This document shows positions 1 through 64,000 of a DNA stretch of 64,000 nt, piece by piece (the first letter of the stretch is position 1; every line of letters starts with the position of its first letter). The notes below the pieces were generated by a model. The model did not search any database, had not been told where the DNA came from, and saw only the letters and a list, made by a program, of their open reading frames with translations. This DNA comes from a virus. A program made the position numbers and the translations under genes. The DNA is taken from positions 1 through 64,000 of IMG/VR virus record IMGVR_UViG_3300047557_004034; one strand, 5' to 3'.

Positions 1-635
1 GAGCACCTTGAGGTCCTTGTGGACCAACTGCTCCTTGAGCACCTTGACCTCCTTGAGCACCTGTAGGTCCAATAGCACCTTGAGCACCTTGAGGTCCTTG
101 TGGACCAACTGCTCCTTGAGCACCTTGACCTCCTTGAGCACCTGTAGGTCCAATAGCACCTTGAGCACCTTGAGGTCCTTGTGGACCAACTGCTCCTTGC
201 GCACCTTGAGGTCCTTGTGGACCAACTGCTCCTTGCGCACCTTGACCTCCTTGAGCACCCTGAGGACCTTTAGCACCTGTAGGTCCAATAGCTCCTTGAG
301 CACCTTGTCCTCCTTGAGCACCTGTAGGTCCAATAGCACCTTGAGCACCTTGTCCTCCTTGAGCACCTGTAGGTCCGATAGCACCTTGAGCACCTTGTCC
401 TCCTTGAGCACCTTGAGGTCCTTGTGGACCAACTGCTCCTTGTGCTCCCTGTCCGCCCTGAGGGCCAGCTGCTCCTTGAGCTCCCTGAGGACCTTTAGCA
501 CCTGTAGGTCCGATAGCACCTTGAGCACCTTGTCCTCCTTGAGCACCTTGAGGTCCTTGCGGACCAACTGCTCCTTGTGCTCCCTGAGGACCTTTAGACC
601 CTGTAGGTCCGATAGCACCCTGAGCACCTTGAGCC
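1..635 (-). repeat. Collagen-like Gly-X-Y coding repeat (9-bp period)
   Basis: Tandem gagcacctt/gaggtcctt/gtcctcctt-type units encoding GAQ, GPQ, GGQ, GPT on the minus strand. Confidence 0.95.
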
Positions 636-1012
636 CCTCCACCTCCCGTTCCTGTAATTTGACTGAAGTTGAGGTCAGAAACATCTATAGTTAATGGGTC
701 ATTTGAAACTAAAACAAAAGCCTTTTCAGCATTTGTTGTACCTGAGTTTATAAACACTTGAACACCGTCGAATATGTCTTCACTCAAAGACATGTCAATA
801 GCCCTACTCCACGCACCACTTGCAACAATATAAATTCCGTTTGTTGATGCCGTGGATTGGTTTTTCACTAAAACTCTCTCACCTACAGAAAGGGCAACAC
901 CATCAATTGTTTGTGTGCCATTCAACGTAATGTTTGTTGTAGTGGCAACCCTACAAGGAAGCTTATAACTGCTTCCTTTAATTTGAGAGTATGTACCTAT
1001 CCTTGTAATCAT
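1..1012 (-). CDS. Tail fibre-type protein with N-terminal phage fibre domain and collagen-like repeat (3' end runs off the window)
   Basis: Not in the ORF track because it is truncated. Manual translation from ATG at 1012 gives [71 protein letters not shown]..., the RVATT/QTIDGV/RVLVKNQ/NGIY/GAW.RA motif of phage fibre proteins. (GAQ/GPQ/GPT)n follows from ~635 to the window start. Confidence 0.85.
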
Positions 1013-1050
1013 CTAAAATAAATATTAAACCAATTCTTTATTCATTATTT

Positions 1051-2346
1051 TTATATTATAAACGGGTGTCCAATGCTTTGGTTTCTCCGGTACATTGTAT
1101 CGCCGAAAGCCAAATATCCATGAAACTCAGATGCAACACCACCAGCAGTATCAACAATAATTTGAAATGAATTCAAATTGAACGCATTTATATCATAAGT
1201 AGCTTGAACTGCACCAGCTCCTGTTGGAAATGATAGAACAGAATCATATTGTACAATCGTACCAATTTGTGTTGGGTCTTGGTTATTGTTATCCAAAATT
1301 CCTGCTGAGTTTCTTGATGTGGTTGAGCGTCCACTACCGAAACCAATTCTGTCTTGCGTTGTTGCCGTACCCGCAGTATCTTGTGCTGTCATTCTACCGA
1401 TGAGAGATAGGCCTCTCAAGAAAAAAGGTAATTCAGAAACTGTGGTAGTTGAGTTTAATGTGTTTCCTGCAATTGTATATGAAGACGCTTGCCAACTTCC
1501 TCCCTTTATTGCCAAAAAAATATTTCTTCTATTTGTGGTTGCCCTTGCAGTCCAGTTAAGTGTAAATTGGTTAGTTCCCCATGCTGAAAGTGTAGCTCTT
1601 GCATTCACTGCCGTTCCACCAGCTATAACAATTTGAGCCAAGCAATCTCCTTGAAAACAATACCCGTCCGTATCACTTGTGCCAGAGTTATCATCTGAGT
1701 TTCCGACTATAACAACATTATTGGTTGATAATGTTGAGCTTGCAAAACCCACACATAAACCAGAATCTGTTCCTTGACCTGTATTCAGAGCATTTGTTGA
1801 TTGTACTCCGGCAAACATTACAACTTGGTTTAGTCCGTCGTCAGTAAAACCGTTTACGGTGTAGTTTGCATTTCCTGTGGCCGCTGGCTCTGCTATATCC
1901 CCGACGACCGCAACTGTAATATCTTGTCCTCCCCAAGCTTCATAAAATACTGTAATATTTACTGGCGTTACATCATCTACAATTAATGTAAACCCGTCAG
2001 CATCAAAACTACTAATATCTAACCTTCCGTCAACGGTACCCGTACCATCAACAGTAATACACACAGAATTGTCCGCCGCAACTGAACCACAATCAGAAGC
2101 ATTACCATTATTGTCATCCGAAAAAGTACCAACACATCTTCTATCCGCAGCACTTACCGCAAATCCAACGCCCCTTCTTTCGTCTACCGCACCTGAAACT
2201 GCGTTTGTTGGTGAGTTGGATTGTAAACCAACCCAGTAAAATCGTAATGCCCGTGGTTGAAATCCCAACCCTGTTACAACTTTGGTCGCATTTAGTGCGT
2301 CCGTTGTCAACCATTGAACTGAACCGTGTGCAAAATTTAATGGCAT
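1051..2346 (-). CDS. Hypothetical virion/fibre-associated beta-rich protein (431 aa)
   Basis: Long ORF rich in Gly/Thr/Ser/Asn, located between two fibre genes. Starts 3 nt after the upstream stop codon. Confidence 0.7.
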   Translation of the reverse strand: MPLNFAHGSVQWLTTDALNATKVVTGLGFQPRALRFYWVGLQSNSPTNAVSGAVDERRGVGFAVSAADRRCVGTFSDDNNGNASDCGSVAADNSVCITVDGTGTVDGRLDISSFDADGFTLIVDDVTPVNITVFYEAWGGQDITVAVVGDIAEPAATGNANYTVNGFTDDGLNQVVMFAGVQSTNALNTGQGTDSGLCVGFASSTLSTNNVVIVGNSDDNSGTSDTDGYCFQGDCLAQIVIAGGTAVNARATLSAWGTNQFTLNWTARATTNRRNIFLAIKGGSWQASSYTIAGNTLNSTTTVSELPFFLRGLSLIGRMTAQDTAGTATTQDRIGFGSGRSTTSRNSAGILDNNNQDPTQIGTIVQYDSVLSFPTGAGAVQATYDINAFNLNSFQIIVDTAGGVASEFHGYLAFGDTMYRRNQSIGHPFII

Positions 2347-2349
2347 ATT

Positions 2350-5300
2350 TTAAGCTCTCGTATATGTTATTCTTATCGCCAAAAGTTCCGCAGTTGCTGC
2401 CAAGTTATCGGCAGCATCCGCTGGGTTTCTATTAGCTCTAAATTGTACAAAGTTACCTGCCGCAGGAGTACCTCCAATTGTAATTGCCGGTGTCGCTGCA
2501 GATATATTGACATCATCGTTTGCTTGGTTTGCATCTGTAACTTGTTGTTGTGTTCCGAAAGCTTGGTCAATCGCATCTCCATCTGCATATGCTCTAGCAG
2601 CCAATCCCCAACGAACACTGTTCGTTGATGCTGTACCTGCCACCCAATAGAATACTGCGGTGATAGTTCCACCATTGTAATCTGATGGCATCGGCATTGC
2701 CCAGTTTGCAAATGTTTGAGTAGTATCTGGAAACCCTATATAATAAAAGTTTACTGCGTTTGTTGTCGTTTGTGTTATTGTTGGTGGATTAGCTCCCGAT
2801 GTAACAGAAGGCCAACCTCCACCAGCTGTTAGTATGATTTGTCCTGTAACAGTCGCACCTGGAGCACCTTGAGCACCTTGTCCTCCTTGAGCACCTTGGG
2901 CTCCAGTTCCTGGTGCACCTTGAGCCCCCTGTGGACCTGTTGGACCTAACGCACCTTGAGCACCTTGTCCTCCTTGAGCACCTTGGGCTCCCTGAGCACC
3001 TTGGGCTCCAGTTCCTGGTGCACCTTGAGCACCTTGTCCTCCTTGAGCGCCTTGTGCTCCCTGAGCACCTGTTGCACCTTGAGCACCTTGTCCTCCTTGA
3101 GCACCTTGGGCTCCCTGAGCACCTGTTGCACCTTGAGCACCTTGTCCTCCTTGAGCGCCTTGTGCTCCCTGAGCACCTGTTGCACCTTGAGCACCTTGTC
3201 CTCCTTGAGCTCCTTGGGCTCCCTGAGCACCTGTTGCACCTTGAGCACCTTGTCCTCCTTGAGCTCCTGTTGGACCTAACGCACCTTGAGCACCTTGTCC
3301 TCCTTGAGCACCTTGGGCTCCCTGAGCACCTGTTGCACCTTGAGCACCTTGTCCTCCTTGAGCGCCTTGTGCTCCCTGAGCACCTGTTGCACCTTGAGCA
3401 CCTTGAGCACCTTGTCCTCCTTGAGCACCTTGGGCTCCCTGAGCACCTGTCGCACCTTGAGCACCTTGAGGTCCTTTAGCCCCTGTAGGTCCAATTGCTC
3501 CTTGAGCACCTTGTCCTCCTTGAGCACCTGTTGGACCTAACGCACCTTGAGCACCTTGCCCTCCTTGAGCTCCTGTTGGACCTGTAGCACCTTGAGCACC
3601 TTGCCCTCCTTGAGCTCCTTGAGCACCAGTCGCACCTTGAGCACCTTGTCCTCCTTGAGCACCTTGGGCTCCTGTTGGACCCAACGCACCTTGAGCACCT
3701 TGTCCTCCTTGAGCACCTTGAGGTCCTTTGGCTCCTGTAGGTCCAATTGCTCCTTGAGCACCTTGTCCTCCTTGAGCACCTTGGGCACCTTGGGCACCAG
3801 TCGCACCTTGAGCACCTTGTCCTCCTTGAGCACCTTGAGCTCCTGTTGGACCCAACGCACCTTGAGCACCTTGTCCTCCTTGAGCACCTTGAGGTCCTTT
3901 AGCTCCTGTGGGTCCAATTGCCCCTTGAGCACCTTGTCCTCCTTGAGCACCTTGAGCACCTGTTGGACCTAACGCGCCTTGAGCACCTTGCCCTCCCTGA
4001 GCACCTTGGGCTCCAGTCGCACCTTGAGCACCTTGTCCTCCCTGAGCTCCTGTTGGCCCTGTAGCACCTTGGGCACCTTGGCCTCCCTGAGCACCTTGAG
4101 CTCCCTGAGGACCTTTAGCACCTGTAGGTCCGATAGCACCTTGAGCACCTTGTCCTCCTTGAGCACCTTGAGCTCCTGTAGGTCCAATTGCTCCTTGAGC
4201 TCCTTGTCCTCCCTGAGCTCCTTGGGCACCTGTTGGACCTGTAGCACCTTGAGCTCCTTGTCCTCCTTGAGCACCTTGGGCTCCTGTAGGTCCAATTGCT
4301 CCTTGAGCTCCCTGAGGCCCTTTAGCACCTGTAGGTCCGATAGCACCTTGAGCACCTTGCCCTCCTTGAGCTCCTTGAGCTCCTGTTGGACCTGTAGCAC
4401 CTTGAGCACCTTGCCCTCCTTGAGCTCCTTGAGCACCTGTTGGCCCTGTAGCACCTTGGGCACCTTGGGCACCTTGGCCTCCCTGAGCACCTTGAGCTCC
4501 CTGAGGACCTTTAGCACCTGTAGGTCCGATAGCACCTTGAGCACCTTGTCCTCCTTGAGCACCTTGAGCACCTGTTGGACCTAGCGCACCTTGAGCTCCT
4601 TGTCCTCCCTGAGCTCCTTGGGCACCTGTTGGACCTGTAGCACCTTGGGCACCTTGGCCTCCCTGAGCACCTTGAGCTCCCTGAGGCCCTTTAGCTCCTG
4701 TAGGTCCGATAGCACCTTGAGCACCTTGCCCTCCTTGAGCACCTGTTGGACCTGTAGCACCTTGAGCACCTTGCCCTCCTTGAGCTCCTTGAGCACCTGT
4801 TGGACCTGTAGCACCTTGAGCACCTTGGCCTCCCTGAGCACCTTGAGCTCCCTGAGGCCCTTTAGCACCTGTTGGACCAATAGCACCCTGTGCACCTTGT
4901 CCTCCCTGAGCTCCTTGAGCTCCTGTTGGACCTGTAGCACCTTGAGCACCTTGCCCTCCTTGAGCTCCTTGAGCACCTGTTGGACCTGTCGCACCTTGAG
5001 CTCCTTGACCTCCCTGAGCACCTTGAGCTCCTGTTGGACCTGTAGCACCTTGGGCACCTTGGCCTCCCTGAGCACCTTGAGCTCCCTGAGGCCCTTTAGC
5101 ACCTGTAGGTCCGATAGCACCTTGAGCACCTTGTCCTCCTTGAGCTCCTTGAGCTCCTGTTGGCCCTGTCGCACCTTGAGCACCCTGCCCTCCTTGAGCA
5201 CCTTGAGCACCTGTTGGACCAATAGCACCCTGTGCACCTTGTCCTCCCTGAGCCCCTTGAGGTCCTTTAGCACCTGTTGGACCAATAGCACCTTGAGCAC

Positions 5301-8300
5301 CTTGTCCTCCTTGAGCACCTTGAGGTCCAAAAGCACCTTGAGCACCTTGTCCTCCTTGAGCACCTTGTCCTCCTTGAGCACCTTGTCCTCCTTGAGCACC
5401 TTGAGGTCCGGTTTTACCTGATGTTCCTGAAGAACCACTTGAACCTGATGTACCAGGAATTCCAGTTGAGATTGTTAATCCTATACTTCCAAATAATATT
5501 AATACGTCTGTCGCGGTAGGTGCCGGTCTGTCTGGGTCTATAGTTAAAGTTGTTCCAACTATTGTATAATCCGCATTTAGTGTTTGTAATTGTCCATTTA
5601 TGAAGAATTGGTGTTGAGAACCGACAGAAAGTGCCGTTGATAGTGTAAAAACTTTATTCACACCATTCTGAGTTCCTGTAATTGTAATTCCGGATAATAC
5701 TGATGTGTCTGAACTAACTGTCACAGTTACAACACTTCCTGACATTGCTGCCGTAACACCAGAACCAACAAAATTTATACCTGTTGCCGCAGAGGTAACA
5801 AATACACCTTCGTCATAAATAAATGCTAATGGACTTGTACCTGAACTTCCTGAAGAGCCACTTGTTCCTGAAGAACCTGATGAACCACTTGTACCTGAAC
5901 TTCCTGATGTTCCTGAAGAACCTGATGAACCACTTGTACCTGAACTTCCTGATGAGCCACTTGTGCCAGAACTTCCTGATGTTCCTGAAGAACCTGATGA
6001 ACCACTTGTGCCAGAACTTCCTGATGTTCCTGATGAACCACTTGTACCTGATGAGCCTGAACTTCCTGATGTACCACTAGAGCCTGATGAACCACTTGTG
6101 CCAGAACTTCCTGATGTTCCTGATGAACCTGATGAACCACTTGTGCCAGAACTTCCTGATGTTCCTGATGAGCCACTTGTTCCTGATGAGCCTGATGAGC
6201 CACTTGTTCCTGATGAGCCTGATGAGCCACTTGTACCTGATGAGCCTGAACTTCCTGATGTACCACTAGAACCTGATGTACCACTAGAACCTGATGTACC
6301 ACTAGAGCCTGATGAACCACTCGTTCCTGAAGAACCTGATGAACCACTTGTTCCTGATGAGCCTGATGAGCCACTTGTACCAGAACTTCCTGATGTTCCT
6401 GATGAACCACTTGTACCTGAACTTCCTGAAGAACCACTTGTACCTGAACTTCCTGAAGAGCCACTTGTTCCTGAAGAACCTGATGAACCACTTGTACCTG
6501 AACTTCCTGAAGAACCACTTGTACCTGAAGAACCTGATGAGCCACTTGTGCCAGAACTTCCTGATGTTCCTGATGAACCTGATGAGCCACTTGTGCCAGA
6601 ACTTCCTGATGTTCCTGATGAACCACTTGTACCTGAACTTCCTGAAGAGCCACTTGTTCCTGAAGAACCTGATGAACCACTTGTACCAGAACTTCCTGAA
6701 GAACCACTTGTACCTGATGAGCCTGAACTTCCTGATGTACCACTAGAGCCTGAAGAACCACTTGTTCCTGATGAACCACTTGTTCCTGATGAACCACTTG
6801 TACCTGATGAGCCTGAACTTCCTGATGTACCACTAGAGCCTGAAGAACCACTTGTTCCTGATGAACCACTTGTTCCTGATGAACCACTTGTACCTGAACT
6901 TCCTGAAGAGCCACTTGTTCCTGAAGAACCTGATGAACCACTTGTGCCAGAACTTCCTGATGTTCCTGATGAACCACTTGTACCAGAACTTCCTGAAGAA
7001 CCACTTGTACCTGATGAGCCTGAACTTCCTGATGTACCACTAGAGCCTGAAGAACCACTTGTTCCTGATGAACCACTTGTGCCAGAACTTCCTGATGTTC
7101 CTGATGAACCACTTGTACCTGATGAGCCTGAACTTCCTGAAGAACCACTTGTACCTGATGAGCCTGAACTTCCTGATGTACCACTAGAGCCTGAAGAACC
7201 ACTTGTTCCTGATGAACCACTTGTACCTGAACTTCCTGAAGAGCCACTTGTTCCTGAAGAACCTGATGAACCACTTGTGCCAGAACTTCCTGATGTTCCT
7301 GATGAACCACTTGTACCTGAACTTCCTGATGTTCCTGATGAACCACTTGTACCTGAAGAACCTGATGAGCCACTTGTGCCAGAACTTCCTGATGTTCCTG
7401 ATGAACCACTTGTACCTGAACTTCCTGAAGAGCCACTTGTTCCTGAAGAACCTGATGAACCACTTGTGCCAGAACTTCCTGATGTTCCTGATGAACCACT
7501 TGTTCCTGATGAACCACTTGTACCTGAACTTCCTGAAGAGCCACTTGTTCCTGAAGAACCTGATGAACCACTTGTGCCAGAACTTCCTGATGTTCCTGAT
7601 GAACCACTTGTACCTGAACTTCCTGATGTACCACTAGAGCCTGAAGAACCACTTGTTCCTGATGAACCACTTGTACCTGAACTTCCTGAAGAGCCACTTG
7701 TTCCTGAAGAACCTGATGAACCACTTGTGCCAGAACTTCCTGATGTTCCTGATGAACCACTTGTACCTGAACTTCCTGATGTTCCTGATGAACCACTTGT
7801 ACCTGAACTTCCTGAAGAACCACTTGTACCTGAAGAACCTGATGAGCCACTTGTGCCAGAACTTCCTGATGTTCCTGATGAACCACTTGTACCTGATGAG
7901 CCTGAACTTCCTGATGTACCACTAGAGCCTGAAGAACCACTTGTTCCTGAAGAACCACTTGTACCTGAACTTCCTGAAGAGCCACTTGTTCCTGAAGAAC
8001 CTGATGAACCACTTGTGCCAGAACTTCCTGATGTTCCTGATGAACCACTTGTGCCAGAACTTCCTGATGTTCCTGAAGAACCTGATGAACCACTTGTACC
8101 TGAACTTCCTGAAGAGCCACTTGTTCCTGAAGAACCACTTGTGCCAGAACTTCCTGATGTTCCTGATGAGCCACTTGTGCCAGAACTCCCTGATGTTCCT
8201 GATGAACCACTTGTTCCTGATGAACCTGATGAGCCACTTGTGCCAGAACTTCCTGACGAGCCACTTGTGCCAGAACTACCACTTGTTCCCGATGAACCAT

Positions 8301-11300
8301 CCGCACCTGAATTACTCCAAAAAGTGTTTCCTACATTATCAATTACCAAAAATTTAGTAAGTAAATTATCTTGAGTAATGTTTGTTAAAGTAAGATTACC
8401 TGATGTAGTTGCTGTGGCCGATATTGTATTTACGTTGAATAAATCATTTCCTCCTAACCCTAAGTCCCCTGTCATCTGTCTACCACCATCAACTAACAAA
8501 TATTGTTGGTGGTCATCAGCTGTGAGTCCTAATAAGTTACCGTGAATTGAAGTCGCGTTTACCCCACTGGCCTTGAAACCAATCACAGGTCTGATGTCTT
8601 CAATCTGAACAATTCCTGTGAGTCCTTGTTGTATATAAATTGACGCAATAGAAACTACACCGTCTGTAAAGAAATCGGGTGGTAATGGTAATGGTGCATT
8701 TTCTGTTTCAACTAATGTCGCAAATTCTGTTTGTCCTAAAACTAAGAAATATTCTTCATTACTACCTTCACCAACAACATACAATGTATGTTTGGTGAAA
8801 GCTGATGCTGTCAATCCCGATAACCCTGTTTGGTTTGGATTATATTGAGAACTATTTACAAATGTAGTTGCAGATGTAACCCATCCTGAACCGTTATTCC
8901 AATATTGGGTAAAAGTAATTGGTGTTGCTCCTGATGGAAGAAAATTATTTTCAGAGAACCAATAATTACCTGACGTTACATCTAAGGTAAATGCGGTTGA
9001 CCCCGTTGTCGTAATCGAACCTGTTGCATATACAGGTCCAAGAGCTTGTCTATTGAAGCTTGATAATAAAGTTGCAGTATGTTGTGCATTATATGGTGAT
9101 GCATCTATCAATTCAACTCCTGTTGAATTTGTTACCACCCTACCCATTATTATATTATAGAATGGGTCAGGAAGTCCTGCGTTAGCTACTAATGTTCCAT
9201 TATTGGAAATATAAATGTAGTTGTCTGTATTTGCACTTAAAGTAAGTTGTCCATCAACCCAATCGTATCTTTTGATAATACTTGGGTCTAATTGGTCTGA
9301 CAAGTAACCGAATCCTGCAGATGTGTTGATTGATGTTCCACTGATAATAGTAATGGTTCCACCACTCAAAAGTCCCATCGCACTTCCTTGGAAAATCAGG
9401 GTGGAAGCATCCGTATGTGTTCCATCAGCAAATGTTACGGAAAGTTTTCTTGTAATGTCGTTTTCACCATCAGTATCGTCCAAGAAGTTCCAATAAAAGT
9501 CTTGACTTGCAGTATTGATTTTTGAATGGTCAGAAACACCTTGATATCTACCTCTTGTTTGTGCATTTAATATATTAAAATCATAAGTTGTAGAACCATG
9601 AATCATGGAACCTACAATTCTGAATGTTGGTCCGTCTCCTGTATTTGGAACATATACCGCAGTGTCCCAATCTTGAATGTCAAGTGCAGCCGCTTCTACC
9701 ACAGCACTGTCACTCATCTCTAAACACGTAGAGCCTGTTAGTGATGCACCTTCGAATGTACAGACGTACATATTCAAACTTGACCCTGAACCTGTAACTT
9801 TGTTACCTACAACGTTATCTGCTGTTGGGAATAGGTAATAGTTTTCCATGTTAACTAAACATCCTACACCGTTGCTAGCTTCTACTAGAACACCGTAACT
9901 GAAAACACCATTTATATCAACATATTCACCATAAAACTGTGTGTCTTGTGTTGAAGATTTTACCCAAATACCAATGTCAGAGTCGACTATAGTAATTTTA
10001 TGACATTGTCCGAAGTCCCCAATATCATCAGCATAAATTGCCGCATATCCTGCACCAGCACCTGAGAAACTCAAGAACGAAACTTCGTTATTTACACCAA
10101 TTTTTAATATGTGTTGTGATGCCGAGTTAGGGAATAATTCGGTTGTTTGTATATTCGAACCTTGAATACTTACATATGGTTTACCTGTTAAATCTATTTG
10201 GTCTTCAAAGAATTGACCCGGACCAACACTAACTAAAAATCTATTACTTTCTGAAGAACCCGTAATCCAATCAACAGCGGCTTTAACTGAGGTAAATTCA
10301 CCACCCTTCTTAGCCACAGTGATAACTCTTGGGTCTTGACCAACAACATATATTGGAGCATTGATTGGTATTTCAGTTTTTAAGAATGTATCTGTACCTT
10401 GTAATTTACCTGTTGTATTTGGATTTTCAATTACAACATCTTTTGTGTTGTTTTCAAAGTTAAGTGCGATTGCATCAATAGACGGTGCCGAACCTGTGTT
10501 AGGTACGTAAATACCTGTCGCCCATCTTTGGAAGTTAACAGCTGTCAGTCTGAGAGAACCACCATTTTCAACCCAAAAACCTGTTCCTGATGCGGCACCT
10601 ACTGCCTTTGTTAAAAGACAACCGTTCACGATGAATGCACAACCTGGTTGGTCTGATTTTGCAAAAATTAAACCTGATGTTGTTGTAACCCCACCATTAG
10701 TAGATGTAACGTTTCTAAGTTGCATCCTACCAATACCACTTCCATCGTTTGTAACATAGAAACCTATAGTAAATGGATAACCACCATACTTTACGTTTGA
10801 ACACTGCATGATACAGTTTCCACCACCAGTACCCACAGTTTTAGCATGAGTATAGTTTGCTCCAAATCTCACATCTTCAACATAAGAAATGGCATTCAAT
10901 TGTGGTGTTGTTGATGAAGAGTAGACAACGCAGGCAACTCCTGTTCCCGTACAACCTTGAAGTTGAACGTTCGTGACCATCGATTGGTCTGCCATCAAAA
11001 TCAAAGACTGATTCGGATTGTTTGCTTGAATTACCGTGCTTGTAGAACTATCACCAACGATAGTAACATAAGACTTTAATACTATTTGGTCTTCGTAATA
11101 TTGACCAGCATAAACTCTTACAGTATAGGTATTTGCTGAGGTTGCCCCTGAAATACTATCAACAGCTTCTTTAACGGAAAAAAAATCTACACCGGAGCTT
11201 CCGGTCATACCAACCGTAACAACATTTTCAATGTTACCTGAAGAACCAGTACCTGCAACAATCCAATTGGTTCCATCACTTATAACTTGCACACTACCAT

Positions 11301-11568
11301 ATTGTCTGAGAGTGGTTGTTATTTCTCCATCTATTGTTTGAGAACCTGAACCGTCTACAGTAATTGTACCTGTACCCGAGTTTTTAATTAAATAATTTTT
11401 TCCTGCAATATCAACCGCAGTTGGTAGGGTTATTGTAAACGTACCTGAGGTTGCGTCTACAACATAATCGTCTTCTCCAACAGTATATGTCGAAGTGACC
11501 GCAGTATATGGAACAGTAAGACTACCAAGGGATATTAGACCCCTACGAGCTATAAATTCATTTGCCAT
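2350..11568 (-). CDS. Giant fibre/adhesin protein (3072 aa): N-terminal fibre domain, two pectin-lyase-like beta-helix modules, (GSS/GTS)n array, collagen-like array, C-terminal globular domain
   Basis: ORF track. Duplicated F.SVK.AVD.I...V.V..GQ..EDQI starts typical of right-handed beta-helix modules; [15 protein letters not shown] motif; two long Gly-X-Y arrays. Confidence 0.85.
2852..5418 (-). repeat. Collagen-like ([15 protein letters not shown])n array, ~855 codons
   Basis: Gly at every third residue, apart from two GAPGTG interruptions near the C-terminal end. Confidence 0.95.
5835..8305 (-). repeat. (GSS/GTS)n array, ~820 codons
   Basis: Uninterrupted Gly-Ser-Ser/Gly-Thr-Ser triplets built from 9-bp units such as gaaccactt, cctgatgaa, cctgaactt. 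Confidence 0.95.
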
Positions 11569-11570
11569 TC

Positions 11571-11606
11571 AGAACCTCTTTTTTCCCTATCCAAAAGAAA
11601 AATTCC
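11571..11606 (-). promoter_or_regulatory. Putative 5'-UTR hairpin ending 2 nt before the start codon of the 3072-aa gene
   Basis: Minus strand reads GGAAUU-UU-UCUUUU-[GGAUAGGGAA]-AAAAGA-GGUUCU-GA-AUG. Confidence 0.4.
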
Positions 11607-11623
11607 TTTATCTTTATTTTAAG

Positions 11624-11630
11624 ATAAATA
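11624..11630 (-). promoter_or_regulatory. TATTTAT upstream motif (putative late promoter)
   Basis: ataaata on + strand, intergenic, upstream of the 11568 start; same motif precedes many structural genes. Confidence 0.55.
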
Positions 11631-11717
11631 GCATGGATTTCAATAATCTAAAGCTTTTATTTTAATAAATTCGAATAGTTGTTAAATTAACAAATATGTA
11701 ATTCTATTTTATCTTTC

Positions 11718-12254
11718 CTAAGCAATTTCGTAACTACCATTCCAAATAAATCTATCAGTACTAGCCCAAGTGAATGGTTGTGTCGCATTTACATCACTTG
11801 CAGTTCCATTTGTAATATTTACATATTGTAATGGCGCTTTGGTGTTAAATCCCGCTCTTGCTCCATTCAGAGTGGCATTATACCAAGCAGAACCATTATC
11901 TAATAAAGTAGCAGTCATTAATATTCCATCAGCATCTGCAGCTGTAAATGGCATTGATACATACCATTCTCCTGAACCAAATGTTGTTGTTGTCCCCATT
12001 GCAATATTACCTCTCACAAAACAAGTTTTACCTACAAGAGCATAATTACCTGTAATTGTCCCATTGCCAATAACAGGATTTACTGATGATGCTGTCCAAA
12101 TAGGTGTATATGGTGTCCAAGAAATTTGAGAACCAAGTAATATCTCTCTTGTCACTTTATAGGATTCTGTTAGTCCGCTGTTGTCAATAACAATATAAAC
12201 TCCTGTAGAGTTTCCTGTAAATGTTGGTAATGCACTTATTTTTGTATTTGCCAT
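11718..12254 (-). CDS. Small tail-fibre-associated protein (178 aa)
   Basis: MANTKISALP-type N-terminus and WTPYTP...GNGTITG.Y...GKT...LPF-like receptor-binding domain pattern seen in phage fibre proteins. Confidence 0.7.
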   Translation of the reverse strand: MANTKISALPTFTGNSTGVYIVIDNSGLTESYKVTREILLGSQISWTPYTPIWTASSVNPVIGNGTITGNYALVGKTCFVRGNIAMGTTTTFGSGEWYVSMPFTAADADGILMTATLLDNGSAWYNATLNGARAGFNTKAPLQYVNITNGTASDVNATQPFTWASTDRFIWNGSYEIA

Positions 12255-12265
12255 TTTTTCATGTT

Positions 12266-14083
12266 TTAAAGTCTATCTATTTCGATATTATCACCATTTT
12301 CGGCAGTGGCTATCGAACTATCCTCGAATAATAATAAATATGTTTCTGAGGTTGATGGAGTAGGTGTAACTGTTGGTGTGATTGTAGTAGTATTGGAAGG
12401 CGTTTGAGTATTAGTTATAGTAACTGTTGGTGTAGGAGTTGGGGTTTGACAATTATTTCCACATGGAAAACTCGCTCTTACCCAAGTAATACAATCTGTA
12501 CTTTGACCAGGTTCACAGAACAAATCATTTGTAGTTAACGAACCTTCGAGCGCACAACTAATAATTGTTTGGTTTCCTCCACCGATTGCAACTACTGAAT
12601 CATTTGAACCATTACAATTGACATAGTAAACTATTTTAGATGTTGAATAATAATTTGTTATTTCATATTGATAACAATCACAAACAGGAGAAGATGTTGG
12701 TGTTGAAGTTAGTGTCGGTGTTTCTGTCAATGTTGGTGTTTCTGTCAATGTCGGTGTTGAAGTTAGTGTAGGTGTTTCTGTAAATGTCGGTGTTGCAGTT
12801 AGTGTAGGTGTTTCTGTCAATGTTGGTGTTTCTGTTAATGTCGGAGTTGAAGTTAGTGTAGGTGTTTCTGTAAATGTCGGAGTTGAAGTTAGTGTAGGTG
12901 TCTCTGTCAATGTCGGTGTTGCAGTAGGTGTGATTGTAGTAGTGTTGGAAGGTGTTTGAGTATTAGTTATAGTAACTGTTGGTGTAGGAGTTGGTGTTAC
13001 ATCCAAGAATCTTGTATAAGTATCATTATAGTTTTGTAAAATCTGAGGACCTGATAACGCAGTGTTGTAAATTTTCACAATAGCCAAATCACCATCAACC
13101 AAATTACCCGAACTAAGAGTTTCATCCCACCTTCTCATCAACCTGACTTCACCACCTGACTGAGATGTTCCAACATAATTTAATGTACCACCTGAAGCAA
13201 AACCATTGACATATTGTCTTATTGTCGAACCATCATAAGTACCAACTACTTGGTACCACACATTAGTTTGTGGCACAAAACCTGTTGTAGTTCTCCAAGC
13301 ACCGTTGAAATATCCAACAGCCAAATTGTAGTTATTAGGTGCATTATTTGTCCCTATACTAAAATTTAATCTATTGACTAAGTTGAATTGATTTGAAACA
13401 ATCGAAGTCACTTTTCCTGTCAAGGATGTCGCTAACTTAAACCAAACCTCAACAGTCCAATTGGAAAGGTCTCCTATATTTGGAATCGTTCCATATTCTA
13501 AAGACACATCATCAAAACTTAGAATTCCACCGTAATTTGACGAATACGTTGGTGAGTTGAATAATGTTGCATTATTATTTCCTCCCGCTAAATCAGTCCA
13601 AGTTGAACCTGTCGTTGGGTATGAAAGTAAATTTCCTGAATCTAAATAAACTAATAGACTCGAAGGTATTGTTGATGGTGTTATTGTAGGTGTGTTTGTC
13701 GGAGTAGGAGTAGGGCTGGCTCCACTAAAAGAATTCCAATAACCGTTGTTTGTCAACCAAGTACTTGCATCTGTACCATTAGTGAATGTTTGTTGACCAG
13801 ATGCAACCCAATTCGCCAATTCAGTAAAAGATTCTTCAGTTTTTGTTGTAGACCTCCAAAAACCTAAATAAGCAGGAATAAATACTGGATTTGGTTGTGT
13901 TCCTCCTGTTGTTTGATGAGCTATAACGTATCCCAAATCTTCGTCAGGTCCCATCCACCATTTGACTCCACCAATATCCAAATCATATCTTAAACTCTCT
14001 ACCCCAATTGCCAAGTTACCAACTTGTTCAGTACCACTGATTGTTGACCCAGTGTTGTACGCAAATGGTCTAGTAGTTGCCAT
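12266..14083 (-). CDS. LamG/concanavalin-like lectin domain protein with Pro-Thr stalk and Cys-rich domain
   Basis: WTVEVWFK...WYQVVGTYDG..IRQYVNG...VKIYNTALS..QI.QNY LamG signature and (TPT)n linkers. ATG at 14083 directly follows the upstream TAA (14085-14087), so it is preferred over the track's 14107 start. Confidence 0.8.
   Translation of the reverse strand: MATTRPFAYNTGSTISGTEQVGNLAIGVESLRYDLDIGGVKWWMGPDEDLGYVIAHQTTGGTQPNPVFIPAYLGFWRSTTKTEESFTELANWVASGQQTFTNGTDASTWLTNNGYWNSFSGASPTPTPTNTPTITPSTIPSSLLVYLDSGNLLSYPTTGSTWTDLAGGNNNATLFNSPTYSSNYGGILSFDDVSLEYGTIPNIGDLSNWTVEVWFKLATSLTGKVTSIVSNQFNLVNRLNFSIGTNNAPNNYNLAVGYFNGAWRTTTGFVPQTNVWYQVVGTYDGSTIRQYVNGFASGGTLNYVGTSQSGGEVRLMRRWDETLSSGNLVDGDLAIVKIYNTALSGPQILQNYNDTYTRFLDVTPTPTPTVTITNTQTPSNTTTITPTATPTLTETPTLTSTPTFTETPTLTSTPTLTETPTLTETPTLTATPTFTETPTLTSTPTLTETPTLTETPTLTSTPTSSPVCDCYQYEITNYYSTSKIVYYVNCNGSNDSVVAIGGGNQTIISCALEGSLTTNDLFCEPGQSTDCITWVRASFPCGNNCQTPTPTPTVTITNTQTPSNTTTITPTVTPTPSTSETYLLLFEDSSIATAENGDNIEIDRL
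12375..12994. repeat. 68-bp direct repeat pair (12375-12442 and 12927-12994, 66/68 identical) flanking TETPTL repeats and a Cys-rich module
   Basis: Both copies encode PTPTPTVTITNTQTPSNTTTITP. Confidence 0.85.
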
Positions 14084-14084
14084 A

Positions 14085-17000
14085 TTAAAAAGTAATTTTT
14101 GTTGCAACTTTTACTAACCAAGTACCTGATGTTACAACAGCCTTTAATCTTATATTACTACTATTAACATCAACTTGGAAACTTATACCTTCGGTCGAAC
14201 CGTTTAGGTCAGGAGTTGAATATTCTGTATATGTCGTTCCTGAACAATTCCAAGCTGCAAGAACAACCCCTGTTCTGATTTCATTCGAAACCCCTTGAAC
14301 AAAGTAATCAAAATTTGCAGATGAACCAGAAACACATGGAATTAAAGAAATTACAGTAGTCCCACTTGTTAACGAACTTCCCGATGCAGAGTCAACAAAA
14401 ACATTACCCAATATGGTCAATGACTTTGTCGTGGAATCGTAAGTGAATCCTGATTCCGCAATTGCCCCATCAGTAGTACCGTCAGATGTCAGTATTCTTG
14501 TTAATGCAGGATTTTGTACTGTTGAGAATCCCGTACCACTTGTCCCTGAAGAACCACTTGTTCCCGATGAACCTGATGTGCCAGAACTTCCACTTGTTCC
14601 CGATGAACCTGATGTGCCAGAACTTCCACTTGTCCCTGAAGAACCACTTGTTCCAGAACTTCCACTTGTCCCTGAAGAACCACTTGTTCCCGATGAACCT
14701 GATGTGCCAGAACTTCCACTTGTCCCTGAAGAACCACTTGTTCCAGAACTTCCACTTGTCCCTGAAGAACCACTTGTTCCACTAGAACCTGAAGAACCAT
14801 CTTGGCCATCTTGGCCAGGTTCTCCTGATGGTGCAACTTGCCAAGAACTATATACACCTGAACCAACGGTTTCTTCAGTGATATACGTTAAAGAATTAGT
14901 CGTTGATGATACTATCTTACCTATGATATAGTTTTGATAGTCGTAAGATATTATTGCATGTTGTCCTGGAACCCAACAAGTATCACCTGTAATTGAAATT
15001 GTATTTTGTGCACTTCCACCAGATAAACAAGCAATATTAACAGTCCATGTATCGGATGTTCCCGATATTGATGTCTCAACTTTTAGATAATAAGTGTCGT
15101 TGTCTACATTTATAGTTTGATTTCCTGTTGTAGGTGTATTGATTGAAGGTCCCCAAGGTCCTGGATAAGTAGCAAAACCAACCCAACCACTTGTCCAAAC
15201 ATTTGTAAGGGTCGAATCTTGTACTGTAAACCTATTTGGAACATCAATAGCATACCACTGTAAAGATATCGAGCCCGAAAAAGATAAATAATCGAGAGTT
15301 TTGGATGGATAAGTATAGAATCCGCTTGTACCTGCCGGTGAACTTTCAGTGAAAGAATAATCAGTACAAGTATTACCTGTCACAGATATTGTTGAGTCTG
15401 ATGTTACACATATATCAGGTGAGGTTCCACTCGTTCCTGATGAACCGCTTGTACCAGAGCTACCACTCGTTCCAGAACTTCCTGATGTTCCTGAACTTCC
15501 GCTAGTTCCTGATGAACCGCTTGTACCAGAGCTACCACTTGTTCCTGAAGAACCATCTGAACCTGATGTACCAGAACTTCCTGATGTTCCTGAAGAACCG
15601 CTTGTACCAGAACTTCCTGATGTTCCTGAAGAACCATCTGAACCTGAGGTTCCTGAGCTTCCGCTAGTTCCTGATGAACCGCTTGTACCAGAGCTACCAC
15701 TTGTTCCTGAAGAACCATCCGAACCTGATGTACCAGAACTTCCTGATGTTCCTGAAGAACCGCTTGTACCAGAACTTCCTGATGTTCCTGAGCTTCCACT
15801 AGTTCCTGATGAACCGCTTGTACCAGAGCTACCACTTGTTCCTGAAGAACCATCCGAACCTGATGTTCCTGAGCTTCCACTAGTTCCTGAAGAACCGCTT
15901 GTACCAGAACTTCCTGATGTTCCTGAAGAACCGCTTGTACCAGAACTTCCTGATGTTCCTGATGAACCATCTGAACCTGAGGTTCCTGAGCTTCCGCTAG
16001 TTCCTGATGAACCGCTTGTACCAGAGCTACCACTCGTTCCAGAACTTCCTGATGTTCCTGAACTTCCGCTAGTTCCTGATGAACCGCTTGTACCAGAGCT
16101 ACCACTTGTTCCTGAAGAACCATCCGAACCTGATGTACCAGAACTTCCTGATGTTCCTGAAGAACCGCTTGTACCAGAGCTACCACTCGTTCCAGAACTT
16201 CCTGATGTTCCTGAACTTCCGCTAGTTCCTGATGAACCGCTTGTACCAGAGCTACCACTTGTTCCTGAAGAACCATCCGAACCTGATGTACCAGAACTTC
16301 CTGATGTTCCTGAAGAACCGCTTGTACCAGAGCTACCACTCGTTCCAGAACTTCCTGATGTTCCTGAGCTTCCACTAGTTCCTGATGAACCGCTTGTACC
16401 AGAACTTCCTGATGTTCCTGATGAACCATCTGAACCTGATGTACCAGAACTTCCTGATGTTCCTGAAGAACCGCTTGTACCAGAACTTCCTGATGTTCCT
16501 GAACTTCCACTAGTTCCTGATGAACCGCTTGTACCAGAACTTCCTGATGTTCCTGAGCTTCCACTAGTTCCTGATGAACCGCTTGTACCAGAACTTCCTG
16601 ATGTTCCTGATGAACCATCTGAACCTGAGGTTCCTGAGCTCCCGCTAGTTCCTGATGAACCGCTTGTACCAGAGCTACCACTTGTTCCTGAAGAACCATC
16701 CGAACCTGATGTTCCTGAGCTTCCACTAGTTCCTGATGAACCGCTTGTACCAGAGCTACCACTCGTTCCAGAACTTCCTGATGTTCCTGAACTTCCGCTA
16801 GTTCCTGATGAACCGCTTGTACCAGAGCTACCACTTGTTCCTGAAGAACCATCCGAACCTGATGTACCAGAACTTCCTGATGTTCCTGATGAACCATCTG
16901 AACCTGAGGTTCCTGAGCTTCCGCTAGTTCCTGATGAACCGCTTGTACCAGAGCTACCACTTGTTCCTGAAGAACCATCCGAACCTGATGTACCAGAACT

Positions 17001-19556
17001 TCCTGATGTTCCTGAGCTTCCACTAGTTCCTGATGAACCGCTTGTACCAGAGCTACCACTTGTTCCTGAAGAACCATCCGAACCTGAGGTTCCTGAACTT
17101 CCGCTAGTTCCTGATGAACCGCTTGTACCAGAACTACCTGATGTACCTGATGAACCATCTGAACCTGAGGTTCCTGAGCTTCCGCTTGTACCAGAACTTC
17201 CTGATGTTCCTGAGCTTCCGCTTGTACCAGAACTTCCTGATGTTCCTGAAGAACCATCTGAACCTGAGGTTCCTGAGCTACCACTTGTTCCTGAAGAACC
17301 ATCCGAACCTGATGTTCCTGAGCTTCCACTAGTTCCTGATGAACCGCTTGTACCAGAGCTACCACTTGTTCCTGAAGAACCATCCGAACCTGATGTACCA
17401 GAGCTACCACTTGTTCCTGAAGAACCGCTTGTACCAGAGCTACCACTTGTTCCAGAACTTCCTGATGTTCCTGAACTTCCGCTAGTTCCTGATGAACCGC
17501 TTGTACCAGAGCTACCACTTGTTCCTGAAGAACCATCTGAACCTGATGTTCCTGAGCTTCCACTTGTTCCTGAACTACCACTCGTACCACTTGACCCTGA
17601 GCTTCCTGATGTACCAGCCGAACCACTGGTTCCTGATGAACCTGATGTTCCGTCCACACCTGAAATACCTGAGGTTCCTGATGTACCAGAACTACCTGAA
17701 GAGCCACTCGTTCCTGAACTTCCTGAAGAACCACTTGTTCCTGATGAACCTGATGTACCAGAACTTCCTGATGTTCCTGAACTACCTGATGAACCACTTG
17801 TTCCTGAACTACCTGACGTACCGGAACTTCCACTTGTTCCTGATGAACCATCTGTTCCAGAACTTCCTGAAGAACCAGATGTACCACTCGAACCCGAAGT
17901 ACCCGAAGTACCTGATACACCATCAACACCACTTGTACCTGAACTTCCTGATGTACCGCTAGAACCTGAAGAACCACTCGTTCCTGAAGAACCAGATGAA
18001 CCACTTGTACCTGAACTTCCTGAAGAACCACTCGTTCCTGAAGAACCAGATGAACCACTTGTACCTGAACTTCCTGAAGAACCACTTGAACCAGATGTGC
18101 CTGAGCTGCCTGATGTACCTGAGCTACCGCTTGTTCCTGATGAACCACTTGTTCCACTTGACCCAGATGTTCCTGATGTTCCTGATACACCATCAACTCC
18201 ACTAGTACCTGAACTTCCACTGGTTCCACTTGAACCAGATGTACCTGAACTGCCACTTGTTCCTGATGAACCTGATGTACCTGAACTACCACTCGTTCCT
18301 GATGAACCTGAGGAACCACTCGTACCAGAACTTCCTGAGGTTCCTGAACTACCACTAGTTCCTGATGACCCTGATGTTCCGCTAGAACCCGATGTACCCG
18401 AACTTCCATCACTGCCGGATGTTCCCGAAGAACCCGACGTTCCACTAGAACCAGATGTTCCTGAGGTACCCGACACACCATCTACACCACTCGTTCCTGA
18501 GGAACCTGATGTTCCTGAGGTACCTGATACACCATCAACACCACTCGTTCCTGAAGAACCACTTGTGCCAGAACTTCCTGAAGAGCCACTTGTACCTGAT
18601 GAACCTGAAGTTCCAGATGTACCAGAACTACCTGAAGTTCCAGATGTACCAGAACTACCACTAGTTCCTGATGAACCAGAAGTACCTGAGCTTCCCGATT
18701 CTCCACTTAGTGTTACAGTTACCGAACTACCACTACTTGTGACGGTAATACCCGAACCTACAAAATCTATTGAGGTAACTCCTGAAGCAATAGGTACTCC
18801 CCCACTTGATATTGTGAGTGGGTTACTTGTTGTCAGTCCTGTAATAGAAATTGTACCACCCGTGTTATTGTATAAATCCAAAGTGGAAGTGGCACTGAAG
18901 TATGTACCTCCAGTTATATAGATGTCTAATGGAAATATTTTCCACTTAGCATCGTTTCTATCAACACCATCAACACCTTCGATTGTATTACCTGTCCACG
19001 CGTCAATAAATGCAACACCCTCAGGTGTACTCGAATTACACTCAATTGAAGTAATAATTTCTTTTGTTCCTGGAGGGTCTGTTGGGTATGTGAATTCAGA
19101 ATAGAATTCGTATAAAGCTCCCGACGCTAATGCGTCTGTATATAATTGTGAGTAATTTTCAAATGAAAATTGATAAACCTTATTTGTTTCTGCAACATAA
19201 ACAAGCATACCAACTTTTCTTCTACCTGATGAAATTCCATCATTATTGAGATGAAGAACGTTTGGAAAACCTATCGGCTCAAAATAATCAAAATCAATTG
19301 GGATTGTCGTATTAATATCGACAACTTCTCCTGTAGTTCCTGAAGGTATAGTAAAAAGTAAATCAGAAAGAAAATTTACCGACATGTATCCACCAATGTT
19401 GTACACATCCCATGTAATACCGTCATTGGTTGGTGGTAACGGAACTAATGGCCCTACACCTTGGAAGGTAATAAGCCCATCGTTACCCATTTCTAGGTAG
19501 TTATCGTCTCCCCCATAGTTAATAATCGGTAATGAATTAGTTTCGTCTATCGGCAT
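14085..19556 (-). CDS. Large fibre-like protein (1823 aa) with long (GSS/GTS/GSD)n arrays
   Basis: ORF track. N-terminal RRKVGMLVYV-containing domain, ~1090-codon Gly-X-Y array, small beta domains, second short array and C-terminal domain. Confidence 0.85.
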   Translation of the reverse strand: MPIDETNSLPIINYGGDDNYLEMGNDGLITFQGVGPLVPLPPTNDGITWDVYNIGGYMSVNFLSDLLFTIPSGTTGEVVDINTTIPIDFDYFEPIGFPNVLHLNNDGISSGRRKVGMLVYVAETNKVYQFSFENYSQLYTDALASGALYEFYSEFTYPTDPPGTKEIITSIECNSSTPEGVAFIDAWTGNTIEGVDGVDRNDAKWKIFPLDIYITGGTYFSATSTLDLYNNTGGTISITGLTTSNPLTISSGGVPIASGVTSIDFVGSGITVTSSGSSVTVTLSGESGSSGTSGSSGTSGSSGTSGTSGSSGTSGTSGSSGTSGSSGSSGTSGSSGTSGVDGVSGTSGTSGSSGTSGVDGVSGTSGTSGSSGTSGSSGTSGSDGSSGTSGSSGTSGSSGTSGSSGTSGSSGTSGSSGSSGTSGSSGTSGSSGTSGSSGTSGSSGTSGSSGTSGVDGVSGTSGTSGSSGTSGSSGTSGSSGTSGSSGTSGSSGSSGSSGTSGSSGSSGTSGSSGSSGTSGSSGSSGTSGSSGSSGTSGSSGTSGVDGVSGTSGTSGSSGTSGSSGSSGTDGSSGTSGSSGTSGSSGTSGSSGSSGTSGSSGTSGSSGTSGSSGSSGTSGSSGSSGTSGTSGISGVDGTSGSSGTSGSAGTSGSSGSSGTSGSSGTSGSSGTSGSDGSSGTSGSSGTSGSSGTSGSSGTSGSSGTSGSSGTSGSSGTSGSSGTSGSDGSSGTSGSSGTSGSSGTSGSSGTSGSDGSSGTSGSSGTSGSDGSSGTSGSSGTSGSSGTSGSSGTSGSSGTSGSDGSSGTSGSSGTSGSSGTSGSSGTSGSDGSSGTSGSSGTSGSSGTSGSSGTSGSSGTSGSDGSSGTSGSSGTSGSSGTSGSSGTSGSDGSSGTSGSSGTSGSDGSSGTSGSSGTSGSSGTSGSSGTSGSSGTSGSSGTSGSSGTSGSSGTSGSDGSSGTSGSSGTSGSSGTSGSSGTSGSDGSSGTSGSSGTSGSSGTSGSSGTSGSSGTSGSSGTSGSSGTSGSSGTSGSSGTSGSSGTSGSDGSSGTSGSSGTSGSSGTSGSSGTSGSSGTSGSSGTSGSSGTSGSSGTSGSDGSSGTSGSSGTSGSSGTSGSSGTSGSSGTSGSSGTSGSSGTSGSSGTSGSDGSSGTSGSSGTSGSSGTSGSSGTSGSSGTSGSSGTSGSSGTSGSSGTSGSDGSSGTSGSSGTSGSSGTSGSSGTSGSSGTSGSSGTSGSDGSSGTSGSSGTSGSSGTSGSSGTSGSSGTSGSSGTSGSSGTSGSDGSSGTSGSSGTSGSSGTSGSSGTSGSDGSSGTSGSSGTSGSSGTSGSSGTSGSDGSSGTSGSSGTSGSSGTSGSSGTSGSSGTSGSSGTSGSSGTSGTSPDICVTSDSTISVTGNTCTDYSFTESSPAGTSGFYTYPSKTLDYLSFSGSISLQWYAIDVPNRFTVQDSTLTNVWTSGWVGFATYPGPWGPSINTPTTGNQTINVDNDTYYLKVETSISGTSDTWTVNIACLSGGSAQNTISITGDTCWVPGQHAIISYDYQNYIIGKIVSSTTNSLTYITEETVGSGVYSSWQVAPSGEPGQDGQDGSSGSSGTSGSSGTSGSSGTSGSSGTSGSSGTSGSSGTSGSSGTSGSSGTSGSSGTSGSSGTSGSSGTSGSSGTSGSSGTSGSSGTSGTGFSTVQNPALTRILTSDGTTDGAIAESGFTYDSTTKSLTILGNVFVDSASGSSLTSGTTVISLIPCVSGSSANFDYFVQGVSNEIRTGVVLAAWNCSGTTYTEYSTPDLNGSTEGISFQVDVNSSNIRLKAVVTSGTWLVKVATKITF
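14532..14830 (-). repeat. Second short (GSS/GTS)n array
   Basis: Units such as cacttgtccctgaagaac and gttcccgatgaacctgatgtgccagaacttc. Confidence 0.9.
15420..18700 (-). repeat. ([12 protein letters not shown])n array, ~1090 codons
   Basis: 9-bp periodic units with higher-order blocks, e.g. gttcctgatgaaccgcttgtaccagagctaccacttgttcctgaagaaccatc repeated many times. Confidence 0.95.
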
Positions 19557-19560
19557 TTCT

Positions 19561-19568
19561 TATAAATA
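19561..19568 (-). promoter_or_regulatory. TATTTATA upstream motif (putative late promoter)
   Basis: tataaata on + strand, 4 nt upstream of the ATG at 19556. Confidence 0.55.
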
Positions 19569-19585
19569 TTTTTATAATTTTTTTA

Positions 19586-21436
19586 CTAAAGGTTTACTCG
19601 ATTATTTCCACCTCTAAAGTAGAAGTTTTGTCCGTTTAATCTTGGTCTTAAACCATTTTGTGAATATGAAGTATAAACTCTATAGTATCCCGCAGGTATA
19701 TTTGTAGAGCCGGTGTAATTAACAACCCTGTTGTAGAAGTTAAGTGTTGAAGCAATTTCTTGTTGTGTCGTAGGATTTCTACTTATTGAAATTGCGGTGT
19801 ATGCTTGTCCTGGTGTTGAGCCTGTAGGTACGAACCATGTGTACCAAGCTTGAGGACTTTGACCGCCTGTTATAGGAAGTGTATTTCCAGAAACTACTGT
19901 AGTTTGGAATCTTCCCGCAACAACAGGAACACCAAATGAATCAACACCTCTTGACAAGCTTGATATTGGTGCCGTCAATATTGCAGGTTGTGTAGTTCCC
20001 CATCCAGAGTAACTCATATATGCGTTGAATCTATTGTTGAAGTTTTGTTGTGCAAGTACCGGACCACTCACTCCTCTGAACGCAAATGCTATGTGTACAG
20101 AAGTTGGTGACAATCCTGTTGCTGTAGTATCAGGTGTAACCCCCATAAACTTGTAAGACCACCTGTACTGTACCCCTTGGTTTCCATTTTGACCATTAGT
20201 ATATCCTACAGGTAAACTTTGTGCTGTGGCATCACTTGCACTTGCAATGACTACCAAATCATTTTCCTGTAGTCCCGTAGGTAGTGTAATTGATGTTGTT
20301 GTTGATTGTGTTTGTCCGATATATTGTATTTGTGGTATTGTACCTGCAACAGGTCTCAAGGCAATTGTTGAAGCAACCCAAGCATCACTTCCAGTTCCAC
20401 CAAATACTCCAGGATTTGTTAATCCGGCAGTTGCTTGTTGTGTGAATGCTGCCATAACAGTAGCCCCGTTTTCAATGCTACCGTATTGTGCCGCCCCTAT
20501 CAAACTATATCCTGTAGGTGCAAGTACTGAAGATGCAACCACCTCGTCATCCAAGAATCCTAATGAAACAATTACATCACCATTAGTAACTGTAGTAATT
20601 GCAGGTGAGTTCGGCATACCCGCAGCCCCCGTAGAGACAGCCGGTGTATTAACATCTAATGGACTGTCACCTAATGCCCCTAATGGGTTACCTATATTGA
20701 ATCCACCCCACGTACTTCCTTGACTTAACATGTAGGAAGCCAAATCATTTCTTTGGGCCACGGTATTTACATCCATAATTAAGTAAGCGGTTGTAATTAT
20801 TGCCGGTGTTAACGACGGTGTTGGAGTTTGTGTAGGAGTTTCAGTGAGTGTTGGTGTAACTGTTGTTGTGACTGTAGGTGTCTGTGTTGGTGTTTCAGTT
20901 GGAGTTTGTGTTGGTGTTGGAGTTTGTGTTTCAGTTGGGGTAATTGTTGTAGTGACCGACGGTGTCGGTGTTGGCGTTGGTGTTGCTCCTTGTGTTTGTG
21001 AAACAGAAGGTGTTATTGTCGGTGTTGGCGTTGGTGTTGCTCCTTGTGTTTGTGAAACAGAAGGTGTTATTGTCGGTGTTGGCGTATTAGTTGCTGTTAT
21101 AGATGGAGTTGGTGTGTTAGTTGCTGTTATAGATGGAGTGATTGTTATTGTCGGAGTGATTGTTGGAGTAATTGTCGGTGTTGGTGTCGGTGTTGGAGAT
21201 GCAATCTGACAAGGTAATATTTCGAATCTTTGACAGTCGTTTGCATCAATCATAATCAACATGACGGATGGCGCATTGTCAAATATTGCGGGTAAAGTAG
21301 TAAACGCTAATTCTGGTGGAACTGGACCTGAAGATATAGTGGCAAGAAAATACCTATTGTTTCCGTATATGTCTGCAACATACAGGTCAACAGGATAAGT
21401 AACCCCAGTTATACCATCTATTCTAATCTGTGTCAT
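19586..21436 (-). CDS. Pro-Thr stalk virion protein (616 aa)
   Basis: N-terminal domain, ~130-aa (TP)n stalk with internal duplications ([14 protein letters not shown] x2, TPSITATN x2), C-terminal beta domains. Confidence 0.75.
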
Positions 21437-23559
21437 GATTCACATTTTACGTCATACTCAATCAGGACATCTATTGTTAGAATCTGATTTTGTAATGGAC
21501 CGTCTACGTTTGTTTGTATTGTTATTTTATTATTTAAGGCGTCTATAGTAACACCAATAATACCTGGTATTGTCATTAATAAGGAATCTATCGCACTATA
21601 CCATTGATTATCTGACGGCGCTACAAGTAAAGAATTTGTTGTGAAGAACTGACTTGTGTATACACTCCCCAAAGGTTCAACTGTAACCTTGGCAATAAAA
21701 TCTGCACTTATCAAATTACAATTTGTATTAGTCAAAGTCAGGTCGTAAAAACCTTCATTCAACATTTGTAAGAGACCACATTTAGAACCTCCTTTAGATT
21801 GGAAAGCCTCATTACCCATAACATAAACTTGGTAAGAAATAAGGTTTTGAGTACAATTTACAACCATACTTCTTCTTAAAGAACAACCAAGACTATCAAC
21901 TACAGTCACACTATAAGTTCCCGCAGTTAATCCTGTTACAGTAATCGATTGTGGATTACCAATAACATTACTAGACCAAGTGAATGTAAATGGAGGTTCA
22001 CCTGAAGAAATAAATGCAGTCATAGTTCCTTGGTCTCCAGTACCACAACTTGTCGATATTAAACTATAAGTAAGTGGTTCTGAGGTATCTATAAAAATTT
22101 GTTGTGTTTGAATACATCCGTTTGCATCACTGACTGAAACCGAGTGAGAACCTGATGTTATATTTGTTAAGGTAACCGCCGATTGTATTGTGTTAGCCAC
22201 TTGAACAACCCCGTCAAGTAAATAATTGTATGGTTCGGTACCTCCGGTCGATTTAACAATAGTTATTTGTCCGTTGTTTTGCCCACAAGTCGTACCGGTT
22301 GTTGATGCGGTTATTGTGAATAGATTTTCAGTTATAATTGTAACATAATCACCATAAGAACATCCTGAGAAATCTTGGACAGAAACAAAATACGTTCCAC
22401 CTGACAATGAAGAAAAAGTATTAGAATTATTTGATGTTGAAACAACTGAGGTTCCACCATTTGGATTCACTAACGTATAAGTATATGGAGTTGTTCCATT
22501 GATTACACTGATTTGTATCGACCCATCGTTGTCTGAGCAACCAGAATTATTCCCTTGAATTGAAACAGAACTAATCCCATTTGGTGTTAATAGTTCTGTT
22601 GTCTGAGTAAAAGTACAAAATCCTGCGTCGGTCACTGTTACGGAGTAAGAACCTGAGGGTAAACCTGAGACCGTAAAACTTTGTGCGTATGATATCTCGT
22701 TATTCCCTGACGATGCAGAATAGTAATAAGGTGCAGTTCCTCCTGTTATGTTTAAAGTAACAACACCATTACTCGCAAAACAAGTTGGTTGTGTCACTAT
22801 AAAATTTCCGAAACCAACTGGACTAACATCTACAATTACTCCGTTTTTGGTTACTACACATCCCGTTGCATCCGTAACTGTTACGGTATAATTACCTGAA
22901 GTCAAACCAGTAATCGAACTTGTAGTTTGATTGTTACTCCAAAGGTATGTATATGGTGCAGTTCCTGTTTGACCTGTCACATAAAGTTTACCGAGTGGAG
23001 CTCCACCACAACTAGAATTCGGAACTACGTAGAGTCCAAAATCCATAGGTGAAGATTCTTCGACAATAATGGTTTCTGAAATACCTGTACAACCTCCTAT
23101 GTCTTGCACAAGTAAATAATATGTGCCTGCCGTTAGATTTTGAAATATAGCTTCGTTAGTATTTGTAACCGCTGATGTAATATAAACATCACTACCCGAA
23201 TACAAGTAAAAATTAGTTGAAGAATAGTTGGAAGTCGAACTACCCGTGATTGAACCATTGTTCAAACCACAAGTCGTATTCTGCACTGCAGTGACATTAG
23301 CACAAACACCACTTGATACTGGTATGTTAATAAAAAATTCTAAATTTGTTGGAAGTGAACTATCGTTGACATTGACGGTATATTCACCAGCAGAAAGTCC
23401 TGTCCTTATCGAAGGGAATGAATACACCGTATCAACACCCAAATTTGGTGTTGTCCACTGAACTGTGTAAGGAGGTGTACCTCCTGACAGTCGAAGACTA
23501 ATTGCTCCTGAAGTTGAACAGGCACCTGTGGTTGATATGTTATATTGAAAACTAGCCAT
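21433..23559 (-). CDS. SprB-repeat (Ig-like) virion protein (708 aa)
   Basis: About seven repeats of C...G.I...GGT.PY.Y.W....L.AG.Y.V.V.D..GC, the SprB repeat of Bacteroidota surface proteins. Overlaps both neighbouring genes. Confidence 0.8.
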
Positions 23560-26533
23560 CTACACAGTTGATTTCCAAATTAATTCCAACATTTAGTGTG
23601 AGTTCTTCACCTAAGTTCATCGCTGTAAGTGTGAGGTTATATATTGTGAGGAAGTTCCCATTTATAAAATATCCAAGATTATCATTAACTAAAGTTGGTA
23701 GATATAAATTCAAGGCATTTTTCCAGTCTGTGTTTGATGGAACGTCATCGTTACCGAAACCAACATAGAACTGTCCTTGTATTAATATTTGATTTGATAA
23801 TCTCAAATCAACGAACCATGTAGATTTAACACTATCAAGAGCACAATCATTGAGTGTTAAACCTAAACTGTTTACGTAATTTGTAATACGGTTATTCAAT
23901 ATAGAATCAAAGTTTGAAACTGATACATCCCCATTTAACCAAGGATATATAAAGAAATCAACATACTCAGTATTACAATTGTAACTGAATATGTTCGATA
24001 CAATTTCACAAGGTTGTGCAGGTACAGGAATGAACTGACATCCTCTTTGTCTCCTGTAAACAAATTTCTGTTTGTGAAGTACTGAGTTTTCATATTTTAT
24101 ACCTGTGTTCCATATTGTCGTTGCGGGAACCATTTGTTCAACCAACTTCATCCAATATGGACCCATACCAATTACATAATCAATTAACTTTTGATATGTA
24201 TATTTGTTATTCGGTATCCCGACAGTTTGTTCGGATTCAATATATTTCCAAAATATAGATTGTAAGTTTGGATAACCACCTGTTTTACCGTCTGTTATAA
24301 ATTGTCTATTTCTTGTATTAATCATGTTCTGCCAAAAAGTTTGGTAGAACTCAAAGAAAGTTTTCTTTTTTGGTTCGGGGTCCACAAAAGTAGAATCAAC
24401 TCCTCCTGGTACAGGAAAATTAACTGTTAATCCACTTTCTGGTATTGGGTAATCAAATTTTACTGACTCATCCCAAACATCATAAACCAATCCTTGGCCA
24501 GGGTTTAGAGCAATTTCAACGTTTTTAACGTTCAATACTAATTTTTCTGTGTCAGCAAAATAATATGCATTATAATCTCCTCCCGTTGATATTCTTATTT
24601 TGTTGTCGTCTTCAAGCCAAGATTTTTTGTTATCAATAACTTTTCTTAGTTTGAATCCTTCTGTCATGTATGGAAACTGCCTGTACACATCAAGGTAAAG
24701 TTGTCCGTAAGTAAAAGGTTCTAATTGAGTTTGGATGTCAAAATTCTGACCCGTATAAACCTGACCCGTTATTGTTACTTGGTCCGGACTTCTGTGCTGA
24801 GGGGTACTTTCATACCAACCAGCACCTTTTTGAAAAAACATATCTTCAGTCGGTCGTGGTGCCCTTGGAAAACCAAACTCATCTACCGGATAGTCTAATC
24901 TATCCACCACAACATCTTGATATATATCGGTTGTCGTAAATGCAGTATATAATTGTCCTTTTATACTATATGTTTCTCCAGGTAATAAACTTGGGACCTC
25001 TTGTTGGTAAGTTCCTCCCGATATTTGAGCAAATTCTGTACGGAAAGTTTCCATATTCACTCTTTGGTCGGCAAGGTATATGTTTTCGTTGAATTCTATC
25101 AACGCGTCTGGCGCACCAATTAGTCTCAATAAAAACTCTATTGACCTCCTAGTTCCCTTTGATTTGAAAAGGTATGCAGAATTCAAAATTAAATTTCTAT
25201 AAAATTGATAATTCAACTCAGTAGGTGTGTATGGTCTCGATAGACCTTCATACTCATTTAACGCACCTCCACCGAAAACACTTTGTAAAAAGTTTTCGGT
25301 AGTTATCGGTGAAAAGTTCGAAGACCATCCCAAAGTTTGTGATAAGTTATACAATAACTGTGATGGTATATCGTCTTGCGGTAAGTAGTTAACGGAATTC
25401 ATGTATGCCAACGCATCAATAAATTGTTTTACTTGGTCAAAAGACCTTCCATATATTTGAAATATTTTCTCTACTTTCTGTCCTAAAGTGTCGAAGTCTT
25501 TTAAAGAGCCTGACACTAAAAAACGAGAAATCAAATTCGTTTTAAACTCATCTAAATTAACCGCAATCGCATCTAGTTGTGATAAGTAGTTGTCAAAACT
25601 TGATGACCTAATATCTAAATTCCAAACACCATCTTTAGGCCATGTCACGATTTGTTCTGCGATATAAAATTGACCTGAAGCGTCTTGTTGGGGAACTTTG
25701 AACATTGCGGTATATTCAGGAGTTATAAGTCTGTTCAACAAAAATTTTTCAACTTCATCAAAATCTTCTTCAAAAACTTTGTCTACAGTCACAGTATTCG
25801 GTCTTATTTCGAAATCCTCATACCACGTAGTTGCCGTGAATCCAAATGGTGCTCCTGAAACATACATTCCTATATAACCACTCGATAATGAAGTCGACGG
25901 TTGAAAAGAAACTAAATTATATTCCTCTTCATTTAAAGAAATACAATAACTCAGATAAGTGTTATTTAGATTTCTATAAATCGAAGTTTCAAGTTCTCTT
26001 ACTTGTAAATTTGTTGTGGCACTAACACTAAAATCAATATCGAAAGGATTATGTATTCTGTCAACGTTAATCTCAAGGTAAGTCTCATTTTCTACAGGGT
26101 CATAATCTATATTTACCGCAGTTGCCCCTGTAGTGAAATCTATTTGTGTATATAAAATATCCAACGCTGCTGGAAAGAAATTAATAATTTTTGATGCGGA
26201 TACTGCAAATCTTTTTGATAAAGAACCATACATGGTAAAGTTCAAAACTTCGGATACATCATAGTTAGGCACAACCCTGAATTGTGTCTGTTGTATGATT
26301 CTACTATCAAATAATGTGTTGACATCAATATCACTCAAAGAAATTGGTGAAGAAAAAGCACCAATATTGAAAGTTCTATTAACTTTTTCAACTACTGATG
26401 TTGTGAATTCAAAGTTACCTTGGGTCAATCCTCCTCCTGTTACCGTCTGTAAACCAACGATATCATCCGAGAATGTTCCTGCACCATTACCAGGTCTCGG
26501 GGGATAAAAATATTTGTCTCTGATAACCGCCAT
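23552..26533 (-). CDS. Baseplate wedge protein (T4 gp7 / P2 gpI-like region), 993 aa
   Basis: IP..LL..L.QTLGW and LFKSKGTRRSIEFLLRLIG motifs characteristic of gpI/gp7-type wedge proteins. Confidence 0.65.
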   Translation of the reverse strand: MAVIRDKYFYPPRPGNGAGTFSDDIVGLQTVTGGGLTQGNFEFTTSVVEKVNRTFNIGAFSSPISLSDIDVNTLFDSRIIQQTQFRVVPNYDVSEVLNFTMYGSLSKRFAVSASKIINFFPAALDILYTQIDFTTGATAVNIDYDPVENETYLEINVDRIHNPFDIDFSVSATTNLQVRELETSIYRNLNNTYLSYCISLNEEEYNLVSFQPSTSLSSGYIGMYVSGAPFGFTATTWYEDFEIRPNTVTVDKVFEEDFDEVEKFLLNRLITPEYTAMFKVPQQDASGQFYIAEQIVTWPKDGVWNLDIRSSSFDNYLSQLDAIAVNLDEFKTNLISRFLVSGSLKDFDTLGQKVEKIFQIYGRSFDQVKQFIDALAYMNSVNYLPQDDIPSQLLYNLSQTLGWSSNFSPITTENFLQSVFGGGALNEYEGLSRPYTPTELNYQFYRNLILNSAYLFKSKGTRRSIEFLLRLIGAPDALIEFNENIYLADQRVNMETFRTEFAQISGGTYQQEVPSLLPGETYSIKGQLYTAFTTTDIYQDVVVDRLDYPVDEFGFPRAPRPTEDMFFQKGAGWYESTPQHRSPDQVTITGQVYTGQNFDIQTQLEPFTYGQLYLDVYRQFPYMTEGFKLRKVIDNKKSWLEDDNKIRISTGGDYNAYYFADTEKLVLNVKNVEIALNPGQGLVYDVWDESVKFDYPIPESGLTVNFPVPGGVDSTFVDPEPKKKTFFEFYQTFWQNMINTRNRQFITDGKTGGYPNLQSIFWKYIESEQTVGIPNNKYTYQKLIDYVIGMGPYWMKLVEQMVPATTIWNTGIKYENSVLHKQKFVYRRQRGCQFIPVPAQPCEIVSNIFSYNCNTEYVDFFIYPWLNGDVSVSNFDSILNNRITNYVNSLGLTLNDCALDSVKSTWFVDLRLSNQILIQGQFYVGFGNDDVPSNTDWKNALNLYLPTLVNDNLGYFINGNFLTIYNLTLTAMNLGEELTLNVGINLEINCVDG

Positions 26534-27441
26534 TAACTTGTGATGGTGTTAAAGTTCTTACTAAAATCAATATTATTACCTCTACTTTGTCTAACCTCAT
26601 AAAGAAGAGCATTAAATTGGTCTCTAATTTCATAAAGGTTGTATTGTCTGTAGATGTTATTTTGAGAGTCGTAGATTGTGTAGATACCATCATCGATAGA
26701 TTTGGTCTGATTACCGTAAAGAGCAATTGCAAGAGAAGATATATCGTATTCAACCATTTCAATCTCCAATGTTACAGGATTAAAAAACGTGTTTGTTATA
26801 ATAATTTCTTGGTCTGGTTGTCCAATAAATGGAGTTGCGTTAGGTTTGTTAGTGGGTGAGGATGAAGGTGAAACAGTTAAAAATAAAAGATTAGACTGAC
26901 CATCGACATATCTATACCTTATCGCTTTTTGTGTTGTGTTAACTTGATTTGTTACTACAGGTTCACAGTAAAATGATGATGTAACTATTCTAAAGAAGTT
27001 TGGTATTTTTGAACCGTCATTATTTAGATATTCAATTCTGAATCCTACAAGCCCTTGTGGTACGAATTTATTTAAAGACGCTGGTGGGACATTTGATAAA
27101 TCAATAACGAGTCCTTTAACATTAGGTAATGCACTTAATACACCGCAATCCGTAATTACTGTTCTTATTTGAGCTGGTCTCAAATAGAGTGTGTATATAC
27201 CGAGTTGAGTAAACTCATTTGCTGGTAATGTTAAATTGTATAATCCACCCAAAACTTCAACTCCATCATTTCCTCCTGTTGCATCATTGTTGAAGTAAGG
27301 TCTCAAAACTGTTGGAGCGTCCAAGGTTTTTAAAACGAAATTATCTGTAACATCTCTTGAGGGTGTGTAGTTCATTATTATCTGAACATCTTCAGGTGAA
27401 ACGTCACTTGGCCTTAGTGTTCCGTATGTACCGATTGCCAT
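26533..27441 (-). CDS. Hypothetical baseplate-region structural protein (302 aa)
   Basis: ORF track; TAATG stop/start coupling to the next gene; upstream TATTTAT motif. Confidence 0.7.
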   Translation of the reverse strand: MAIGTYGTLRPSDVSPEDVQIIMNYTPSRDVTDNFVLKTLDAPTVLRPYFNNDATGGNDGVEVLGGLYNLTLPANEFTQLGIYTLYLRPAQIRTVITDCGVLSALPNVKGLVIDLSNVPPASLNKFVPQGLVGFRIEYLNNDGSKIPNFFRIVTSSFYCEPVVTNQVNTTQKAIRYRYVDGQSNLLFLTVSPSSSPTNKPNATPFIGQPDQEIIITNTFFNPVTLEIEMVEYDISSLAIALYGNQTKSIDDGIYTIYDSQNNIYRQYNLYEIRDQFNALLYEVRQSRGNNIDFSKNFNTITS

Positions 27442-27459
27442 ATCTAAAAATTATATTTA

Positions 27460-27466
27460 ATAAATA
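27460..27466 (-). promoter_or_regulatory. TATTTAT upstream motif
   Basis: ataaata(g) on + strand in the 27-nt intergenic gap. Confidence 0.5.
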
Positions 27467-27468
27467 GT

Positions 27469-28587
27469 TTATGTCTCAAAACCCTCTGCGGTTTCTCCAC
27501 CATCTTTTTCAACTATATTGAAGAATCCGTATCCATAATTTTCCAAAGCACCTAAACTACTCACTTCTCCCAACCTTTGGATTCTTTCATACCCACTGTT
27601 TTTACCTCGTTCAACAAAAACATCTGTTTGAATTTGTCCTTGGTCGATAATTTTCATCAATGATTCATCTTTTGTAATAGGTCTTGCTTCTATATTATCT
27701 TGAGTAAATCCTGACGAACTTGTAAAAAATAAAGTGAGTCCATTTGAATAGTCGTAATAATCAACGTTTTGTATAGTGTATGCAGTGTAAACAGGGTTAA
27801 TATTTGTAATAGTACCGTATATTTCCCCATTCTTGATGATTGGTAAACCAACCCTTTGTTGTGGTGTGAATTTACCATATGGTTCTAGTTCTGTTAATCG
27901 TGAGGTTGTTTGTGAAGAAACAACAAATGGTATTGATGTGTATCCACTACTTACCTGAGCTTGCACAGTATTGACCGCATCACCACTAAAAATATAATCA
28001 TAGCTAATTGGTGTTGCTGACCAAGACCCGATATTCGAAGTGAAGAACGCTCTACCCTTAGGATTATATATAATAGCATTTTTGAATGGTGTTATAATTG
28101 TCTTGAATACTTCTACGATACCCCAAGGATTAACTTGTCTTAAAGATATCTGATATTTTTTGTTTGCAATTGGATAGTTATGAGACGTAAAATTAGGTGT
28201 ATAACCTGTTACAGTTTCTATTGGACTACCGTCACCCCAATTGATAGAGTAAGATGAAAGGTCAATAAATTTTTGATATTCACTTGAAGTGTTATAAACT
28301 TGATATGTATATGGTGAAGTCGTGGTTGAAGAAAAAATAAAATTTGTCACTACATCTTTTTGAGAAATCTCTCCATCAAATGGGCTATAATATCCGATAT
28401 CTACCGTACTTTGATTAAGTAAGATAGGTACAGTCAACCCTGTAAGAGTAGACGTTCCGTTAGGTCCCGATGAAATAACCTGTGACATTCCTGAATAAAC
28501 ACCAAAGGTTTCTCCACTATATGTAACTTGGCTAATGTCTCCAAGTATTGTTTCAGGTGAAATTATTATTCTATAAGAATCACTCAT
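27469..28587 (-). CDS. Hypothetical structural protein with PKD-like motif (372 aa)
   Basis: YSINWGDGS...TSHNY PKD/Ig-like signature. Confidence 0.65.
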   Translation of the reverse strand: MSDSYRIIISPETILGDISQVTYSGETFGVYSGMSQVISSGPNGTSTLTGLTVPILLNQSTVDIGYYSPFDGEISQKDVVTNFIFSSTTTSPYTYQVYNTSSEYQKFIDLSSYSINWGDGSPIETVTGYTPNFTSHNYPIANKKYQISLRQVNPWGIVEVFKTIITPFKNAIIYNPKGRAFFTSNIGSWSATPISYDYIFSGDAVNTVQAQVSSGYTSIPFVVSSQTTSRLTELEPYGKFTPQQRVGLPIIKNGEIYGTITNINPVYTAYTIQNVDYYDYSNGLTLFFTSSSGFTQDNIEARPITKDESLMKIIDQGQIQTDVFVERGKNSGYERIQRLGEVSSLGALENYGYGFFNIVEKDGGETAEGFET

Positions 28588-29393
28588 GATAAAGGTGGGT
28601 TTAGATATTCATACCATCTTATTGGTGTTGTAGTACCAACTCTTTCATTTGTTTTAATATCATATATACGATAAACTTTATCTATATAATCTAAAACTAC
28701 TCTGTAGTAAAAGAAGGTAGTATAATCAAAATCATAAAGATTACTCCCTAAGGTTGTGTTTGTAAAAATAGATTGTGGTTGATTAGAAAGTTTAGTGAAA
28801 GAACCTGTTTCCGCATTGTAAAACTTTGCAGTCATGTAGAATGTGTTGATTGGTATAAATTTTAAACTTTTAAGCCAATACAGAAAAAAACCTTCTTTGT
28901 CTCCAATGTAGTCCAAAATGAACTTTGGTTTTTTAATCGTAACAGTATCCCTTGCCATTCCCGAGACCATCTCACCACCTTGAGTGGTAGGGATAATTAC
29001 TGTGAAGTAATTTTTTTGTCTTTTGTCATCCACAGTATCATAAAAATCCAATTTAAAAAATGACTTAGTGAAACTATTAGAATAATAAAAAACATCTTGT
29101 ACCGTGAATCCTTCTCTTAAATAACTATTTTTCCAATTTGTTTGGTCCTCTAGTGAACCTCCTGAGTAAAAATAAAATTCATAATCAATGAAAGTATTCT
29201 CGCTGTTGTCATGTTTATCATGTGGAAACCTTTCGACCTCAAAATCATAACCTTTCCCTAAAACTTGCTCCACCGCTTTAGTTTCATATTGGTCTATAGC
29301 ATCATCAATTCCCTCTAGGTCCCAAGTGAGTTCTATCGGAATATTTATCTGCTTATTCAGACCATTTATTTGTTTTATAATAAAATTATTCAC
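28584..29393 (-). CDS. Hypothetical baseplate-region protein (269 aa)
   Basis: ORF track; aromatic-rich; overlaps both neighbours (ATGA coupling at 28584-28587). Confidence 0.7.
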   Translation of the reverse strand: MNNFIIKQINGLNKQINIPIELTWDLEGIDDAIDQYETKAVEQVLGKGYDFEVERFPHDKHDNSENTFIDYEFYFYSGGSLEDQTNWKNSYLREGFTVQDVFYYSNSFTKSFFKLDFYDTVDDKRQKNYFTVIIPTTQGGEMVSGMARDTVTIKKPKFILDYIGDKEGFFLYWLKSLKFIPINTFYMTAKFYNAETGSFTKLSNQPQSIFTNTTLGSNLYDFDYTTFFYYRVVLDYIDKVYRIYDIKTNERVGTTTPIRWYEYLNPPLS

Positions 29394-31104
29394 ACTTATC
29401 TATTATTGGGTCAAATGGTACATTCAATCCGAATAAACCATCATTTATATTATATCCTTCATTATCAGGAATTAATTTGAAAACAAAATCCTTAAACGGG
29501 TATTGTGCATTGTTCATAAATGGATAATCCACTCCTCTACCTTCAGAATCTATGAATCCATATTGATACAAGTCTCTCCATCTGAACTCTTGGTCTGCGT
29601 TTGAATAATATGCGTAATTTGGAATCTCCTCCACTTCGTTCACAGAACCTGTTTCCACATAATCAGAAAAGGTTCTTAAGGTAATTGGGTTATGTGGTTT
29701 GTAATAATACCCAGGTGAGTTGGTTGTCTGACCTTCAGTAGTCTTAAAGATACTCTGATTATATTTAATTTTTTGATAATAATTTGAGTAGACTCTTTCG
29801 ACTTGTAAGTAATCGTTCCATTCACACAAATCACCATCTATAATATCACCAACTTTGAGTGAGTTGTTGTAATAGAAGGTTCTTGTTACCCCATCAGTAT
29901 TTTGATATGAAGAAGTTGTAATATTTGTTTTGGACAATGTATTATTATCATCCCACCAAGAATTATTTGTATTCGTTATATTAAAACCCCAACCTTGTTT
30001 CAATCCTGAACCGAAGAAGGGTTTGTTGAAATAACCTGAATACCCTTTATTTATAATTGTCAAATATAATTCAGTCACGGGTCTCAATTGATTGTCCAAT
30101 AGTCCCCCTATGTTAATGTCTATTTTACCTGTAAAAGTATATGAACTTGAACTAGTCTTTTGAGATATCCTTGTAATTTTATTAGGAGTGATTGAACTTA
30201 ATTCTAATTTGAAATCGTCTTTGAACGGATTTTTTTCAAATCCCGATTTTGTTAGAATAATTCCATTAGTATCCAAAATAACTTTTTGTTGTCTTACATA
30301 ATACTTTGACCTAGTTTCGTTAGGTATTGATGCATTTGCCACTCTTCTAAACGTGCCAATCATACCATCGAAAAACGTATTCCCCGTATAACCTATATTA
30401 TAAATGTTAAATACGTGAGATTCACTATCAAATTTTTCGTTCCCTAATGAAAAAACATCAAAAAGAGCTTGGGTTCTATATAAATAAGGTTGTCCGTTTA
30501 CAAGTAGTTCCACTGATTCTCCAGCCGCCAGTCCATGAGGACAAATACATTCGAAAGAAATTAATCCTGCACCATTTTCTGAAGTTCTCCTTATTTTGAA
30601 TGGTATCCCATCAGATACAATCCAATCGAAAAAACTACCATTTAAACTCGCAGTTATTCTTTTGTCTGAAACATTCTGTGATGGATAAGTTATATAATAA
30701 TCCCAATTATACGAATATGCACTAACCGCCTTATAATTGATATGTGTGTTATTGATATCGTCTCTATAGAAGTCAAATTCATAATACTGAGGATAACCAT
30801 ACCAAACATTACTGAATATCGATACTTGCGGATTAACATAATACAACTCATTTCTGAACTTTATATATTCTGTAGTTCCAGTAAGAACATTATCATAAAC
30901 GTATGTCATTTTAAATGTGGGTCTAAAGACCGTACAACTTTGACGTTCTTGGTCATAGACTTCTGCTAAACTTACATTTGTAGTCCTATCGAACTCGACC
31001 ATAGATTGAGCTTGTTGTTCGAGTGATAACTGAACCTGTTGGTCTATCAGTGGTGCAGACTCGTAAGACAATCCGCTCGGTATAATTCGATATCTATTCA
31101 TCAA
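29386..31104 (-). CDS. Hypothetical baseplate-region protein (572 aa)
   Basis: ORF track; overlapping, translationally coupled operon position. Confidence 0.7.
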   Translation of the reverse strand: MMNRYRIIPSGLSYESAPLIDQQVQLSLEQQAQSMVEFDRTTNVSLAEVYDQERQSCTVFRPTFKMTYVYDNVLTGTTEYIKFRNELYYVNPQVSIFSNVWYGYPQYYEFDFYRDDINNTHINYKAVSAYSYNWDYYITYPSQNVSDKRITASLNGSFFDWIVSDGIPFKIRRTSENGAGLISFECICPHGLAAGESVELLVNGQPYLYRTQALFDVFSLGNEKFDSESHVFNIYNIGYTGNTFFDGMIGTFRRVANASIPNETRSKYYVRQQKVILDTNGIILTKSGFEKNPFKDDFKLELSSITPNKITRISQKTSSSSYTFTGKIDINIGGLLDNQLRPVTELYLTIINKGYSGYFNKPFFGSGLKQGWGFNITNTNNSWWDDNNTLSKTNITTSSYQNTDGVTRTFYYNNSLKVGDIIDGDLCEWNDYLQVERVYSNYYQKIKYNQSIFKTTEGQTTNSPGYYYKPHNPITLRTFSDYVETGSVNEVEEIPNYAYYSNADQEFRWRDLYQYGFIDSEGRGVDYPFMNNAQYPFKDFVFKLIPDNEGYNINDGLFGLNVPFDPIIDKCE

Positions 31105-34100
31105 TAGAGTATTTTGTTTTAAACTTATCTAATGCAGTTGCACCCACCGTAGTTCCAAAGTAAAAATGAAAAGGAGCACCCACAATAAATCTATTACTAT
31201 AAGCAGGACCCTCAGGTTTATAATCTTGACTAAACTGACTTATAGTATCTCCATTAACATTGAAAATGTATCCTCTCTCACTTATATCATTTTGTAAACC
31301 TCTGGCTAAAAAGTAATGTTCAGGATTTGTTCTATCTAAAGACTGATATTGGTATTGTACTAAATCTCCTCTTGATGTCGCCCAATTATTATCCTCGTCT
31401 CCAAATATTTGAGTATCATTCCTCAATCCCCATCTATAGAATGGAACTAATTGTGATTTAATTCCGTAAGTGTATGGTGTAGACGTATAACTTGGTGTAG
31501 GTCTAAAATTAATTCTACCTGGTGTAATGAAATCTTTGAATTGTAAGTTCTCTGTTGTTGAAGAATAGAATATTCCAATTGTAGGTCTACTCGGAGTTCC
31601 GTAATACCCTAAGGGACTTTCCTGTCCTCCTTCAGCACTATAATATTCTGGTGAAAACTTAATTAAACCTTCCTCAGAATTCATAGAAAGTAACTGAACC
31701 AAATCTCCGTCAACTCTTCGGTTTCTCTCAACGGTCCTGTTTCTTGTAAACAATTCATTTATGGATGAATTACCTAATAATCTTGATAAAAAACTACTGT
31801 TTATAATTCTAGAAATTACAAAAAAGTTTACAATATCTGAGGTGTCTGAATAACTTGATGGGTTCAGTTCCCCCATTACATAGGCATCTGTTGATGGTTC
31901 GAAAGTTATTTCGCCATAGAATGAATCTTTATATCCCAAATCAACAACAGTTGTAGGAAATAAAAGATTTGTTTGGTTTACCATAGTTGGTTCATCGATA
32001 GGTTTCGGTTTTCCTACAAATTTTTCTCCATTATAAGGACTACTTCTATAGTAGAAATTATTACTTACCTTTTCATAATACACTACGTCCGCACAATATT
32101 TTACATCACTAACTCTATTTTGTTTATTATAAAAAGTGTCAACTTGAATTGGGAAAGCGTATAACGCTCCATTAACCCAGTTATTTGTAAACGTTTGTGA
32201 AAGGACTCCTCTACACAATGCATAGAAGAATCTGAATCTATAACCCCACTCCGAGAATAGTCTTATATCTTGACCAACACCAAATAATGGTCGTGTAAAA
32301 AATACATAACAACCTCTTTCAACATTATCATTTTGAAGACAATTTGAAGATATACCAAAATTATTACTGTAACCTGTATAACAACTAAGTTGCACCATAT
32401 TATCACATTCAAAACTACTCAGAACATTTACATCAGGCAAACCCTCTACATCTGGTGGTACTTCTTGAAAACCAGTACTATAGGCAGGAACTATAGCACC
32501 CTCCCCTTCATCAGGAACCTCGTAGAAGGCAAATGCTCTATTCTGTTGCAATAAAAATGCCGTACTATTTGTACCTGCACCATCTAATTGGTCTGAAGAG
32601 GGCAATCTATCAGTCCTCATTACATTTTTCGTTCTGTCTGAGAATTGAAAAGGTGGTATAGCCGGAAAATAATATGTCACATACGAATAATATCGACTAA
32701 ACGAATCTCTCCCGATACCATTACTAGTGTAGGAAGCATTAGCATTTATATCTTCAGCCGAATCATATTTTGTTGGTGTTTGTGTAAATGAGTATTGATA
32801 ACTAGTTGAAGGGCTAACTCCTAAAGCCCCATAGTAATTTTGATTACTAACAAATGCACCACCGTCAGAATATGCAAAACCATAATAATAAACCGTATTA
32901 GAAGTAAATGCGGAATATTGTGAGCCAGGCGTGAAGAAATAAGAATTATAAAACATGTCGTTTTGTGTGAACGACTGTAAACTTGAATTTGGTGAGTTCA
33001 GTTTCTGTATAGGTATATTTAATTTGGTAGATGCGGTAACAACATATTTCGGGTCATCGATTGTAGAACCGAATAGAACACCCAAATTATAGCGATTCGT
33101 GTACCTTGGTGAATAAGGGTCTACCCCTCTTTGTAAGATTACTACGTATTGGTTATCAAAATCCTCATATAGTTCTCTTAATTTTATTGGCTGTCTTGCA
33201 AATGACGCTGTTTGGAATGTTCTCCACCCCAATCCCCCTTTGATTTCGGGAAATATAGTTATTGTAGAATCTAAAACTTTTGGTAACGTTTGGTATTGAG
33301 GTATTTGTGTCTGTCCTGTTAGTTTGAAATATTCACTCACAGTAATTGCCGTAATAACCTGAAAATATTCCCTGTCACTTGGATAGGAATAGTTGTCTAT
33401 CGTTGACCCTATTGGTAAATTATAACTGGTTGTTATCTCTTGTAGTTGATTTGAAGGATTAACATATCGTACGTTTATTGTGCTTGGTCCTACGATAGTG
33501 TTACCAGTTATACCAAAATCGCCAGTAACTCCTGTAAAATTGAAGTTGGGGTCTAAAGAGGTTTGTGGATTTACTGTTGTAAGAACTGTACCTGCTTCAT
33601 ATGGATTCGTTGCTAAAACTGTTACAGTATTATCTAAATGAAATGTCGACGTGTTGTTTGAATGGTCGACAGCAAAGCTTACTTTAACCCTATTGAGGTT
33701 TGAAAAATACGACACTCTACTATTGAAAATATTTATTCTTTCTCCAAAGGGTAAATCAAGACTATATGCCCTAAATTTATCATCCTCACCCTCTTGAACG
33801 TTAGATTTAAGTATTTTGTAAACTGTTGGGTCGGTACCATCAATATTACCTCCAGTCGCTTGTGAGTATATACTGGCAATTGCCGTTGCATTTGTTGAGT
33901 CGCTGCCAGCACCAATTAATTTATTAAACCAAATCTCATAATATCTATCCGGGTCGGAGAGAGGTGATAATTGCCCTCCTGAAGATATTACAACACCTAG
34001 TCCATCCGTGGTTGCTGGCCTACACTCACAAGCATCACAGTTTGGGTATGTTACCATAGGTAATCTTATTGGTAGGCCCCCTTTTTTTGGTTTTCGGAAA

Positions 34101-35740
34101 GTTAATATCCTAATACCATTTATTATCTGATATATCAACCCTACGGTAAAATGCGCCACCAATAATAAAGCCAAACCAATAAATTGGAGATTTTGAAAAA
34201 TTAAAGAAAATATAAAGTATAAAAAATCAAAATTTTTGAATCCCTCATTTACAGGGAACTTATTTACAGTACTAGAACAACTGTCGTCATCAATTTCTTT
34301 TATACCAATGAATCTACCTCTAGCCCCTTGCTTATATTGGTCTATTAAACTTGCAACGGTATAAACTCTGTTGAAATTAAACTCATAAAAAGTATCTTCA
34401 CAATTGACTATCGAATCTATTTTACTATTCGATTCTGTTGTTGATAATCCTTCAGTATAACCAGACCAATCTAAACCGAAATAATAAGAACTACGTTGTT
34501 GTCTATATGTTGAACTGTTTATTGGGTCATCGGAAGGGTCATTATTTGGATTTGAACCTATCCATCCATACTCCCTTATGTTAGGAACCAAATAATAAGG
34601 TCTTCTTACTTGTGCTGTAAGTTCTCTTGATTGTTGCCATTTTATTTTAAATCTATACTTGGCCTTTGTTGGAACCCCGACATTTGGGTCGAACGATATA
34701 ACTCTTTCACCGAACTCATTAGTTGTGATGTAATCCAAATTCATAGGTAACTCAGTTAACCATGTTCCATCTTCATCGATAACATTTCCCGATTGTTCTA
34801 ACTGATATTGCTCTAATATTGGATTTCCGTTTGTATCTTGTCTAATTGTTTGTCTGATTGCTAAAATTTGTCCTGGACCTGAAACCAAGTCACATAGATT
34901 ACCCATATTATCTCTAGGCTTACAATTTTTTCTCAACCTAAACTTATCTGGACTAGAAAACATAGAACCCATAAAGACCGACGTGGGCTGAATATCTATA
35001 TTTGCATCGTCTCTCAAATCAAAGTCAACTCTGTTTACTGCAATTTGACAAATTTCAGGTTCTCCCCATAAAGGTGATATTTCAGCTATCTTTGTTAATC
35101 TAACGATTTGAGGTAAAGAATTCAAATCGGTCGAAGTCCTGAACTCGTTTCCACTAACTTGATTTTCTGTTGCCCTTCCAATTCTTATTAAATCTTGTGG
35201 TGTAAGTGAGAATTCACCCATGTCGGACAAATCAACATCCATAACAAGTCTTTGGAATCCTAAAGGAACTCCAAATATCATATAGTCTCCACTCTCATTA
35301 GTCTTTACTGTAAATCTGAAATATTTTTCGTATATCTTCGAAGCAACCGAGTTTGTTAGAACATCTCTCGAACTTGGAAAGGTTCCTGTTGCAGCATGTT
35401 TACTATATGATTTTTCATATGGAAGAAGATTATATCTATACCCATCTTCATTTTTTTCATCAATTGTTCTGTAGGGATAAATTGTATTAATTGTGTTGTC
35501 TAATAAATCTTCTTCCTCCACTGGTATAAAAACAGAAACCTTTGCGTTGGGTATACCTAAACCGTTGTTTGCTGTCACTCTTCCTACGACAACACCATAA
35601 TCAGCACACGAACGTGTATAAACATCCGCTTGTTGTATCTTAAGTGAAAGTATTTCTAAAAATTCGAAATCTTGGTTAAGTTCAACATTGATGGATTTAT
35701 TTATCCCAAGCTCAGTTCGTATACGATAGCTTTGACCCAT
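31094..35740 (-). CDS. Large structural protein (1548 aa) with N-terminal carboxypeptidase-regulatory/prealbumin-like fold, a hydrophobic segment and CxxCxC
   Basis: GVVVGRVTANNGLGIPNAKVSV...TVKTNESGDYMIFGVPLG motif; follows the gp6-like gene. Confidence 0.7.
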   Translation of the reverse strand: MGQSYRIRTELGINKSINVELNQDFEFLEILSLKIQQADVYTRSCADYGVVVGRVTANNGLGIPNAKVSVFIPVEEEDLLDNTINTIYPYRTIDEKNEDGYRYNLLPYEKSYSKHAATGTFPSSRDVLTNSVASKIYEKYFRFTVKTNESGDYMIFGVPLGFQRLVMDVDLSDMGEFSLTPQDLIRIGRATENQVSGNEFRTSTDLNSLPQIVRLTKIAEISPLWGEPEICQIAVNRVDFDLRDDANIDIQPTSVFMGSMFSSPDKFRLRKNCKPRDNMGNLCDLVSGPGQILAIRQTIRQDTNGNPILEQYQLEQSGNVIDEDGTWLTELPMNLDYITTNEFGERVISFDPNVGVPTKAKYRFKIKWQQSRELTAQVRRPYYLVPNIREYGWIGSNPNNDPSDDPINSSTYRQQRSSYYFGLDWSGYTEGLSTTESNSKIDSIVNCEDTFYEFNFNRVYTVASLIDQYKQGARGRFIGIKEIDDDSCSSTVNKFPVNEGFKNFDFLYFIFSLIFQNLQFIGLALLLVAHFTVGLIYQIINGIRILTFRKPKKGGLPIRLPMVTYPNCDACECRPATTDGLGVVISSGGQLSPLSDPDRYYEIWFNKLIGAGSDSTNATAIASIYSQATGGNIDGTDPTVYKILKSNVQEGEDDKFRAYSLDLPFGERINIFNSRVSYFSNLNRVKVSFAVDHSNNTSTFHLDNTVTVLATNPYEAGTVLTTVNPQTSLDPNFNFTGVTGDFGITGNTIVGPSTINVRYVNPSNQLQEITTSYNLPIGSTIDNYSYPSDREYFQVITAITVSEYFKLTGQTQIPQYQTLPKVLDSTITIFPEIKGGLGWRTFQTASFARQPIKLRELYEDFDNQYVVILQRGVDPYSPRYTNRYNLGVLFGSTIDDPKYVVTASTKLNIPIQKLNSPNSSLQSFTQNDMFYNSYFFTPGSQYSAFTSNTVYYYGFAYSDGGAFVSNQNYYGALGVSPSTSYQYSFTQTPTKYDSAEDINANASYTSNGIGRDSFSRYYSYVTYYFPAIPPFQFSDRTKNVMRTDRLPSSDQLDGAGTNSTAFLLQQNRAFAFYEVPDEGEGAIVPAYSTGFQEVPPDVEGLPDVNVLSSFECDNMVQLSCYTGYSNNFGISSNCLQNDNVERGCYVFFTRPLFGVGQDIRLFSEWGYRFRFFYALCRGVLSQTFTNNWVNGALYAFPIQVDTFYNKQNRVSDVKYCADVVYYEKVSNNFYYRSSPYNGEKFVGKPKPIDEPTMVNQTNLLFPTTVVDLGYKDSFYGEITFEPSTDAYVMGELNPSSYSDTSDIVNFFVISRIINSSFLSRLLGNSSINELFTRNRTVERNRRVDGDLVQLLSMNSEEGLIKFSPEYYSAEGGQESPLGYYGTPSRPTIGIFYSSTTENLQFKDFITPGRINFRPTPSYTSTPYTYGIKSQLVPFYRWGLRNDTQIFGDEDNNWATSRGDLVQYQYQSLDRTNPEHYFLARGLQNDISERGYIFNVNGDTISQFSQDYKPEGPAYSNRFIVGAPFHFYFGTTVGATALDKFKTKYSIDE

Positions 35741-35753
35741 TAGACCTTTAATC

Positions 35754-35761
35754 TATAAATA
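35754..35761 (-). promoter_or_regulatory. TATTTATA upstream motif
   Basis: tataaata on + strand, 13 nt upstream of the ATG at 35740. Confidence 0.55.
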
Positions 35762-35827
35762 GTTTAGGGCAAATTTTTAAAAACTTACCAACTTAAATCT
35801 AAATGGGATAGAAAATAAATAAACCTA

Positions 35828-37666
35828 TTAAGAGAAGGTTGAAGACTGGAAGTTCTTGACACTAACTTTGATATCTCTAGTCGGATATCTAACTTGATAT
35901 ACTTGGCTTGGTTCTGCAAACAACGTGTCGTCTACGGGTTGTATTTTTCTTGTTTCAGCATTCTCATAAGCCATAGAAGTTTCTGCAGATGAATATTGTC
36001 CACCAACAAGATTATAAGTGTCTAATCCTGTAACAGTAATTACACCTTCTTGATTTTGTATTATACTTTTGAGTTCTGAAAGATAGACATTTTGACCTAA
36101 TTCTCTAATCTGTGGATTGAGGTATGCCGAAACTTTATTTACAACGTCAGTTATAATTTGACCTGAGTTTTGTGTTGCCTCTAAAACAACTGAAACTTCA
36201 ATACCCAAATCAATAACTTGTGCAGTTGTTATAGAAATATAATCATTCATCATTCTGTAATTAGAAAGATAGTCGGCAATATTTTGTCTCAATGTATTAG
36301 AAACAATATTTGTCAATTTACCTGAACTATCATATGATAAAATTTGAACTATAATTTTATTGTTATTCTCTGTTATTGAAACCTTAGCTGGCGAGCCGAA
36401 CTCAGGTGGCATATTCCTAATTATTGCTTCATAGTCTTGTACTGTGACAGCTCTTTTTTGTGCAGCAAAATTGAATGATACATAATTTCTAACCTCTTCA
36501 ACATTTGGTGCATTTGCACCTCCAATTGCCGCAGTAATATTAACACACCTTAATGAATTGATGACTGAAGAGTTTGTAATTTCTGAAGGTCCGTTAACGT
36601 AAAAATTTACTGTCCCTACTTGATTAATTACATTTGTACCCAAGTTAGTTGCAAGTCCACCACCAATTCTATATTGAACAAACAATGTTGAATTCGGTGT
36701 TAGTGTTGAACCTAATGCAAAATTATTGAAATAATTATTTATTGTTAACGGAATTCCTAAATTAGTGAAAGCGTTCAATTGTTCTTGTGCGGAAGTACTT
36801 CCTCCTCCAAATGTCATTTTTTTAAATCCTTCAGGTGTAAATTCAGAAATAAATCTATTACTGGTCTGAATGTATCTTCCAACTTTAATTCCAGGTTGGT
36901 CTGAAACTTTGGTTGGGTCTTCAATGAAGACTCTGTCCTCCGCTAAAGCATCAACCTCGTACCATTTATTTTCCAAACCTAAAAACTCAGCAGCTGTCGG
37001 TACATTTGTAAAATCAGTGCCATTTTTCAATAACACACTTGTTATTCCTAAAACATTTTTTTCAGGTAGGAATAACTCAAAAAAAGGTCTAACATCATTA
37101 GCAGATATAACACGTTTGAAAACTTTAGTTATACCATTAACAACTAACTCTCTCTTTGTTATTGTATAATTTATTAATATCCCGTTAGAATTAAAATTTG
37201 GTATTTTTAATCTATTTGGAAAACCTTGTGCATTGTAAGGAGAGGCAAAGTTAACATCATAAACATTTTCAAATACAATCCCCGCACCCGAAACTTGTGA
37301 ACCTCTTACTAAAGTCCCTAAATACCTTTCGTCTTCTTTGTCCCCAAAAACGGGTACAGTAATAGAAAAATCAACCAAAGAAACACTCGGTTTCAAGTTT
37401 GGTATTTTTAATCCATATGTTCTAGCTATATTATATATAGAAGACCTTTGTTGAGCATATTGGAGAACTGTTTCTTGAATACTTCTATCAATATGATAAT
37501 GTAGGTTGTCAGCAACTGCCGCATTTAAATCTAAGAATACTGAGAATACAGATGCATCATTGAAATCTTGTATTAAGTCAGGGTAATATTGTTTGACGTA
37601 ATTAACTAACTCAGCACGAATACCTTGGTAATCTCTGACTGTATATGAAATTTTGTTATTGGCCAT
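35828..37666 (-). CDS. Baseplate wedge protein (T4 gp6 / P2 gpJ-like)
   Basis: RDYQGIRAELVNY.KQYYPD..QDFNDAS, AQQRSSIYNIA..YG, YRIGGG...N, AQKRAVT.QDY motifs; follows the gp25-like gene. Confidence 0.85.
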   Translation of the reverse strand: MANNKISYTVRDYQGIRAELVNYVKQYYPDLIQDFNDASVFSVFLDLNAAVADNLHYHIDRSIQETVLQYAQQRSSIYNIARTYGLKIPNLKPSVSLVDFSITVPVFGDKEDERYLGTLVRGSQVSGAGIVFENVYDVNFASPYNAQGFPNRLKIPNFNSNGILINYTITKRELVVNGITKVFKRVISANDVRPFFELFLPEKNVLGITSVLLKNGTDFTNVPTAAEFLGLENKWYEVDALAEDRVFIEDPTKVSDQPGIKVGRYIQTSNRFISEFTPEGFKKMTFGGGSTSAQEQLNAFTNLGIPLTINNYFNNFALGSTLTPNSTLFVQYRIGGGLATNLGTNVINQVGTVNFYVNGPSEITNSSVINSLRCVNITAAIGGANAPNVEEVRNYVSFNFAAQKRAVTVQDYEAIIRNMPPEFGSPAKVSITENNNKIIVQILSYDSSGKLTNIVSNTLRQNIADYLSNYRMMNDYISITTAQVIDLGIEVSVVLEATQNSGQIITDVVNKVSAYLNPQIRELGQNVYLSELKSIIQNQEGVITVTGLDTYNLVGGQYSSAETSMAYENAETRKIQPVDDTLFAEPSQVYQVRYPTRDIKVSVKNFQSSTFS

Positions 37667-37671
37667 CTTAA

Positions 37672-38139
37672 TTAAATATTGATTATTACAAAATCACTCT
37701 GAGAAAATACCGAATTACCTATTGAGTAATCTATTCTTACTTTTGCAGTATATTCGTATGTCCCTTTACCGGGAACCCTGTATATATCCCAAAGTCGATT
37801 GCCCTCTGTTCCGGTGTAATCCCCATCTACTTGGTCTTCAGCGGTGATTGGTTCTATTGAAACATTATTCAAAATTAGGTTGGGTAAAAATTCTTGCACC
37901 GAGTCCCTGATATCTGATTCAATCGCACTAAATGTCAAACCGTCAAAAGGTTCAAAAATATATTCATATAATCTTGTCCCGAAAGTTGGTAAGAAATACC
38001 TTGACCCTTTCCTAGTTAAAAGTAAATGAATTAAGTCAGACCTTATTTCCTGTTGTTCAAATTCTGTTAAAGCTAAATAATCACCTCTTCTTGAATCTTG
38101 GAACGGAAAATAAAGACCATATGTAGTACCATCTGCCAT
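37672..38139 (-). CDS. Baseplate wedge / sheath initiator (GPW/gp25 family)
   Basis: IRSDLIHLLLTRKGSR.FLPTFGT.LY.YIFEP signature. Confidence 0.88.
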   Translation of the reverse strand: MADGTTYGLYFPFQDSRRGDYLALTEFEQQEIRSDLIHLLLTRKGSRYFLPTFGTRLYEYIFEPFDGLTFSAIESDIRDSVQEFLPNLILNNVSIEPITAEDQVDGDYTGTEGNRLWDIYRVPGKGTYEYTAKVRIDYSIGNSVFSQSDFVIINI

Positions 38140-38144
38140 ATTAC

Positions 38145-38151
38145 ATAAATA
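38145..38151 (-). promoter_or_regulatory. TATTTAT upstream motif
   Basis: ataaata on + strand, 5 nt upstream of the ATG at 38139. Confidence 0.5.
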
Positions 38152-38159
38152 TACAACGA

Positions 38160-38357
38160 TTATTTTTCAACTAAAGTTGTATTTCCTTTTACACCCTTTG
38201 GTTCGTATGGACAATGTCTACATCCACCATGAGAACCACAACAAGTTCCTCTCTTGATATGATACTCTTCGGTGAAGACTACTCTGTTATTTTCGATGTA
38301 ATAATCAGAAGGGAGAATCTCATTTGGATTCTCCCTTTCTTTTTTTGTATTTTCCAT
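38160..38357 (-). CDS. DUF5522-like small Cys/His-rich protein (65 aa)
   Basis: DYYIEN..VVFTEEYHIKRGTCCG...GCRHCPY matches the DUF5522 pattern as I recall it. Confidence 0.75.
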   Translation of the reverse strand: MENTKKERENPNEILPSDYYIENNRVVFTEEYHIKRGTCCGSHGGCRHCPYEPKGVKGNTTLVEK

Positions 38358-38363
38358 AGGTTA

Positions 38364-40220
38364 TTATACTAAAACACAAGCACCACCTGCACAAGCTAAC
38401 TCACCACTCAAATCTGTTTCATCTTCCATTTCAACAATCTTAGACAAATCAACCTCATGTAAAGTTTGCATCAACTCTTCATATCTTTCTTTTGTACAAT
38501 CTTCGAAAGGTGCTTGAATATATGTTCCTCCGTCATATGGTAACACTGATAATCCATTATAATGGTCTCTGTTTTCCCACATCCATTCACCTACCGCAGG
38601 CCATTCATGTTCTCTAATTGATACTGTTGCTGAAACATTATGTGAATTACTACCACTTCTATGTCCAGGCTTAATCCAATCAACATGAACTTTTTTCACT
38701 CTATCTAAAAGTTGAATTGGTGATTCATTTCTTAAAATTGAACCTTCAGGAGCTTTTTGTGGAATACCGATAACCGCAGTGTCGTGTGGTCTAAAATATT
38801 CATCTTCAACTAACTCAGGATGATTTTCCTTTAAGTAAGTATAAATCGCCTCATTCTTACCAACTCTTACTCTTCTGATATAATAGTCGTTGTGCCAAGC
38901 GTGGATTCCTGATGAAGTACCTAAAGTAAGTGAAGTTGTACCTGCTGGTTTTACTGTAGTTGTTCTTGCTGCAGGATTAATACCAAGAAGTTCTGCAACT
39001 CTTTTATTCTCTTCCTTAACAATTTTAGAAGCAGACTTCATATCCAACTTTAACACAGCACCTGAACCAATACCTGTCATAGATACTCCAATCAAAGCAT
39101 CCTTCTCGGTTGTTCTTTGCCATATTGGTCTTAAATAATGGAAGTTTGTGTATCCTGCTTGAAGTGTTCCACAGAAAGCCGCAGCTCTTACTCTGTCCTC
39201 AAAGTCTTCTTGTGATACAACGTTAGATACATTTACTTCTGTAAGATTACAGAATTGGAACGGTCTAAGTGCAATTTCACAACAAGGATTAGTTCCCCAA
39301 TCTTTATCGTTAGTTAAGTAAATACCGGGTTCACCAGCTCCGCTAGCTTCAATTCTCTTCCAAAGGTCCATGAAGTAGTCTTTTGTTATTTTGTGTCGGA
39401 GCAACACAGCTGAGTTATTTGCTCTACCTCTTTGTGGATTTGTTTCCCACCAAGCACCTGACTTACAACCAATCATTTCATCATCAGTTGCTGAGAAAAG
39501 TGAAATCAAAGCAGCTCTTCTAATACCACCTGCCAACACTGCGTCTGCAATATGACATACCATATCATGAACTTCGATAGCTTTTAATTTCTCACCATTA
39601 TCTTTTGAATCTAAAATACCTTCAAGTTTAATAAGACATTCCTTGAGTGGTTGTGGGCCAGGAGCCTTTCCACCTGATGTTACCAATCTTGCACCTTTAG
39701 GTCTGATATCGCTAAAGTCAAATTCAATATGAGAACCACCGTAGAAATATGATTTTACTAAAATTTTGACTGCATCTGCCCATCCTTCGATTGAGTCAGC
39801 AACTAACCATCTCCTTTTTCTTTCTTTGTTTGGTTTAAGTATTTCAGGTAACGTTTCAACATGATGTTTTTGAACAGAATATCCTACACCCGTACCTCCT
39901 AACAACAAGAACATAATTTCAGAAAAGACTCTCCAATCATCAATTGGTGCAAACGCACAATTGTATATTCTGTTTGGTGAAATTTCAATTGGTTTACCCG
40001 CAAACTGCATTGACCTCATTGATGGAAGAACTTGTTTCTTGAAAACATACATGTAGTTCTCTCTTATTTCTTTTTCTAAATTTGGAAACTGCTTGATATG
40101 CATCTCCATGTTTCTTGTGACTAGTTCTTGCCACGTCTCTCTTCTGTTCAATTCAGGAATATATTTCGCGTATTTCATATACACGGTTATATCACTGAGA
40201 ATCCTGTTTGAAATGTCCAT
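38364..40220 (-). CDS. nrdJ: Class II (adenosylcobalamin-dependent) ribonucleotide reductase, monomeric RTPR type
   Basis: RIYNCAF, GGTGVG, V.AGGIRRAA, GEPG, GTNPCCEI, FCNLTE, TTVKPAGT.S motifs and C-terminal CAGGAC cysteine pair. No ATP cone and no adjacent nrdB. Confidence 0.9.
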   Translation of the reverse strand: MDISNRILSDITVYMKYAKYIPELNRRETWQELVTRNMEMHIKQFPNLEKEIRENYMYVFKKQVLPSMRSMQFAGKPIEISPNRIYNCAFAPIDDWRVFSEIMFLLLGGTGVGYSVQKHHVETLPEILKPNKERKRRWLVADSIEGWADAVKILVKSYFYGGSHIEFDFSDIRPKGARLVTSGGKAPGPQPLKECLIKLEGILDSKDNGEKLKAIEVHDMVCHIADAVLAGGIRRAALISLFSATDDEMIGCKSGAWWETNPQRGRANNSAVLLRHKITKDYFMDLWKRIEASGAGEPGIYLTNDKDWGTNPCCEIALRPFQFCNLTEVNVSNVVSQEDFEDRVRAAAFCGTLQAGYTNFHYLRPIWQRTTEKDALIGVSMTGIGSGAVLKLDMKSASKIVKEENKRVAELLGINPAARTTTVKPAGTTSLTLGTSSGIHAWHNDYYIRRVRVGKNEAIYTYLKENHPELVEDEYFRPHDTAVIGIPQKAPEGSILRNESPIQLLDRVKKVHVDWIKPGHRSGSNSHNVSATVSIREHEWPAVGEWMWENRDHYNGLSVLPYDGGTYIQAPFEDCTKERYEELMQTLHEVDLSKIVEMEDETDLSGELACAGGACVLV

Positions 40221-40270
40221 TTTTTAAATTTTTTTTGTTTTTGTTTTTATAAAAAATCGGTGATTTTAGT

Positions 40271-40278
40271 TATAAATA
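40271..40278 (-). promoter_or_regulatory. TATTTATA upstream motif of nrdJ
   Basis: tataaata on + strand, directly downstream (minus sense) of the hairpin at 40280-40302. Confidence 0.5.
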
Positions 40279-40279
40279 T

Positions 40280-40302
40280 AGGGTCGTGCAATATACGACC
40301 CT
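40280..40302 (-). terminator. Hairpin after the helicase gene (putative terminator)
   Basis: agggtcgt-gcaatat-acgaccct, 8-bp stem; weak U tract (TATATTT). Confidence 0.55.
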
Positions 40303-40348
40303 TATTTTGATTAAAAAAAAGTAAGTTTTTTTCTAAAAAAGTAGATAT

Positions 40349-41731
40349 TTAGTTTGAAGTGTTTTTTGATTGTTCTTTTTGTTTTCTCTTATCAAGCAAC
40401 TCTCTAACCCTATCTCTTTTCTTTTCTTCTTGTTGTTCTTCGAATCCTAAGAAAGTTACAGATGACTCAGTATCAATCTCTAATAATTCATTATTAAATT
40501 TACAATTTTCAAATACAACTCCGTCTTTACCCAATCTTGATTTGGTAATCGCTATCGTTGCTAAATTCATTTCTTTTTGTTGTAGAGTTTTAGCGATAGA
40601 AATAATTACGTGACCTACTTGAGCCTTTTTGATTGACCCACCCATTTGGTCGGTAGTTACAACCTCAGATGAAATCGAAGACCTGTTACCTTGTGTTGCA
40701 GTCCACCCTACTAAACTTAGTTCGTGACACATTGCCTCAAACTGCCTCATTACCGAACCTTCACTTTTCCATTCATCTTTGTTTGGATTTTCAGGGAGAA
40801 CACAATCAATATAATCTAACATAATCAAATCGATTTTGATTCCATCTGCAATCATCTTCCTAACCTGATTCTTAATTTGTAACATCGTCATAGTATCTGA
40901 TGGTAACTTTCTAAGAACAAGTCTGTTCTGCATTGTTTCTTTTATTTCATGGATTTTATCCATTACTTTATCCTTATGTAAAACTAAGTTATCTGGTTCT
41001 ATACCCGTCCAAAGTGTGAAATGTTTCCTTTGGATAATTTTGGGATTGTCTTCAAAAAATACTTGAAGTACGTTGTATCCATGATTGAATGCAGTATTTG
41101 CAATCTTGGTTAGAATTGTTGTTTTACCAACACCTGTTGGAGCCAGTATGACACCAATCTCACCTTTAGCTAGTCCACCTTTCAGAAGTCGGTCGATACC
41201 TGGAATTCCCATCGGTATCGGATGTCTGAAGTCTTCATCAAGTACAGTTTCTAAATCGGAGAATACATCAGACATACCATCTGTTGTCTGTCCAACTTGA
41301 AGAGCATCTCTTACCAAAGTTTCTACTTTATCATAAGATTCGAAATCACCTTCGTTAATGATTTTTTGTGCCTTTTCCATGGCTTTCTGTAACTCTTGTT
41401 GTTTACAGAACTTTAACCCTTTTTCTTGAACAAAAGTAACTCCCTCAAAAGGTGCCGATTTTATTTGTTTTAGTGTATCCAAAACAATTTTAGCAACTAA
41501 CTCTTGTTGAATTTCTGATTTAACAATTTGTTCTATTGTCTCAAAGGCAGGTGTGGACTCGTATTTTGCGTAATACTCTTTAATCATCTGTACGATGATT
41601 TTGAAGTATTTGTTATCGAAGTAAGAACTTTCTAAAACATCCATAATGGTGGATGAGAATGTCTTATCAAGGATAATCTGATTGATAAGTTGTAACTGAA
41701 ATGTATTACCGAGGTAATCGAAATTTTTCAT
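40349..41731 (-). CDS. dnaB: Replicative DNA helicase (DnaB / T4 gp41 family)
   Basis: Walker A APTGVGKT, LIMLDYID Walker B, ATQGNR, KSR.G motifs. Confidence 0.9.
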   Translation of the reverse strand: MKNFDYLGNTFQLQLINQIILDKTFSSTIMDVLESSYFDNKYFKIIVQMIKEYYAKYESTPAFETIEQIVKSEIQQELVAKIVLDTLKQIKSAPFEGVTFVQEKGLKFCKQQELQKAMEKAQKIINEGDFESYDKVETLVRDALQVGQTTDGMSDVFSDLETVLDEDFRHPIPMGIPGIDRLLKGGLAKGEIGVILAPTGVGKTTILTKIANTAFNHGYNVLQVFFEDNPKIIQRKHFTLWTGIEPDNLVLHKDKVMDKIHEIKETMQNRLVLRKLPSDTMTMLQIKNQVRKMIADGIKIDLIMLDYIDCVLPENPNKDEWKSEGSVMRQFEAMCHELSLVGWTATQGNRSSISSEVVTTDQMGGSIKKAQVGHVIISIAKTLQQKEMNLATIAITKSRLGKDGVVFENCKFNNELLEIDTESSVTFLGFEEQQEEKKRDRVRELLDKRKQKEQSKNTSN

Positions 41732-41763
41732 AGTAGAACTGAGCCCCTCTATTAATTAAATAC

Positions 41764-42219
41764 TTACTTTGCTAAGTCGTATTCTAGATATTTGAAAGAT
41801 AATTTGGTTTCTGAAAAAATGTCAGTTAGAGTTTTCAAAATTTCTTTCAAGTATGGTCTAACATCCACGGTATAACGAACTTTTGGTGGGAACATTTTTC
41901 CGTCAAAAATTCTATGACAAATTGTCTGGTCATTGAATTTTACATAAAGGTTAAAATACTCAGGTCCGTCAGTGAAAGATGTTTCCATAACAGATGGGTC
42001 ATGCATGATTGACTCTTTGTTATCCATCATGTAAATAACTGTCTTCATTTTTAAGTCATACTTCAGTGTATCCGCAGTTCTTTTCATAAAGTCATACAAC
42101 TCTAATGAATTTTTTGCCTTCGGATTAAATCCTTTGACGTTAAAGAATCTTTGGACAACGATGTTGTCATTCAAGGTTAGTAGGAATTCTAATTTAGTAA
42201 TTTCCTGTTCTCTGTTCAT
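41764..42219 (-). CDS. Hypothetical protein (151 aa) in the replication cassette
   Basis: ORF track; fills the gap between exonuclease and helicase. Confidence 0.75.
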   Translation of the reverse strand: MNREQEITKLEFLLTLNDNIVVQRFFNVKGFNPKAKNSLELYDFMKRTADTLKYDLKMKTVIYMMDNKESIMHDPSVMETSFTDGPEYFNLYVKFNDQTICHRIFDGKMFPPKVRYTVDVRPYLKEILKTLTDIFSETKLSFKYLEYDLAK

Positions 42220-42237
42220 TTTTTGTTTTTTTGGTTA

Positions 42238-43236
42238 TTAAATTTTTCGTTTTTCTTTTCTAATCAATTTCATGAATGGTTTAACAAAGTTGACCCAAGC
42301 CTCATCATTTTTTGGTAGAAACTTAAATAGACCGTCAGAGACCATCATTTTCATCAAGTTTTTATATCCCCTGTTTTCGGGGTCGAAAACATCATTATAA
42401 ATCTGTTCGACAATTTGTTTTCCTTCATCGGAAATTAATGGTTGTTGTAGGTCAACAAGTTTTTGGTTAGTAATAAAGTATTCTTCTCCAAGTATACCTC
42501 TTTTTGTTGTTCCCGTCAATAGGTTACTAATCAATTTAACCTTGGACTTTTGCTCGATTTCTCGTGCATTGTTGATTATTTCATCAATAGTGCATGGTTT
42601 ATCAAGCATCTGAGGAAAAAATTTCAACATACTTTTTTCACCGAAAAGTTTTATTCCGTCTATGTTGTCTGATTTGTCGCCAGTTAATACTTTATAAACC
42701 ATAACATTTTGATGTGGTATGTCTATCGAACCCATTTTTATTTTATCACCGTACTTGTAATATCTTTTTTGAACTGGCGAATATATAGTAACTTTATTAG
42801 ATATTAATTGCGTTAGGTCTTTATCTGCTGAAAATATAATAACTTGTTCTTCCTTACATATTTGTGTGTAGTACGCAATTAAATCGTCTGCCTCATTACC
42901 AAACATTTCAACTTGTCTAACGAAAACTTCTTCAAGATATTCTTTTACTCTTTGTTTTTGTTGTAGATAGGATTCATACTTAAAATCCATCATAGATTGT
43001 TTACGGTTCGCCTTGTATTCAGAGTATAGTAGCTTCCTCGCACTTGAATTAGATTCGGCATCCCAAAAGACAACAACCTTATCATGGTTATGTTCTTCCA
43101 AAAATTTTCTTAGGGTGTTTATAAAATGAAAGATTCCACCAACATGTTCAGACTCATTGAATAAATCTTTAACACCGTGGAATCCTATTTTGAATAAATT
43201 ATCACCATCTACCAAAAGGGTTTTAGTCATAATCAT
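42238..43236 (-). CDS. 5'-3' exonuclease / flap endonuclease (T4 RNase H, Pol I 5'-nuclease family)
   Basis: LLVDGDNL, YKANR, EADDLIA, SADKDLTQL, LTGDKSDNIDG motifs; start may be the ATG at 43230. Confidence 0.9.
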   Translation of the reverse strand: MIMTKTLLVDGDNLFKIGFHGVKDLFNESEHVGGIFHFINTLRKFLEEHNHDKVVVFWDAESNSSARKLLYSEYKANRKQSMMDFKYESYLQQKQRVKEYLEEVFVRQVEMFGNEADDLIAYYTQICKEEQVIIFSADKDLTQLISNKVTIYSPVQKRYYKYGDKIKMGSIDIPHQNVMVYKVLTGDKSDNIDGIKLFGEKSMLKFFPQMLDKPCTIDEIINNAREIEQKSKVKLISNLLTGTTKRGILGEEYFITNQKLVDLQQPLISDEGKQIVEQIYNDVFDPENRGYKNLMKMMVSDGLFKFLPKNDEAWVNFVKPFMKLIRKEKRKI

Positions 43237-43245
43237 TCTATATTG

Positions 43246-44250
43246 TTAACTATCTTCTTTTTCTTCTTTCAAGTCAAAATCACCTTCACTTCCAATAATA
43301 TCTTTCCAATAGTCGGCATATTCTTTTTTGTATGACTCAATGGAGGCTTTCTCTTCTGTAGAATCCTTACCCGCTAAAAATCCATGTGGTGTTACAATAA
43401 TTTTGCCGTCGTCGAAACCTAATCCATTTATGTGGTTTTTCATTACCGATACTTTGGACCTAATTGCAAATTTGACACTCCTCTTATCTTTAGTCGCAGT
43501 AATTTTAGTTGTACCAGCACCTTTTTGGTTTCCAAATAAAAATACTAATGATGAGTTTAACCAAACTGATTCACCACCTTTAGCTTTAATTTTTGGTTGA
43601 CCGAAAGGATTATCGGGAAGTTCAACCCAAGGTTGATTAATAATGATGAGGGTATTTTCATATTCAGTGTCTGCCTTTCTTGAACCTGAAATTCTTTGGT
43701 TGATACCCATTCCAATTTTATCAGAAAGGACAGAAGCATTGTGTTGTTTTCCTCCCTTACCTTCATAAGTCATTTTACATGGAACCGAACCAACTGAATC
43801 CCAAATGAAACATAAACTATAGTTTAGTTCCCCTTTTTCTTGAGCATCCAACAACTGATTTATGTAATCAGTAATTTGTTCTATATAACTAAAATTGTTA
43901 TTGAAAAGGAAGAATCCATCCCAATCCATTTCACCTGTTTCCTTATCAGGAACTTCTTCACAATCGAAACCCATCAGTCTCGCATGGTCAAAACTCCATT
44001 TTTGTTCTGTGATTATGAAGACAGGAAGTATCCCTTTTTTTTGAGCATCGACCGCAGATTTGACTGCCGCAGTAGTTTTCCCTGTGTCCGAGTGTCCTAA
44101 AAACATATTGATGTGTCCAATAGCAGGACCAGGTATACCAACAGCATCCAAGAAATCTTGACCTAAGTCTAAAAATCTTTGTGGTTTATATTTTGCTGAA
44201 GTTGAAAACTTTTTCTTAAGACTGCTAAATTCAGTTTTTTTAATTGCCAT
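43246..44250 (-). CDS. uvsX: RecA/UvsX-like recombinase
   Basis: Walker A GHSDTGKTT, Walker B FIWDSVGS, IIINQ, KGGE, V.KNH motifs. Confidence 0.85.
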   Translation of the reverse strand: MAIKKTEFSSLKKKFSTSAKYKPQRFLDLGQDFLDAVGIPGPAIGHINMFLGHSDTGKTTAAVKSAVDAQKKGILPVFIITEQKWSFDHARLMGFDCEEVPDKETGEMDWDGFFLFNNNFSYIEQITDYINQLLDAQEKGELNYSLCFIWDSVGSVPCKMTYEGKGGKQHNASVLSDKIGMGINQRISGSRKADTEYENTLIIINQPWVELPDNPFGQPKIKAKGGESVWLNSSLVFLFGNQKGAGTTKITATKDKRSVKFAIRSKVSVMKNHINGLGFDDGKIIVTPHGFLAGKDSTEEKASIESYKKEYADYWKDIIGSEGDFDLKEEKEDS

Positions 44251-44262
44251 AAATTGTAGTTG

Positions 44263-44309
44263 AAAAAAAGGACTTAGATACTCGATTGATTCCGGTACCT
44301 AAGTCCTTT
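44263..44309 (-). terminator. Intrinsic terminator/attenuator after the SSB gene
   Basis: Minus strand AAAGGACTTAG-GTAC...GTAT-CTAAGTCCTTT followed by TTTT. Confidence 0.75.
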
Positions 44310-44318
44310 GTATTTTAA

Positions 44319-45161
44319 TTAGAATGGTAAGTCACCATCAACATCCGCATCCGCTTGTGGGTCCACATAGCTTTTCTTACTTCCTCCCATTGATGTCTCA
44401 GAGTCCGTAGAATCACCGTAAACGTATCCACCTCTCTCACTATCCCATCTTGGAGTTTCACCTCTTGCAATAGCCTCTAAATACTCTACAGGTTTTTTGC
44501 TATAAACATCTAACCAAGTCAACTCATCATCAACCCATACTTTACCTTGTTTTTTGTCTTCATGAACAGGTGATGGGTCATCGTACATAATTGTTGATAC
44601 AGTGGTATACTCTTTCCCTTTTGGGGTTTTAGACTTAGTCAATTCGATAATGAGGTCACGACCTTTTTCAGGGTCAGTGATATCACCCTTGTTTCTCCAA
44701 ATAGGAATAATCTTATCCAAGATACCGTCGTTTTTATAGTTGTGTTTGAACCTCCAAAACTTTGGTCCTTCTTCCTCCTTATCTCTATCAATAACTTTTA
44801 CAATATAAAACTTACGTGACTTGTATTGTTTAGCTAATTCTTTGTCAGATTCTTTACCCGTTGAGATAAGTTCTTCGTAGACTTCATTCAAAGGTGAACG
44901 TTCGTTGTCGTTTTTTCCTGGGTCGTAGAACTTTTGCCATTTACCACCTACTTGGATTTCGTGATACCAAGCCTCAACAAATGGTGAAGAACCATCTTTG
45001 GTTGGCAAGATTCGGATTCTTCTTTGACCTGAATTTTCTTTATCTCCTAAAATAAGAGCAAAGTATTTTTTCATTCTTTCCTCTTGAGACATGTTAGATT
45101 GGGCCCCGCCCGATTGTTTTGATTTTTCGTACTGTGCCAATACGGCGTCTAATGTATTCAT
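44319..45161 (-). CDS. Single-stranded DNA-binding protein (T4 gp32-like)
   Basis: RIRILP...PF..AWYH, FYIVKVIDRD, GPKFW.F, DITDPEKGRDL motifs; acidic tail ending DGDLPF. Confidence 0.85.
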   Translation of the reverse strand: MNTLDAVLAQYEKSKQSGGAQSNMSQEERMKKYFALILGDKENSGQRRIRILPTKDGSSPFVEAWYHEIQVGGKWQKFYDPGKNDNERSPLNEVYEELISTGKESDKELAKQYKSRKFYIVKVIDRDKEEEGPKFWRFKHNYKNDGILDKIIPIWRNKGDITDPEKGRDLIIELTKSKTPKGKEYTTVSTIMYDDPSPVHEDKKQGKVWVDDELTWLDVYSKKPVEYLEAIARGETPRWDSERGGYVYGDSTDSETSMGGSKKSYVDPQADADVDGDLPF

Positions 45162-45179
45162 ATTTTAAAATTTATAATG

Positions 45180-45211
45180 CAAATATAATTACTATTTTAA
45201 TATCAGTCAAA
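45180..45211 (-). promoter_or_regulatory. Bacteroidota housekeeping-sigma-type promoter (-33 TTTG, 20 nt, -7 TAnnTTTG)
   Basis: Minus strand TTTG (45211-45208), 20-nt spacer, TATATTTG (45187-45180), 18 nt upstream of the SSB start. Confidence 0.7.
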
Positions 45212-45212
45212 T

Positions 45213-45237
45213 AAAAAAGGTCACCTCAGTGACCTTT
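45213..45237 (-). terminator. Intrinsic terminator ending the upstream structural transcript
   Basis: Minus strand AAAGGTCAC-TGAG-GTGACCTTT-TTT. Confidence 0.8.
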
Positions 45238-45242
45238 CTAAA

Positions 45243-45878
45243 TTAATATTCGTTTTCCGATTGTGGTGAGAAGCTGTCTTTAACTTCCTTATCTACAATG
45301 TCGGTGACTTGGTCTGAAGTTAAAACATAATCTTTTTTTCCTGTTTTTTCCATTTCTTCTTTTTTATCTTCAAAAAAGTCAGAAAGTTTCTGAGTGAAAG
45401 GATATGAATCGTATGTTCTTAATTCCAACTTTTCTTGTGGAGTTTTTTCCCTATACTTCTCTATTTTACTTTCGAGAGAATTTAATTTACTCACGATAGA
45501 ATCCATTTCAGAAAGTTTCTTTTCTAAATTTTCTATTTGACTGAATAAGTTATTGAAATAATCTTCTTGTTTTTTCTCTATTGTCTCTTGTGACTTAACT
45601 AAGTCCGTAACATCCAATTCCTCAGTACCTCCACCTGATTCTTCAGACTCACCCTTGTCATCGATTTTTTCAACTTCAGGGTCTGCTTCAACATCTATTG
45701 GTGTTGGTGGTACATCAGGTTGTGGTGTTTCACCTGCGGGAGGAGCGACTTCCTCACCGGGAGCTGGTGGCGGTGGCGGTACAGCACCTGCGGTCTCAGG
45801 AGCAACTTGTTCATTTACATAATTATTTATGAAATGATACCTTTCTATTTCACTTAATATTTTCTTATCGATTCCCAT
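45243..45878 (-). CDS. Hypothetical acidic, Pro-rich coiled-coil protein (211 aa)
   Basis: ORF track; poly-Pro linker and heptad-like segment LFSQIENLEKKLSEMDSIVSKLNSLESKIEK. Confidence 0.75.
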   Translation of the reverse strand: MGIDKKILSEIERYHFINNYVNEQVAPETAGAVPPPPPAPGEEVAPPAGETPQPDVPPTPIDVEADPEVEKIDDKGESEESGGGTEELDVTDLVKSQETIEKKQEDYFNNLFSQIENLEKKLSEMDSIVSKLNSLESKIEKYREKTPQEKLELRTYDSYPFTQKLSDFFEDKKEEMEKTGKKDYVLTSDQVTDIVDKEVKDSFSPQSENEY

Positions 45879-45880
45879 TT

Positions 45881-46105
45881 TTATCCGTTTAATAATTGTT
45901 TAATACCTTTTGCGGTTTCTACCTTAACTTTTCTATTGGTGTAAACTTGGTGTCCTGCTCTCTCAATCAATCCATCTTTTTCTCTTACGATGTAGCAATC
46001 ACCAGTATCTAAATCACAAACTTCTTTGGTTCCATTACCCATATCTTCTTCACTAAACCTAACTTGTTTACCCAAATAATTGTTCAAAACGTTATTTAAA
46101 TTCAT
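45881..46105 (-). CDS. Hypothetical protein (74 aa)
   Basis: ORF track; upstream TATTTATA at 46119-46126; stop lies 2 nt from the next start. Confidence 0.7.
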   Translation of the reverse strand: MNLNNVLNNYLGKQVRFSEEDMGNGTKEVCDLDTGDCYIVREKDGLIERAGHQVYTNRKVKVETAKGIKQLLNG

Positions 46106-46118
46106 AAAATTTGTTTCC

Positions 46119-46126
46119 TATAAATA
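46119..46126 (-). promoter_or_regulatory. TATTTATA upstream motif
   Basis: tataaata on + strand, 13 nt upstream of the ATG at 46105. Confidence 0.55.
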
Positions 46127-46169
46127 TATGTGAAATAACAAATATTAAAAAATCTTCGTACTTGAACTG

Positions 46170-49100
46170 TTATCTTGTAGTGGTGGCACTAGAATTATTA
46201 ACGAACACATAAGTATCTGTGCTTTCCACGGTGCCACCGCTAGTTATAATTTTAATTTTGCCTGACACCTTTGTGATTGGTGTAAAAGTAATACCGGTCG
46301 CGTTAATCGACTGAATTGTGACTTTATTTTCATTCAGAAATACTTGAGTGTTACCGAGTAGATTTGTTCCTGACAAACTAATTGGTTGTATAACTCCCGA
46401 AGTTGTTTGACTCTTTGGGTCAAATTTAGTAATCGTTGGTGGTAAACATTTTGGTTTACCTGAAGTACTTGTACCCTGATTGTTTGTAGGATTATTTTGT
46501 CTTTCCGGGTCATTCGTTCCGACTGTCCCGTCTATTAGTTTTCTAACGTCAATTTGTTGTATACCTAATGAAGTGTTCGTTGCTAGTTGATTGAAAGAAT
46601 TTAAACCTGCTTCCAATCTTGCACCGTTTTGTTTGATGTTGTCATTAGTCCTTCTTCCCGAATAGAAAAACGGTTCACTCACTGAACTTTTAGTGTTCGG
46701 ATAGTAACAATTATAGAATAACCATAAACCTTCCTTTTCGATTAAGTTTCTTCTTTGTCTTAGTCTTTCATATAAAAATTCGACAAACTTATCGGTTGTG
46801 TTGAAAACCGCCCAAGGGGAATCTCTTAATTTATTTTTCACACACATATATGTTTTTTCAAAGTAATCATTATATGTAGGAGAAAAATTTTCACTTAGAT
46901 TTATTGCCGCACTATAATTGTTTCCATAACCCATGAACTTATTTTCTTTAAATGTTGAGACATAACAAATAGAATAGATAATTGCCTTCATACTTATGTC
47001 CGTAACATTTTTCTTGATAAGAACATCATTTATCGAAGTTATCATCTGTTCTGGTGTTATATTTGTTGCAACAAATTTTGTACTAACGAATTGGTTATTC
47101 AGATATACCAAATCTACGTTATTAACACAAGAGTTTTCAGGACTTGGTGATTGTTTCGCATCTGAAACTTTTTTATCCGCCTTTCCTTGGTCTGTAGTTG
47201 GTGGTACCGATGGTTTTTCCGAACTATTTTTTATGAGTGCTTCTACCTTCGTCAGTAAGTTTTGATTTATACTTTGTAGGTATTTGTCAATTTGAGGATA
47301 ATCAAATACAGCCTGTCTTATTCCATTGAATTGTGTTTGGAACGAACCTGGTGTTATAGTGTGAGTAACCTCTTGAATCATATAAGGTCCATTGAACATA
47401 GGAACATGTCTAAGATTAAAATACATTGTAGGTTGAATCATAGCATTACCCACAGCTACAACTGTACAAGGGTAACTTCTTTGGTTATATAAATTATATA
47501 ATCCTACGTTCTGTGTTGCGTTACCAAGTCCGCTTGCAAGTGTTGACATGTTGTATACCTGTGATATAGCTTCAGCAGTTGCTTTACCTGAATCTTGTCC
47601 TACCTGAAACGAATAAAAAATATTTTGATTTCTTACTCCGATATCAACGTTAAACCCAACACATTTATTAGATAATCCCCAATCTGTTTTTCCCTGTTGA
47701 TTTTCAACTAATGGATTGTCTGAAGCCCTCCTCAAATCAAACGCATCTGTTTTGAATCTATAATAGTTGTTGTCGGGTAATTCCAAATAATTAGATGGTT
47801 TACCTGTAAAGAAACAAACCATTTTCGGACCTGAATCTCTATAGTCAACACTTAAGAAAGTTCCCCATAAGTTGTTAGCAAAATTTAAAGTACCTTCAGG
47901 TTTCCTATTCGAAATACCATCAACATCTTGAACGTTATAAAAATTAACATATGCCGGTAGATTCATGATTGAAAAATTATTGTCAATCAATATACCAGCT
48001 AAAAGTGTGTAAACACTCATAATTTCGTTCATAGAACTTGTTGATAACATACTCTTGAGTCTGAAGACATCAATCAGTAAATCGTCTCCTATGTTTCTTG
48101 AAGCCCTATCTAAGAAAAGAATGTCTTCAAATATTGTTTTACTTTCATAATCTCCTCCTGCAATCCATTTGTCATTTAGTGCTTTGAATGTTTCATATAT
48201 TGTGACCTTGGATTGTTGTCCGTCAACAACTGATTGTTTTGTTGTTTCTTGAACCTGACTTTGTCCACTCAAATTTTGTCTCAAGTTGTTCATTACACTG
48301 TTTATGAATAAATCCTGCAGACTTTGACATTGGTCAATATATTGCTGAAGTCTGACTCTAAATCCTGCGACGGTGATGGATTGTAGTTTTTGAGTTGCAT
48401 ACATTTTTATAATAGGTGCAAGTATCTGAATATTCGGAACAGAAAATTTAATATTATTGTCTATGAAAAAATCTGTGATGTAAGACCCTTGGTCTTTGTA
48501 CCTCAAAGCCTCAATTGTCGAAAAACCAACTTGTAGTTCCAACTCTAACCATTCTTTTGGGTATTGTTGTTTGGATAGTCCAAGAGTTATTCCTCCTGTT
48601 GTAGGCAGTGAACCTTTCACATAGGGTTCGAAGTTTATTGGGTCAACAAGTTGTGGTGTTGTGTTATGTGAGAGGAACGATGCAAAAATTCTCCTATTAT
48701 ATTCAGAGGGATTACCGTATTTGAATACAATATCATATTCCATGAAAGTAGTAAGTTGGTTATTTACAACATCGAACTGTTCTCCAATTGTCTTCGTGAA
48801 AAAGGTTTCTTGTGGTATATTTGATGTATTAGGTTTGACCAACATCATATTTTTAAAAAGTAGTTGAAAGTTTCTAAAAACGTCATTCGCCTCTGAGGCA
48901 AAATTGTTGTAGGATGCAATACTAGTATCTGTAATATCTGAAATAGGTTTACTGAAGTTCAGGAACTCTTCTTCAAACCTATCTAGAATATTTTTTTCAA
49001 AAACACCGAACACATCATCGATTTTCATATAGTTCTCCAATTCAGAAAATCTAAATGGGACCATGTCGATTGCATTTGGTTGGTATGTGTTTAAGTATTC

Positions 49101-52100
49101 ATCGTATTTAGGTTGTTTTATCTTCGAAGTATCAAAATACCCAAAGTTCGATGCAGACCAAAATAATCTAGCTGAGCCATTGAATACCGCTTTGTTTCCT
49201 ACGAAGGTATAACCATTCGCTATTCCCTCGGGAGTTACCAAAGCTTCATTCGCCTCATTTATGTTTGCACCGAAAGACGGTACAACATACAACCTTTGTA
49301 TGTCACCAATTATCGGTGGTTGACACTCTTGTGTTTTTGCACTGAACTCGACATTTGCTGGAAGCAATACGCTCCAAGGATAAACGTTAAAAGTCGTGTC
49401 GTTAAGACCTCCTACGTTTTCTATATTTCCTCCTGGCAAATTAACAATCTGCAGCCCTCTATTCACGAGACTTTGTAATTCTTCGTTTGTATAATCCTTG
49501 AATAAGTCGTATCCATTGTAAAAAACGTTGAAGTCGTTTAAAACTTTGGGATAAAACCCTGGTTGTATTTTATATGTTGTGTTATTGTTTGCTTGGAGTT
49601 GGATGTCTATTATCTGTGATTTATCCTTATTACCACTTGTATTAGTAAAAGTATATTTTTTCCCTACATTTTTGGTGATTGGGTCGTAAGCCGAAACATA
49701 ATCGAAATCTTTCCAAGCCTCCGAAATAATATCTACACCTGTCTGTTTGTAAGTTTTATACCTATGCCAAATAGAACCAAACTTGAGAATCCACGCATAT
49801 GGTAATTTGTGAATCGCACCAAATTTCTTCATTACCGCAAACATATAATTCATATCGTCTATCTGAGATATTTGAGTAATTGTTTCCGATAAAGCATTGT
49901 TAGTCACAGAGGTAGATAGAGATTTCAGTTTTTCTCTCAAGGAAATCAAAGGTAATGAATTCAAGAAAAGATATGCCGCAACTTTATATGGTGTCTTATT
50001 ACCCCTTCTCCAATTATCAACACCTTGTAAAATTGAGTTTACAAAGAAGGGAGTGTTCAACATAGATGTTGTTGTTACAACAGGTAATCCTCTACCCCAA
50101 TAAAAAACCGCAGGTGAGTCAGTAAATGTTTTACCCACTGTCATTGGCAGTGTAGTCGGGATTGCTAAATTATAAAAGTTACTTAACTCGAAGTTGTTTT
50201 GGACAAGATTCGATTGGTTTTCCGGTGTTTGGAAGGCAAAGTTTGTAACAGGTCTATTAGTGTCGAAGTTCTTTAAATCAGTGAAATTCGATATTACATT
50301 TTGCTCTTTGTAAATTCTTAAACTTTCCGTTGTCTGATACCTTTTTGGAAAAATATTTGTGTTGTTTCCTACCAAGTTTGTTTCACACCATTTATCATCG
50401 GTAAATGGATATGTATCTATGATTGATAATACATTTGGTGTAGTATCAATAATCTTTTCTAGCTGAACCGAATACTTGGCTAAATTATTTTGTAACGTTG
50501 GTCCTATATCATTTAGTTCTCTAATTTCAAAAGAGTTTCTAAGATATCCGTTGATATATGGGGTTACAAAAAAATCTCTAATATATTGTTGATATAACCT
50601 ACCAGTACCTTGATTGGAAAAACTATATAAAGTATTTTGGTAATTTTGAGCAGTTATTTGATAATTTTTCAGTTTGTATGTTAAATAAGGTGAGCTTGTG
50701 CCCAAGCTTGTTTTGATGTTTTCACTTTCGTAGTTTGTTACTAATAGGTTCAACTCATCTTTTGATGTTCCTTGTACTCTACCTAAACCCGTATAAAAAG
50801 ATGTCAAATATTGTCTTTCCCAAATTTCATAAAAAAATTTAATCTCATCCTTATTTCTATACGCAATATTATTTTGAGGAAATTCTAATGAGTTTATATT
50901 CAACAAGTTTGTTTGCGAAGAATTTTCTAATGGTGGAGGTGCAATTGGTGATTGAAATTTTTGAGTTAGACCTTTCAGGTATTCTTCAACAAATTCCACT
51001 TCAGGCCAAACGTCGTATCTATTACCTTTGGTAACATCAACAACAGAAGGGTCCGCTAAATATTTCAACTGAAACTTACCCTTTTTGTCTTCATTCGTTT
51101 CGACAAAAAATTGTGGCCATGGGTATATTGGAATGTTCGAACTGTTCAAAGTTGAATTGGGTGAAGACCCTTCCACATTTTGTTTTGCGTCAGAACTTAC
51201 TGCCGCAGACTCGTTGTTTAAAATTGCACTTCTTCTGACTGGGTCGTTCCTCAAACTCCAAGATTTTGTATGAACTTCGTCCATTAGTCTAATGAAACCT
51301 TCTGTGGAAGCCATAATGATTGCTGAAATATTTCTTACAGTCGGTCTGAATCCTAAACCTATCTTATCATCCTCTAATTTTTTCGCAAGTGTTGCAGTAA
51401 TCTCAGATTCATAATCACTTAATTTTTTATTCGCTTGAGCTTCCATTGACCTTATATTATCTATAAAGGTTTGTAAGTTGAAAGTATTGTCGGATAAGAG
51501 TTGGGTTTTTCCTGAGTTTTGCTCTTTGACAAACTTAGGTAAAAGTGAAGGGATTATAAGGCTTAAAGCATCTTTATACTCCTTGGAGGTTTCATTCTCG
51601 AAGAAAACTCCTCTTTCCTTTAAAGTTTCTAAACCATCAATTTCCGCCAAATTAAGTTTTGGTTCTGTGAAAATATCTTTAGTGATTGGGTTATTTATGA
51701 CAGACTTAGAACTAACAACACCCAACGTTCCATTTTCCGCCAAAGCTTTATTATATTCTTTGATGTATTTTGTTAAATCACCAATAGCATCTGTTTTTGC
51801 TTGAGGTGAAAGGCCTTGTTTATAGGTAAATCTTTTCTGACCATCTTTCAGGACTATAGGATTTGGGTTCAAATATGTGTTGAACCATGAATCATTAGAT
51901 TGATATATTTTTTCATAGTATTTTGTGAGAGTTGATTTATAACTTCTACAATCTGTTAGTGGTTGAACATCAGCTTGAGTATATTGGGACATGATGTTTT
52001 TCTCGAATGTGTCTATTTTCTGAATTAGCTGATAGAATGTAATTTCGGGAAAGTCAGGCTCTATTAATCCTTTCGCCTTGTATTCACTGTATACTTGTGA

Positions 52101-53045
52101 TATCTTTTCATACCCCCTCTCACTTACCACCGAAGTAACAATATTTTGTTGGTTATTCGTTGGTGCGGAAGCACCCTTTCCGTTTACCGATTCTTGTTTG
52201 ACTTGACCAACAGTTGGGTTTGGGTTTACTGTTAAATCATATCTTTTGGAGTACATGTGTGGTGTTGCCAACAAATGACCCACTAAAATTTCGTTCAGAA
52301 TATTAAATTTATATCCTTTGAATTCCAAACTCACTTGGTAGTTACCACTGAACGAGTTAAACCTTGCATTAAATTTTTCTAAATTAAGTTGATATCTGAT
52401 TGCCTGTCCATAGTAACCCTTAAGGGTTAAATAGAAAGGTGGATAAGGTAAATTGAAAAATGCCGCATAAGGTGAATTATCACCCAATTGAAATAATGCT
52501 CGTCCTTGTACGTCTTCAAGTTCTATGGTAACACTTGGTATGAAGCTAAGTCCAACCCTAACATTTATACTTGTTATACCCAAAAGTCCATTATCTACTG
52601 CACCGTCAACTCCATTAGTAACAACACCAGCTTTATAAGATGCTGTTTTTTCTCTTGGGTTACCTTGTATTGTTTCTGTTGGTTGATTCACCCCCATACC
52701 ATTCAAACCTGTTTTTGGCGACTTACCTGTCGTATTCAAACCTGTCAATTCGTCGTAGTATGAAGTTGAAAAATAATCTTTTTCGTTAGGTGCCAAAAAA
52801 TTTATCTTGGCAATTGAAACTGTGGTTGCTGCGTTTTGAGGACTTCCACCTACAGCTAATTTTGTTCTTGGTAGTACTTCCGCCTCCAAATTACAAAACA
52901 TTACAAGATTCTCGTGGTCAACAAGTCTTTCCTGTATGTTACCATTCGCATCAATAGTTTTGTTGGGGTCAACTACAATGATGTTGTTGTAATCGAACTC
53001 AACCAAAATACCACCCGCGTTATCTGGAAGTAAGTTACCTACCAT
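46170..53045 (-). CDS. Giant baseplate hub-like protein (2291 aa) with C-terminal IPT/TIG-like Ig domain
   Basis: LLGITSINV...VTIELEDV.G near the N-terminus; Y.CTV...GNAMIQP.MYF.L..VPMFNG.YMI.EV.H.I.PG.FQT.F.G.R, typical of gp27/gp44/late-control-D hub C-termini; PTITKFDP..ISLSGTNL IPT-like end. Confidence 0.65.
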   Translation of the reverse strand: MVGNLLPDNAGGILVEFDYNNIIVVDPNKTIDANGNIQERLVDHENLVMFCNLEAEVLPRTKLAVGGSPQNAATTVSIAKINFLAPNEKDYFSTSYYDELTGLNTTGKSPKTGLNGMGVNQPTETIQGNPREKTASYKAGVVTNGVDGAVDNGLLGITSINVRVGLSFIPSVTIELEDVQGRALFQLGDNSPYAAFFNLPYPPFYLTLKGYYGQAIRYQLNLEKFNARFNSFSGNYQVSLEFKGYKFNILNEILVGHLLATPHMYSKRYDLTVNPNPTVGQVKQESVNGKGASAPTNNQQNIVTSVVSERGYEKISQVYSEYKAKGLIEPDFPEITFYQLIQKIDTFEKNIMSQYTQADVQPLTDCRSYKSTLTKYYEKIYQSNDSWFNTYLNPNPIVLKDGQKRFTYKQGLSPQAKTDAIGDLTKYIKEYNKALAENGTLGVVSSKSVINNPITKDIFTEPKLNLAEIDGLETLKERGVFFENETSKEYKDALSLIIPSLLPKFVKEQNSGKTQLLSDNTFNLQTFIDNIRSMEAQANKKLSDYESEITATLAKKLEDDKIGLGFRPTVRNISAIIMASTEGFIRLMDEVHTKSWSLRNDPVRRSAILNNESAAVSSDAKQNVEGSSPNSTLNSSNIPIYPWPQFFVETNEDKKGKFQLKYLADPSVVDVTKGNRYDVWPEVEFVEEYLKGLTQKFQSPIAPPPLENSSQTNLLNINSLEFPQNNIAYRNKDEIKFFYEIWERQYLTSFYTGLGRVQGTSKDELNLLVTNYESENIKTSLGTSSPYLTYKLKNYQITAQNYQNTLYSFSNQGTGRLYQQYIRDFFVTPYINGYLRNSFEIRELNDIGPTLQNNLAKYSVQLEKIIDTTPNVLSIIDTYPFTDDKWCETNLVGNNTNIFPKRYQTTESLRIYKEQNVISNFTDLKNFDTNRPVTNFAFQTPENQSNLVQNNFELSNFYNLAIPTTLPMTVGKTFTDSPAVFYWGRGLPVVTTTSMLNTPFFVNSILQGVDNWRRGNKTPYKVAAYLFLNSLPLISLREKLKSLSTSVTNNALSETITQISQIDDMNYMFAVMKKFGAIHKLPYAWILKFGSIWHRYKTYKQTGVDIISEAWKDFDYVSAYDPITKNVGKKYTFTNTSGNKDKSQIIDIQLQANNNTTYKIQPGFYPKVLNDFNVFYNGYDLFKDYTNEELQSLVNRGLQIVNLPGGNIENVGGLNDTTFNVYPWSVLLPANVEFSAKTQECQPPIIGDIQRLYVVPSFGANINEANEALVTPEGIANGYTFVGNKAVFNGSARLFWSASNFGYFDTSKIKQPKYDEYLNTYQPNAIDMVPFRFSELENYMKIDDVFGVFEKNILDRFEEEFLNFSKPISDITDTSIASYNNFASEANDVFRNFQLLFKNMMLVKPNTSNIPQETFFTKTIGEQFDVVNNQLTTFMEYDIVFKYGNPSEYNRRIFASFLSHNTTPQLVDPINFEPYVKGSLPTTGGITLGLSKQQYPKEWLELELQVGFSTIEALRYKDQGSYITDFFIDNNIKFSVPNIQILAPIIKMYATQKLQSITVAGFRVRLQQYIDQCQSLQDLFINSVMNNLRQNLSGQSQVQETTKQSVVDGQQSKVTIYETFKALNDKWIAGGDYESKTIFEDILFLDRASRNIGDDLLIDVFRLKSMLSTSSMNEIMSVYTLLAGILIDNNFSIMNLPAYVNFYNVQDVDGISNRKPEGTLNFANNLWGTFLSVDYRDSGPKMVCFFTGKPSNYLELPDNNYYRFKTDAFDLRRASDNPLVENQQGKTDWGLSNKCVGFNVDIGVRNQNIFYSFQVGQDSGKATAEAISQVYNMSTLASGLGNATQNVGLYNLYNQRSYPCTVVAVGNAMIQPTMYFNLRHVPMFNGPYMIQEVTHTITPGSFQTQFNGIRQAVFDYPQIDKYLQSINQNLLTKVEALIKNSSEKPSVPPTTDQGKADKKVSDAKQSPSPENSCVNNVDLVYLNNQFVSTKFVATNITPEQMITSINDVLIKKNVTDISMKAIIYSICYVSTFKENKFMGYGNNYSAAINLSENFSPTYNDYFEKTYMCVKNKLRDSPWAVFNTTDKFVEFLYERLRQRRNLIEKEGLWLFYNCYYPNTKSSVSEPFFYSGRRTNDNIKQNGARLEAGLNSFNQLATNTSLGIQQIDVRKLIDGTVGTNDPERQNNPTNNQGTSTSGKPKCLPPTITKFDPKSQTTSGVIQPISLSGTNLLGNTQVFLNENKVTIQSINATGITFTPITKVSGKIKIITSGGTVESTDTYVFVNNSSATTTR

Positions 53046-53358
53046 AATAATAAAAATAATTTTCTAATGCACCTTTATAGTCTTGTAATGATGGTAGAAG
53101 AGGAAAAGGAATTGTCAATATTGCACCGTCAGGTATATAATTTTCCAAACCTCCATACTGTGGATTTGCTTGTAAAATAAGCCAACCAAAAAAGGGACTA
53201 CCATAAAAATCTTGAGAAACCTTATCAAGTCTGCTTCTACCGACCTTATAAATAAAAGTCTTGTCTGATGGTTTATTTGGTAGATAAACAAATGGCACAA
53301 CGGTCTGTTGTCCGTTGATTAGAAAATCCGTGTATCTGTTATAATATGCGAATGGCAT
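53035..53358 (-). CDS. LysM-like baseplate protein (P2 gpX / T4 gp53-like)
   Basis: YKVGRSRLDKVSQDFYGSP..GWLILQANP......IPDGAILTIP pattern; positioned between tube initiator and hub. Confidence 0.75.
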   Translation of the reverse strand: MPFAYYNRYTDFLINGQQTVVPFVYLPNKPSDKTFIYKVGRSRLDKVSQDFYGSPFFGWLILQANPQYGGLENYIPDGAILTIPFPLLPSLQDYKGALENYFYYYGR

Positions 53359-56300
53359 TAGTTAAATTTTGTTTTTGTTATTACGATTGGTCCTTGACTA
53401 TCGTTGAAGGTTTGATTATTAGTGTTTGTCGCTGGTAGTATAAGTGAATTAATAAGTGTTTTTCTATTTGACATCAAAATATCTTCTGTCGTATTTCCTG
53501 GTTCGTTAGTGAAAGTCATATCTCTAACTTGTGTTTTATCAACTTCCACAAAATTTATAAAGTTTTGTAGTTGGTTTGTTTCCATATAATTTAAAAATTC
53601 TAACGCTGCCTTATTTTGTTTTTCGAAGGCAGGTTTTGCCTTTCCTAACCAATAAGCATCAAATTCTTTTTGCAAATCTTTATCAACGTCTTCCAAAAGT
53701 TTTGCATTACTCAAAATATTACCAATCATTTCATTTTTGAATGTCTCATATTTTTTACTATCAGTGACATCTGTACTCAGTATTGTATATTCTCTCCTAA
53801 AACTTTGACTATTAAATTCGGAACCTGTTCCAATTGCCCTGAATGTATCATTTTCTGAAGCTGAATTCTCTCCAGTTTCAGGAAGAATTACCAAATTGTT
53901 ATATGGTTTACCCTCGAAAGTGAAAGTATATTTATTATTTAGTTTTGCAAGATATTGATTCAGACTTGTTTTAATTTTCACACCATCCGTTGTGAGACCA
54001 TTTAGTGTTGTACTTCCTGATGTATAATAAACAACTGGGTCTTTACCATTTGGTTGATACCCGTCTGAACCGGTTTGAGTTGGTGTTCCATAGGTAATAA
54101 TATTATATCTCGCAATAAGGTTATTGTAACTTGTTTGTTGGTTTGTTAATCCCTGTATTACTGTGAATACTGAATTTGTAAACGTATTTTTTTTCCTATT
54201 TAAAGTGTCTTTATAATTATTTTTTAAAGTTCGTAATACTTTTTTCGAAAAGTTTTTTACGTCCATATATTTCAAGAAATCATCTTGGTCTGATTCAATA
54301 TCAGCCAAATATTTTTGGAAAATAGTATCGACTCTTTTCTGAATCACGGAAGGTTTTCCGTATAGGAAAGTATCAACACCGGAACCTATTATTATTTCTC
54401 CTTTAGTATAATTTCTACCTAAAGTCGCTTGTTGTCTAATTGACTCGTTGTATTGTGCTAAAATTTCTTTGTTCTTGTTCATGATGTCTCTGAAATAATT
54501 CTGAGTACCTTCAACAAAATCAGACATGAATTTTGTGTATGAGGTAACTCCGCTTACTCCGTTTGGAGTGGAAACACTTTGAACAATATTACCAATAGTC
54601 GTTGAATTACTTTGACCAGGGTTATTTTGAACTTGGTTCTGTGTTGGTGGTGCTTGTTGTCCGTAGAGTGAAGCGAACTCAGCATCAAGACTTGCCAAAC
54701 TTTCTGTATCAGTTGCTTCAGCTCTGTCGTCATAAACCTCGGTGTTAGCATAGTAATTAAACGTGAGTGCATTCTGTATTTTATCTACCGCATCTTTGAT
54801 TCCACTTCCACCGACAAACTTGAAACCTAATGTAACATTTGCAATCATTGGTTGAACTCCGATACCTTCTGGATTTAAATCCAAACTTTCATACTGTAAT
54901 TGCAATGACTCAGGTATAATTTTAGTATTATAAAAATCTCCCACTCTTAAGACTAGTACAGGTGGTGTACCAAAAGCAGTATTCACCGCATTACTATAAT
55001 CTAAAACCTGTTTTCCATTTACTGATTTTATTGTCGGTATCGTGTCACCAGGTCTCATGCATTGATTCAAGAATGTTAGTCTCGAATTCAATCCTTCGGG
55101 TGTTGTTGAGTGGAAACCGGGGTGAAAGAACTTTAATTTGTCTTTCAAATTATCATAAACCATGGGAGTGTCTTCTTTGATACTTTCGAAATAATCACAT
55201 TCTGTGAGTAAAAGTCTTAAAACTCTTTTGGACAAATTATCGGCAAGCCTTGTTCTTTGGACCTCAACAGTTTCTGTTGTAGTTTGTTGTGTTATTTGTT
55301 GTACCGACTGTGTAGTTGTCGTAACCTGTGGCTGAGTGTTTGTAGGTTGTGTGTCAGTTATTCCCTGTTGTATCGGTGTTATTTTCACATTAGAAATCAA
55401 AACTCTTCTACAAGCCATAGCGTTGACTGTATATATTTTTTTTGTTGCCGCCTGACTATCTTTAGTGTCTTCTTTACAGTTGTATTTTACAGATTCCTTA
55501 TTAATCATTTTGGTGGTGACCTCACCTTCTTCCCCTAATGCGACTGAGTCGTTGAAAGTTATTCCACCTTTAATTAATTCCCCTAAAGGTTTCTTACCAG
55601 TAACAGATGGATAACCTAAAATAAATTTCTTGACTGATTCATTTCTTCTTTCAGAAAGACTTTTATTGTATGCCACACTTGCCGGTGCTGAAGCTGTTCC
55701 TGATAAGGTAAAATTAATAGATTCAATTTGTGCAGCGTTTTCATAAATTTTATCTAATTGCTTCGAAATTTCACTATAATTATTTTTTATTACTTCAGTG
55801 AAAAATGTTTCAACAACACTTGGGTTCGATGTGTATGGTGTGGTTTGATTTGGTGCTTCTTTTACATACGTAGGTTCCTGCTTTTCATAATCATTATAGT
55901 AATTTTTAAAACTAGTTACATTCCCTTTTGGAATATCATTATCGAAATAGAATCCTTGACCTCTCAATGCTTCTTCGATAGGAGCAACTGAAAGAGATGG
56001 ATTTGCCACTTTTTGATTATTGATATCTGAACTTGTATTTACCCCTGTCTGAACGTCTCTCTTAATCCAATCTACCTGTTCTTTTGTAAGTTGTTTCGAA
56101 TCTAATTCAGTTTGTATGACATATAAATCGTTCGGATTTGCCAAAGGATATCTTTTAGCCAGCTCATACAAATCGTATTTCACACAACCAGCAAAGAAAG
56201 ATTCTAATAAACTATTAATTTTATCTCTGTTTGTTTCATTATTTAAAACTTTGTTAACGACTAAATTCAAAACTGATGGATGGTCAACAACTATTTTCCA

Positions 56301-58346
56301 TGAAAGACTACCTCCCCTACTTGTGTTACTATAAGTGTATATTGGTTCAGGTCTTCCGATGAAACTCGAATCTTTCCATGAAGCATTTGTACTTTCACTG
56401 AAAGTTAGTCCATATGGTGGAAACCACATGATTCTACCTCCGTTAGGTCCTCTTTCACACACCGGTAAGTCAGAATAAGTAAATCCGGGTTTGGAAGAAC
56501 TTCTCCATGCTAAATTTTCCAAAGAGAACATATATTTCTTTACATGACCATCTGTGTCAGGATTTCCGACTAAATTTGTCGAATCAGCAGTACCATCTTT
56601 CCTGTTTGGGTAAATGTTTAAATTGTATGTACTATCTAAAACAGAATATGAAATCTTTCTGTTTTGTGTGGTTATACCTTCTGTTTTTTGTAAGTTACTA
56701 AAATTTAGATATGGTATATCTTTAGCAAACACTCTACAATATTCCACTCCTCTCTCCTGTCCAATTGCACCTGTATATTTTATAACTCTTGAACCTTTAG
56801 TTAATTCTTTATATCCATCATTGAATACTTTACTAACTTGGTCTATAGCATTCCCAACGTGTTGTAGTCTTCTCCCTCCAGCTGGTTGACTATCAATGAG
56901 CTTCTGTGTGTCATCTAAGATTGAACCTTCCCTAAATTGAAGGTTATTCGATTCTGTATTTACATAAGATGATGGTCTGAAATTTTCATCAATATCTAAA
57001 ATCTCTCCTCCAATACCAACTTTTTTACCAGCATTTGCCCTATACTTAGGTGATACCCAAGTGAATCCTCCTTCAATACCACCACCATTGCTATAGGTTG
57101 GTCCATTTGCACCTAACTTAACTTCTCTCGAAGGTCCTTCGTATAATTGGGCGAGTTCTTGGGGTCCGTATACAGGTGATTGTACTTCTCTTGCAAAGTT
57201 GTCAACGGGTAAATCACCGCCCGGTGAGAAAACTCTTGATGGTTCCGATGTTATAGAACCAATATAGTAATTACTATTATTTGTGTTTGTTCCAACTATG
57301 ACACCACCAAGTCTATCGAAAATAGACCTGTTGTATCCAGGTTTAAATCTGTTATAATCTAAGTTACCAAATAACCTGGATTTCTGACCACCACCTGTAT
57401 TTTCTAAAAAAATTTGAGAACCTGTTTTAGTTCCACCTAATAATCTATTAAAAAACTTTCCTGTAGTACTTCTTCTAAAAGCGTTACCTAGTTGTTGTAT
57501 TGTTGTTGGTTGTCCAATTTGTATTGAAGGGTCAAAGTAAGACCCGGGTATTGGCGAAAGTGGAATGATTGAACCGGCCAATCTTAATGCGAAATCTGTT
57601 GCAGCTAAAATTGGACCGGCCGGAACTGTAATTTGATAGTTAGGCTCAATCACAGGTATTCTACCTGTCAATAAACTAAGAACATCTGTTCCACTTCTAA
57701 CATTGAAAATGTTAATCCTTCCTGTTGTCCTTTGTATTATTTCCCTACCAATCCTTGTCTCAAACTCTTTTCTTAGGATTGTAGCTCCGAGTCTAGCAAT
57801 GTATGAGTCAGAACTTAGTAGTCCGTTACTACCCAGAGGGTCTGGAGACAAAAGTATGGATACTGGATTGTATGATGATGGGTTAAAAGTTGAGGGATAT
57901 GGTTGTCCATTAGTTGCTCGGTTGTTATTTAGTTGAACTGTCTCGAGTGTTGCAATATATTCTCCCGCATCTGTAACGTCATTTGGGAATGAGTAAGCGT
58001 TGACACTTTTCCATCTTTTAGCCTCTATTGGTGCTTGGTCTAAGATATTAGCATCTTGATAACCATATTCTCCCTCGTTTGATTTCGTACCGTTGAGAGA
58101 ACCTGGGTCGGGAACTTGTTTGTACCCTCCCTCTGCTCCGTATTGATTGTTTTTATAAAGTTGTTGAGCGAACCTCGGTTCGTCTATGAGAACATCAGGT
58201 GAGTCTATTACCGCAGAGTCTGATAGGGTTGTATCGTAGTCTATTGGTGGCGTAATTCTACTTGGTGACTTTGGATAAGGCACAAGGTTCTTTACGATAA
58301 TTTTTTTTCTGAATGACTCAGAGTTTACGAGTAATGGACTTGCCAT
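53358..58346 (-). CDS. Large baseplate / tail-tube-initiator-like protein (1662 aa) with inserted OmpA-like domain
   Basis: FPPYGLTFSES..ASW....IGRPEPIYTY.NT.R...LSWKI and later PPVLVLRVGDFY..KII..SL...YE halves of a tube-like fold; FYFDND...GTAS......YNKSLSERR..SVK OmpA-like segment between them. Confidence 0.65.
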   Translation of the reverse strand: MASPLLVNSESFRKKIIVKNLVPYPKSPSRITPPIDYDTTLSDSAVIDSPDVLIDEPRFAQQLYKNNQYGAEGGYKQVPDPGSLNGTKSNEGEYGYQDANILDQAPIEAKRWKSVNAYSFPNDVTDAGEYIATLETVQLNNNRATNGQPYPSTFNPSSYNPVSILLSPDPLGSNGLLSSDSYIARLGATILRKEFETRIGREIIQRTTGRINIFNVRSGTDVLSLLTGRIPVIEPNYQITVPAGPILAATDFALRLAGSIIPLSPIPGSYFDPSIQIGQPTTIQQLGNAFRRSTTGKFFNRLLGGTKTGSQIFLENTGGGQKSRLFGNLDYNRFKPGYNRSIFDRLGGVIVGTNTNNSNYYIGSITSEPSRVFSPGGDLPVDNFAREVQSPVYGPQELAQLYEGPSREVKLGANGPTYSNGGGIEGGFTWVSPKYRANAGKKVGIGGEILDIDENFRPSSYVNTESNNLQFREGSILDDTQKLIDSQPAGGRRLQHVGNAIDQVSKVFNDGYKELTKGSRVIKYTGAIGQERGVEYCRVFAKDIPYLNFSNLQKTEGITTQNRKISYSVLDSTYNLNIYPNRKDGTADSTNLVGNPDTDGHVKKYMFSLENLAWRSSSKPGFTYSDLPVCERGPNGGRIMWFPPYGLTFSESTNASWKDSSFIGRPEPIYTYSNTSRGGSLSWKIVVDHPSVLNLVVNKVLNNETNRDKINSLLESFFAGCVKYDLYELAKRYPLANPNDLYVIQTELDSKQLTKEQVDWIKRDVQTGVNTSSDINNQKVANPSLSVAPIEEALRGQGFYFDNDIPKGNVTSFKNYYNDYEKQEPTYVKEAPNQTTPYTSNPSVVETFFTEVIKNNYSEISKQLDKIYENAAQIESINFTLSGTASAPASVAYNKSLSERRNESVKKFILGYPSVTGKKPLGELIKGGITFNDSVALGEEGEVTTKMINKESVKYNCKEDTKDSQAATKKIYTVNAMACRRVLISNVKITPIQQGITDTQPTNTQPQVTTTTQSVQQITQQTTTETVEVQRTRLADNLSKRVLRLLLTECDYFESIKEDTPMVYDNLKDKLKFFHPGFHSTTPEGLNSRLTFLNQCMRPGDTIPTIKSVNGKQVLDYSNAVNTAFGTPPVLVLRVGDFYNTKIIPESLQLQYESLDLNPEGIGVQPMIANVTLGFKFVGGSGIKDAVDKIQNALTFNYYANTEVYDDRAEATDTESLASLDAEFASLYGQQAPPTQNQVQNNPGQSNSTTIGNIVQSVSTPNGVSGVTSYTKFMSDFVEGTQNYFRDIMNKNKEILAQYNESIRQQATLGRNYTKGEIIIGSGVDTFLYGKPSVIQKRVDTIFQKYLADIESDQDDFLKYMDVKNFSKKVLRTLKNNYKDTLNRKKNTFTNSVFTVIQGLTNQQTSYNNLIARYNIITYGTPTQTGSDGYQPNGKDPVVYYTSGSTTLNGLTTDGVKIKTSLNQYLAKLNNKYTFTFEGKPYNNLVILPETGENSASENDTFRAIGTGSEFNSQSFRREYTILSTDVTDSKKYETFKNEMIGNILSNAKLLEDVDKDLQKEFDAYWLGKAKPAFEKQNKAALEFLNYMETNQLQNFINFVEVDKTQVRDMTFTNEPGNTTEDILMSNRKTLINSLILPATNTNNQTFNDSQGPIVITKTKFN

Positions 58347-58360
58347 TTATTTCTTTTATA

Positions 58361-58367
58361 ATAAATA
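58361..58367 (-). promoter_or_regulatory. TATTTAT upstream motif
   Basis: ataaata(g) on + strand, 14 nt upstream of the ATG at 58346. Confidence 0.5.
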
Positions 58368-58386
58368 GATTCTTTGAAACTTTTTA

Positions 58387-60330
58387 TTAGGCGGTGGTGT
58401 TCTTCATAGAACCGAAATTCATTGTTTTCATTTTTTCTACAACATTTGTTGTAAATGTTTCCTTAAGTCTTTCACTATTGACTAAATTGTCCTCTATTTT
58501 TGCATAATCCATTCCACTGTCCCCTTTGATATTTAATTCAAAAATTGCCGGTTTAGAAGCATCGAAACTTACAACAACCTGTTTATCACTGTCAACCATT
58601 GTTGTTTTTATCTCTCTTACAATTTCAGTTACTGTGGTGTTTCCCATGTTGTTTGCTACTGGTGTTGCAATTCTTCCTACCTTTGAATCTAAGTTATCTA
58701 TTTTTGTATTAATGCTTGAGGTTGTTGTTTTTATCTCACCCATAATTTCACCCGAAGTATTCGGATTGGCGTTCGCCATTTTATCTATAGTTTTTACAGA
58801 CCCTTTTTTTAATTGACTTTCGTCGTATTCTTTCTGAACGAACTTTTGAACCGCTCTACCAATCTCGGTATTGTTATTTGCATTTTCCTGTAAAAACTTC
58901 TCTATTCCCGTTCTTAGTTCCTCATCTCCCTTACCTTGAAGTTTTTGTAGTTCTTTGATTGCGTTTTCCACTTCTTTCATACCACCCTCACTCAAACCAT
59001 CTCCTTTACCCACCGCACTCACAAAGTTTCTTATTAGGTCCATAGATTTTTCGGCACCATCTCTGAACATTTTCAAATCAACACTACTCGCCAATGCGTT
59101 TGAGCCGGCAGCTAACACTCCACGAGCACCTTCAGCTCCTTCTCTAACTGTTGGTGTAGAAACTATCCCAAGAACCACTTTGTCTTTGATTGACTTAACG
59201 TCACTTTTTACTAAAGTAAAAGCATCCAATTGAGCTCTCTGTAAGTCTTCAACTGTCTTTGGACCTTTTTTTTGTTCTTCTATTAGTTTGTCTATCTGTT
59301 GTTGTGAAAGTTTTTCTAATTGTAAAGTATCATCGCCAACTTTGATTTCATATTTACCACCATCCCCCATCTTAGCAATATTTGCCAAATATTTCTTATC
59401 CTCTTCATTTTCGAATTGTATGTCAGGTCTAATCTGTGAGAGTTTTTTATCTAATTCCGCAGCATTCAAAGACATTTTTGAGAGTTCTTGACTACTTAAA
59501 CCAGTCTGTTTTTGTAATTCTCTCATCATCAACATACCCTGAGGATTAATTTTAAACTGTCCTGCTTTTTCATCGAAGTAAGCAAATTGTTTGGACATAT
59601 TCACAATACTATTTTGTAAACCCTCTGGGTCATTCAACGATTTGTTCATCAATTGGAAGGGGTCTGTCAAATCTCCTGCTGAAACACCTAATCTTTGGAA
59701 AGCCGATGCTAATTCTATAGCTCCTTCTGGGTCTAATGCTCTCTCAGCTAAATCCATAGTAACTCTCATGTCGGTTTTTAACATGGCCGCCTGTGCCGCC
59801 ATTTTTGTAAGTCCTACAACACCATCCTGAAAATTAAACCTGTTCATAGCCGACATATCGTTAAGAACATTGCGCATTATCAACCTTGTGTTTCCTCCAA
59901 CACTTTGTATGTATTGAATTGATTCTTCTATTTTTCCACCCACTTGAGTAAACTCTACCCCTACCTCTGAAAAACTTTCTACAATAGTTTGAACTTCTTC
60001 CCCCAAAACTTGACTACTTGCAAATAATTTGGATACTTGTTCTTCTCCAGCAACAACATTTCTTCTTGTTGCTTTACCAACGGCTTCGATAGTTTCGACA
60101 GCGTCTTTAAGGTTACCACCCAATCTATCAACTGCAGGAGTGGCATCAGTAACCGCCCCCATGAGTTCTTGCATTCTCTGTCTACCAATTCCGAATTGTT
60201 TAATCAACTCTTCAGCACCACCAACCATGTTAGCAAAACCTGCTGCAATATCATCACTACCAATTTTTGCCTCATCATATAATTTTCTGAGTGCTTCGGT
60301 AAGACTTTTGACTTTATCCTCTTCGTTCAT
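58387..60330 (-). CDS. Tail tape measure protein (647 aa)
   Basis: Helical, Ala/Gly/Met/Gln-rich protein directly downstream of tube and chaperone genes. Confidence 0.7.
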   Translation of the reverse strand: MNEEDKVKSLTEALRKLYDEAKIGSDDIAAGFANMVGGAEELIKQFGIGRQRMQELMGAVTDATPAVDRLGGNLKDAVETIEAVGKATRRNVVAGEEQVSKLFASSQVLGEEVQTIVESFSEVGVEFTQVGGKIEESIQYIQSVGGNTRLIMRNVLNDMSAMNRFNFQDGVVGLTKMAAQAAMLKTDMRVTMDLAERALDPEGAIELASAFQRLGVSAGDLTDPFQLMNKSLNDPEGLQNSIVNMSKQFAYFDEKAGQFKINPQGMLMMRELQKQTGLSSQELSKMSLNAAELDKKLSQIRPDIQFENEEDKKYLANIAKMGDGGKYEIKVGDDTLQLEKLSQQQIDKLIEEQKKGPKTVEDLQRAQLDAFTLVKSDVKSIKDKVVLGIVSTPTVREGAEGARGVLAAGSNALASSVDLKMFRDGAEKSMDLIRNFVSAVGKGDGLSEGGMKEVENAIKELQKLQGKGDEELRTGIEKFLQENANNNTEIGRAVQKFVQKEYDESQLKKGSVKTIDKMANANPNTSGEIMGEIKTTTSSINTKIDNLDSKVGRIATPVANNMGNTTVTEIVREIKTTMVDSDKQVVVSFDASKPAIFELNIKGDSGMDYAKIEDNLVNSERLKETFTTNVVEKMKTMNFGSMKNTTA

Positions 60331-60346
60331 GTATAATTGGTTTCTA

Positions 60347-60354
60347 TATAAATA
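60347..60354 (-). promoter_or_regulatory. TATTTATA upstream motif
   Basis: tataaata on + strand, 16 nt upstream of the ATG at 60330 and next to a hairpin. Confidence 0.55.
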
Positions 60355-60356
60355 GA

Positions 60357-60381
60357 AGAAGGGTTATAATTTAACCCTTCT
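60357..60381 (-). terminator. Hairpin overlapping the stop of the small chaperone-associated ORF
   Basis: agaagggtta-taatt-taacccttct, 10-bp perfect stem. Confidence 0.6.
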
Positions 60382-60550
60382 GATTTTCTTGAATCCATTT
60401 ATCAAGTAGATATTTCCTTACAAAAATTGGCATTTTCTCGAAATCAGTCCAACTAACTTTCAACAACGTTGATAAGTAATAGAATTCGTCGAGTTGACCT
60501 TTCCTATAATCAGAAGAAAGGGCGAAAGAAATCAACCCCAAAACCAACAT
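60371..60550 (-). CDS. Small tail-chaperone-associated ORF (lambda gpT / T4 gp51-like); either a +1 frameshift extension of the upstream gene or a 59-aa overlapping gene
   Basis: Manual translation: (MLVLGLIS)FALSSDYRKGQLDEFYYLSTLLKVSWTDFEKMPIFVRKYLLDKWIQENQKG*. Fills the gap between chaperone and tape measure; below the ORF-track length cutoff. Confidence 0.7.
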   Translation of the reverse strand: MLVLGLISFALSSDYRKGQLDEFYYLSTLLKVSWTDFEKMPIFVRKYLLDKWIQENQKG

Positions 60551-61253
60551 TAACTGTAAGTTTTTCTCCTGATGGGGTTGTTACTATTTTAGACATATCG
60601 AGTTTTGGTTCGTTGTCATTCATAAACTTCTTAATGTATTTGGAATCTGCAATTGGTAATTGTTCTACAAACTTAGCAATTTCTCCCTTATCTTGTGTTC
60701 CGTTGACCTCAACTATTTGTCGTTGTAACTTTAATGTTACATAAGGAGCAACTCTTCCTTGGGGATAGGAGTCTATAGTTTTACTTATTTCTCTAATTTC
60801 ACCATATGTTAATGGTTTTAACTTGATAGTTGAACCAGTTTTGGGTAGAGTAGTTATAAAGTACCCATCAGATGTTGGTTCCTGACCTTTTAAAATTGAC
60901 ATTTGGTCCAAAGTCACGTTAACTTGAAATTGTTTCCCTGTCTTGGGGTCAGTAGTTGTAATCATCATGTCGGGACCAAAAGCGGTATTCCTCAAAAAGA
61001 TTAATACAGATTCAACATCACCTTCCAACATGTCTTCAACTTTTAAATCAGGTTCGTAAATTTTGTTCCTGAGAAGATTGATTGCAAGATTATCACCCCC
61101 TGCCATGATAATATTTTCATCATAAGCGGTTAGATATCCAACTTTAATTGACTTTTTCTTGTTCTTATAAAAAATCCCCTCTGATGGTAGAGGTACTACG
61201 TCGTGTGGTAAAGAAATGTTCTCTTGACCATACATTCTTGATTGTTCATCCAT
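60510..61253 (-). CDS. Tail assembly chaperone / baseplate hub assembly protein (T4 gp26-like)
   Basis: VPLPSEG.FY, LTA.DENI, L.GD...VLIFLR..AFG, C-terminal FFRP; located between tube and tape measure. Confidence 0.75.
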   Translation of the reverse strand: MDEQSRMYGQENISLPHDVVPLPSEGIFYKNKKKSIKVGYLTAYDENIIMAGGDNLAINLLRNKIYEPDLKVEDMLEGDVESVLIFLRNTAFGPDMMITTTDPKTGKQFQVNVTLDQMSILKGQEPTSDGYFITTLPKTGSTIKLKPLTYGEIREISKTIDSYPQGRVAPYVTLKLQRQIVEVNGTQDKGEIAKFVEQLPIADSKYIKKFMNDNEPKLDMSKIVTTPSGEKLTVNVGFGVDFFRPFF

Positions 61254-61258
61254 AATAT

Positions 61259-61296
61259 AAAAAATTAACCCTGAAGTTTATGTTCTTCAGGGTTAA
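61259..61296 (-). terminator. Intrinsic terminator after the tail tube gene
   Basis: ttaaccctgaag-8 nt-cttcagggttaa, 12-bp stem (61265-61296), followed by TTTTTT on the minus strand. Confidence 0.75.
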
Positions 61297-61328
61297 ATAT
61301 AAAAAAAGTATTTATTTTATAAATAATA

Positions 61329-61817
61329 TTAGTAAACCAATACACAACGGTCCATTCTCATAGAAGCAGTAATTGTTGCTAAACCATCTTGGTTGTATGC
61401 CAATGTATTAAAATTCACATCAGTCAAGAAAGTTCCATAAAGAATCCACTTCTCAACTACAACACCTGTTGGGTCCAACATCTCGAGGTCAATATCTTTT
61501 TTGTAACCCGCAGCATAACCCATACGACCTGTTACAGACTCAGCGTGTAAACGAACCCACTCCATGAGAGCTTGCGCTGCTGAAGGACCAATCGGGTCTC
61601 TAAATGTCACGTTAAGTGCTTGCCAGTTGAATCTACCGGCTACATATGTAGATGTATTTAAAAAAGGTATTTCTGTTGCAGCGATTTGAATATGTGGTCT
61701 AGCCGTACTCTCTACAAACCATTCGTTGATACCCAAACTTGAAGGAAACCTTAGGATGAATCGATTCTGACGTTTCGGTTCGTAAGGTATCGGCATTTTC
61801 ATTAATAAATCAGCCAT
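61329..61817 (-). CDS. Tail tube protein (T4 gp19-like)
   Basis: EPKRQNRF.L, YVAGR..W..L.VTF.D, W......TG..G....YKKD..L..LDP.G.VVEKW.L.G.F motifs. Confidence 0.88.
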   Translation of the reverse strand: MADLLMKMPIPYEPKRQNRFILRFPSSLGINEWFVESTARPHIQIAATEIPFLNTSTYVAGRFNWQALNVTFRDPIGPSAAQALMEWVRLHAESVTGRMGYAAGYKKDIDLEMLDPTGVVVEKWILYGTFLTDVNFNTLAYNQDGLATITASMRMDRCVLVY

Positions 61818-61852
61818 GTTATTATAAATTTAAATTTTTTTTGTTTATATGT

Positions 61853-61860
61853 TATAAATA
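61853..61860 (-). promoter_or_regulatory. TATTTATA upstream motif
   Basis: tataaata on + strand, 35 nt upstream of the tube ATG. Confidence 0.55.
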
Positions 61861-61911
61861 TACTCACAGGTAAAATTTTTCTATTTACTTCCTGTTTTAA
61901 AAAAAATATAC

Positions 61912-62739
61912 TTATTTAACTTCCTTTTTAGTTCCAGATGCAGTAGAAAATGTCTTTACCTCTTTACCTGGTTTATTTTCGAAATGTTTCTTCATTACTT
62001 CTACATTCTTAGGGTCATCATCAGAAAAACCTATAAATGTTTTAGCTGGTACAAATTTATTTCCTATGTCACTTTTTATATAAGCTTTCTTATTCAATAC
62101 AGCCGCCATTCCTTTAATATAAGATACAAAATCATCCATAGCCATTACTTTTAATTCTTCAGGACTAGCAGCCCCTTTCTCTTCACCGAAACTGACAGGA
62201 TGATACTTATTTAATTCTAAATAGGATTTTATTAATTCAGAATCACTCATGTCGTCTTCATCAACAAAGGTTCTATATTTTCTTAAATTTTTTAGTAACA
62301 TATCTTTGTCGATTCCGTTGAAACCACTTACGATGTAATTATAAACCGCTTTCTTTAATGTCTCAGGTTTGTGTCCCCTTGCAGTAATAATTGCAAAAAT
62401 CGAACCGTTATTAATTGCTTCTTTGAAATCGTCGAAAGCAGGACCCGGTTCTGCTCTCATAGCGTCTATCAAAAATTGTTTGTCACCTTCTACTCTAAAG
62501 TTTCTGAAAGGTTCTTTTCCGTAGCCAGTGATGGTTTTACCTTTGTATTCGAAATTATTTTTACCTATTTCATGTCTATATTCCGCAAAGTCTTTTGTGG
62601 ACATTCCCACTTCTTCACCATCATCAGTTGATAGAATAATTTCTGTAGGCATGTGAACTATGTTGTCGTCCCAATCGAAAGCATAATACTTCATGTTAGG
62701 AACAAGTCTCTCACTGAAATTCTCTATTAAATAAATCAT
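61912..62739 (-). CDS. HAD-superfamily phosphatase-like protein (275 aa)
   Basis: Motif I YAFDWDDNI, motif II IITARGH, motif III Lys (ELKV), motif IV GFSDDD. Confidence 0.75.
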   Translation of the reverse strand: MIYLIENFSERLVPNMKYYAFDWDDNIVHMPTEIILSTDDGEEVGMSTKDFAEYRHEIGKNNFEYKGKTITGYGKEPFRNFRVEGDKQFLIDAMRAEPGPAFDDFKEAINNGSIFAIITARGHKPETLKKAVYNYIVSGFNGIDKDMLLKNLRKYRTFVDEDDMSDSELIKSYLELNKYHPVSFGEEKGAASPEELKVMAMDDFVSYIKGMAAVLNKKAYIKSDIGNKFVPAKTFIGFSDDDPKNVEVMKKHFENKPGKEVKTFSTASGTKKEVK

Positions 62740-62767
62740 TCTAATAAATAGCTTTATATTTTATTTC

Positions 62768-62775
62768 TATAAATA
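62768..62775 (-). promoter_or_regulatory. TATTTATA upstream motif (second copy TATTTAT at 62744-62750)
   Basis: tataaata on + strand adjoining the sheath terminator. Confidence 0.5.
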
Positions 62776-62804
62776 TAAAACCCCCACTTGAAGTGTGGGG
62801 GTTT
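62776..62804 (-). terminator. Intrinsic terminator after the tail sheath gene
   Basis: aaacccccac-ttgaagt-gtgggggttt, 10-bp stem (62778-62804), then a T-rich tract on the minus strand. Confidence 0.8.
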
Positions 62805-62825
62805 ATTTTTAATTGTTAAAATTTA

Positions 62826-64000
62826 TTAGATATTCTCGAACGAAGCACCTGTAGGTGTGATAAAGAATTCTATATCAATGAATTCAAGTGCTTTTGTTGG
62901 TTTTAGATAAATTTTACCTGTAAGTGTATTTCTATCCAAATCCTCAGGTGTAGACAATACTGTTACACGGAAATCATAAAGACCTCTGTCTCTTCTGATA
63001 CCATCAAGAATTGGGTTTACACTGTCAAGGAACTGTTGTCTCACAATTTGGTCGTTTTGTTCGAACAATAACCTTACCGCTACTGCTGAAATCAACTTAC
63101 GAGCTTGTAAAAGTAATCTTCTAACATTCAATCTGTTGAGTGCAGAATCCGCAACTTGTAAAGTTTTGTTACCCCAAATTACAGTACCAACGTCAGAGAA
63201 AGTTGCAATTGGGTTTATTCTACCTTGATACAACGTATCTCTATCTTCTTGTGTTAGTTTCAATCTAGCTTTAACTGAATTTACAAGACCTCTCGTATAA
63301 CCCGCTGATGCGAACCAAGGGAATGCAATATTATCAGTTAGTGCTAAGTTTCTACAAACCTCACCTGTTGGAGGAAGATACAATTGTGTATTGTTTACAG
63401 TATCTCTAACCAAAATCCAAGGATAGTATGTTGCTGTATAATTTGAATCAATTGCTGAATTATCCAAGTTATCAACAGCTTCTTGTGGATAGATTATCAA
63501 GTCAGTATTGTTAGAATCTGTAGTATACATCGGATAATCTGGTGTTGTTGCTATGTATACAGAATCCGCTCTTGAGAATTGAATCATGTTGATAGCCGCT
63601 TCCACAAGCTTGGGATTGTTTACATAATCAATACTCGAAGTTGCAAATACATTGATATTAGTTGATTCAGGGTTTTGGAATGATAAGATACCGAGTAAGT
63701 AAGCATAATAATCGGTATTTGCAAAATCTTGTGAATTTTTATCGACAATTATCCTCTTAAACATACCTTCACCCGAAGCTGTTGGGTATCTTGTTGATGG
63801 AGCAGCTCCTGCTAAGTAACCCGAAGCACCCAATCTAAATCTATCTTCATTCGTTCTATACTCTCTGTAGATATCCCAACCATCGAATCCACCAGCAAAA
63901 CATACTGTGAATTTCCTTGAGTAGATATAATAGTACGGGTTTTCTTGACTTTCAATTTCTGCTCTGAATTCAGCATCTCCACAATCAAATGCAGTTTCAC
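62826..64000 (-). CDS. Contractile tail sheath protein (T4 gp18-like), 5' end outside the window
   Basis: YYPW, PWFASAG..RG, RDTLY...INPI, IWGNKTL, LNRLNVRRLL, LFEQND, IYLKPTKALEFI motifs. The frame is open from 63833 to the window end (ETAFDCG...GGFDGWD). Confidence 0.92.
   Translation of the reverse strand, partial: ETAFDCGDAEFRAEIESQENPYYYIYSRKFTVCFAGGFDGWDIYREYRTNEDRFRLGASGYLAGAAPSTRYPTASGEGMFKRIIVDKNSQDFANTDYYAYLLGILSFQNPESTNINVFATSSIDYVNNPKLVEAAINMIQFSRADSVYIATTPDYPMYTTDSNNTDLIIYPQEAVDNLDNSAIDSNYTATYYPWILVRDTVNNTQLYLPPTGEVCRNLALTDNIAFPWFASAGYTRGLVNSVKARLKLTQEDRDTLYQGRINPIATFSDVGTVIWGNKTLQVADSALNRLNVRRLLLQARKLISAVAVRLLFEQNDQIVRQQFLDSVNPILDGIRRDRGLYDFRVTVLSTPEDLDRNTLTGKIYLKPTKALEFIDIEFFITPTGASFENI

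Follow-up and report, generated by a model that had tools for sequence, protein, structure and literature searches.

The window analyzed here is a 64,000-nucleotide stretch of viral DNA (positions 1 to 64,000 of IMG/VR record IMGVR_UViG_3300047557_004034), and the features described below lie on its minus strand. At their center is a gene encoding a 247-residue protein (61253–60510), which comes after the tail sheath and tail tube genes and before a gene for a 647-residue protein. The tail tube gene (61329–61817, 162 residues) is directly upstream and was assigned through its match to phrog_4542 (tail tube, E = 7e-21); its product also matches PF06841, the family of T4 gp19, weakly. Between the sheath and tube genes is a gene for a 275-residue protein (61912–62739), for which no match was found in Pfam, PHROG, or NCBIfam. 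The 647-residue gene directly downstream (58387–60330) is presumed to encode the tape measure protein. This label, given in an earlier reading of the sequence alone (hereafter the sequence-only reading), agrees with the position and size of the gene, the two features on which the assignment is based; no Pfam, PHROG, or NCBIfam family match supports it, and BLASTP comparison with T4 gp29 gives an E-value of 0.063 only.

Two terminator-like hairpins flank the unit containing the 247-residue gene. The first, found by sequence, lies between this gene and the tube gene (61265–61296), and Bacillus phage SP-15 has an annotated terminator at the same place, between its tube and chaperone genes. The second (60357–60381) has a 10-bp stem followed by a T-rich tail, and its loop contains the stop codon of the +1-frame extension described below, not that of the frame-0 gene. 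The whole record is 145,698 bases long and has a CheckV completeness of 42%; the corresponding figures for related records of 111–206 kb are 37–69%, which points to genomes of ~300 kb and a giant-phage group. Only one PF12322 gene was found per record, both here and in five further records of 111–206 kb, against the two paralogues of T4.

The 247-residue protein matches PF12322 (T4_baseplate) over residues 32–229, with 37.0 bits against a gathering cut-off of 24.5, and phrog_150 (“baseplate hub”) with an E-value of 1.4e-13. PF12322 spans T4 gp26 (208 residues) entirely and the first 201 residues of T4 gp51 (249 residues), and these two T4 proteins are therefore paralogues. Comparison of an AlphaFold (AF2) model of the 247-residue protein (38-row alignment, pLDDT 87.9) with 48,161 PDB representative chains gave as its best three matches YqbN (3klu; Z 5.9, rmsd 3.6, 83 residues), Rbstp2171 (3fgx; Z 5.4, rmsd 4.2, 90 residues), and the HK97 tail assembly chaperone (2ob9; Z 5.3, rmsd 4.0, 90 residues), all of which cover residues ~125–225. 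The Z scores are modest, and below the level that the tool treats as safe; of greater weight is the fact that the highest-ranking matches all belong to a single functional class, the three structures being named tail assembly chaperones (TACs) (PMC9603447). A Foldseek search of the PDB with the same model returned 2ob9 at a probability of 0.60 (E = 0.65) and nothing at E ≤ 0.001. The C-terminal half of the protein is thus modelled as a tail-assembly-chaperone fold of the lambda-G/HK97 type, and the gene is, as judged from its sequence, a hub/tail assembly chaperone of the T4 gp26/gp51 family. The name tail assembly chaperone, under which the gene had been introduced in the sequence-only reading, therefore holds in substance, both through membership of PF12322 and through the solved TACs that best match the model.

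Read on the minus strand, the chaperone gene ends GGT TTT GGG GTT GAT TTC TTT CGC CCT TTC TTC TGA, with the GAT at 60533–60531 and the stop codon at 60512–60510. A second ORF of 59 residues (60550–60371), present in the ORF list, overlaps this end in the +1 frame, which is open from 60580, following a TAA at 60583–60581, to a TAA at 60373–60371. The sequence, the coordinates, and the overlapping +1 frame had all been noted previously, and were confirmed as written by reading the minus strand and the ORF list. Elsewhere in the gene the +1 frame is closed about every ten codons (21 stops in the other 224 codons), and the stop density there gives a chance of ~0.001 for an open stretch of 69 codons. 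The candidate shift cassette, UUC_UUU_CGC (60522–60530), was delimited from the sequence, from the invariance of TTT followed by CGY in the clade, and from a change of frame in the entropy of the aligned relatives. Within it, the P-site UUU corresponds to 60527–60525, the overlapping UUC onto which slippage would occur to 60526–60524, and the frame-0 A-site codon CGC to 60524–60522. A shift at UUU_C (60527–60524) would yield ...GVDFF-ALSSDYRKGQ...QENQKG, a product of 243 + 50 = 293 residues with the predicted +1 junction peptide ...GVDFFALSSDYR (junction peptide form LTVNVGFGVDFFALSSDYR); the unshifted frame-0 peptide over the same place is LTVNVGFGVDFFR. The proposed extension (60371–60523), defined by conservation in 116 loci and by alignment with gp51, consists of 50 codons (60523–60374) and the TAA, and a gap of 40 nt separates its end from the ATG of the next gene (60330). 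TTT_C is also found in frame at codon 109 of the chaperone gene (TTT CAA), and the tetranucleotide alone is thus insufficient to define the shift site.

The 247-residue protein has ~4,400 homologues of nearly constant length. From the clade to which the window belongs (clade 1), 80 viral-contig loci with 65–100% identity were fetched, comprising 48 distinct sequences, in all of which the position of the frame-0 stop is the same. The sequence TTT CGY CCT TTC TTC is invariant in this clade (48/48), the arginine codon being CGT in 29 and CGC in 19; the slip codon is fixed as TTT, while the other phenylalanine codons of the gene alternate between TTT and TTC. The codon preceding it is UUC in the window and UUU in most relatives. 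Downstream, the length of the extension is kept, with one extra codon in one subclade, and its sequence is conserved as SS[DN]YRKxQ[LI]DEFYYL...MPxFxRKYLLDKW. The +1-frame peptide between the ATG at 60550 and the shift site shows no such conservation within the clade.

Analysis of per-position variability in clade 1 locates the frame change more closely. In the upstream part of the gene to codon −18, frame-0 codon positions 1/2/3 have mean entropies of 0.39/0.32/0.98. The values are 0.15/0.14/0.86 in the overlap upstream of TTT and become 0.99/0.51/0.29 beyond the stop, where the peak falls on the third positions of the +1 frame. This switch of the entropy peak from one frame to the other implies that selection on the protein changes frame exactly at TTT_C. 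In four loci (L048, L049, L054, and L056) the +1 frame is interrupted by a TAG located 23 nt upstream of the stop codon, such that the frame opens only at −20; this late opening confines the frame change to GAC TTT TTT CGC CCT TTC TTC TGA.

A search of 1.84 billion representative proteins with a profile of the extension matched 35 small, separately called ORFs (30–109 residues) and revealed no in-frame fusion of the extension among those proteins. The contexts of the 35 small ORFs, together with two further scans, enabled the identification of two more clades. All 116 distinct loci of the three clades, in which the chaperones share 22–100% identity, have the extension in the +1 frame, and its length and sequence are conserved throughout. 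Clade 2 (45 distinct loci) has the site TTY TTT TGG CCN (UUU_U, with UGG in the A-site), and clade 3 mostly AAA TTT CTT TGG (UUU_C) or TTT TTT TGG. At the aligned site TTT_CGY occurs in 47 loci, TTT_TGG in 47, and TTT_CTT in 18, with TTT_Y present in ~112/116. Together with the constant +1 frame of the extension, this supports the +1 direction proposed from the window alone.

A DNA search of a phage collection with the 3.4-kb region gave no match, and a protein search of the same collection returned only four distant records. The site reads GAA TTC TTT CGT in Streptococcus phage vB_SagM-GXN1, GAA TTT TTT CAC in Bacillus phage SP-15, and AAC TTT CTA in the 484-kb phage LR756508. GXN1 and SP-15 are cultured phages with this layout. 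In GXN1 a +1 extension of ~95 residues to the annotated “baseplate protein” is itself unannotated (L081:~3700–4000), and in SP-15 an annotated 39-residue hypothetical protein, SP15_046 (L082:3755–3874), is the tail end of a +1 extension of SP15_045, the “baseplate hub subunit”. The A-site codons in the other clades and phages are UGG, CUU, CAC, and CUA, and an in-frame UUU followed by a pyrimidine is the only element common to all lineages.

Four clade 3 loci (L089, L155, L157, and L158) have TCT TTC TTC TGG CCT at the homologous place, ~15 nt before the stop. The TTC TTC TGG sequence would allow poor or no re-pairing of tRNA-Phe in the +1 frame, and the substitution pattern in these loci points to the TTC TTC TGG region. 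A TTT CGN is also present upstream in the four, and three of them have a terminal TTT TAA. These loci count against a shift that relies on UUU_Y in every lineage.

An alternative view takes the +1 ORF for a small gene in its own right, translated as 59 residues from the ATG at 60548–60550, as the sequence-only reading had allowed in a caveat, or by termination-reinitiation. The ATG is present in the window and in 38 of the 48 distinct clade 1 loci, and the ORF is annotated by gene callers as a small protein of its own. However, the ATG is explained as a by-product of the frame-0 sequence AAT-G, and the nearest upstream GGAG sits 15 nt away from it. In 10/48 distinct clade 1 loci the ATG is replaced by ACG or GCG, four distinct loci of this clade have no ATG, GTG, TTG, CTG, or ATH in the overlap, and over the three clades 11 of 116 distinct loci are without ATG, GTG, or TTG in the +1 overlap, including four in which this frame opens only at −20. 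Moreover, variability upstream of TTT_C follows frame 0, the +1 peptide there being the unconserved stretch described above, and T4 gp51 has a probable counterpart of the extension fused in frame. The alignment of homologues that the sequence-only reading had proposed as a check, in which TTT-CG is invariant and the ATG is not, thus favors the frameshift, and we regard an independent small gene as improbable.

One locus does have a stand-alone homologue of the extension, which counts on the side of a separate gene. On a soil or freshwater contig (L088:512–1623), a PF12322 gene ends EFFFPKG*, and 2 nt further on comes a separate 109-residue ORF, which lies in the +2 frame and has an ATG of its own. 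The part of this ORF homologous to the extension, residues ~50–100, contains a junction-like GFFSPLGY, a sequence arrangement in which the tail of a long form may have turned into a stand-alone gene. A scan of viral contigs with the L088 protein found no relatives.

Because the extension is conserved in the +1 frame, start codons for it are missing in a part of the loci, and the entropy peak switches at TTT_C, we propose that the chaperone gene very probably yields two proteins, one short and one long, through a conserved programmed +1 frameshift at UUU-C, a reading drawn from comparative sequence analysis.

Other routes to the second frame were also considered, namely slippage during transcription, shifting by −2, and a +1 shift on some codon other than UUU in the 60530–60510 interval, such as the UGA stop. 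A T6 or T7 run is found at the site in most relatives (TTT TTT C/T), which would allow −2 shifting or polymerase slippage, and the TTT TAA ending of three clade 3 loci would be a “shifty stop”. In the window, by contrast, the run is broken (TTC TTT CGC). Shifting by −2 would place the tRNA on UCU, and homopolymers do not exceed three bases, which excludes −2 re-pairing and slippage here. The sequence-only reading had proposed a +1 shift, and the TTC that precedes the slip codon here upholds this direction over −2. A site lacking the T6 or T7 run occurs in the window and in 25 other distinct loci (26 in all), and in view of these loci a +1 shift is the single mechanism that fits all relatives. 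As regards other codons, CGC, CCT, TTC, and TTC are unable to re-pair in the +1 frame, and TTT_Y is the sole element shared by all clades. We therefore judge a different type or place of frame change to be unlikely. That the open +1 frame is an untranslated product of chance or of assembly error is scarcely credible given the ~0.001 probability of such a frame and the recurrence of the layout, with coding-type substitutions, across 116 distinct loci of independent metagenomic origin as well as three database phages.

The proposed +1 frameshift at UUU-C would operate as follows. Most ribosomes would terminate at the UGA (60512–60510) and release the 247-residue protein. In a fraction of ribosomes, peptidyl-tRNA-Phe on UUU (60527–60525) would slip by +1 and re-pair on the overlapping UUC (60526–60524) as the A-site awaits CGC. 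Reading would then resume at GCC CUU UCU UCU GAU... and continue for 50 codons, giving a 293-residue product with the same first 243 residues and a short, probably helical, tail. The shift would thereby set a fixed ratio between the two products, which is presumably required for the tail tube to assemble around the tape measure protein and hub. The exact slip mechanism, its efficiency, and the binding partner of the extension are parts of the model that we infer.

Codon usage in the window would fit a slowly decoded A-site, as had been suggested from the rarity of CGC. A count over the window bears out this rarity: CGC accounts for 6 of 618 arginine codons (0.3 per 1000 codons) and is the rarest of them, AGA making up 67%, although this is phage usage and the host tRNA pool may differ. 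TTT CGC occurs in frame once across 32 long ORFs, and no tRNA genes were found within the 64-kb window. UUU_Ynn is reported to be especially prone to +1 shifting in bacteria, and is the likely shift site of Yersinia YopN-TyeA (PMC5009743).

Searches for a stimulatory RNA structure were negative: the single-sequence fold has a z score of −0.09, the alignment fold reaches −5 kcal/mol with no covarying pair, and an Rfam search found nothing relevant near the site. An 8-bp hairpin, CCUUUCUU(8 nt)AGGAAAGG, is present at 60476–60521 on the minus strand, starting right after CGC; it was rejected as a stimulator, being broken in most relatives. A GGGG run that ends 8 nt upstream of the UUU was likewise considered as a Shine-Dalgarno-like stimulator and rejected, both for this spacing and for its absence in distant relatives. 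With no conserved RNA structure, the shift may be unstimulated and of low efficiency, by analogy with influenza PA-X.

The relationship to T4 gp26 and gp51 bears on the nature of the extension. Leiman et al. (2010; PMC3004832) list both T4 proteins as hub assembly chaperones and describe gp51 as an essential protein that is not found in the particle and whose function is unknown. T4 gp26 ends ...KEFFELL* and the frame-0 product of the window ends ...VDFFRPFF*, whereas gp51 runs ~48 residues past ...DVFKLL, compared with the 50 residues that the trans-frame product of the window would add. Alignment of a profile of 116 trans-frame products with a profile of 92 gp51 sequences (hhalign E = 5.7e-6, probability 85.5) is collinear from mid-domain to both C-termini. 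The profile of the extension alone aligns to gp51 residues 212–247 weakly (P 0.002), and against T4 gp51 as a single sequence the extension was not significant by BLASTP and had an HMM score of −2.0 bits, no better than shuffled sequence, the signal being confined to the profile–profile alignments. A confident model of a gp51 homologue (pLDDT 92.2) shows helices in the additional part, at residues 208–221, 226–230, and 234–249. A structure search with the gp51-like model (VIA) gave only generic helix-loop-helix matches for residues 205–250, and a complex prediction for the extension with the tail tube protein scored 0.00, which is not evidence either way. The gp51 homologues (P0158–P0249) carry a second family, PF28602, besides PF12322, and PF28602 presumably covers the C-terminal extension of gp51.

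T4 differs from the window in that its two forms are separate paralogous genes and no frameshift is involved. The end of T4 gene 26, TTC TTT GAG, has no open +1 frame, and neither gene 26 nor gene 51 immediately precedes gene 29, which encodes the tape measure protein. The G-T frameshift has been described as conserved among long-tailed phages “except T4” (PMC5009743), and we found no paper linking PF12322/T4_baseplate or gp26/gp51 to frameshifting. On balance we lean toward a reading in which the gp26/gp51 family is the contractile-tail, T4-type counterpart of lambda G/GT, with T4 encoding the short (gp26) and long (gp51) forms as two genes and most lineages, among them this abundant but uncultured freshwater group of giant phages, SP-15, and GXN1, obtaining both forms from one gene via a +1 shift at UUU_Y.

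Frameshifting in the tail assembly chaperone is among the most conserved phage recoding events and is almost always −1, with T4 cited as the exception (PMC5009743). The present case would be one in which contractile-tail phages of a large, abundant group employ the minimal site UUU_Y for a +1 shift within the T4 gp26/gp51 family, and would tie the two poorly understood hub chaperones of T4 to the G/GT paradigm. It would also provide an annotation rule for the ~4,400 homologues, which are now called as a 247-residue protein accompanied at best by a spurious small ORF. The relatives offer a natural series of +1 sites differing in the A-site codon (CGY, UGG, CUU, CAC, and CUA) for the study of UUU_Y shifting, within which the TTC TTT variant of the window separates +1 shifting from −2 shifting and polymerase slippage.

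[quoted passage not shown] In contrast to the −1 shifts of lambda and P2 and the −2 shift of Mu, the proposed direction in the window is +1, and the shift would differ from that of lambda G/GT in relying on a single-tRNA slip at UUU_Y and not on a heptanucleotide. The window protein also has an additional N-terminal half and roughly twice the length, has an extension of only 50 residues, and shows no sequence similarity to gpG or gpT. Among other +1 systems, the prfB-type shift is not matched, as the A-site codon is CGC and not a stop, and there is no Shine-Dalgarno sequence 3 nt upstream. Listeria phage PSA shifts by +1 at CCC_UGA or CCC_U (PMC5009743), i.e. on a proline codon, in its capsid and tail shaft genes, with the help of a stop codon or a pseudoknot. 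The sequence-only reading held that shifts at this locus are usually −1 or −2 and that a +1 shift of the UUU_CG type would be unusual; the first part agrees with a review in which the G-T shift is nearly always −1. In the archaeal myovirus HSTV-2 a +1 shift has been proposed in the G/GT position (PMC5009743). As in the window, the HSTV-2 shift would give a second structural or assembly product, although the sequences are unrelated. The closest likeness in the cassette itself is to influenza PA-X, UCC_UUU_CGU (PMC5009743): both have re-pairing from UUU to UUC in the P-site (proposed for the window), a rare CGY codon in the A-site, and no conserved stimulatory structure, and they differ in the E-site codon (UUC or UUU here, UCC in PA-X) and in the bacterial translation machinery on which the phage site would act.
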